DNA of 64,000 nucleotides from Sphyrna mokarran (lineage: Eukaryota): the NCBI GenBank assembly GCA_024679065.1, contig JAGIQG010000007.1:58032001-58096000 (forward strand). Direction: 5' to 3'. The position numbers and the translations under genes were made by a program. The notes beneath the pieces were generated by a model. That model was not told where the DNA came from and did no database searches. It saw only the letters and a list, made by a program, of their open reading frames with translations. This document shows, piece by piece, positions 1 to 64,000 of the stretch. Each line of letters opens with the position of its first letter. Position 1 is the first letter of the stretch.

Positions 1-410
1 GGCAGTATTGTCTGTCACTGCTCCTCACTATCAGCCATCTTCGTGTCATCTGCAAACTTGCTGATCACACCACTTACTCCCTCTTCCAAGTCATTTATAT
101 TTATTACAAATAGAAGAGGTCCCAGTACTGAGCCCTGGGGCACACCACTAGTGACCGACCTCCAGCTAGAAAAAGACCCTTCCACTACTACTCTGTCTCC
201 TATTACCAAGTCAGTTCTCAATCCATCTAGACACTTGTCCTTGTATCCCATGAGCTTTAACCTTTTCCACCAACCTACCATGAGGGACTTTGTCAAACAC
301 CTTACTAAAATTCATATAGATGACATCCACGGTTTGTCCTTTGTGGACCGTTTTTGTCACCTCTTTAAAAAATTCTACCATATTCATAAGGCACGATCTC
401 CCCTTTACAA
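1..410 (-). mobile_element. CR1-type LINE fragment (RT region), runs off the window edge
   Basis: Minus-strand translation gives CR1 RT motifs [29 protein letters not shown] and SKFADDTK, broken by frameshifts. Confidence 0.9.
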
Positions 411-2882
411 TGTCAGGATGCTGGATAGAGTGGCGCAGAGGCAGTAAACCCTGTACATACACTCTAGGAGAAGGCTGTCCAGCAAGCTGACCACACTTGT
501 CTGGGATGCAGTGGTGACTCAGCAGTGTCAGAAGAAGATGCATGACCTTCTCTGCTCAGCCAAGGTAAATGAACTACCTCTATCTCCCACTGTACCTCCT
601 CAAATGCCCCTCACAGCCCTAAGCCTTTCTCTCACTCAACCACCTTAGCTTCTGCCAACACCAGACACCAGATTGTCCCTCTCCCTCCCATAATTACTAT
701 GTTCCTCCAGTAACTGCTGTGCTCCTCTCACTCCAGCTCCCACCAAGCCCCACACCTGCCACACGTCATCACTATCTTAAATGTCAGCGCTTCTACCTAC
801 ATTCTCTCTATCTGTGTCATTGCAGGACAAGCCCAACTACAACAGTTATCAGCAAGTGCAGGCAGCTGGAGTCATGCCCAAGTTGAGACCTCTCAAACAC
901 ATTGAGGAGTGAGCCCTCGAACTGGCTGGGGAGGAGGGAGACCATGCCTGCACTCCTGCTGAAGTGGGGAAAAGAGAAATCCTCAACACACACCCTGTCA
1001 TTCCTCAAGTCTCAAGTGAATAATCAATGTTCCTATTATATCCCCTGCATTGATGCCATGTTCTTTCTCTTGCAGGCCGGTCACTGGAACAGGCTGGACC
1101 ATCTCACACCTCCTGGACCAACCAGACTCTAGCAGTTCAGAGGGAACTTTTCCAGCCCCACCACTGAAGTAGTGTCACAGCTGTCACTCACACCCGGCAC
1201 CAGTGGAGAACTCACACCTCAGTGGATTTAATAAGTAGACAGGCTTCTGAGTCACTCACTGCTGAGCATCTCACAGCTGAGCATCTCACAGCTGAGGATC
1301 ACAGTAGGCAGAGGCAGGGATGTCTGAGGGAACTGGCACTTGGAGGGATATTGGAGCCCAGGACACTGCTGAGCCCTTGCCGATGATGTGCCCCTGGGCC
1401 TGGTTGTCCCACAGCTGCTGGAGATGTAAAGGTAGAGTTGCAAGTATCAGGAAGGTTCGATAGCAGCTCTCCTCAAACTCCAAGGTTGATTGGAGGAATT
1501 CCATTGCCATCTATCTGATGGTGCCATCACTGCAGCACACTGAGGCCAACACTGCAAGCTTGACATCCACAATGAGACCTATAGTCATAAACTCCATGGC
1601 AAGAGGTGAACACAACATGGTGCAAAACTTAGACTGCATGCTGCAGGCACTGGTGGGAATCCATGAGTGTTAGAGCAAGAGAATGATGGAGCTTCTGGAT
1701 CTCCATCCAGCTGTCCCTCCATCCCAGGAGGGGACACAGGGGTTCCTGGAACATAAAGGGAAGAGATCAGCAGGAGTACAGCCCACAGTCCCCCAGACTG
1801 GCAACCTTGGGCATCTCTAGTCCATTTGACATTCCATTCCCTTTGAGCAACATGCCTCCAGCCCCTGACACTGAGGGGGGCAGCAGTTCAACATCAGTAC
1901 TGACTGAAAGCAGGCTTGGATCTTCAAGGTCCTGGCTCCCCCAAGGGACACCCACCAAAGTCTCTCAGGCAAAAGGGCATGGAAGTCCACAGGCCACCTC
2001 AATCTCAGCTGTGGATCATAGGGATGGGAGGGTGAGGAACATGAAGAAACCACAGGCAATTAGCAGCCACAGGTGAATATAAGCACTATTGCAGATAGGT
2101 CACCATTTTGCGTTGAATGTTTGGCAATAAATTTCACTTTATTCATCCACAGAGTCTCCACCCTGTCTGTTTGTGCCACCAAACTTGGGGGAACCACCAC
2201 CCTCACCTGGTGCCTCATCCCTGTGGAGTGTGAGAATAGCAGTGCTATGTCTCTCCCATCTTCTAGCCAGCTCCCATGAAGAAAGGGCACTCTGTCAGTT
2301 GTGATATGGACAGGAATCCAGGAAGGCGGACATGGGAAGTATTGCCTGCATACCAGCCTTCACAACTTCTTTAGAGCAAGGGACAAGCCAACATGAAGGG
2401 TAGAGAAGGTATGCAAATGACCATTCCTGATCTCTCTCTCTCTGAAATGGCAATTCTGGGACCCTGGCCCCGGGTTAAGCTGATCTGTGCAACCCAAATC
2501 CTCTCCAGTGCCCCTTAAGCAGTGTACACCGTACAGGGTTATGGCAACCTGGCACTCCACTCTGAAATTCTTCTCGGAGGTGAAGGCACCAGGTTCACCT
2601 TTATGTAAAGCTGTGGTAAATGGCACTGACGTGATATCACGCCAGCATCCGCTGAATATGTGTGATTGAGGGGGGTGGGATATGAAGTCCCAGAGAGAGC
2701 GCTTGCTAATGATGTTAGTATATTAAAATGAGCTTTCTACAGTCCTGTGGCAACCTTCAAGTCACTCCACGGGCAAGAGGTTGGTAAAATCAGGACTCAG
2801 AAACCCGCTGGCACTAATCACACTCTCCGGATTTTGATGATGATCTGATATTCCCGCAGATGTGAGAGATCAAAATTGCCCT
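411..2882 (+). mobile_element. Degenerate Harbinger/PIF DNA transposon carrying a three-exon Myb/SANT-like accessory gene relic
   Basis: Exon-1-like segment reads LDRVAQRQ...WDAVVTQQCQKKMHDLLCSAK then GT donor at 565; acceptor tgcag at 821-825 followed by DKPNYN...LRPLKHIEE*ALELAGE; second acceptor at 1071-1075; TIR-like end aaaattgccc near 2880. In-frame stops present. Confidence 0.7.
1255..1304 (+). repeat. Short tandem duplication, ~15-bp unit x3 (tcacagctgagcatc)
   Basis: Direct reading: tcactgctgagcatc tcacagctgagcatc tcacagctgaggatc. Confidence 0.8.
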
Positions 2883-3739
2883 CTAAGTCTTACAATTTGC
2901 TGAGACAGCACAACTGACAATTGGAAACCTCCGTTTCATGACATCACTGTTTAAATTAATTCAACATTTTGAGCATCCAGGGAGTATCAATGATGTTTCT
3001 ATTATGCAGTAGTCCATGATAGTCTCCAAAGCTCTCTAAATTATAAGGGGATATCAATAATTAGAATAGTTATATTTTGTCAAAACATGTGCACCCAAGT
3101 GAGCACAAGGTGTATATATCAAAAATCTTGGAGACAAAACTGTTTGATTAATTTTAACAGCATACTCAGAATTTACCAATATATGTTCCTGGCAGACGAG
3201 GCTTCTTGCTCGGAACCCACTTTTGTAGAATTGGTCCTACTTTGTATCAACTCAATGCTAATATCCATCGTCTTTCTATTCTAGTTGTTCCCAGTTGTTG
3301 CATGTTGTAGACTGAGTGGAAACTTTAGTTGGACTGCATTGTACTATCCCTTGATATACCTAGACATCCAATTTTGTATTTTAATTTGATCACTGTGGTA
3401 GGTACATTAATCATTGTATACAATACTATGTGAAGACACAATATTAGTTTTCGCAGGTACACTGGTGATACTCAGCTCTGTCTAATGTATTTGTGTACTG
3501 AAGATTAGCTGATACTCCTCAAGCCCTGAGGCATAAAAGTTCAGAGTGGAAATGATTTTGACAGGTCAGCTTGCAGCATTTGACACAACTCTGTTGAAGA
3601 CTCTTTAGAGAATCGTGGTCTTCGTATTTGCTATTTCAGAGAAAAAATAATTAACTGTGACAAAAATAAATTATGTATTTATTGTGCACTTTTGTCCAAG
3701 TTTTGATTTAGTGGCTGTTTCTTCAAAACTTACTCATGG

Positions 3740-4290
3740 TGCTCATAGAATGGTTACAGCACTGAAGGAGGATTTGGCTGACTCTTCAATCCCCCTTCCC
3801 CTGTCCTTCCCTGTAATCCTGCAAATCTATCCCTTCATTGCTTATCCAATTTTCTTTTTAAGTCCTGATTATATTTGCTTTTGCTGCACTCTCAGTAGTG
3901 CAACCCAGATTCATTAACTCACTTTTTGTTATATTGTTATTATTATTTCTTTTGCTAGTCATCTTAAATCAACATCCTCTAGTTCTCTACCTTTCCAATT
4001 TCTCCCTATCTGTTCTACCTAAATCCCTGATGACTTTGAACATTTCTATCAAATCTTCTGTTAACCTTCTGTTCTCTGAGGGGACAACCCTAATTTCTCC
4101 ACTCTATTCTTGTAGCTAAAGTTCCTCAGCCCTGGAAGCATAAATCTGTCAATCCTTTTGGCATCTGTTTAAATGCCTCACATTTTTATGAAAGTACAAT
4201 GTCCAGGATTGGGCAAAATGCTTCAGCAGAGACTGAACTAGATTATTATAAAGGTCCATCATAACTTTCCTGCTTATACACTCTACTATG
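3740..4290 (-). mobile_element. Old degenerate CR1 3' fragment
   Basis: Resembles the reverse complement of the CR1 RT C-terminus and 3' UTR seen elsewhere in the window. Confidence 0.6.
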
Positions 4291-4808
4291 ATAAGGCTCA
4301 GGCGCTTGTGGGGTTAGTGTAGGTGAGTACAGTATCACTCACACAGTGATGTAAGAGAACACATGACACACATTTGGGATTCAGTGTAAGATTGAACATG
4401 TGCTCATGCAAATATGGAGACAGCTCCTAGCTTGAACGATTTATTATATATATGTATATACTTCTTTTAGTTAATAAGTATTTGCTGTTAATCTGCTTAA
4501 AGATACAAAGTCTTCTCAAATGGTTTTCCAGCTCGCTGCACTCATCTTGAGAGAAACTCAATCAAATGGTGGCATTATTATTTGGGGGGGAATGAGAGCG
4601 GGATGAAATTGAACCAAGTACAATTGGATCTGGCCATAGGGGCTGCTAATTGCTGAGGTAGGCTGTTTAAAAGCCCATCTTGCTCACTGGGACTTAGTTA
4701 CTGTTTGTTAAACAATAGGTCCTCTAGCCCTTACTCCTAACACCCATAAGCCCTTAGTCCTTTTGCTCTATATTATTTCATGCCGATTCATGCCTCCATC
4801 AACTCTAT

Positions 4809-5783
4809 CAGTGTTTTGGGGCCACTGTTGTTTGTTATTTTTATAAATGATCTGGATGAGGGTGTAGAAGGATGGGTTAGTAAATTTGCTGATGATACCA
4901 AAGTCAGAGGAGTTTTAGACAGTGAGGGTGGTTGTTACAGTTTGCAGAGGGACATAGATAAGTTGCAGAGCTGGGCTGAGAAGTGGCAAATGGAGTTTAA
5001 TGTGGAAGAGTGTGAGGTGATTCACTTTGGTAAGAGAAATACGTGTGCAGAATATAGGGCTAATGGTAGGATTCTTAGTAGTGTAGATGAGCAGAGAGAT
5101 CTCGGTGTACAGGTGTATAGATCCCTGAAAGTTGGTACTCAAGTTGATAAGGTTGTTAAGAAGGCGTATAGTGTGTTAGCATTTATTGGTAGAGGGATTG
5201 AATTTCGGAGCCAAGATGTTATGTTGCAACTGTATAAAACTCTGGTGCGGCCGCACTTGGAGTACTGTGTACAGCTTTGGTTGCCACATTATAAGAAATA
5301 TTGGAGGCATTGGAAAGGGTGCAGAGGAGGTTTACCAGGGATGTTGCCTGGTATGATGGATAGGTCTTATGAGGAAAAGCTAAGGGACTTATTTTCATTA
5401 GAGAGAAGAAGGCTAAGAGGTAACTTAATTGAGACATATAAGATGATTGGAGGGTTAGATAGGATGGATAGTGAGAGCCATTTTCCTCGGATGGAGATGG
5501 ATAACATGAGGGGACATCGCTTTAAATTAAGGGGTGGTAGTTATAGGACAGATGTTAGAGGTGGATTCTTTACTCAGAGGGTAGTAAGGGCGTGGAATGC
5601 CCTCCCTGCAGTGGTTGTGGACTCGTCAAGTTTAAGGGCGTTCAAATGGTCAGTGGATAGGCATGTGGATAGCATTGGAATAGTTTAGGTTAGAGGGTCA
5701 TAAAATTGGTTCCATTTGTCTGTGCAGCATCGAGGGCCAAAGGGCTTGTACTGCGCTGTAATGTTCTATGTTCTATGTTCTAT
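4809..5783 (+). mobile_element. 5'-truncated CR1 LINE (RT C-terminal half, 3' UTR, atgttct tail)
   Basis: ORF 4780-5688 has [36 protein letters not shown] and FFTQRVVRAWNALP; it ends in tandem (atgttct)n. Confidence 0.95.
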
Positions 5784-6049
5784 CCCCCCACCCATTCCCA
5801 GAGGCCCCTCGTGCTGTTTTTGCCCACCCATGCCTCACACCCACTCCCAAAGGCCCCTTGCACCCTCCATGCCAACTCACTCAATATCCACCATGGGAGG
5901 ATCTCAGGAATCATGCTGAGATAAAATAAAATTCTAAATATCTATTACAGCCTTCACTATATTATAAAGCACTCCCATTTATGAAAGTCTATTCAAAACA
6001 TTTAAATCCAATAAAATACTTCATCACTTATAAAATGTCACATGATGGA

Positions 6050-6540
6050 AGAGATCAACAGTGCTGTCAAGCAGCACTTTTTAAACAATAACCTGCTCAC
6101 TGACATTTAGCTTGGATTCTACCAGGGTCACTTAAATCCTGACTTCATTATAGCCTTGGTTCAACCATAGACAAAGAGATGAACTCAAGAGGTAAGGTGA
6201 GAGCGACTGCCATCAAGGAAGCATTTGACCGAATGCGACATAAAGGAGCCCTTATAAAACTGGAGACAATGGGAAAACTCTTCCTTTGATTGGAGTCATA
6301 TCTGGCACAAAGGAAGATAATTGTGGTGGTTGGAGATAAGTCATCTTAGCTCCAGGATATAATTGCAGGAGTTCCTCAGGCCCTAGGCCCAACTCTCTTG
6401 AGCTGCTTCATCAATGATCGTTATTCTATCATAAAATCAGAACTGGGACTTTTCATTGACAGCGAACAACGTGTGGCAACATTTGTGACTCCTTAAATAT
6501 TGAAGCAGTCCATGTCCAAATGCAACAGGACCTAGATAAT
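6050..6540 (+). mobile_element. Degenerate CR1-clade LINE RT fragment of a second subfamily
   Basis: Remnants of NNLLTD..GF.QGH..PD.I.ALVQ, AFDR..H.GAL.KL and IAGVPQ..LGP.L.SCFIND. Confidence 0.7.
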
Positions 6541-6591
6541 AAATGTCAAAATTCCATTTGACTTTCTTATTACCTGCTGTACCTGCATAGT

Positions 6592-7577
6592 AGAGCCAGA
6601 ATTCTTCCAAAAAAATTCTAAGTGTCAAATTCATGTAAAAAACAAGTAATTCACACAGTTTTTTTTGAGTTGGAGTTCAGAGAAGAATCATCAACACTCT
6701 GTGCACTGCGGAGACTACCAGAGTGAATATCAAGGTTGGGGTCTTCTCCCGCTGGAGATGCTGAAATCAGGGCACTGAGAGGGCCACTATGCATGCACCA
6801 ATCTATTAACACCAAGAATGGCACATGTGCAATGGCCTTGCACTGATGGTCTCCTGATTACTGACCAGCTTGATTGCTGGCCAGCCCTGTGACACCACCC
6901 CACCGCCCCCCAGTGCCGGCTTTGTGGCTCCGACAGTCTGATTGCGGGCTCCAATTATTTTCAGGCCCAGCCCTGACCACCCCTTACTGGCCCACAGTCT
7001 TAATCTCCTCCCGCAATGCCAACACCACTAGAAAACCCCCAGTAGGCTCTACCCCCACTCTTGCACCGATATATCCCATCCCGCTGGCACAGCCTCTTTG
7101 CAATGGACAGTGCCAAGGTGCCTCTTGGGCATTGGCACTTTGCCCCTTTTCAGGTTCAGAGGCAGATACTGGCAGTGCCAATGTACTAATGCCCAGGAAG
7201 TACCATCCTAACCCCACTGCCCACTTGGAGGGTCCTCTTCACTCCAACAGGGTTGAGCTGCTACTTCCTCTTTACTGGGAAGCTATTCTAAACCTCGTTG
7301 GAGTGAAACACTCCCAAGGGATGAGGAGAAGCTAGTGGGACCAGAGAATTCAGTCCTGGGCCTACTAATCATATTTAAAATGCATTTAATTAAGTATTTA
7401 AATTATTTCCATGCCTTCCATTGATTTATGGCATAGAGCAGACGTCACCAGAATTCCAGCGCTGGGAAATGCTATCATGGCGGCAACGTGTGCATAAATC
7501 CTGCGCCTTGCCTGCTGTGATATTCTCCCGGCCGGCAGCGTTAAAAAATTAGCTTGATGGGAGGGAGAATCGTAGCC
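6592..7577. mobile_element. Harbinger-derived non-autonomous element (MITE-like) inserted into a CR1
   Basis: Imperfect TIRs agccagaattct ... agaatcgtagcc; the flanks rejoin as continuous minus-strand CR1 (acctgctgtacctgcatagtag / atttctgcgattcat). Related ends occur at 40900-41112. Confidence 0.65.
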
Positions 7578-7970
7578 TAGATTTCTGCGATTCATACACA
7601 AGAATACGCACACTGAAACACTCCAAAATTTCTCTCTACTTAGATTTGCCTTTGTATTTATCCTACCAAAATGGATAACCTCAAACTTACCCACATTAAT
7701 CTCAATTTGCCAAATTTTACTGCATTCACTTAAACTACTCATATTCATTTTTTAAATTTCTATTCAATTACGGCAACTTATTATAGCACCTATTTTAGTG
7801 TCATTTGCAAATTTGGCCGTGGTACTTATTATCTCTGCATCCAAATCATTAATATAGATTGTAAATAGCTGGGGATTGTGGACCGAACCTATGGCACCCC
7901 CTAGATGCATTTTGCCAACCCAAGGAAGATTATGTGCTTTCTGTTGGATAGCCAAACTTTCATTCAAGGA
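7578..7970 (-). mobile_element. CR1 RT fragment (continues 6545-6591)
   Basis: PQLFTIYINDLD, AKFANDTKIG and WQIEINVGKFEVIHFGR in minus-strand ORFs. Confidence 0.85.
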
Positions 7971-9260
7971 CAGCTCTTTGGGTAATGACAAAAAGCTGCA
8001 AGATCAGATTTTTCTCAACTCTCACTGACATAGGCAAGTTATTTTTTTAAATTTTAAGCTAACTGTTTGCACATTCTTTTTCGTCTATAAGATCTCCTTA
8101 AAATCTATTCCATTGATAAAGTTATGATCACTCTTTTTATTATCTCTTGATGCATATATTCTTTGTTCCTTGGGATAGTTTTTTCACATTAAATGTACTT
8201 TATCAATGCAGGATCTGGCTATTTATAATTGGAACAAAAACAATGGAGATGTACAACACATCCATGGCACCCCACCTGTCATAGGCAAAGCCTGTTCTGT
8301 TAATCACCAGCTTGAATTTTCCATTGCCATGGTATATTCAATTTCATGCAGCATTCATTGTTATGGATTGTTAATCTATGTAAAACACCCACATTCACCT
8401 CATCACGCTATATATGTGTCAGAGGAGAAACTGTTATTTGATGACCAGGCTAATGAGGTTAAAAAAAGTCTCAACACTCACACATCCAAAAAGTGCAGAA
8501 CTGGGAAAGTGCTTCATAAAGCACAACATGCTACAGTGCACTGATATCACAACGAACAGACAGAATAAACAGCAGCACATTTATATGGCACCAAATGTAA
8601 TTACTGAGATTTTACTGACTTCCATGAATTAAAGACATTACATAAGAGCTACTGAGGCAAAACATCACTGCATTTTCAAGTAGATAAAACCCCCAGTCAT
8701 TTTGTTGACTCACTTTTCCAGCAATTTTTCGTTCATGCTGTAAAATTATTTTACTGGCTCTTTAGTGTAGTACCATTTTCCCAGAGCCAGGATGTCTGTA
8801 TTTTAAACATAAAATGTAAATGGAAGTGTACTCCACATACGATCGATCCTATACTTTTGACTCCTCTGGAGATCCTGCAGAGGAAAAAGTAATGTTCTGT
8901 GTAGCTCAGTTAAACATTTATATTTTAATATGTTCTTCAACTTAAAGAAGAACCTATATATTACTAGTCCTGGGTAAGGTCAGGTGATTTTGGGATTATT
9001 GTCTTTCTGGAATCATACTGGATATATTTGGGGAGGTTTTAGCCATGTCATTAATGAACCAATTCACAAGCTGAATTAATCAAACTACCCAAGTCCTTTC
9101 CAAATAAGATAGCAGTTTGTGGACACAGGAGAAATACGTTCCTCATTTTTTTTACACATTTCTCATACATACATATTACAAAACCAAGTTTCGAGCTGCT
9201 GCATGAGGTACATTTTGAAGCATTTTGCCCAACACTTGACAATTTGAACCCTTTCTTACT

Positions 9261-9781
9261 GGGTGGGATTTTTCTCCCTCTTCACAGCTTTTTTTATGGT
9301 GACAGGAGGCAGTGCCCTGCTCGCTAATGGTGGGATTTAATGGTTCCAATATTGTCAATGGGTTTTTCTGTCGAATGCATCCTTCACTGCTGAGAAATCT
9401 GCAGTGGGCATGCACAGTTGGCAGAACTTGGGGTACTGGAGAAATGCTTGTGGTATTGGGAAAGGACACGCATCGTGGTCATCTGTTGTGCCCTTTGCAA
9501 CTTCGATCTACAACAGGGGGAGGAACTGCCTGAGGACAAAGTGAAAGAGTGGCACCAGATTTGCAGGTAATGTCAATGTAGGCAAAGAGGATGAGTTCCT
9601 GGAGATGAGGCAGCAGCAATGGCAATTGGGGAGGTTGGTGGGAGTGCAATTTCCAGAGCAAAGATCTGGGGAGTGTCCACGGGGGAGCATGACAGGAATT
9701 TTCCTATATCCTGTATATATTGTGTACGCAGCATACTGGAGATTGGAGTACATGCGCCAAAGTGCCCCTAAAACTTGCCCC
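9261..9781. mobile_element. Probable Harbinger-derived MITE
   Basis: Ends gggtgggatttt ... aaaacttgcccc form imperfect TIRs like those of other Harbinger relics here. Confidence 0.45.
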
Positions 9782-9784
9782 ATA

Positions 9785-12700
9785 GAAGGCATAGAAAATG
9801 CAGAGTACAGAATATGGCCCAATATGTCTCTGCTGAATGATAAAGAGCTACCCAGCTCTGTCTTCCTGTACTTGGCCTCTAGCCCTGCAAATAGACACCC
9901 CTGCACTTTTAAAATGTGATGAGAGTTCCTGGCTCTATCACCTTCTCAAGCAAAGAGTTCCAAGTGTCGACCATTCTGGGTGAAAAATATTTTCTCATCT
10001 GCCTTCTAATTCTCCTACCAATTGTACTTAATCTGCACACTTTGTTTTTGATACCTCTTATAAGGTAAATATGTTGCTCTTATTTACTCTCTCTTGACCC
10101 CTAATAATTTTATATACTCTACTAAATTACTTCTCAGCCTTCTCTGCTCGAAGCCCATCTAAACTTTCCTTAAAGCTAACATTTTTCAATCCTGGCAGCA
10201 TCCTCATAAATATCTTCTGCACCTGCCCTAGTGTAGTCACATCTTTCCTGAAATGTGGTGGAGAAACTGCATGTAGCAGTCCAGTTTAGTCCGACTAATC
10301 TCTTGATGAGATTACAGTCACTAGAGAGATGGTGCTTGATAGGCTAACGGGGCGGAGGGCAGGTAAGTCCCCAGGACCAGATGGAATGCATCCCAGGGTC
10401 TTCAAGGAAATGGCAGAGGTGATAGCGGATGTCCTGGTAATTATCTTCCAGAATTCGCTGCACTCCGGGAAAATGCCGGAAGATTGGAAAATGGCTAATA
10501 TTACGCTGCTGTTTAAAAGCTGAACATATTCAGCGAGGAAGCCTCCAGCACCTCATCAGGCAGAGAATTCCGAAGATTCATCACCCTTTGCGTGAAGAAA
10601 CTCCTCCGCAACTCTGATCTTAAAAAAGGTAGCAGACAGAAGGCAGGGAATTATAGGCTGGTTAGTTTAATGTCTGTGGTAGGAAAAATGTTTGAATCTG
10701 TCTTCAAAGCAGAACTAATGAGGCACCTGGATACAAACTGTTTAAACGCAGCACGGATTCGTTAAGGGGAAGTCGTGCTTGACGAATTTATTGGAGTTCT
10801 ATGAGGAAGTGACTAGTGCGGTAGATAGAGGGGAACCAGTGGATGTGGTGTTTTTGGATTTCCAAAAAGCGTTTGATAAGGTGCCTCACAAAAGATTGCT
10901 GCAGAAGGTTAAGGTGCAGGGAGTCGGGGGAAGGGTGTTAGACTGGATAGAGGATTGATTGTCTAATAGGAAGCAGAGGGTAGGTATCAATGGGTGCTAT
11001 TCTGATTGGCAGCTGGTGACTAGTGGAGTATCCCAGGGTTCAGTGCTGGGGCCTCAACTATTTACCATTTATATAGATGATCTGGAGGAAGGGGCTGAGT
11101 GCAGGGTGATGAAATTTGCTGATTGCATGAAGATGAATGGAAAAGCAAATTGCGTAGAGGGTGTGGAAAGCCTGCAGAGGGATCTGGATAGGTTGAGTCA
11201 GTGGGCAAGGACCTGGCAGATGGAATATAATGTTAGCAAGTGTGAGGTTATCCAGTTTTGTAGGAATAATGTAGGAAGGATTACTATTTAAATGGTGAAA
11301 AGTTGCAGCATGCGAAGGTGCAGAGGGATCTGGGGGTCCTTGTGCATGAATCGCAAAAACACAGTATGTAGGTGCAGCAGGTGATTAAGAAGGCAAATGC
11401 AATGTTGGCCTTTATAGCTAGGGGGATAGAATATAAAAGTAGGGAGGTTCTGTTGCAGCTGTACAGGGTGCTGGTGAGGCCGCAGCTGGAGTACTGTGCA
11501 GTTTTGGTCGCCGCATTTGAGGAAGGATATATTGGCCTTGGAGTGGGTGCAGAGAAGGTTCACTAGGCTGATACCGGACATGAGGATGTTGGAATATGAG
11601 GAGAGACTGAATAGGCTAGGTTTGTACTCTTTGGAGTTTAGAAGGCTGAGAGGGGATCTTATAGAGACGTATAAGATAATGAAGGGGATGGATAGGGTAG
11701 AGGTTGAGAGACCCTTCCCGCTTAGCAAAGATAGCAGGACTAGAGGGCACAACCTCAAGATTAGGAGGGGGCCGGGTGCAGTTTAGATCAGAGTTGTGGA
11801 AGAGTTTCTTCACGCAAAGGGTGGTGAATCTTTGGAATTCTCTGCCTGATGAGGTGGTGGAAGCTTCCTCGCTGAATGTGTTCAAGAGTGGATAGGTTCT
11901 TGATTGACAAGGGAATTAAGGGTTACAGGGTGAAAGCGGGAAAGTGGTACTGAACCACTGCAGATCAGCCATGATTTTATTGAATGGCGGAGCCAGCTCG
12001 AGGAGCTGGATGGCCTACTCCTGCTCCTATTTCTGATGTTCTTATGTTTCTTATGTACAGTTCTAGCATAATCTCTCTGCTTTTATATTTTATGCCTCAG
12101 CTAAAGAAGGAAAGCATGCCCTACGCCTCCCTCCTTAAGCACCTTATTGAACTCCTGCTACCATAATGGATTTGTGGACATATACTGCAAGGTCCCTCTG
12201 TTACTCCATATTGCTTGTTATTCTTCTATTTGCTGTGTATTCCTCTGCCTTGTGGCACATCCAAAAATGTATTAGCTGACACTTCAGCAAAATGAATTCC
12301 ATTTTTTTACTTTTCTGCAAAACTGCTCCTACCATCCATAACTTTACTCAATCTCAAGCTTTTCTCCTCACTGTCATTAAGACAGCTGGTTTTTGTTTCA
12401 TCTGCAAACTTCTTTAATGTATCCCTACATTTGATCTAAATTACAAAAAGTAAGAGGCTAAGTACTGAGCCCAGCTGAACCCCACGGGTAACAACTTTCC
12501 AGTTCCAAAAATACTTGTCAATCATTCCTGTTTTTTTCCCTATCTCAAAGCCAGTTTTGGATCCAATTTGCCACTCTCCCATGAACTTCAAGAACTTTTA
12601 CTTTTTTGACCATGTGGGACCTTGTCAAATATCTTGCTAAAATCTGTACAGCGCACATCCATTGTACCTACCCTGATCAACACTACTTGTCACCTCCGCA

Positions 12701-12910
12701 ATTGAAAGTTAGTCAGTCCTAACCTTTGTTAATCCTCTGACTTGATTAATTCATGCCTTTCTAAATTTAGGTTTATACTGTCTCTCAGAATTGATTCCAA
12801 TAATTTGCCCACCAATGAACTTATGATGACTGGTCTATAATTACTTGGGTTATCCCTTCCTCTTTTTTCAAACAATGCTAAAACATTGGCAGTACTCCAG
12901 TTCTTTCCTG
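9785..12910 (-). mobile_element. Old minus-strand CR1 (9785-10290 plus 12056-12910) split by a younger plus-strand CR1
   Basis: Both halves match reverse-complement CR1 RT/3' UTR (e.g. tgtgggaccttgtcaaa = FDKVPH; tcatctgcaaactt = KFAD) and are collinear across the insertion. Confidence 0.7.
10295..12055 (+). mobile_element. 5'-truncated CR1 LINE, RT domain with stops/frameshifts, (tgtttctta)-type tail
   Basis: KSPGPDGMHPRVFKE, DFQKAFDKVPHKRL, VSQGSVLGPQLFTIYIDDL, LYRVLVRPQLEYC and FFTQRVVNLWNSLP. Confidence 0.95.
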
Positions 12911-14059
12911 TAACCAGGGAGACAGAGACATACAGCTATTCAGCAGAATGTTTATTGCTGGGCTACATGCTACAAAGTTGACAGGCAGCAAGAGTTAACC
13001 ACACATTATGATCCCTGCATCAGTTTTTCGATCTTATCCATTTTTCTCTCCCTCACAGTTTTTCCTGATATTGATGACAGGCAACTTTGCACTGGAGTGC
13101 CACTATTTTACCTTCAACAGCTTTTACTTTCTTCCCTGACGTCTAAGGTGGTAATTTTCATCCATTATTCCTTCAACAACTTCTATTTCTACATTCCACC
13201 AGTTCCCTCTCTTTGGTCAGAATTGGAGGAGACGAGGTTCCCAGAATGGAAGTCTCCACTGGCCTCCGGCAGGATTTTATGATGTCGCCCAAGTGAGGCC
13301 ATAAATTCCCACCTTTATCTTCCTAACATTATTTCAGTCTTTATTGATTTTGTCCTATTTTTCACCCACTTGTGTGCACGTGTTCCTAAAACCTGCTTTC
13401 CTAAAGTTCAATGATTAATATTAATTTTTTAATTTTGTTTACACTGAACTTCATGACCCTATGGTCCTACTTCCTAGTTGCTCCCCACCTGAGTACCTGC
13501 TAACATGTCCCATTTATATCATTTTGATTAATGTAACCATTTTTTAGTGTGCTCAGAATTCTCGACTCCTTTTATTACTAATACTACTCAAAGGTACCCT
13601 TGAATTTACAGGTAGCAACAATTCCCCATTATTAAACTATTACCTTTGGTGCAGTTTTCCCTATTCCCTATGAAACATTTGATCAACATCAGCTGTATTT
13701 TTTCAGAACTGTCTGAAGTTGGTTCCTACTGGTAATTTCTTTCTGTTTCCTTCATTTAACTGTGTCCAGAGTCATTCAGTCTCCCGAGACCTCTTTAATA
13801 TCATGCCTTTCCTGTACCTTTCTGCTATCCTTCATATACAATGAAATTGCTCTGTCCCAACACCTACATCCATCTCCTCTAAACAGTTTATATCCTTTCA
13901 CTGTTATCTCCCATTTGCACTCCTTCCCACTACAGTTTCCCCATCAGAATTTTCTCAAACAGGCAGGCTTTCCATCAGATCTCTTTTTTTAACAACAATA
14001 AGTTTAAAATAAAACTATGATCTCATATCCACCTCAGTCCTTAATTTGAACGTATAATT

Positions 14060-14352
14060 AAGGCTGACGCTTCAAGTGCAGTCCTGCAAGCACGCTGTAT
14101 TGTTGAAAATGAAATGTTACCTGAAGCTAACTCATTGAGCAGCTCAGGTGGGTTTAAAGAAAACACCCAGAACTTTGCAGGATGGTCTAGTGTCTTCACT
14201 AATATTTCTCCCTTAACTCTCGCCATCAGAAATAGTTTGACCAATCATTCATTTCATTTAATTTCTATTGGACTTTACCATGTAAAATCAATCATAATGA
14301 TAATTCATTGGCTGCATCGTGTTTTGGTGTGTCCTGAGGACTGTTAAAAAAA
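14060..14352 (+). mobile_element. Ancient Deu-domain SINE (AmnSINE1/SacSINE-like) remnant
   Basis: ggctgacgcttcaagtgcagt, ctcaggtgggtttaaaga, aatatttctcccttaac and gtcctgagg match the Deu-domain layout as I recall it; heavily decayed. Confidence 0.5.
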
Positions 14353-14629
14353 ATTCAAATACTTTTCTTTCTGCGTTTTTTAATCATTGTCATCAGTCTT
14401 TCATAAGTATCTTTTCAGCAGCAGCCAATCATAATAGAATGCAACAGCAAAATGCTCCAGGTATTGGAAATGTGTAATAAAAACAGAAAATATTGGATTT
14501 AGGGATGGGATTCTCCAGTTGTTCATGCCAGCGGGATTCTCCTGTCCCACTGTAGTGAACGGAGATTTGGCTGAGCGCCAAATTTTCTGTCCTCTCTGGC
14601 TGTGGCAGTGGGGTGTAGATACTGATTGA

Positions 14630-15200
14630 CAGTCTGTTCCTGTGCTTTACTGGGCAGCAGTCTTCCCTTCACTGCTACATGCTTCGGAGACAGCCTGCAA
14701 TAGACATTTCAAAGCACAGGTGAAGTACCACCAACAGTGCCTTTGCAAGAACCTCCAGCATCTTCTCACTAGTAAAACTGCCCAGCGTCAAGGTGCTAAT
14801 CACTCAAAACCAGCTCAGGATGGGACATGCCGTCCATATGTCTGATACCGGACTTCTGAGGCAATTGCTCTACTCTGATCACCCAGGAGGACAACAAAAA
14901 TGCTTTAGGAATATCATAAAGGCATTCCCTAAGAGATCAAATATACCTGCAAAATCATGAGAGACTATGGCTTGTGACCAATCAAAATAGAGAAGATTCA
15001 TTTGGGAAGATGCTGAATATTTGGAGAGGCTTCATTGGAAATGTGTAGAGGTGAAATCAAGGAATCGGAGGGAGTGCAGAAATCTCCAAACTATCCACCT
15101 AATCAACTCTTCAAGCACCAACTGCCTCATGCCTAGCAGCCTTAACAAGCACACAACCCATTGTAATGGAGTAAAAGCAAGTCATCCTCACAACCATGGA
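14630..15200 (+). mobile_element. RTE-clade LINE 3' fragment
   Basis: Decayed QNQLR.GH.V.M.DT.L.RQLLYS..PGGQQK.F...IKA motif typical of the RTE/BovB RT C-terminus. Confidence 0.7.
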
Positions 15201-15202
15201 GC

Positions 15203-15497
15203 CATGGATTGCACAGAATCCCTATTGTGCAGAAGGAGGACATTTGGCCCATTGGGTCTGCACCGACTTTCTGAAAGAGCACCTTAGCCTCTCCTTTCCA
15301 CCCTAGCCCTGTAACTCCATGCATTTACCATGGCTGATCCACCTAACATGCACATCTTTGGAGTATGGGAGGAAACCAAAACACTAATGGAAACCCATGC
15401 AGACATGGGGAGAAAGTGCAAGCTACACACAGAAAGTTGCCTGTGCTGGAATTAAACATGAGTTCCTGGTGTTGTGAGGTAGCAATTCTAACCACTG
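15203..15497 (-). mobile_element. HE1/V-SINE (tRNA-derived)
   Basis: Reverse complement has a cagtggttag A-box region, the V-domain ttctccccatgtctgcatgggtttcc and a CR1-like tail. Confidence 0.8.
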
Positions 15498-15604
15498 ATC
15501 GGTTCACTATTGAGTACAACAACAGTCCAAAGATATATGGGTTAGGTGGATTGGCCAGGTGTGTAAGTGAAATGTTTATGAGGAGAAAGTGCACAAAGGC
15601 TAAA

Positions 15605-15830
15605 TGGATGGTGAATATATGGAATTTTTTTTTTATCGCAGAGGACTGTTGAGGCTGGGTCATTAAGCATATTCAAGGCCCGTAGGCAGATGTTTTATTA
15701 GTAAGAAAATCAAGAGTTATAGGGATAATGCTGGAAGGTGGAGTTGAGGATTATTACATCATGATCCTTTTGAACAGCTGAGTAGATACGATGGACCAAA
15801 TGGCTGAGCTGCCAACTTCTGTTCCCACAT
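15605..15830 (+). mobile_element. CR1 3' end fragment
   Basis: ggtgaatatatggaat...gctgttgaggctgggtcatta...attcaagg and the 3' UTR stem region. Confidence 0.65.
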
Positions 15831-15912
15831 TGGATCTTAAGGTGCAATATGTCCATAAGTCTGGCTGGCTCACCGTATCAGGGTTTTCATTCACCCTCAT
15901 CCACACACCATT

Positions 15913-16235
15913 ATCATAGATTCCTACAGTGCAGAAGGAGGCCGTTCGGCCCATTGAGTCTGCACCAACCACAATCCCACCCACACCTTATTCCCCAGAA
16001 CCCCATGCATTTACCCTAGCTAGTCCCCCTGACACTAAGGGGCAATTTAGCATGGCCAATCCACCTAATCTGCACATACTTGGACTGTGGAAGAAAACTG
16101 GAACAGTTGGAGGAAACCCAGGCAGACGTGGGGAGAATATGCAAACTTCTCACAGACAGTGACCCAAGCCGGAAATCAACCCATGTCCCTGATGCTGTGA
16201 GGCAGCAGTACTAACCACTGTGCCACCGTGCTGCC
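15913..16235 (-). mobile_element. Full-length HE1/V-SINE
   Basis: Reverse complement starts ggcagcacggtggcacagtggttagtactgctgcctcacagc (tRNA head), then V-domain and CR1-derived tail ggccgaacggcctccttctgcactgtagg. Confidence 0.9.
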
Positions 16236-18769
16236 TAAGGCAGCTGTCATGGATTCTCATCCAATGTCACAGTGGAAGAGGATAGTTGAGTGGACCCCCA
16301 AGACTGGGAATGAGACAGGAACATGCACTCTCACCTTATTAGTCCAGCACTCATCGTTATTTATTACTCAATAGATTTTTTTGCTTAGCAAGTTGTTTTT
16401 TTTCATACCCCAATTTTCTTTTTTAAATTCATGTTTAAAATTGTGCCAAACTTTATCTTTCTGAAATTTGCCCATCAGGCCCTTGTGTGAGAAAATTCCG
16501 AAACGTATTCCCCCCATCACTACACCCCCTCACATCAGGTTAGAAATGCCTAATATAGATGATATTGAGAGTGTACTTACAAAATTAATTCAATTTGTGC
16601 CCTTATAAATAGAAAGGCCAATGCAGATTCTCCCTGTGCCATCTGTTTAAGTGGAACATATGCCTGAGCCCGTAATTTAATCCTTAGTTTGGGAATTAAG
16701 AATTTTAGTTCTGTTCTAATTGCAGACTTATAGTAGTTAGTGTTTTGAAAATATTTTAAAAGTCCTCATAAGCTCTTCATGAATACACGTTTTGCAAGTC
16801 TGGATTTTTTTTAAAAGGGCAATTTTTTTTTGGAAAAGGCAGAAAACTAGCCTTAATTTTTAATTGTGTTTGTATCATGTGAAACATTTGAAAATTAAGG
16901 CAAAAAGTCCAGTTTGCTTAATCATGTAGTGTATTCACAAACTAAACAACTTCCTAAACATATCATGATGCTAGTACCTCTTTAACTGTTGTGTGACAAG
17001 CCATATATTTTGCTCCTGCTCTCTTATTTCTGCTACTTACTCAGTATAACCATTGTAAACAATTTCACCTTTCTATATTCCACCTGTGTTTGCAAGGCTA
17101 ATATCATGTATATTTGAATGCACGGCAAAAGTTAACTTTGTAATTAGAAACCAGTCTTTCTATCATCCTTTTACACCCTCTGTGGCATGGATTTCTACCA
17201 GCACACTGCTGGCATTGATAGAGCCTAAACTGGGATTAGGTCTGAGACCAGTGTGAGCTTTGGATGGATTGCCTATGTTTCTAAGAAGCAGAGAGTGGCA
17301 GTGTGGTTACTGGATATCATTGTGCGCTCATTTTGGATCTGTGGAATTAAGATGAAATATATGCTCCTATAAACATTATATACCTTAGAGAAAAGGCTTT
17401 ACTTTGCGCAGAATCAGAATAATCAGTGTGCTTTGGTTTAAGAGGAAACATCAGTAATTAACTTACATTTGATGTGTGCATGGAGCAAAATGGATCATGG
17501 CAGAAAATTTGTAGTGTAAGTAATAGGAAGTATTTTGTTAAATAAGAGGCATCATTGTTTTTTAGTGAATGAGTAACAGAACACGGATCATGCTGACTCC
17601 ACCAATTAATATTATTGTTAATATGCTCTCATTTTCCCTTCTCTGACTAAGTTACTGGGCACCATGATATTTTTTGGGTTGATTTTAAGGAAAAGTCCCA
17701 CAGATTTCCAATTTCTCTCAAGTTTCTTAGACACACTTGTTAAATTGTATTAAGCAGCGATTTGGACTTTAAAGCATTTTCCATAAATAACTAAATCATT
17801 GGATTTTGGTGATCAATCTTTAAAACCTTGCTCAATGCACTATTTGGTGTGACCTTTCTCTTCTAACAGTTGAAGAATAATACTCATTACTGTGGTCACT
17901 TAAATAGCCAATGTTTCTAATCCCTACTCAAAGACAGACATGTACAATAAAGAAATATTTTTGTAACTGCTTTTTGAGACATATCCCAAAGGAAAGCAGG
18001 GTCAGGCAACAGGGAGCTGAGTCAAGTACAGCTGCAGTTCTCTGTCTTGGCCCAGCTCCAGGATCAGGGTAGGAAGAGCCTGTATTCCATTTGAAAAGCA
18101 ATGACATTTTGATTGTTCATTATGCTTTATACTGTACTCATTTTGGCAATTGTCAACATTGTGAGGGTGCATCTCCAAAATCAAATCCTATTTGAAGTTA
18201 AGTGGTATCAAACCAATGTTCATTTGCAGCTAAGACCGAGACCCATTTATCACCCACATTGTTTGACAAAAAGCTAAACCTAATTTCAAGTCCAACTCCT
18301 TTCTTCTTTCGGTGCTCAGCTGATTGACTTTTTTTCAAACATGCTTCTATTGTGGTTCCATTCACTTTCATTCCTTTTATTTTGTATTTTTTTTTCCTGT
18401 TTGCTAAGGGCTCAGGGGCACAGAGACATGGGAATTTGGAGCAGAGTAGGCAATTCAGCCCTTTGAATCTGCTCTGCCATTCAGTCAGATCATGGTTGAT
18501 CTTTTCCTGATCTCAAATCCACCTCAATCCCTGTTCGCCGTATCCCTTTAATCTGTTTTAATGAAATAAGAAATGCATACAATCTGTTCACAAATTGCTG
18601 CCAATCTCCAAGTGATCACACACAAATAACTCTTTCCCCTCTTGGGAGATCCTGCCATCTCCACTCAGCACCTAACTATAATCACATTGTTCAGATTGAG
18701 AACTGAGCCTATATTCATCCCTGCTTCAGGGAACTGAGTGTAATTATGAAAAACTGTTTAGCTCTTAAT

Positions 18770-19470
18770 TGGGCAATTATGTGTCCAGCTCTGGCACCAC
18801 AATTTAGGAAGGATGAGGAGATGTTGGAAAGGGTGTAAATGGGATCCACAAGAATGGTTGCAGGGATGAGGAACTTTGGTTCGGTGGATAGGTTGGGGAA
18901 GTTAAGGCTGTTCTGCTTGGAAAAGAAAAAATTGAGAGGAGAAGTGAAAATACTAAGGACAGGGCAAGTCCTCCCACAGGTATGATCTTCTGATCCTGAT
19001 GAAGTCAACATCCTGCGGTGATGGGTTCCCTGACATGAGTAAGTAATGCAAGGGACCATGGACTTTGGCAGGACCAGAAGATTCTGCTGGTGGCCACTGT
19101 CTCATTGCATCTGTCATAGGAAAACCTGCCACCAGGGCAGGTCGGAAAATTCCAGTCTTAAACTCAGCGGGTCTGACATCACCTGTGGAGAAAGAAACAA
19201 AGTTAATGTTTTGAGTCCAATGTGATACTTCTTCAGAACTCTTCAAACACTTGTCCCTCCACAGATTTGTTGAGTTTTTCCATCACTTTCTATTTTATTT
19301 CAGATCTCCATCCAACATTAGCACCAGTTTGCTTTTATTCTAGCGTTGCGAGCAGTTTTGATAGATGTGGTCAAAATCACAAAGGGTCGGAACAGAGTAC
19401 AGAGTGAGAAATTAGCTAAACAATCCAGAACTAAAGGATACTGATTTAAGGTTATTGGCAAAAGAAAAAA
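18770..19470 (+). mobile_element. Old CR1 fragment interrupted by a MITE (~18961-19157) and a PLE-derived element
   Basis: W.PQFRKD...LERV...TRMVAGMR.F and later gtcaaaatc...tttaaggttattggcaaaaga are collinear CR1 segments. Confidence 0.55.
19160..19312. mobile_element. Short foldback element derived from Penelope-like pLTRs, with a decayed hammerhead motif
   Basis: Arms aactcagc...ctgtggag / ctccacag...tgagtt are inverted; 19201-19240 on minus reads agtt CTGAAGA agtatcacattggactc AAAA cat ta act (G12 of GAAA lost). Confidence 0.5.
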
Positions 19471-22400
19471 TGAGGCCCACAGGGAGATCACTTAGAGATT
19501 AGAGACAGGGATTATCACAGGCAGTTTGTCCAGACCAGGCCTTGTTGTGGGGCTGGTAGTTGGACCACAGAGGGGAAAAAAGAGGGTTGAGTGCGTATGA
19601 GAGAGTCGAGTGTGAGTGAAGAAAATTACTAAGTGCGTGTGAGAGAGGAAGTGAGTGTTAGTGAGAAAAGCAGGTAGAATATATATGAGGGGGAGGCTGA
19701 ATATATGAGAGTGAGGGGTAAGTATACATGTAAGACTAGCGATGAATGTATGTTAAAGATGGAGGTAGAGTATCTATATATAAATGATTGCCTGATTGTT
19801 TTAAGAGCTGGTCACGTGATTTGACGATGATGTCATTGGGGCAGTAGCTTTAGTTTCAGCTTCTACTCTGTAGAGGCAATAGCTTCTATACTAAATCTGT
19901 TATTATTTTCAATCCGCATGTGCAAATCACATCCTTTTCTTTAAAAACAAACAACTCCTGTATTATTCAGCAGTAAGGTCAACCTTTATTGTCTGTTCCT
20001 AATTACTCTTGAGAAGGTGTGTAAAAATATAATTTTTAAAGGCTTAAAGAGCTACTAATGAATCATTTAACAGCACTCCATGAACATTTAGCCAGCTCTA
20101 ATCTTCAAAGTTTATTAATCACATTGTGGATTGAACAAGGTGCAGCTTTTTCAACGGTTTCTAACAGTGATGTGAGAGCAGAAACATTGACATTCTCATT
20201 GATTTCTAACAGTGATTATGGGTGGGACGGGGTAGGATGGAAGTATGTTTCAGCCTGTGTCAGACCTCTGAGTACCAAACTTAGGTTTATTCAGCTAATC
20301 TGTACATGTACCATATGGTGAAATTGCAGTCACTTTCAAAGGGTAATGATGCCGAGTGCTGACAGTTTGGCATCAATCAACCCATACTCACTCACCCACC
20401 CCCCTCACCAACCCACACCCCTGTAAAATATCAGTTGATATTCACAAACACCATGATATAGAATACATGCAATTCTCCTTATTAAACCACAAATGCCTCG
20501 ATCCATATGTATAATTTTGGGGAGAGAGTGTTGGTGCCATGTAATTCATTTGCATAAATGCAGATCTCTGGTTTACCCAGTGTGACCAAAGATAAACAGT
20601 TTGAAGCTGCCTTGTAAAAAGCTGTTTCCATCTGATCATTGGAGCCAAAGCACCACATGTCTGCAGAGCTGCTGAAAGAATTACTAAGTGTTCCAGCGAG
20701 TGATAAGACAGATTACAAACTCTCTTTGAATGGGTGCTGGCCCACTTTTCTGAGCATATCTCATAGATTCAAATCCTAAAGAATCTGATAATTGCTGATG
20801 TTAGAAAAGCGACTGAACATGAAAAGGACACAAATGACATTTTGGTACATGTACCTCATGGAAGGCATTAATGGAAACCACTAATGATTAGACAGCTATT
20901 TTGCTGCCAGTATATCAGTGACTCAGGCAGCCTGGAATTGAAACCCTTGACTCGGCTCCCAGAGAACTGCGTGGAATTACATAGGATATTACACAGTGCA
21001 GAAACAGGCCACGTGGCTCAAGCAGTCTGTACTGGTGTTTATGCTTCAGTTGAGCTGACACCAAATTTCCTCACTTAGATCCAGCTTTGTAACCATCCAG
21101 TCCGCTCTCCCTCATATGTTTGTCTAGCTTCCCCTTAAATACATTAACTATTGAACTGAAGCCAAAGGATTAATTTCAGGTGGGCCTTGTACTGGTCTAT
21201 TCTTGTTCATACAGCATACTGACAACCTAATTTATGCTTGAAAGTCGGTACATACAAACATATCACCCTTATATTCTGACAGTTTTCTGTATAACCCACG
21301 CTGATCCTAACTTTTCTTAGGTTGTGGCCCTGACAACCTGCTCTGATTCTCCCCCCGCCATTTCTTGGCCTTGTGTGTTCAGTGAGAGGCCATTCTGTTT
21401 GCATAGCAAATGCTAGAGCCATTTCAGGTGATTTGTAACACCCACCCTGTCCCAGACTGATAAATACTTTAGACTTCATTCCCAGAGGAAGGCAGATTTT
21501 CCACGCCCGTTCCCAATCCCAGCGTGCTCTGTTTGACTCTCAGGCAGTGGGACCAATCCATGATAGCTTTTCAAGAAAAAAATGTTTTCTTTTGCAGAAG
21601 TGCAAAAGATTTCTTGGTTGATTTGGATCCTGCCAGTGGGTGCATATGCACTCCTGCAAAGTTTAGCATAACTCCAATTCACTGGATATACTTGCAACCA
21701 TTCTGATGTTGGGGCCCAGGCCCGGGAGTGGGAATTTTTGGCTGAGGGGCTTCTCAGACTTGGCCGTACCTCTTGTGTGTCCTTTGCCAAGTAAGGGGAG
21801 ACAGAACTTCCACCTTTCCAAATCAATGTGAAAACTCCCAGAAACAGCAGAGGCACAGTACAAGTGCACTTTTGCCTTGTATCTAGGGCTTCCACTTGTC
21901 TCTAGCTGGACTTATGCTGGTGAAATCCCTAAGGTTTTTGCAGGACTCCCCTCCACAATATGGTTCATACTATAACTCTATTTTTATACAGTGCTCAAAG
22001 ACAGCACTCTGGAGAGATGATCTATTGAACTAGTGCTGTGCAACATTTTAATGTGTAACAGACTGTTAGGGGATTATATTAAAGTATTTAGTCTCATGTG
22101 GTGAATGCATAGCTAATCTCATACTGCTAGTAATTAATACAACAAAGTACATCTGAGATGGCTTTTGATCAACCAAGAATTTTTGAAACTCTAGAGACCT
22201 TTTCTTTGGGTGATAAAATAGTTTTCTGCCTTAAACCAATCCATTTTGTAAAGAAGAGCCTGTCGAGATTTCTGAAACATGTGCTTTGTAAGGTCATGGA
22301 TTTCACTTTACATGCTGTCTGAAACTACACTTCCTAATCTAAAAAGAGAACTGAAAACAGACTGTACAGAAAGGACCTAAAATTTTCCCATATTTCTTTC

Positions 22401-23479
22401 ACCAGAAATAAAAATAATAAAATGGTTTATTATTAAAATGCTGAAAGTATGTCCCTTTGAGTCCCCTCCGCACCAGGTTTTTGGTAATACCTGTACAGTC
22501 CAGTCCATTCTTTGGAAACAGAGTAAACTGAAACAGCAAGAAATTCACAGTAGATCCACCATCTTTTCAGGAGGTTAATGTTTTGATAGAAAGTTTTCAT
22601 CAGATGTTTAAGTTCACTATACTGGTTTCACCTTGAAATACCCCACCTGGAAAGATGAAGGGAAACTATGAATGGTGTGAAAATATTGAGGTCAACAGTT
22701 CTTCCGCAGTCGCAGGTACCTGGTGAAGATTTTCTTTATGTATTCATTCATTCATTCATTCATGTGTGCTCTGGGTAAAAGGAGATCTTTGGCTCAATGT
22801 CTTCTGATGTTCCATTCGGAACTATTTTCTTGGCAGTTTTTGCCACTTGGTGGTTTTTGCGTTTCTCTCTTGCACTCTGTCTCCCTCTGTATATATATAT
22901 GCATGTATTCTTATAATTAGAAGAGATTAGGTTGAAATTAAACCCTGCCACCCCCCACTTTAAAGATGAAATACCTGCCTGAATTTACACTTGATGTTTC
23001 CCTTAAAAAACTGAATTTGGGTCTGGATATTTTTCAAATATCCAAACAGCTACTTAACACAAACTACCTAATATGTGCAGATGAAGGGATCTAAATAAAT
23101 GTTTTTAAGAGTTGGGCAGCAGTAAGTATAACAGGCTTTATGAAAAGTAGGTTTTAAAAGAAACATTTGCAAAAATCTTCTCGTGAAAGCAGGCAAAGCA
23201 GGAGTGCTTCCTCTGATTTTATCTTTATTACTATCACAGATCTTCCCCCATTGCCCATTCCAAAGCCCTCTGGGAATTTACACTGGGGCTTCTGGGCCAA
23301 AATTCATGCTGTTCAAGCATGCAGCATATGATATTGTGACAGATATTGGTAACTTGTGTGTAAAATGCTATTGAGGCCAGAAGCCCTAACTAACCCAAAA
23401 TAAATATGACTAAATGAGCAAGAAACTGATAGTACTAGCTTCTCTTGATATGTAAAAAGAAAATATTTAGGAAAGACAA

Positions 23480-25095
23480 GTACGGGTTTATCACAGGCAG
23501 ACAATGGAGAATTTATATTTGGTAATAAGGTAATGGCAAATAAACTATAAACAAATACTTGTGTCTGTCTTCATGGAGGAAAGTACAAAAATCCTCATTG
23601 AAATATTGGGGAGCTGAAGTAAATTGCAATAAGTACAAATGTAGTGCTGGAGAAATTAATGAGTTCAAAAGTTAAGAAATACCCTGGCGCTGATGCTGTA
23701 CATCCTGAGTATTGATTGAGATGGGTATAGTGATAGTGGATGCGTTGGTGGTCATCTTTCAAAATTCTATAAATTCTGGAAGTGTGCCTGTGGATTCGAA
23801 GATAGCAAATCTAACCCCACTATTTGAGAAAGGGGGGGTGGGTAAGATAAAACAGGGAGCTACTAAACATGTTATAAAGATGTAAAACTGATCATTTGGA
23901 AAATAATGGTAAGATTTGGCAGAATCAACATGGATTTATTATATTTGACAAACCTGTTGGAGTTTTTTGAGGATGCTATTTAGTAGGATATATAAGGGGA
24001 AACCACTAGAGGTAGTGTATTTGAAATTTCAGAAAGCTTTCGATAAGGTCCTGCACAAGAAGCTAGTAAACAAAAAAGAGCACATTAGATTAGGAGTAAT
24101 ATACAGCAAGGATTGAGGATTGATTAACAGACGGAAAACAAAGAATAATATAAGCAGCTCATTCTCAGGTTGGCAGGCTGGGATGTGAGGACCATTGTAG
24201 TATTTCCAAGTTTGCTCAAGTTTTGACACAAAACTTGAGGATGCAAAGAGGCTTCAAGATGATTTAGACAGGTTAAGTGAGTAGGGAAGAACATGCAACA
24301 TGGAATACTTTGTAGAGAAATGTGAAGTTATCCACTTTGAAACGAAAAAAGAAGCAAAATGTAGAGTATTCCTTCAAACAGGAGCGACTGGGAAATATTG
24401 ATGTTCAAATAGAGCTGAATGTTACTGAAACTATGTGTAGATGCATCAAAAAATTAGGAATACAAAGGATATCTTAACTTTTATTCCAAGACAATTTGAG
24501 CACAAATATAAGGAAATCTTGCTACTGAGACCACACATGGAGTACTGTGTACAGTTTTGGTTTTCTTACCAAAGGAAGGAAATACTAGCCATCAAGGGAG
24601 TGCAGTGGACTCTCATTAGACTAATTTCTGGGATGGTAGGATTATCCTATGAGAAAAGATTGATAAGAGAATGGCTATACGCATCCTCTACATGTTATAA
24701 GAATATGTGTATAAAATTCTTAGAAGCCTTGTCAAAATACAGGAAGGATATTTCCTCTAGCTGGGGAGGGGTGGGTGGTTGGTGTTCAAGAGCTAGGGGG
24801 CACAGAATAAGTAGGCTATTTAGGACCAAGATGAAGAAGAATTTCTTCAGTCTGAGGATGGTGAATCATTGGAATTCTCTACCCCAGAGGACTGTGGAGA
24901 TTCAGTCTTTGAGTGTGTTTGAAGCAGAGATTGATAGATTCCTACATATCAATGACATCAATGAATATGGAGAAAGTATGAAGAATGTGTTAGCTAGAAG
25001 AGTAGCCATGATCTAGGTAAGTAGTACAGCAAGCTCAAGGAATTGAATGGTCCACATCTGCACCTATTTTCCTATGTCATATGTTCCTATGTTTC
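23480..25095 (+). mobile_element. Old degenerate CR1 LINE (RT plus 3' UTR)
   Basis: FQKAFDKVLHK, LRPHMEYCVQFW, FFSLRMVNHWNSLP and a tatgttcctatg tail. Confidence 0.9.
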
Positions 25096-25568
25096 AGTTT
25101 TAGGCTGGCCTAGTCTGCTTGGTTGGAGTACATACAGCCTGTGTGCTCAATGTCATGTTTCAGATGAATTTCTACTTCAATGCTTCCTTACAATTACTAT
25201 TTACTTTAAAATCAGTTCATGTGATCCATCATTCCATTATAACGACGAGGTTGAATCTTAAGCACCATAAGAAATTATGCAATCGAATCGAGATCATTAT
25301 GAATCACAACTAAATACTCATTATATAACATTCTCAGCATGTCTCCAACCATTCACAAGCACCAAGTTACTTAATATCATACTTCCCCATGTCAATCATT
25401 GCCCTTTCACCTGTCAATCATTGTACTCAACTCATCCATTCCACCTGCAACATTCCTGGTGTTAAAGTAGAGATGATGTAGAGAAGATGGCGTTGGACTG
25501 GGGTAAACACAGTAAGAAGTCCCACAACACCAGGTTAAAGTCTAAACGGTTTATTTGGTAGCAAAAAC

Positions 25569-25609
25569 CCACTAGCTTTCAGAGAGCTGCTTCTTCCTCA
25601 GGTAAGTGG
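25569..25609 (-). ncRNA. Minimal hammerhead motif in pLTR, weakened stem II
   Basis: Minus strand: ccacttac CTGAGGA agaagcagctctct GAAA gc TA gtgg. Confidence 0.6.
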
Positions 25610-26051
25610 GAGTTCTGTTCACAAACGGGGCATATATAGACACAAACTCAATTTACAAAATAGTGGTTAGAATGTGAGTCTTTACAGGTAATCGAGTCTT
25701 AAAGGTACAGACAATGTGAGTGGAGAGAATGTTAAGCACAGGTTAAAGAGATGTGTATTGTCTCCAGCCAGGACAGTTAGTGAGATTTTGCAAGCTTAGG
25801 CAATTCGTGGAGGTTACAGATAGTGTGACATGAACCCAAGATTCCGTTTGAAGCCGTCCTCGTGTGCGGAATTTGACTATCAGTCTCTGCTCAGCAACTC
25901 TGCATTGTCATCTGTTGTGAAGGGTGCCTTGGAGCATATTAATATTAATATAATCTTATTGATATTAATATCTGTAAAGACTCGCATTCCAACCATTATT
26001 TTGTAAATTAAGTTTGTGTCTTTATATGCCCTGTTTGTGAACAGAACGCTT

Positions 26052-26090
26052 ACTTACCTGGTGAAGGAGCAGCGCTCTGAAAGCTGGGGG
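26052..26090 (+). ncRNA. Decayed minimal hammerhead motif in pLTR
   Basis: tac CTGGTGA aggagcagcgctct GAAA gc TG: A6 and the cleavage-site base are mutated. Confidence 0.5.
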
Positions 26091-39399: not shown

Positions 39400-41112
39400 T
39401 GTTGGTGATGCTTCAATAGTGCTGGCCTTGGAGGATTCCTCAGTGCCTCCCTCTGAGGTGTCATCCAGGGGGTCGTGGGCCCAGAGTAGCAGGGGCAGCG
39501 CCAACATCCCAAAGGGCACTGTTCCTCCGAGTCTAGAGCTGCAATAAAAAGCCCATGTTAGGGGAAGAGAGATAAAACATTCTGTGCAGCATTGCTTTTA
39601 CTTCGAGGAGGACATAGTTGAGGGTAGTGCCTGCTCACTTGCATCCTGGCTGCCGACCTATCTGACTGTGACCATTTGGAATGCCCTATGACTCCCTGCC
39701 AACTCCATGGCACACTCCTCGATGATGGTCAGCTACCGCGAGTCAGGCACACCACTAACAGTCTGTGTCATCTCATATAACTTGTGACTGTTCTTCTTCT
39801 GTGGGAATGTAAGATAAATAGCAAGCATTATCATATTGCAGTGCATGGTATGCAATGCTTGCCTGTGTCTCAGGCATTGTGCTGGCAGTTTCAGAGAAAG
39901 GGGTCATCACTTAAAGGATGCTTGTTGAGGGGTGAGGGGAAGGGGTTAGATTTTGTTCCTGGACGAAGGATAACTTGTCGCATGCCCTTCAGGTATCTAA
40001 GCATGGTTTGAGATCCATGCCTAGCACGTGTGGGGTTCCAAGTGCGATGCTCACTCATGCTTGCTGCTCGAAGAAGGCCATATATTTTTTTCCAACACTG
40101 CCTGCCAGAGCGTGGTGTCAGGCTCCTGGTGTTCACCACTTCTTCCATCTCCTCCCACAATGCCTTGGCAGACGCACCCCTTGGGTGAGGGCCCTGGCTG
40201 GAAAGATCTGCTCACACCTCTTCTCTATGGCATCTAGCAGGTGTCCTGCCGGCCTCTGTAAATCTGGGTGCAGGCTTGCATGCAGCTATCTTTGTGACGT
40301 GACTGACTATGTGTCCATTACCACAGCTTATATACAACTCTGGTTTATTAGGGGAGTGCAGGTGCAGTGAGTGTGGCCAGTCAAGGGCCTGTTGGCAACA
40401 AATACTTGTGAGAAATTTTGAAGGCTGCATTCAGTTGAGTGTCACTCATCCCCCGGGGTGCTGATCAGCTGCCATTCAATAGGCTGCTCTATCCGCGAGG
40501 GGGAGGGGAGGTGTAAAACTCTAGGCTCCCATTCAAGAGAGGGAATACTCAAAAGCTGGGGTTGTGCAAGTCAGTACAACACAAATTCTCTGCAAAGAAG
40601 CAATGAGAATACTATGTTCAAGGGATGGAGAGATGAGATACCCGCATTATTCAGATCCATGAGGGCGTGGGGTGAGCAGACATCATGTCTGTGTCTGGAA
40701 GGAGGGGGGTTGCAACAATGTCTATATCGGGGAGAGGGCCTAGTGATGTCTGTATGGGGATTGTGAGCAGATTGTGGGGGGAGAGAGGCCAGCGAAGATT
40801 ATAGGAGGGGTTTTGGGGATGAGTGATGAGGCCAGTGATGTCTGTGGAGATTGGATGGCAACAATCTGGGTGTTGGATGGTCTTCTTAGCGATCTCCCAG
40901 TGATGTGTGCATACGCGTGTTCCTACTCATCCCACTGATTTCACGCTCATTGGTGTGAACAGGCCCCACTCCCTGAGCTTTTAATGAGATTCCCAATTGT
41001 GACCTCTGCATTGCATAGAGTGGGGAGATTCGGCTCTGAAGTTGCACTGAAAAAACAGTCATAATCTAAACCAATTTTCTTGTCAATTCAGTGCTATTGG
41101 GAGAATTGCTTC
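39400..41112 (-). mobile_element. Degenerate Harbinger element with Myb/SANT accessory gene relic
   Basis: Minus strand KPAPRFTEA and WEEMEEVVNTRSLTPRSGRQCWKKIYGLLRAA (trihelix Myb/SANT), second exon near 39640-39800 (..GVPDSR*LTIIEECAMELAG); TIR-like end gggagaattgc near 41110. Confidence 0.75.
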
Positions 41113-42419
41113 CACTATAGCAAACAGTGAAGGAAATACAAAATGAGTGCTTTGTCTCAGCTTTCACAGAGGAAGAGAACATTGGGATTGCAGAATCTCT
41201 AGAGCCAGGCCTGGAGCAGCTTGTGAGCTTTCTAGTTAAAGTTCCACTGAGATATGGAAATTTACTTTTGAGACCTCGAGAGAAAAAGAGGCTCGGAGTA
41301 TAATTTTTCATTCTTTGGCACTTCTTGGGAGGGGAAAAGCTGAGAGACAAGAGCCAGGATAAGTCAGGCAGATTTCACTTGTTGGCAAACAACTTCACCT
41401 GTACTTTCTGTTTTCAACCACTTTTTCCACCACCATAACTTGAGTGAAAGGGATGGACAGAACTCTCCCCATTTTGCATTGTGTTTTAGTTTAATGGGAG
41501 TGAATCAATACTGTTAAAAGCTCTCACCTTAATCAAAAGAGAGTCTATTTTTAATATTCATTTGAGGTGCAACCATCCCTCATTCATTTCCTGGGTTCCA
41601 GAATGAAGAATATTGCTTCAAAAAGATGAAAAGGTAACGGCTGTGACAATGGATTAATTCTTACAGTCAACTGTTGAAGCAAATCTTATGTTTTAAAAAA
41701 GGACCTAAATGTTTCTACAAAAGAAATATGAGAAGATATGACGATCAAGTGGGAGAGTCTGGTAATGCACTTGGAGGAAAACTTGAGCAAAGATTTGATG
41801 GACTGAATGATTTGTGGTTGTGTAAAATTCAATCATTCTTTGACATTTATCCACGAAGCCACAGATAAGCAATATTTTTGAGATGTTCTTATGTCTCAGT
41901 ATCAGTGCTGCCATCAGACTTTTGAATGGACCTGCCTTATATTAAGTTGTTATTTACCTACACCTTAGCTATGACTGTAACATTACATTCTGCACCTTCT
42001 ACTTTCCTTCTCCCCTTTGTATCCTATGTATGGTATGCTTTGTACAAGTTACAATACTTTTCACTGTATACCAACATGTGTGACAATAATACATCAAATC
42101 AAATATGTTGGGAGGCTACTCACTGAGGTGGCTTTAACAACCTAATTTGATAATCAGGAGCACTCAGGCTATTTTAAATTTTTCTAGAGTAAAAGAGTAG
42201 CTGTTCACCGAGCTAAGATCAAACTAAGAAGGAAATATTGAACCACTGGTCCATGTGGTTTAGTCCCATACTTGGTGGAGTTACTCACTAGATGAATGGG
42301 AGATTAGATTTGTATTGGGAATTACATAAAATTTTCATCATTAGATTCAATTTATGAACCTATGAGAAAAAGAGGGACAGGCTCATCCAATCCGTCTGAT
42401 ATCACAGCGATGGTTAAAG

Positions 42420-43360
42420 GCAGATTGAATAGAAGTGTTCAAAATCATGAAGGATTTTCGTTGAGTATAAAAGAGGACAAACTATTTCAAATATTGGAAA
42501 GGTCAGCAACCCTAAGGGTATGAATTTAAGGTCAATGACAAAAGAAGACTGAGATGGGAGCGATATTTTCATGGAATGATCTATTATGATCTGAAGTGCA
42601 CTTAAAGGGTGATGAAAGCAGATTCAATAATAACTTTCAAAAGATGAAGGGAGAAACATTTTCTGGGCTTTGGAGAAACAACAGGGGGGGTCGACCGTAT
42701 CAGGAAGGCCTTACAAAGAGCATGGACATGATGGTCAGATGACTTTACTTTGGGTATTATTCAATGATTCTCTGGTTATTTGCTCTCTCTCTCTATCCAC
42801 CAACCACAAAACCTCCTGGAGAGGGAATTAAACTGGACAGAAAAAACAAGTCAGTTTAGGAAATTGGGAGATTGGGAAATTACTCTCCATCTCTTTGAAG
42901 ATAATCCAAAAAGTTCCAGGTGTCACTTGCGGCACATTGCTCAGTAGCTATCCATCTTCTGCATGAGGTTTTGTGGCTAGTAGCCTTATTTTCAATGCTG
43001 ACTCTGACTCTGAATCTGCTCTCACTTTTGACCTTTCTACCCATACTTCTCAGAGAGGGTGCATTTGACTAGAGTCATAGAGTATAAAAGCAAGGAAGGT
43101 ACAATAAACATGTATAAGACACTGGTTCGGCCTTAACTAAAGTAGCATGTGAAGCCATTGCAGAGGGTTCAAAAAAGATTCATGAGAATGATTCCAGGAA
43201 TGGGAAACTTTAAATTGGAGAAACTGGGATATTATTCATGGGGACAACTAAGAGCAGATATAAGAGAAGTGTTCAATATGATGAGGGGTGTGAAGAGAGA
43301 ATAGCGGTTCCCATTAGCAGAATGATGGAAAACTACAGGGTATTAATTGACAAAAGAAAC
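42420..43360 (+). mobile_element. Two old CR1 3' fragments (42420-42770, 43060-43360)
   Basis: gaagtgttcaaaatcatgaagg (EVFKIMK), YKTLVRP*L.Y and QRVQKRF.RMIPGM remnants. Confidence 0.6.
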
Positions 43361-43479
43361 AATGTTTCAGGTCAGGATGGAGATATTTGAAGGGTGGAGG
43401 GGATGTTTCATAGTGGGATGGGTGGGGTTGGTAGTGGGAATAGGAGGTTCAATTAAAATGGTGATTAACTTGACTTTGA

Positions 43480-43830
43480 GAAGCAGATTGCACATCTTCA
43501 GCATCCACTTACAGATCTGCTCCATGTAACTCTCCATCACTGATCTCTCGATGGAGGAGGCCATGTGTGCAGAAGAGAGGGAGATTGCAGCACTCATGGC
43601 CTGGATGGACTCCTCCACAGTCTGAGCCAAGGTGTAGATACCCTCTGGAATCTCTGCCTGATCTTCACACAACTCATGCTGAACTTTGAGCATATGCTAC
43701 TCACAGATGACTCCAGCGACCCCATCACGAGCCCAGGTCTCAGCAGGGACCTGGCCTCTCGCAATCCTCCCGGTGTCAGTGGCCTTGGCTATCACAGCCT
43801 CTGACAGGTGCTCAGGAATGTACACTGTAG
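43480..43830 (-). mobile_element. Harbinger accessory-gene last-exon relic
   Basis: MLKVQHELCEDQAEIPEG...VEESIQAM...MASSIER coiled-coil segment homologous to 1420-1600. Confidence 0.55.
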
Positions 43831-44289
43831 ACTCACTCCAAACTGTATTCCTGAATCCACTCAGAAACATATACCAACTGAGATCAAAGTGTGTATGCTG
43901 GTGAAGGATGCAGGGGAATGATGTGACAATAGTCCTCTGATAGCCTCTGTTCTTCTTCAGTGGTGGATAAATGGTCCACCAAGATGGCAGCCCTCTGTTC
44001 CTGTTGTTGATCTGTGAGGGAAAACAGAACGAAGGGTGCTTCTCACTCCAGGCACTGAATCTGCTGCAGTTCACATCTGTCTATAAGTTGGGGGATTCAT
44101 TTGCTTTATTCCAAGAGGATGCAAGACTTGGGGTTTTCACACTTTCACCATGAAGTAAGTCAAGGTTTATTTGTTTAAGTGGAGTGTTCACCTCTTTGTG
44201 ATCCTGGGGAAGAGGACCTCTCACCTTGCCCAAGTAGCTTAGAGGAGAACATGCACAGAATCACCATTGAGCCTTGGGGTTTTTAGGTT

Positions 44290-45049
44290 TTTGGATCAGA
44301 GGTTATTGCAAATGCTACTCAAAATATGCTAACACTGAACAGAATGAATTAGATATTGTTTTACTTAAGACTTTGAAAAATTCTTCAAGCACTGTATGCA
44401 TTTTCTTTAACAGCAACTCTATCAGAAGATACAGGTATCTTTCCCATGCATTCCAATCACACTAAATACCCAACAATGGACATTATTCCCTTTTATGCAC
44501 ACCAGGGTTGAGATTCCTGGGACTAATTGGGAGAGAAATTGAGCCTTGAGTTTCTCTTCTTGCCAAGTTATTTTCTGCTGTAGTTTCTGAGGAGGATGGT
44601 GGGGTCCATTTAAACAAGGCATCAACATTTACTTTCACATCAAGCAATGGCACAGCTGCTACCTCAATCCTCACCTCTGACCACCAGGTGGTCAGTCAAA
44701 CTGCCTGTCAACCAGCCATCAATGAGTCAACTGGTCTGATATCACTCAGGAAACTGGAGTCAGAGTGGCTGGGCCTTTTTAATCTGCTTTCAGTTCTGCC
44801 TTTTCTCTCCCAATGGGTTCCAGAAATCCCAACTCTGGTGTGTATAAAAGGGAATAGTATCCATTGTTAGGTATTTGGTATGATTGGAATGCATGGGAAA
44901 GGTACTTGTATCTTCCGATAGAGTTGCTGTTAAGGAAAATACACACAGTGGTTGGAGAATTTTCCAAAGTCTTAAATAAAACAATATCTAACTCATCCGC
45001 TCAGTGTTAGCACATTTTGAGCAGCATTTGCAATAACCTCTGATCCAAA
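44290..45049. repeat. Long inverted repeat: ~250-bp arms (44290-44538, 44802-45049), 263-bp spacer
   Basis: Manual alignment of the arms gives about 85-90% identity, mostly transitions. Confidence 0.9.
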
Positions 45050-45517
45050 CACCAAACTCCAGATCTGTTTCATTGTGTCTGAATGCCAAGAGTACCAAAT
45101 GAATACCTCTGGAAATAAAACAGTCAGTGTCTCAGAGAGGAACATCTTTCAGTTCTTCCATAAGCCTTTTTCCAGACACTGCTTCCAGACTTCTCCTTCG
45201 GAGCAGCAGAAAATTCCTTAAAAGATCACTTGAATGGCCACCGTGCTGTATATCAGCTTCAGTGGCAGGGCCTGCAATTTATACCATGTCATGCTGGTTT
45301 TGTAAGACAACCCAGCTTCAGAGCACAGTTCCCAGATGAAAAATAAAACCCTACCACATTGCGGGAATTTAATGCTGTGAAATGTGCACCCAATTGGCTG
45401 ACACAGAATTAGCATCTGTCAGACTTTTTGTCCCCTCATCTTTGGAATTCCTTTTGATGTTTTCTGGAAGTTAGACAGAGAACCAATTGTGATGAACAAG
45501 CTGATCCTTCTGCATTT

Positions 45518-47548
45518 GGTCTCAAATTCCTTTCCTCGACATTATAAGTCAGAACTATCAAAAATCGGAATGAGGTGGCGGGTAGGGGGAGAGGATATTC
45601 CCCCAGAAGCACCAGCGTCAGGCGACATGTCAATTTCAAGACAGCAATCCTGGCACCAGCAATAATCATCGGGGCAGCGGAAAGTCAGGACAGGAATCCT
45701 GCTTTCCTCCCACTTGAGACCAGTTAAACTTGTCAAAAAAGTTAACTTAGAACTTCTTGGCAGGGTCAGTGGAATATTCAAAGGAAAAATGGCTTTCAGG
45801 AGTTGTCGGTTTTTGAACAGCTGGGGGCAGACAATAGGGAATCTGTCACATCTGTCATCTGCATTACCCTGACTCCATAAACAAAGATAGTGTTGCAAAG
45901 GAGGAATGAGGACTTGGTAAGCGGGTGCTTTTAATACTACGCAGGTGGCAGAAAGAGTTGGTGCTCAGTGCTCAGGCTTTGAACTCAATTAGCACCTGGT
46001 ACTGTGGGGTGGTAGAAAAGCAGGGGCTAATGATGCCAAACACAACTGGGTGGTCACCTGCCTATCTCCAGTGATGATAAAGGGCAAAAGTTTTCCTAAG
46101 AAGTGTCAAAACCCAGGTATGAGGAGTGCCTGTTGGAAGACAAAAGGCAAGGCACCAAGGCCAAACATAAGATCTATGACCAAACACAAAACTATCTGGA
46201 CATGAACGAGAACCAGTGCAGGAGACTCTGCAACTCTCCAGGCTGATGGCGACAGAGATGTGTTCCCTCATTGCTTACACAATATAACATTGAGTACCAT
46301 CCTTGCTCTGCCCACCAAAGTCACTATGCTCTTGAGCTTCTTCATGTGGGTCTCTTTCCAGTCATCAGTTGCAGACTTTAGTTGCACAGCATCTTGCTAG
46401 TCACTGACAATCTCTTTTCCATGAGCTGGACAGCATGTTTATTCAACAACCAACATGGGCTCGCAGGCACTGAGGGCATAGGGTTCAACTGCTATCACTG
46501 GAGTTCCACAGATGCAAGCATTGCCAATTGCACCAATATAGCCATTAAAACACTCATGACCAGCCAGTGATTCCATTCAATTCCATGTTCAACAACTCTC
46601 TCCATGCGTGCATTCGCTTTCAGGTGTCCATTTTTTCAGGAATCATCCCCACCTCCATTCCTGCTTTCCTGATTCCTTCATCATTCACCAATTTAGGCTG
46701 TCTCTGATATTCACTCCAACCAGTAAAGAGTGTGAATGGAACTTCGGTGATAAGACATCCTTGAAAACATGGCTAATTATCCCTTTCAGGGAAACACAGA
46801 CAGAAGCACAGAGGAGATGAAACCAATGTCACCTGCTTGCCAGGACAATCATTGAACAGGCCTTTTGTCTTCTGAAGATGCCACTCCAGTGTCTGGACAG
46901 GTCTCCTAAAAGAGTCTGAGTCATGAAAGGGAATAGTGTCCATTATTGGGTATTTAGTATGATTGGAATGAATGGGAAAGGTACCTGTATCTTCTGATAG
47001 AGTTGCTGTGGTGGTCTGCTGTGCTCTGTACAATATGGTACACCAGAGAGGTGTGAACTCGAGAGCTGTGAAATCCTGGAAGGTGGTGGAGGAGGACATG
47101 AAAAAGAAAGAGGAATTGAGGTGGGCCAAGATGAGGCTAAACATAGCAGTGTCCTTGTTGCAAAATAAGGTGGTCACCTCTTGCCACTCTGTAGCAAGAC
47201 CCTCTCCTTCATTGCTTCCAGCATTAGATCCAGGATAGCATCAATGAAGTGATGTTTTGGCTCCAGTGTGACATCTCATCTCCCCCAGTGAAGGGCAAAG
47301 CTTTGACACAAACCACAGACCCCTCCCGTAGGACAAACAGTAGCCTCTGTGATTACTGCTGGATGAAGTCCAAATCAGTCCCATGCTTCATCTCTCCCAC
47401 CTCTGTTCACACCCACAAAAGTTCTAACTGGAAAGGATGCCATAACAATGAATGGCTAACCTCTGTGAAAATCTGAATTTCAGTCAATTTAAGGCAGATT
47501 TCGGACCCAAAAACCTGTTTCCAATCTTTATGGTTAAAATTCAGTCCA
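45518..47548 (+). mobile_element. Degenerate Harbinger transposon with HARBI1-like DDE transposase pseudogene (~46150-47150)
   Basis: DSFII...W.FGDK...TWLIIPFR, QRR*NQCH..ARTIIEQAF.LLKM...CLDRS and VVVCCALYNM..QRG followed by an acidic tail; TIR-like ends ggtctcaaattc / aaaattcagtcc. Confidence 0.75.
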
Positions 47549-47740
47549 ATATATTTTTAAATACCCTTGGTTTACAAAAATGCCTATGAACTGTGCATTA
47601 AATGGTACTGGGTATATCATAGAAATATAACTGCTGATTTCTCATTTAGGTCGATAGTCAGTGATGGTGTGTTGATGAGATCATCAGCTACCCTTTGCTG
47701 GTCCCTAATGCAATTTAGTGGCAGCCTTGTAAATGGGCTC

Positions 47741-47964
47741 TGTAACAGTTATAAAGATTAGTGATCACCAGTTAGTATGATGAACTATAACTGTTTATTT
47801 ACAAGACATAAATATACTTTTATGATATTAACACTTTCAGCTCTAGGATCTACTCTGGCTACAAAAGCCCATGCTCTGCACCATGACCCTGGCACTTGTT
47901 CCCCATTGGGTGATCAAGTCACATGACCCCTCTTGTGTGCCCCTTAAAGTGGCCAGCTACTACA
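47741..47964 (-). mobile_element. Probable solo LTR (224 bp)
   Basis: TGTA...TACA termini, 5-bp flanks ggctc / ggcac (1 mismatch), AATAAA on the minus strand. Confidence 0.6.
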
Positions 47965-50130
47965 GGCACATAACCTGTTTGCCTGGCGGATGCTGAAAAT
48001 GCAAATCAGAGCCCTAAACATGGGTATCAACAGCACATTTTCTGGGTTACATTCAGTCTGTGATCATCCAGAGACTGGAAAATCTGGGTCAATATTTTAG
48101 GAATTGACTTTCTCTCCTGTTGATTATTTTATTGATATTTGCTAGTAGAAATGCATAATGCATAATTGTTTGAGATTCCAAAATTGAATTGGAGGTGTGT
48201 TTAGAGGTTAAACAGAAACTATAATTACTGGTTATTTGATTATCCCTAAACAGACAAACATCACTCCTGTTTAGTCAGGATTGTGATGGGATTTATAAAA
48301 CCTTTATAATTTAGAACACAGTTTGAATTTTTGTACTTGCAACAAATCCCAACTTTTTCCACAGGGGATGCTTTATGTAATTAAGAGGAAATTCACTGGC
48401 TGCGAAAACATTATAAATGACTACAATTGTTGATGTTGTAACTCAGATTTCAAATGACCCTTGAACTTATTGAATGAGTAGTTCAAAGCACACTAAATGC
48501 TTGATAATTATCTCTGTGTCTGAGTGCTTGCGCTTTAGATTCAGATATTTTATTAGTCTCTGAACTTTACTTCTTATTTTTTATTAAACTTGCTCTGCCT
48601 CCAGATGGGACAAGTACCAAATGCTAAAATGAAATACAAGGCCTTATTCTTCAGCTAAAACCTTTCCAAAAATTTCCTTGAGCAAGAAGTTTTAGTTTCT
48701 GTTTTACTGGAACATGCTGAGCAGTTTTTTTGTAACTTAATCATGGGAAATTAGAAAGAAGTTAAATACAGAATTTAGTGCATCATCTTTTGTGTAATTT
48801 TCCATTTTCCCTTTTCATGTTTATATTGATATATTCCTCACCATCGGACAATAGGCAAGACAGACAGGGATAAAACTGAAAAGGAAGAAAGTTAATGCCA
48901 TATAACTCAGCATTATTAGGTTGAGGTTCGAGTAATAAATTGTTTAAGCTTCCAGTCCACATTATAGATTCTTAAACTGTCTTTGAACACAGACAAAGAT
49001 AAAAGAACATCACAATTCTGTCTCTTGCTGTTCTACTGAATCAGTGACACTTCATGGCTGTTGTTGCTTTGCAGTTAATAATATTTAACAGCCACACACC
49101 TTCATTTTGACAGGAGAGAAATAGATTCTAGATGAAAATCATTATATCAGTGAAATGACTTGAAAAAGATTCACAAATAAAGTGGCACCAATCAGCATTG
49201 ACTGGTAATTATGAAGCAAGCTGTGGGGAAGGCTGGTACAGAAAGTTGAAATAAGTAATGCTAAGATAAGTTACATTGTGAGATATAAGAACATCTTTTC
49301 TCTATTTGCATTAAGCTATACCTGAAATAAATGATGCTAATGATTATAAAGAACTGAGGAAAATTATTTAGCCATACTGTCATGAATACAAAATGTACTC
49401 CAGAGGCAGGAAAATTTAAATAGGGGGTCAATGAGACCTAATGGTTTTATTTCTATCAAGCCACATTCAACTTTTCATAGCAGGATAACCATGAAATTTG
49501 ATGCAGTTTTACAATCGGCAAGACCAAGAGTGCAACAAGTGTTGATATAAATGAGCTTTCGCTGTTCAGCAGCCTTTTGTTAAAGTTATGGGTTAGATTT
49601 TTACACTGGTGCAAATTGCATACTTAAGTTTTTATTCCATTCTTAAAGTTACAAAGCCAATGCTCAGGACAAACCCAAATCCATTTTTCGCTTGTTCCAA
49701 AAACCAAGTTCATAATCCAATTCAAGGTCCCCACAAAGGAGACAAACAAGATTCAAGCTGACAAAATAAGGCATTGCACCCCACCTTGAGCTTGATCTGA
49801 TGCTTAAAAGGAAGATGTAAATGTATAATATGTATTGAGTATATGTTTAGCCCACATTTCATGATTTAATTCTGAGGTAATTAATCTAGTCATTGCCTGT
49901 TAAAGGAATCCGTTACCATGGCATCCCCTAAAATGTATGCATTAATTAACACAAAATAAAGAACCAATTTTCATTCCTATGTCAAATCAAAGTTTTTTTA
50001 AAAAATTATTTGTGGGATATGGGTGTTCCTGGCTATGATGTAGAGATGCCGGCATTGGACTGGGGTAGTAAGAACTCAGTAAGAATCTAGCAACATCAAT
50101 TTTAAATCCAACCAATTTATTTGATAGTAA

Positions 50131-50169
50131 ATTTGCGAGCTTTCGACTTTCTGTCTTCATCAGGCAAAT
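50131..50169 (-). ncRNA. Minimal type I hammerhead ribozyme, intact catalytic core
   Basis: Minus strand: ATTTGC CTGATGA a GAC agaaa GTC GAAA gc TC GCAAAT = 6-bp stem I, CUGANGA, stem II, GAAA, palindromic AGCU stem III, UC cleavage site. Confidence 0.85.
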
Positions 50170-50383
50170 GCAGTATTCTGGTCTGCAATAGCACACATAT
50201 CAACACAGACAGTCACAGATTGCTGATTAGAATGCGAATCCTTACATCTAACCTGCTATTCAAGTGTTAAAGTGGCTAACAATGTGTGTGAAGGGAATCC
50301 TGAGCATTGGTTAGAGAATTGTGTATTTTCTCCAGACAGCACAGTAAGTGAGGTTTTTTGCTAACCCAGGCAAGTTACGGGGG

Positions 50384-52093
50384 TTACAGATAGTGTGTCA
50401 TGAAGCCAAGATCCCTATTAAGACCGTCCTCATGTGTGTGGAACTTGGCTATCAGTCTCTGCTCAGTGACTCTGCGCTGTTGTGTGTCACGAAGGCCCCC
50501 TTGAAGAACATTTACCCGCAGGTCGGAGGCCGAATGCCCGTGACTGCTGAAGTGTTCGCTCACAGGAAGGGAACTGTTTTGCCTGGTGATTGTTGAGCGA
50601 TGCTCATTCACCTGCTGTCGTTGTGTCTGCATGGTCTCCCCAATGTACCATGCTTCGGGACATCCTTTCTTGCAATGTATTAGGTAGACAATGTTGGCCG
50701 AGTTGCAAGAGTACTGGTGAATGGTATCCTCACGTTTGATGATGTCGTCCATGTCTATGATCTGACATGTCTTGCAGAGGTTGCTGTGGCAGGGTTGTGT
50801 GGTATTGTGGTCTCTGTTCTCCTGAAGGTTGGGTAGTTTGCTGTGAACAATGATCTGTTTGAGGTTGTGCGGTTGTCTGAAAGCAAGAAGTGGGGGGGTG
50901 GGGATGGCCCTAGCGAGATGTTCATCGTCATCAATGATATGTTGAAGACTCCGGAGAAGATGTCGTAGCTTCTCCGCTCCGGGGAAGTACTGGACAACAA
51001 AGGGTACTCTGTCCACCGTGTCCCGTGTTCGTCTTCTGAGGAGGTCAGTGCGGTTTATCGCTGTGGCACGTCGGAACTGTCGATCAATGAGTCGAGCGCC
51101 ATATCCTGTTCTCACGAGGGCATCCTTCAGTGTCTGGAGGTGTCTGTCACGATCCTCCTCATCTGAGCAAATTCTGTGTATACGGAGGGCTTGTCCATAG
51201 GGAATGGCTTCTTTAACGTGTCTAGGGTGGAAGCTGGAGAAGTGGAGCATTGTGAGGTTGTCTGTCAGTTTGCGGTACAGTGAGGTGCTGAGGTGACCAT
51301 CCTTGATGGAGATGCGTGTGTCCAAGAATGCAACTGATTCTGGAGAATAGTCCATGGTGAGTCTGATGGTGGGATGGAACTTGTTGATATCATCATACAG
51401 TTGTTTCAATGATTGTTCACCATGAGTCCAAAGGAAAAAGATGTCATCAATGTATCTAGTATATAACTTTGGTTGAAGATCTCGTGTGGTGAAGAAGTCT
51501 TGTTCGAACCTGTGCATGAAGATGTTGGCATACTGAGGTGCGAATTTGGTCCCCATGGCTGTTCCGTGTGTCTGGATGAAAAGCTGATTGTTGAAGGTGA
51601 AGACATTGTGGTCCAAGATGAAGCGGATGAGTTGTAAAATTGCATCCGGAAACTGGCAGTTGTTGGCATTGAGTACTGAGGCAGTTGCAGCAATACCATC
51701 GTCGTGGGGGATGTTGGTGTAGAGCGCCGAGACATCCATTGTGGCAAGGAGTGTCCCTGGTTCAACTGCTCCATGTGTGCTGAGTTTCTGTAGGAAGTCC
51801 GTAGTGTCAAGACAAAAGCTGGGGGTTCTTTGTACAATGGGTTTCAGGATGCCCTCGATATAGCCGGAGAGGTTCTCACACAGGGTCCCATTGCCTGATA
51901 CGATGGGACGGCCGGGTATGTTTGCCTTGTGTATCTTTGGGAGGCAGTAGAGATCTCCAATGCGGGGAGTACGTGGAATGAGAGCCCAGAGGGTGTTCTG
52001 AAGGTCCAGATCAAAGGTTTTGATCAGAGTGTTGAGTTGACGAGTGTGTTCTTCTCTCGTCAACTCTAATGAGTTGAGAAGAACTTCTCTCAT
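50384..52093 (-). CDS. PLE reverse transcriptase plus GIY-YIG endonuclease, open 569-aa frame lacking the native N-terminus
   Basis: LPKIHK, GRPIVS, DVSALYTNIP, GTAMG, RYIDDIF, Cys linker PCHSNLCKTC, IVYLIHC...WYIGET and E...N; its ATG lies inside the repair patch, so expression is doubtful. Confidence 0.8.
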   Translation of the reverse strand: MREVLLNSLELTREEHTRQLNTLIKTFDLDLQNTLWALIPRTPRIGDLYCLPKIHKANIPGRPIVSGNGTLCENLSGYIEGILKPIVQRTPSFCLDTTDFLQKLSTHGAVEPGTLLATMDVSALYTNIPHDDGIAATASVLNANNCQFPDAILQLIRFILDHNVFTFNNQLFIQTHGTAMGTKFAPQYANIFMHRFEQDFFTTRDLQPKLYTRYIDDIFFLWTHGEQSLKQLYDDINKFHPTIRLTMDYSPESVAFLDTRISIKDGHLSTSLYRKLTDNLTMLHFSSFHPRHVKEAIPYGQALRIHRICSDEEDRDRHLQTLKDALVRTGYGARLIDRQFRRATAINRTDLLRRRTRDTVDRVPFVVQYFPGAEKLRHLLRSLQHIIDDDEHLARAIPTPPLLAFRQPHNLKQIIVHSKLPNLQENRDHNTTQPCHSNLCKTCQIIDMDDIIKREDTIHQYSCNSANIVYLIHCKKGCPEAWYIGETMQTQRQQVNEHRSTITRQNSSLPVSEHFSSHGHSASDLRVNVLQGGLRDTQQRRVTEQRLIAKFHTHEDGLNRDLGFMTHYL

Positions 52094-52834
52094 TCTTCTC
52101 TCTAATCTGCTGGTAACTGTCTGTAGTGTTTCTCATTGTTTAGTTGTTGGTACACTTCTTCACAGTAGTCCATTCTGTTCAGTATGATGGTGGCGCCTCC
52201 TTTGTCTGCTGGTTTGATGACAATGTTGCGGTTGGTCTTGAGAGCACAGATGGCCTTGCTTTGTGCTTGGGTGATGTTCAGGACTGTCTTGTAAGTGCGG
52301 TTGATGAATCTGGTGTTCACGCACCTCCTGATGGCTTGGGCATACATGTCCAGTCGGGGGCAGCGGCCTTCCGGAGGAGTCCAATTGGATTCATTCCTCT
52401 TTGGTTGCTGCACTGCGGATCCCTCTGTCGGCTGTTCTGGTTCATTAGCTGTCTCATTGAGTCCACTATTGGCCTCTTGGGGTTTGTGGAAGAACTCATG
52501 CAGCCTCATTTGCCTGATGAATTCCTCTGTGTCCGCTGATGGGGTCCATTTTGGTGGTGGAACAGAAATTGAGCCCTCAGCCAAGAACTTCGATTTCCTC
52601 TGATTGAAGTGTGTAGTCCGACAAGTTAACAATGGATCTCCCTGCGGTAGTGCTGTTTTCTACTGTGGTGCCAAGGGAGGCTTGGTTGTTGCTGGTGGCG
52701 ATGCCGAGTTTTTCAAGATTCCTGTTCTTGGTGTGCATGTAAATGGTGTAGTTTCTTCGTCTCATCTACTTGGCAAAGTTTCGCAGCTGATCTGCGTTCT
52801 GAGTGCAAGTTGCTATTGCAGACCAGAACACTGC

Positions 52835-52873
52835 ATTTGCCTGACAAAGACATAAAGTCGAAAGCTCGCAAAT
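52835..52873 (+). ncRNA. Minimal hammerhead motif, G8 to A mutant (probably inactive)
   Basis: ATTTGC CTGACAA a GAC ataaa GTC GAAA gc TC GCAAAT. Confidence 0.75.
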
Positions 52874-52967
52874 TTACTATCAAATAAATTGGTTGGATTT
52901 AAAATTGGTGTTGCTAGATTCTTACTGAGTTCTTACTACCCCAGTCCAACGCCGGCATCTCTATATC

Positions 52968-55638
52968 ATGACTACTATCGACACCGCATACTGCCGGATC
53001 CAAGTGGAGAGGATCTCTGAGAGAATTGCACATATCGACACAGACATCAAGTTTCTACAGAGATGCAAGAAAGCAGACAGGATACCAAAGGGACTACAGA
53101 TCACGAACCCACTCAGGTCAACCTATAACACAGACTACGTTGAGAGGCTTTGCCGTCGCACCTCTCTCACACTCCTCAATCACCTCATACACCAGCTCTA
53201 TAGCAAACGCCGCACCCTGGAAAGTAAAATGGAATACATATACTCAACTTGCGCTCAGGACGCAGATCAGCTGCGAAACTTTGCCAAGTAGATGAGACAA
53301 AGAAACTACACCATTTACATGCACACCAAGAACAGGAAACTTGAAAAACTCGGCATTGCCACCAGCAACAACCAAGCCTCCCATTGCACCACAGTAGAAA
53401 ACAACACTACCGCAGGGAGGTATATTGTTAACTTTTCGGACTACACACTTCAATCAGAGGAAATCGAAGTTCTCGGCCGAGGGCTCAATTTCTGTCCCAC
53501 CACCAAAATGGACCCCATCAGTCCTGCAGCAGACACAGAGGAATTCATCAGGCAAATGAGGCTGCATGAGTTCTTCCACAAACCCCAAGAGGCCGATAGC
53601 GAACTCAATGAGACAGCTATTGAACCAGAACAGCCGACAGAGGGATCCGCAGTGCAGCAACCGAAGAGGAATGAATCCAATTGGACTCCTCCAGAAGGCC
53701 GCTGCCCCCGACTGGACATGTATGCCCAAGCCATCAGGAGGTGTGTGAACACCAGATTCATCAACCGCACTTACAAGACAGTCCCGAACATCACCCAAGC
53801 ACAAAGCAAGGCCATCCGTGCTCTCAAGACCAACCGCAACATTGTCATCAAACCAGCAGACAAAGGAGGCGCCACCGTCATACTGAACAGAACGGACTAC
53901 TGTGAAGAAGTGTACCGACAACTAAACAATGTGAGACACTACAGACAGTTACCAGCAGATCCAACCAAAGAACACACTCGTCAACTCAACACTCTGATCA
54001 AAACCTTTGATCTGGACCTTCAGAACACCCTCTGGGCTCTCATTCCACGTACTCCCCACATTGGAGATCTCTACTGCCTCCCAAAGATACACAAGGAAAA
54101 CATACCCGGCCGTCCCATCGTATCGGGCAATGGGACCCTGTGTGAGAACCTCTCCGGCTATATCGAGGGCATCCTGAAACCTATTGTACAAAGAACCCCC
54201 AGCTTTTGTCTTGACACTACGGACTTCCTACAGAAACCCAGCACACATGGAGCAGTTGAACCAGGGACACTCCTTGCCACAATGGATGTCTCAGCGCTCT
54301 ACACCAACATCCCCCACGAAGATGGTACTGCTGCAACTGCCTCAGTACTCAATGCCAACAACTGCCAGTTTCCGGATGCAATTTTACAACTCATCCGCTT
54401 CATCTTGGACCACAATGTCTTCACCTTCATCAATCAGCTTTTCATCCAGACACACAGAACAGTCATGGGGACCAAATTCTCACCTCAGTACGCCAACATC
54501 TTCATGCACAGGTTCGAACAAGACTTCTTCACCACACGAGATCTTCAACCAAAGTTATATACTAGATACATTGATGACATCTTTTTCCTTTGGACTCATG
54601 GTGAACAATCATTGAAACAACTGTATGATGATATCAACAAGTTCCATCCCACCATCAGACTCACCATGGACTATTCTCCAGAATCAGTTGCATTCTTGGA
54701 CACACGCATCTCCATCAAGGACGGTCACCTCAGCACCTCACTGTACCGCAAACCAACAGACAACCTCACAATGCTCCACTTCTCCAGCTTCCACCCTAGA
54801 CACGTTAAAGAAGCCATTCCCTATGGACAAGCCCTCCGTATACACAGAATTTGCTCAGATGAGGAGGATCGTGACAGACACCTCCAGACGCTGAAGGATG
54901 CCCTCGTGAGAACAGGATATGGCGCTCGACTCATCGATCGACAGTTCCAACGTGCCACAGCGATAAACCGCACTGACCTCCTCAGAAGACGAACACGGGA
55001 CACGGTGGACAGAGTACCCTTTGTTGTCCAGTACTTCCCCGGAGCGGAGAAGCTACGACATCTTCTCCGGAGTCTTCAACATATCATTGATGACGATGAA
55101 CATCTCGCTAGGGCCATCCCCACCCCCCCACTTCTTGCTTTCAGACAACCGCACAACCTCAAACAGATCATTGTTCGCAGCAAACTACCCAACCTTCAGG
55201 AGAACAGAGACCACAATACCACACAACCCTGCCACAGCAACCTCTGCAAGACATGCCAGATCATAGACATGGACGACATCATCAAACGTGAGGATACCAT
55301 TCACCAGTTACTCTTGCAACTCGGCCAACGTTGTCTACCTAATACATTGCAAGAAAGGATGTCCCGAAGCATGGTACATTGGGGAGACCATGCAGACACA
55401 ACGACAGCAGGTGAATGAGCATCGCTCAACAATCACCAGGCAAAACAGTTCCCTTCCTGTGAGCGAACACTTCAGCAGTCACGGGCATTCGGCCTCCGAC
55501 CTGCGGGTAAATGTTCTTCAAGGGGGCCTTCGTGACACACAACAGCGCAGAGTCGCTGAGCAGAGACTGATAGCCAAGTTCCGCACACATGAGGACGGTC
55601 TTAATAGGGATCTTGGCTTCATGACACACTATCTGTAA
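52968..55638 (+). pseudogene. PLE RT-GIY-YIG polyprotein, interrupted by an in-frame TAG (53289-53291) and a 1-nt frameshift near 55308
   Basis: ORFs 52968-53291, 53292-55418 and 55288-55638 are consecutive pieces; KPADKGG, RYIDD and VVYLIHC/YIGET motifs. Confidence 0.92.
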
Positions 55639-55852
55639 CCCCCGTAACTTGCCTGGGTTAGCAAAAAACCTCACTTACTGTGCTGTCTGGAGAAAATACA
55701 CAATTCTCTAACCAATGCTCAGGATTCCCTTCACACACATTGTTAGCCACTTTAACACTTGAATAGCAGGTTAGATGTAAGGATTCGCATTCTAATCAGC
55801 AATCTGTGACTGTCTGTGTTGATATGTGTGCTATTGCAGACCAGAACACTGC

Positions 55853-55891
55853 ATTTGCCTGACGAAGACAGAAAATCAAAAGCTTGCAAAT
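55853..55891 (+). ncRNA. Minimal hammerhead motif, G12 to A mutant with broken stem II (probably inactive)
   Basis: ATTTGC CTGACGA a GAC agaaa ATC AAAA gc TT GCAAAT. Confidence 0.7.
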
Positions 55892-57267
55892 TTACTATCA
55901 AATAAATTGGTTGGATTTAAAATTGGTGTTCCTGGCTAGCCAGTATTATTTCTCATCCTGAGTTGCCTTTGTTCAGAAGGCAGTTGAAAGTTAACCACAT
56001 TATTAGTGGTTCAGGAGTCACATGCCGGCCAGACCAGATAAGGATGTCCGATTTTCTTCCCTAAAGGACATTAGTAAACTGATGGGTTTTTCTGATAATC
56101 AACAATGGTCTCATAGTCATCAGCAGATTCTTAATTCCAGATTTTTTTTATTGAATTCAAATTCCACCATCTGACATGATGGGATTTGGTCACCAGGCAT
56201 TAGCTAAGTTTCTGAATTAATACTCTAGCAATAATACCACTAGTCCATCATCTCCCTCCTGATGATTATTTAAACCTATTGATAAGATTGTGTATAATAT
56301 TCTGGCACCTCAGATTGTTTTGCAGAGATATTAAAGTTGTTGAATTGCCAGTTGTTATCCTGATTGGCCTATTTTATTTATTTGGGTGGTATTTGTGTTT
56401 TGCATGTATAGACCTCCTCCAGGCAGAACTCTCAGCACTGCGAGGAAGCTTTACAACCATAGACATGTGGACATGTTAAATATTCTTTTTGTTTGTTTTT
56501 CTAAGTTCAGAATCATATAATTGCTATTTACTCCTCTGGCACCCACCAGAAATTCAGGGTACAGTAATTACCACTAATTTGCATTTTTACATGTTCTTAA
56601 ACATCAAATATTGTATCCAACATATTTATGATTTATTGGAATAGAACGTGGAAATTAAAACATTAATTAAGTTCAAAATTGTGGAAAAGGTCTTGCTTTG
56701 GTAAACCAGGCTGCTATTGTTCTGTTTTTGATACTTTAATTTTCTCAGATTCACTTTGGGTGTACATTTCAGTTGCTGGATTCCAAATTCATTCAATAAA
56801 ATAATTGGGATATACTTAATAATAGCCAGAGAAGAACACAGACTTTTTCTATTATGCATGGCATATACATATGATCTTTATGTTTAAATCCATGCCATAG
56901 TGAAGATCGCCAATCAAATTATGTGATTTTTGGTAAATGTGCATATTTATGTTCGTTTTTATTGAGAGGTAAAGTTGAGGTACAAAAGGGCAAATAAGGT
57001 ATTAAGCATGTCAACCATTTTTATGTGCTGATAACATATGTTGTGAAATTATATCAAATAATTTAAAGTTCAACTTGAAACTCCAACCATATTAACGTCT
57101 GATGGACGTGGCACATTGGATGAAAATAACATTAAGCAAATTTACTTATGTTACTTATTTGAAACAAGGTTGGACTAGCAAGGGGATTGCATTTCCTCAC
57201 TCTATGTAGTGTATTACTGGCGCATTATGTTGTGTAAGAGGAAGAATTGGGATAGGCATAGTATCAG

Positions 57268-57450
57268 AGGTTTTCCTCTGGGTGCTCATGTTTCTTCCCA
57301 CAGTCTGAAAGATGTACTGGTTAGGTGCATTGGACATGCTAAATTCTCCCTCACTGTGCCCAAACAGAAGCCTGAGTGTGGCAATTAGGGGATTTTCACA
57401 GTAACTTCATTGCAGTATTAATGTAAGCCAACTGGTAATACTAATAATCT
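57268..57450 (+). mobile_element. 5'-truncated V-SINE
   Basis: ggttttcctctgggtgctc...ttcccacagtctgaaagatgtactggttaggtgcattggacatgctaaattctccc V-domain and a taataa tail. Confidence 0.75.
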
Positions 57451-60400
57451 TAACTGTGATATGCTAATGTGACAAAATATACATCATCACAGGAAGTGAT
57501 GTATTGTCTTATGATTGCTCTCTTGTTGAACCTTGTGGTGTGATGCAGCAGAAGATATATTCCATTAAAGTTAATTTTTCCTTATTTCAGCAGACTGTGT
57601 GAATATTTGGTGTCAGCACAAGGCCATGAATACTACACACAAGATTTTATTCCCTGCTGATTTTTGAGGTTTTGCCTCCATTGGAACAAGGAATAAATGG
57701 AGGAGAGCATCATTTAAGAGGACACTTCCGCTGCAAGTGACATCACAGCACTCTTCTTCGCTGAATTATTTTGTGCTATGTCTACATCTGACACAACAAT
57801 CTTATCTTCATCACCTTCAAATGAAGTGACCCATGTGTCATCATACCACATTACACATCAATATGCTTTGTACCTAGAGGTTATCCTAGAGATGATCATC
57901 AGCAACTGAGTAAGACAATGCCTTCCTATAAAATAAATAAAAGGGTGATGCCAGTACATGTTCTATTTTAATATAACACAGCCAAAATGGTCACATGTCT
58001 ATTCACTCATTCCTAAGAGCTTTTCTTCTCCCTGGTCTTACATATTCAACCTGAAGCCAATATCGCAGTAAGTAGTTGGCTGCTGACGTTTTGCAAAGGA
58101 TCATGGGACCCATATGATCCTTGACTCCTGGTAGGTAATTTCTGACAAATGAACCATTCGAGGCTCCATCCTTAAAGATTGTTCTGCTCGCCTGAGTGGT
58201 ATCACTTACGTTTTGCTGTAATAGTATTTTGAAGGGGAAAGCTGGAAACAGATGTTAGTATTAGACAGGTGGGAAAAAGACTGTCTTTTTGACAGTGGGG
58301 GCGGGGGGGAGGTGTGGCTGGGTGGGGGGTTCCATCCCGACTGTCTGCCCCTCTACCGCAGCTACATTCCTGACCAGGTGTCCCTGGAGAGGGAGCATGC
58401 GGTGTCCATGGGCACAGTTGACGCCTTGCCTGTCCTCTGGGCACTGCATCTCCCTTGCATCTCCTCTGAATTTTGAATAAGCAGAAGTTGCCATGCTTTG
58501 GCTGTCTTCAATTCCATCTCCTTCTGCCATCAAAGTTTTAGCTAGCATCTCTGTGGAGATACAGGCACTGAAATGCTCCAATTCATTGGGGATTTGCTGC
58601 AGATTTCAAGTAAGTTCTCCATGCATGCATGAAATAAAGAAAAAGATTTTCCAATGTGACCCAAATCAGAGCTGCAGATCTGAAAGATACAGCAGTTGTT
58701 TGTAACACATTTGGATGCTCAAGCACCCTTTTGAGTATTCATTAGTTTTGGGTTCCATAGTTTCAAAGCCATAGACAGTCTCTTATCTTCTCCTGTGATA
58801 CAAACAGAATGCTTCACAGAAATTGTATCTTCAGAGTTGAGTTAGTGAGGGAAAGTCTTTTAGTTAAACAATTTATATGAATTGACAAGAGGGCTGAAGT
58901 AGATATGGAAATAAAAGATTACTGCAGGAAGGAGTTTTATGGTTGCCCTATATGTTGTTGCTGCAAAGAGATTTACCCATGGTGCAAAATCACAAGTTAG
59001 AATACCTCATTTAACATTCAACATTACTGGGTAGGAAGAGATGACTTCTTGTATCTGGCCTGCCATTCACTATCTGGGAAGCTTAATCAGATAATATTGT
59101 GAAGTGTTAGTTCTGCAAATGCTCCATAAAGGGAGTGAAGAGTGTGCTGGTGCCCAGGGTGGTCAAGGAATCAAAGGGAGTATGTCTAATGTATTATCTT
59201 GCTTAGTTTGGTGAGGTCATTCAACCTCTTTCGTGATGAATCTGCAGTCCTGCGGGCAGTGCCACTTCCGCTAGCTGGGATGAATGAGATTTGTTGCAGC
59301 CTGACTGGCACAAACAGCTAGCAGTCTGTGTCTCTCTATCTTTATTGACGCCAAGAAAACTTGGAGATCGGAGTCTGGAAAATTCTTCTATGCTTGAGTA
59401 CCATGCCCTACTTCCTTGTTTGACAGCTCATTCCAGTGGTTCCTACTGCAGACGTTGTTGAAATGTAAAAGTAGAAGATTGATGAGCCATGAATTGAAGT
59501 TATCTGAGAGTCCGGTGACTGAATAAGCGCTGCTTCTTTCTCACTTGCTTGTCCACCAGTCTCCGTGGCATTGTTTAGTGAAGAATGTCTTTCTAAAGGT
59601 TTCATTCTAAATGCTATATAATTATAGCTATATTACACAGGATTTATGGCAATCGCTGCTCTGATGACTATGCAACTGAGCTGATCCAGGAAAAGTCTCA
59701 TCTAAATATCTGTTCAGACAAACAGTGGGAGCAAATCTTTTTCCCTCAAGAGTATCACAGTCTGAATCACTGGCAGGAAATTCAACCCACTGACTTATTT
59801 AAATGCACGGTTCTCACACCCCCATATTTTCCCATAGGGATCATTAGTTTTTCTGTGTTTCCTTCTTCCACTACTAAAAAGACTCTGAGAAATTCCGTAC
59901 ATCTGTGACTTTGATACAATTCAGAGAAACTTTGGAAGACATTCTGTTTAATTGCTCCTATCAACAGACAACATTGTCTATTTTATTCAGAAATGAGATG
60001 ACAGATGTGCTTCATAATCTGTTTTTAGAAGAATGCACGTATCTCTGACAATTGCAAAATTGCCTGAGGCACACTTATTCATTATATATGCAATCGCCAA
60101 GTAACTTGCTTTGGGACTGAACTAACAAAGCAGGTAAATAATAAAAGATAATTCCTTGATTGGTGAATTACCTTTTTACATATAAGATGGTTATTAGAAC
60201 GCTGATTTATGCTGGTTTTCTATAAGCTTGTTCCAGAGCCATGTTTTAATTTATATTTGAATAGGAGACAGTAGATTGGTATGGTGCCCAGCAAATCATG
60301 CATTCCCAACATACTTCCCACAATTTTTCACAAAGGTGGCTTGAATGGAAACAAATCCATTAGAGATATAAGGATGGAAAACCCTTGACCCTATTGTTCC

Positions 60401-61639
60401 AGCAGAGCAGTGACCTCCACTCCAAACCTTGGCAAGTATCCAGTTCAGGACAGGATCATTTGACTTAAACAGTAGGCCAGAGCAGGCACAATTTGAGTTT
60501 CTGCCAATTGAGGTAATGGCACTAGCTGGTTACAGGCAGACCTGCCAGTTCCAACACTAAATGCTTGTCTTTATGTGGTACCTTTTGTAAAAGGCTGATG
60601 GTATAAATGAAATTATCATTTCTATTGGAAGGCTAAGTTAGGACCCTGACCTGGAGCCTCAGGTGGGTCCTTGCTCCAATGCTGAACAGATCGGTATGCC
60701 AGCTTCATTCAGCATTCGGTGTCAGGGAGGCCAGATCCAAGAAATTCCCAGTGTGAGAATTCCATTCACTAGCCTTGCTCCCTTCGGATTTCATGGACCA
60801 TGTTTAAGGCAGAAGGAGGTTTGTTCCATCTGTCTATGACAGAAAGTCTTGATCAGACTCATATTTGGTGTATCCAAGGCTTTGGGGTGATGAACATGTG
60901 GCTATATTACACACTTGGCTGGTTTAAATTGGGAATGGGAATGAGCATGTAATCTAGCAGAAATATAGAATCAATGTTGCTGCTGTGTATTTGCAACATG
61001 TTATTTTGTATAGTGTTCGATGGTGATCCATCAACTTCAAACAATTACATATCTACTGGATTTTTAAGAACATAATGCTGTGTCCCAATTAACAGGAAGT
61101 TTTTTTTAATTTTGAGCAACTGACCAAGCAGAGCTCGGGTCTATTCGAGTGAAGTTCTTGCCATAGTGTGGACTTCTTGATCAAGTCAACCAGCAGCTGA
61201 TGAAATTCCCAATCAGAAGTAACTGGTGAAGTCAAATAATATCTGAATATTAAATGAACTTGTAACCAGTTAATGTTAACAGACCAATTGCTAATGGTTA
61301 AATTAATTGTTCAGATTTTCAATTGGTCATCCACGACGGTCCACAGATTAAAACTAGAAAACATCACCAGGCTCCATCTCTAAACTGCTTTAATTTTCAT
61401 TAAGACCCAATTGTAAAATATTCTGCCTCAAAATTTCAGAGACCTCTTCACCCCACTTTCAGCCTTCGTTTTTTCATTTATCTGCTGCCTCCTGGCAACA
61501 TCATCTGAAGGCACAACATATGTTTGCTAACAATACACAACTCATCACCGTGTGGGGTGGGACTTGGGAGGGAATTGCTCCTGGGGTCTGGGAAACCAAT
61601 GCCTTCCTTTTCTCTGTGACACAGCATTGAGGGGCCTCC

Positions 61640-63070
61640 CCAACTGGCATCAACGTGAAGGATCCCTCAGACAACCATCAATGGAAGAAGATTCATAATC
61701 GAGGCAAATTAGTCACAGATAGGAGATGAAAAAACATCTATTTACAATAAAGATGTTTAAATAAGATGTTGTAACATAAAAACTTATGAATGGAACACTT
61801 TAAGGTGCTTAAATATCTTTCTAACTGTGCAACCCTTCACCTGTGCCATCTCAGTGCAACTACAACTTCCTAACCTTACATGGCTTACCACTATGACACC
61901 CCAGAATGTACATCGGAGTGGAGGGGACCTCTGCCATGGCCTGTGATATGTATGTGGGGGGTTACCTCTGGAGGCTCTGGATCTTGAGGGCCTTGGCCTA
62001 CTCCCAGGTGTCTGGAATTTTCCCTGACATCCTCTCCATCCTGCTGCCCCTGAGATGCCCTGGTGTCAGAAGGGAGGAGTCCCTAGCCACAGTCTCCTAG
62101 CTGGAAGATGCAGGCATGGGCTCAAGACATTCCTCCTGCCTTGGGGTTCCCATGGGCCTCTGGGTCACTCCATGCAGTGAGCTCCAGAAGCTCTGGTATC
62201 ACCTGGCACTGCCTCCTGGAGGACCACCTGCATCCTACCCATGGTGGTTGAGCCCTTTTCAATGGCTGATTGTGCGCACAATTTGTGCAGGAATGCCTGC
62301 CTGCCTGTACATTCTTGAATTTTTAATGGAGTTGCCCCTTGTTAGGCAGATCAGCTGCAGGCAGTTTGACAGAGCATTCTAACAAGTTACATACAGTTTG
62401 CTTGTTAACACTGAGGGAAAGGCAAGTGAGCACTTGCAGGAGAGCTGATGGAGTGGGGGGCAGTGATGGTGGATGAACGCCTCAGTAATTTGAGACAGGG
62501 GAGAAAGAGGGAGATATCACGCAGCCATCTGAGTCTGAGGAGATTGGAGCCTCGTGTGTGAGGATCCAGGGTAGGGGTGAGGGGGGTCACCCTGCTTGAC
62601 ATCTGTAGCGTGGAGGGAGGAGGGTGGATCTCTCTGCCTGAGATGAGTGAGGGGGAAGTGGGTGCCTCCTGCCACTCTGCCTGAGATCATTGGGGAGAAG
62701 GGTGGAGGGCACTGCGATTGATCTGGGTGGTGGGTGGGTGGGGAATAAATGGGTCAATATTGTTGTGGGGGTGGGGCAATGTCTGTGGGGCCAGCCAGAG
62801 GCATTATCCAACCCAGGAATGATGTGGCAGCGGAGCGTTTTTCTATTCTTTTTCTGTGTATGTGCAGTTGGAGGCGCTGAAGGGAACAGTAGGGTTTTGG
62901 GTGTGTTAAGCCCTGCCCACAAGCTTGTGCAGCATGATTCAGGGTCATGCGATTTTTTTCAGGCAGAGTGCAAATGGGGGTGCCTGACAACAGGTCTAAA
63001 ATTCAGATGTGAAACACTCTCAGTTTCAAATCCACCCAGAACTTAGAATCAAAATGGCAAAATCAGATCC
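61640..63070. mobile_element. Harbinger relic: accessory-gene 3' exon (minus) and a right end related to the 30490/35827 family
   Basis: 61900-62300 resembles the reverse complement of 1700-2070; 62830-63070 matches 31430-31598 and ends cttagaatcaaaatggcaaaatcagatcc. Confidence 0.5.
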
Positions 63071-63414
63071 TTAGTGTTTAAAATTTTTGGAACTAATTGA
63101 ATGAGAGAAGATCTGTTATTCGGAAAGCCTGGCAATCACACCAGGTTTCATTATGTGAGTTCTGCTGAAGGTTTTCAAGGATGCAATTTCCTCAAGATAT
63201 TTGGGAACACCACTTGGATGCTGGGAGGATATGCGAGAACAGTTGAGCTGGAGGATCTGCTGCCTCAACCCGAATTTAAAGGCAGATTGAAAAGGGGCAG
63301 AATCTGACTACGACAAAATTCCATAGCTGCCCTGGAATAATTCTGTTGTAAATTCAATGGATGCAGACTAGAATTGTTCCAAATTTGACAAGGGCAAAGT
63401 TGTGTTACAATTAG

Positions 63415-64000
63415 TTAACAGAGTCCTCACCTGGACTCTGGCTGGCAGATAGAAGACAGAGGGTGGTGGTTGATGGGAGATATTCATCGTGGAGTTCGGT
63501 GACGAGTGGTGTGCCTCAGGGGTCTGTTTTGGGGCCCCTGCTGTTTGTAATTTTTATAAATGATCTGGATGAGGGTATTGAGGGATGGATCAGAAAATTT
63601 GCAGATGATACTAAAGTTGGTGGTGTGGTAGATAGTGAAGAGGGGTGTTTTCGTTTACAGAGTGACTTGGACAAGTTGCAGAGCTGGGCCGAGAGGTGGC
63701 AAATGGAGTTTAATGTGGAAAAGTGTGAGGTAATGCACTTTGGCAGGAAAAATAAATGTGTAGAGTTTAGGGCTAATGGTAGGGCTCTTAATAGTGTTGA
63801 GGAACAGAAGGATCTTGGTGTATGTGTCAATAGATCCCTGAAAGTAGGCAGTCAAGTGGATAAAGTTGTTAAGAAGGCATATGGAGTCTTAGCTTTCATT
63901 GGTAGGGGGATTGAATTTCGGAGCCGCAACGTCATGTTGCAACTGTACAAAACTCTAGTGCAGCCGCACTTGGAGTATTGTGTGCAGTTCTGGTCCCCAC
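63415..64000 (+). mobile_element. 5'-truncated CR1 LINE RT, runs off the window edge
   Basis: [45 protein letters not shown] and LYKTLVQPHLEYCVQFWSP; same subfamily as 4809-5783. Confidence 0.95.

Follow-up and report, generated by a model that had tools for sequence, protein, structure and literature searches.

The window analysed here, a stretch of 64,000 nucleotides from Sphyrna mokarran, contains two retroelement copies in head-to-head orientation and raises the question how an element and its own multi-kilobase inverted copy came to occupy a single site. We consider it likely that positions 50022-55938 represent one insertion of an endonuclease (EN)-bearing Penelope-like retroelement (PLE) with two head-to-head arms within a single target-site duplication (TSD), at which the two nicked strands of the target each served as primer, with reverse transcription beginning at two neighbouring sites of RNA from a single source copy. 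The locus comprises the following features:

50022-50035: left TSD copy, 14 bp
50036-52812, minus strand: left arm, a 5'-truncated copy without the first 434 bp; its outer end at pseudo-LTR (pLTR) position 158 is the long, tail-bearing end
50036-50091, minus strand: one-sided tail of about 55 nt (pLTR positions 103-158), absent from the 3' end of the right arm
52053-52104, minus strand: extra sequence of about 44 nt private to the left arm (alignment gaps of 27, 1 and 16 nt)
52811-52812: head-to-head junction with a 2-nt TG overlap, unique in the genome
52811-55930, plus strand: right arm, a full-length copy between two direct pLTRs
52811-52968, plus strand: 5' pLTR of the right copy, extending to the first ATG (pLTR position 158)
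55829-55930, plus strand: 3' pLTR of the right copy, a 94% identical direct repeat of 52811-52912
55925-55938: right TSD copy, 14 bp
55939-56260, minus strand: older host interspersed repeat, SINE-like, about 80% identical to its paralogues

Pairwise alignment of the arms (50089-52812 on the minus strand with 53245-55933 on the plus strand) revealed 2618 matches, 62 substitutions (2.3%) and five gaps over 2680 aligned bases; 50 of the substitutions are transitions and 34 lie in CpG context. At the protein level, 15 of the 554 aa common to both arms differ. Inverted arms of about 2.7 kb with about 15 amino acid differences, as proposed in the original prediction, were thereby confirmed, and its outline of the locus had to be redrawn at three points. 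Only the right one of the two supposedly near-full-length copies is complete, the left lacking its first 434 bp; the 432-bp "spacer" belongs to the right copy, being its 5' end with the 5' pLTR; and the left arm continues through the overlooked tail to 50036. The outer, short end of the right arm lies at pLTR position 96, to which 6 nt overlapping the TSD are added. The pLTR occurs as a direct repeat (52811-52915 and 55829-55933, 94%) and as an inverse repeat at 50035-50193. Such a pLTR derived from a partial tandem structure, together with an adjacent inverted 5'-truncated copy, a one-sided tail and a TSD, is characteristic of EN+ PLEs. Partial tandems were found at the sampled loci L044, L052, L053 and L069.

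The sequence GGTGTTCCTGGCTA is present in the window solely at 50022 and 55925 and cannot be extended on either side, which bears out the assumed 14-bp TSD. The host repeat has 6971 first-look candidates genome-wide, and its A-rich end is found to the left of the insertion, at about 49990-50021. All 11 fetched paralogues of the right-flank repeat run on into left-flank-like sequence and contain the TSD-equivalent once, the left-side matches being short with scores of 25-50. As these paralogues are continuous across the flanks, the insertion target was one older repeat. The proposal that the flanks rejoin into one SINE therefore holds for the rejoining; the SINE label is plausible from an A-box-like motif seen by eye, whereas it received no library support and searches with Rfam and ARAGORN gave nothing useful. 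The single TSD, the rejoined host repeat and the TSDs found throughout the family uphold the view of a single insertion event.

Long inverted repeats are a known assembly trap, and a fold-back artefact of assembly would be compatible with the fact that, under a 31-base rule, no listed read or contig of the read runs X1 and X7 bridges the central junction. Against this stand the 62 differing sites and five gaps with a CpG-transition pattern of ageing; moreover, an artefact would produce neither the tail asymmetry nor the TSD nor the rebuilt host repeat. X1 (share 0.94), possibly the assembly's own sample, is the only run with the locus, and its contigs are letter-for-letter identical over the outer junction regions 49723-50059 and 55905-55991, extending on the element side by less than the 31-base rule demands. 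An orthologous empty site was not found, the shares of the other 23 runs being 0.19 or less. An artefact thus appears extremely unlikely.

First-look searches yielded 2120-4297 candidate members of the family in the 2.77-Gb assembly. For a census, about 10 kb was fetched around each of 114 other loci taken from three best-40 lists, which were obtained with a mid-RT query (39 loci), a 3'-end query of the subfamily of the locus itself (38) and a 3'-end query of a younger subfamily (37); as the lists contain ranked best matches and not random draws, the resulting frequencies are estimates. This census of inverted pairs inside one TSD, which had been suggested as a check, revealed an outward-facing inverted arm at 67 of the 114 sampled loci (23/39, 24/38 and 20/37), mostly flanked by TSDs. 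The layout had been regarded as exceptional; it is instead a described PLE unit (PMC3846280; PMC8557442), of which the locus is an ordinary, if large, example. An automated test, set to accept TSD repeats from 9 bp upwards, was positive for 43 of 48 units including the window locus, with a mode of 12-14 bp, a spurious pass at L038 and a miss at L041 despite its 15-bp TSD. Exact TSDs of 11-14 bp flank 16 of the 20 units from the young subfamily, and TSDs of inverted-arm units are mostly 11-15 bp long.

The inverted arm was previously called unusually long. Its overlap of 2.7 kb is indeed the longest in the sample, yet it marks the upper end of a continuum in which second arms of up to 2.4 kb accompany long partner arms (L069, 2.4 kb; L066, 2.35 kb; L031, L056 and L068, each about 2.0 kb). 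Of the 74 arms tabulated for the 3'-selected samples, 3 attain a length of 2.6 kb; two arms of this class together are rare (roughly 0.2% if independent), and a special mechanism is unnecessary. A coupling of arm lengths, seen in the mid-RT-selected sample, where both arms measured near or above 1.6 kb in about 14 of 24 units, was gone in the 3'-end-selected samples (0/37; Spearman -0.10, n = 37) and is possibly a selection bias.

The outer ends of the arms fall into two classes, namely long ends at pLTR positions 151-163, with the first ATG at 158 as their centre, and short ends mostly at 111-126, which gives two end positions about 37 nt apart in the pLTR (near 158 and near 120). Of 43 TSD-anchored units, 42 combine one long with one short end, and a hand tally of the three samples gives this combination for 65 of 67 pairs (P = 1.5e-17 against 0.5). 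The null value of 0.5 follows from the 47 loci without an outward inverted arm, which comprise 23 long ends, 23 short ends and one interrupted end. The expectation that single-armed copies conceal a very small inverted segment derived from the other start site was not borne out, since L048 was the sole case among 16 loci; L053 is a complex locus.

The two exceptions to this rule look like other kinds of events: at L038 the ends are long and identical and the flank, too, has been duplicated as an inverted copy; L102 lacks a TSD, both of its ends are short and its arms are separated by 1.9 kb of other DNA. Later inverted duplication of one copy at the DNA level (L038) and two independent insertions at one site (L102) accordingly both exist in this family, which has thousands of candidate copies. 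For the window locus we regard either origin as very unlikely, because one TSD surrounds both arms, the flank is not duplicated, the ends are unequal and the arms are each other's best genomic match (99% for the left arm with the right, at most 97% elsewhere; none of 13 overlapping segments was closer).

A further alternative is fold-back or self-priming, in which the inverted arm is copied from one cDNA, or from an antisense RNA template (PMC3846280), that has folded back on itself. Antisense self-priming was proposed in that paper for head-to-head PLE units of rotifers, and fold-back gives a direct account of the subfamily and the rare variants that the arms have in common (see below). The copy of a first cDNA, however, cannot outreach the original at either end. 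With complex units left out, the arm that extends further in the 5' direction is the tail-bearing one in 15 of 35 units and the short-end one in 20; in these 20 units and at the window locus, the tail arm has extra 3' sequence and the other arm extra 5' sequence, which contradicts the sense-cDNA version there. Where each arm contains sequence that the other lacks, fold-back of one cDNA is impossible, whereas priming from both nicks can generate such a product; the observation that either arm may reach further 5' likewise supports priming from both nicks. This two-way length asymmetry and the 65/67 pairing argue against fold-back, as do junctions that are different at every locus, and we consider it unlikely.

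The TG overlap at 52811-52812, as originally noted, is real; it lies within chance (P of 2 nt or more about 0.16, hand estimate) and is uninformative. Among 28 simple junctions, 11 show overlaps of 1-4 nt, five are blunt and 12 contain 1-28 extra nt; given this variety the overlap is unremarkable, and the joins apparently resemble host end-joining. Junction coordinates differ among all units listed, and the junction 26-mer of the locus has a single genomic occurrence with up to one mismatch allowed. These findings also bear on the possibility that the source was itself a palindromic locus, which was transcribed and then moved in one piece by retrotransposition. Such an event would explain in one step the 11 rare substitutions and one deletion, including a premature stop, which are common to the arms in the window. 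It is contradicted by the unique 26-mer and the variable junctions, it leaves unexplained why ends are fixed at two sites on both sides, and it appears highly improbable to us.

Family-wide, partner arms have 1.0 rare variants per kb in common as compared to 0.046 for non-partners, and partners belong to the same subfamily cluster in 20 of 22 cases at the coarsest cut (5.7 expected) and in 11 of 22 at the finest (0.9 expected); L047, with arms from different subfamily clusters, is a clear exception. The RNA of both arms thus probably originated from one source locus. The shared deletion was tried as a marker of the source lineage and rejected, since three other matches to its pattern were diverged, independent copies; L120 and L122 have none of the rare sites of the window, and L121 is 71% identical.

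Rare variants might also have become common to both arms by later arm-to-arm gene conversion instead of a shared template. This is conceivable because sharing is higher in the older sample (1.73 as compared to 0.25 per kb) and because the window arms are unevenly diverged, with 48 differences in 1307 positions of the inner half and 16 in 1336 of the outer half (P = 4e-5). Multi-kilobase palindromes may be natural substrates for such conversion. Coincident 5' ends are weakly enriched (4 of 37, 1.35 expected, P = 0.044); taken together with the lack of an arm-length correlation, this does not prove that one RNA molecule served both arms.

Coding capacity and RNA motifs of the element are located as follows:

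50384-52132, minus strand: open frame of 582 aa encoding RT (RVT_1) plus, at its C-terminus, a putative GIY-YIG-type endonuclease, with a CX5CxxC linker motif
52968-55638, plus strand: ORF of the right copy, interrupted by an in-frame stop codon (53289-53291) and, near 55308, by a deletion that shifts the frame
50132-50168, minus strand: minimal hammerhead-like motif in the pLTR of the left arm, recognised by eye from a CUGAUGA...GAAA core and a palindromic AGCU helix III

Both lesions of the right-copy ORF have counterparts in the left arm, and the ORF is broken in both copies. Pfam RVT_1 matches (E = 8.6e-10 and 1.2e-8) and the PLE-type RT motifs GLNF, IKPADKGG, LATMDVSALY and RYIDD identify a single PLE-type RT ORF; the search was for the GxxF and RT core motifs of PLE-type RTs and for DKG, which is named in the literature. 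At its C-terminus, the ORF reads CNSANIVYLIHC...YIGET and is GIY-YIG-like by eye. Pfam gave no GIY-YIG match in the ORF at E up to 1, a strict two-cysteine (CCHH) pattern between GIY and YIG was not matched, and a PDB sequence search returned nothing useful. Atlas look-alikes score 0.96, with GIY-YIG on just 13-18% of their members. The linker CHSNLCKTC, present in both arms, fits the CX2-5CxxC motif which characterises the RT-EN linker of Neptune/Nematis and not of Poseidon (PMC8557442).

The hammerhead-like motif occupies pLTR positions 26-62. This candidate fits the minimal hammerhead with palindromic helix III described in PMC4209133; Rfam detected no hammerhead at E up to 5, and the pLTR folds no better than shuffled sequences (z = 0.71). 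In the right copy, the core of the motif at 52836-52872 has decayed. As this copy reaches 57 nt upstream of the expected cut site, its template was presumably uncut there or re-ligated.

In L1 twin priming, both target 3'-OH ends prime cDNA and the inverted product, joined at microhomology, lies in one TSD; since the second primer there lands far upstream, the pieces remain without overlap. At the locus, in contrast, both arms start within about 40-60 nt and overlap for kilobases (2.7 kb), and neither arm has a poly(A) end. The mode of action is like twin priming, whereas the product is not L1-type.

The canonical EN+ PLE unit (PMC3846280; Fig. 2 of Craig et al. 2021, PMC8557442) resembles the locus in its ORF between direct pLTRs and in an adjacent inverted 5'-truncated head-to-head copy, a one-ended tail and a single outer TSD. 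It differs in that its inverted part is a pLTR-sized piece, as compared to 2.8 kb at the locus, and that the locus has no palindrome at the junction. The tail difference at the locus is about 55 nt, the norm of its element family being about 37 nt. Pen2a_Av of Adineta vaga likewise forms a unit of direct pLTRs and an inverted copy, with head-to-head as the most frequent arrangement according to PMC3846280. The origin of tandem and inverted PLE structures has been described as undefined (PMC8557442), and the locus is of value in giving access to a family of thousands of candidate copies, which constrains this question.

Biochemical evidence comes from PAc, a Poseidon element of Anolis carolinensis (Frangieh et al. 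2024, PMC11167929, main text). According to that text, the protein nicks and extends both strands in vitro, two adjacent internal RT start sites delimit the tail, and a dimer is predicted; as a point against the model favoured here, no difference in start site between the strands was seen, in experiments that did not address pairing. PAc is like the family studied here in having two internal start sites, both strands usable as primers and cDNA running past the hammerhead cut site, which in the family is a predicted one. Unlike PAc, the family has the CX5CxxC linker, a Neptune/Nematis motif (PMC8557442), and one of its start sites coincides with the first ATG while the other lies about 37 nt upstream of it; for PAc, the main site is reported at 111-118 nt into the ORF. 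Its ends overlap the target by 0-8 nt (mostly 1-3), whereas for PAc a start without homology was reported. The main text of PMC11167929 does not report that the two sites are paired in a single insertion, and the available parts of a bioRxiv retrozyme preprint and of PMC9977147 added nothing on the question. In the literature covered, chiefly open-access main texts, no paper was found that states an end-pairing rule or a twin-priming model for PLEs.

Taken together, the TSDs of the family, the long/short rule, the further 5' reach of either arm and the in vitro results in the main text of PMC11167929 make it most likely that each target 3'-OH primed its own cDNA, as originally predicted. The assumption of priming near the RNA 3' end needs to be revised, since priming appears to be internal, at the two pLTR positions about 37 nt apart. 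The steps proposed for the element family are as follows. EN would nick the two target strands about 12-14 nt apart (14 at the window locus), and the outer end of each arm would be the start of an antisense cDNA joined to a target 3'-OH. From one 3'-OH, cDNA synthesis would begin at the upstream of the two sites in the 3' pLTR (about position 120; at the window locus presumably moved to about 100 by a 6-nt match with the target) and from the other at the downstream site (about 158). If both used the same RNA molecule, the downstream stretch would still be single-stranded, and the second RT is predicted to displace the first cDNA. At the window locus, one cDNA of about 3.1 kb would have run through the 5' pLTR past the predicted hammerhead cut site and the other would have ended after about 2.8 kb; host end-joining would then link the two cDNA 3' ends and fill in the second strands. 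Loss of either cDNA would lead to single-armed copies.

The strict pairing would be explained most simply if the first cDNA hides the upstream site and leaves the downstream site for the second primer. The main alternative would be an asymmetric dimer with two RNAs from one locus, and we somewhat favour a single RNA molecule over two RNAs of the same locus. As a tentative model, which we hold to be possible rather than probable, PLE integration may be an ordered twin priming on one RNA, where the upstream pLTR site would serve the first nick and the downstream site, still single-stranded, the second, the first cDNA being displaced by the trailing RT. If this is true, one reaction has as its outcomes the tail, the inverted arm and also the fact that single-armed copies are evenly split between the two ends, and the window locus is a near-complete product with both cDNAs surviving almost full length. 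The pairing rule predicts that the two strands of one target use different start sites in vitro.

In further support of the long/short end rule, a unit of an older related family, located in the window at 25461-26161, obeys it as well and has a 12-bp TSD.

The two arms of the head-to-head Penelope-like element (PLE) pair carry common lesions, which are listed below by their right-arm (+) positions.

53289-53291: premature stop, with a counterpart in the left arm (-)
near 55308: deletion in the endonuclease region, with a counterpart in the left arm

Their presence in both arms suggests that a dead source copy was mobilised in trans, or that conversion took place afterwards. Comparison of 50089-52812 with 53245-55933 revealed a divergence of 3.7% in the inner and 1.2% in the outer portion (P 4e-5), and CpG content was similar between the two portions. 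Gene conversion between the arms is a possible cause of this unevenness; however, the outer half showed no enrichment of shared rare variants, which simple conversion predicts.

The 5′ ends of several arms lie approximately -18 to +25 from the start of the pseudo-LTR (pLTR), both at the main locus (window 52811) and at eight other sampled loci of its family (L048, L062, L088, L095, L107, L112, L141 and L154). All of them fall upstream of the hammerhead cut site. Their position may reflect the RNA 5′ end, or else a small hairpin that causes a strong stop. The long start site, pLTR position 158, matches the ORF's first ATG (window 52968-52970), which may be a coincidence.

Further features were recorded at other family loci.

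L038:5113-7687 (oriented): two long ends, with an inverted duplicate of the flank
L047:2261-6858: unit inside a TSD, with arms in different subfamily clusters
L031, L040, L086, L094, L115, L125, L150: internal inverted fragments starting at neither pLTR site

L038 is a DNA-level inverted duplication after insertion or an assembly error, and L047 may stem from two-RNA priming or from recombination at a later stage. The internal fragments point to additional template switches at the 5′ junction.

Elsewhere in the window, further repeats were identified.

10521-11884: inverted pair, 103 bp, 92%
31075-36403: inverted pair, 550 bp, 71%
36408-36886: PLE-related fragment
44283-45056: inverted repeat, arms of 256 bp (88%) separated by 263 bp

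The repeat at 44283-45056 showed no match to the PLE family of the main locus, and a third, partial copy of it lies at 46922-47009. An older, related PLE family contributes a head-to-head mini unit (25461-26161) within a 12-bp TSD, GTTAAAGTAGAG; only its left arm is tailed, and its outer ends also obey the rule of one long and one short end.
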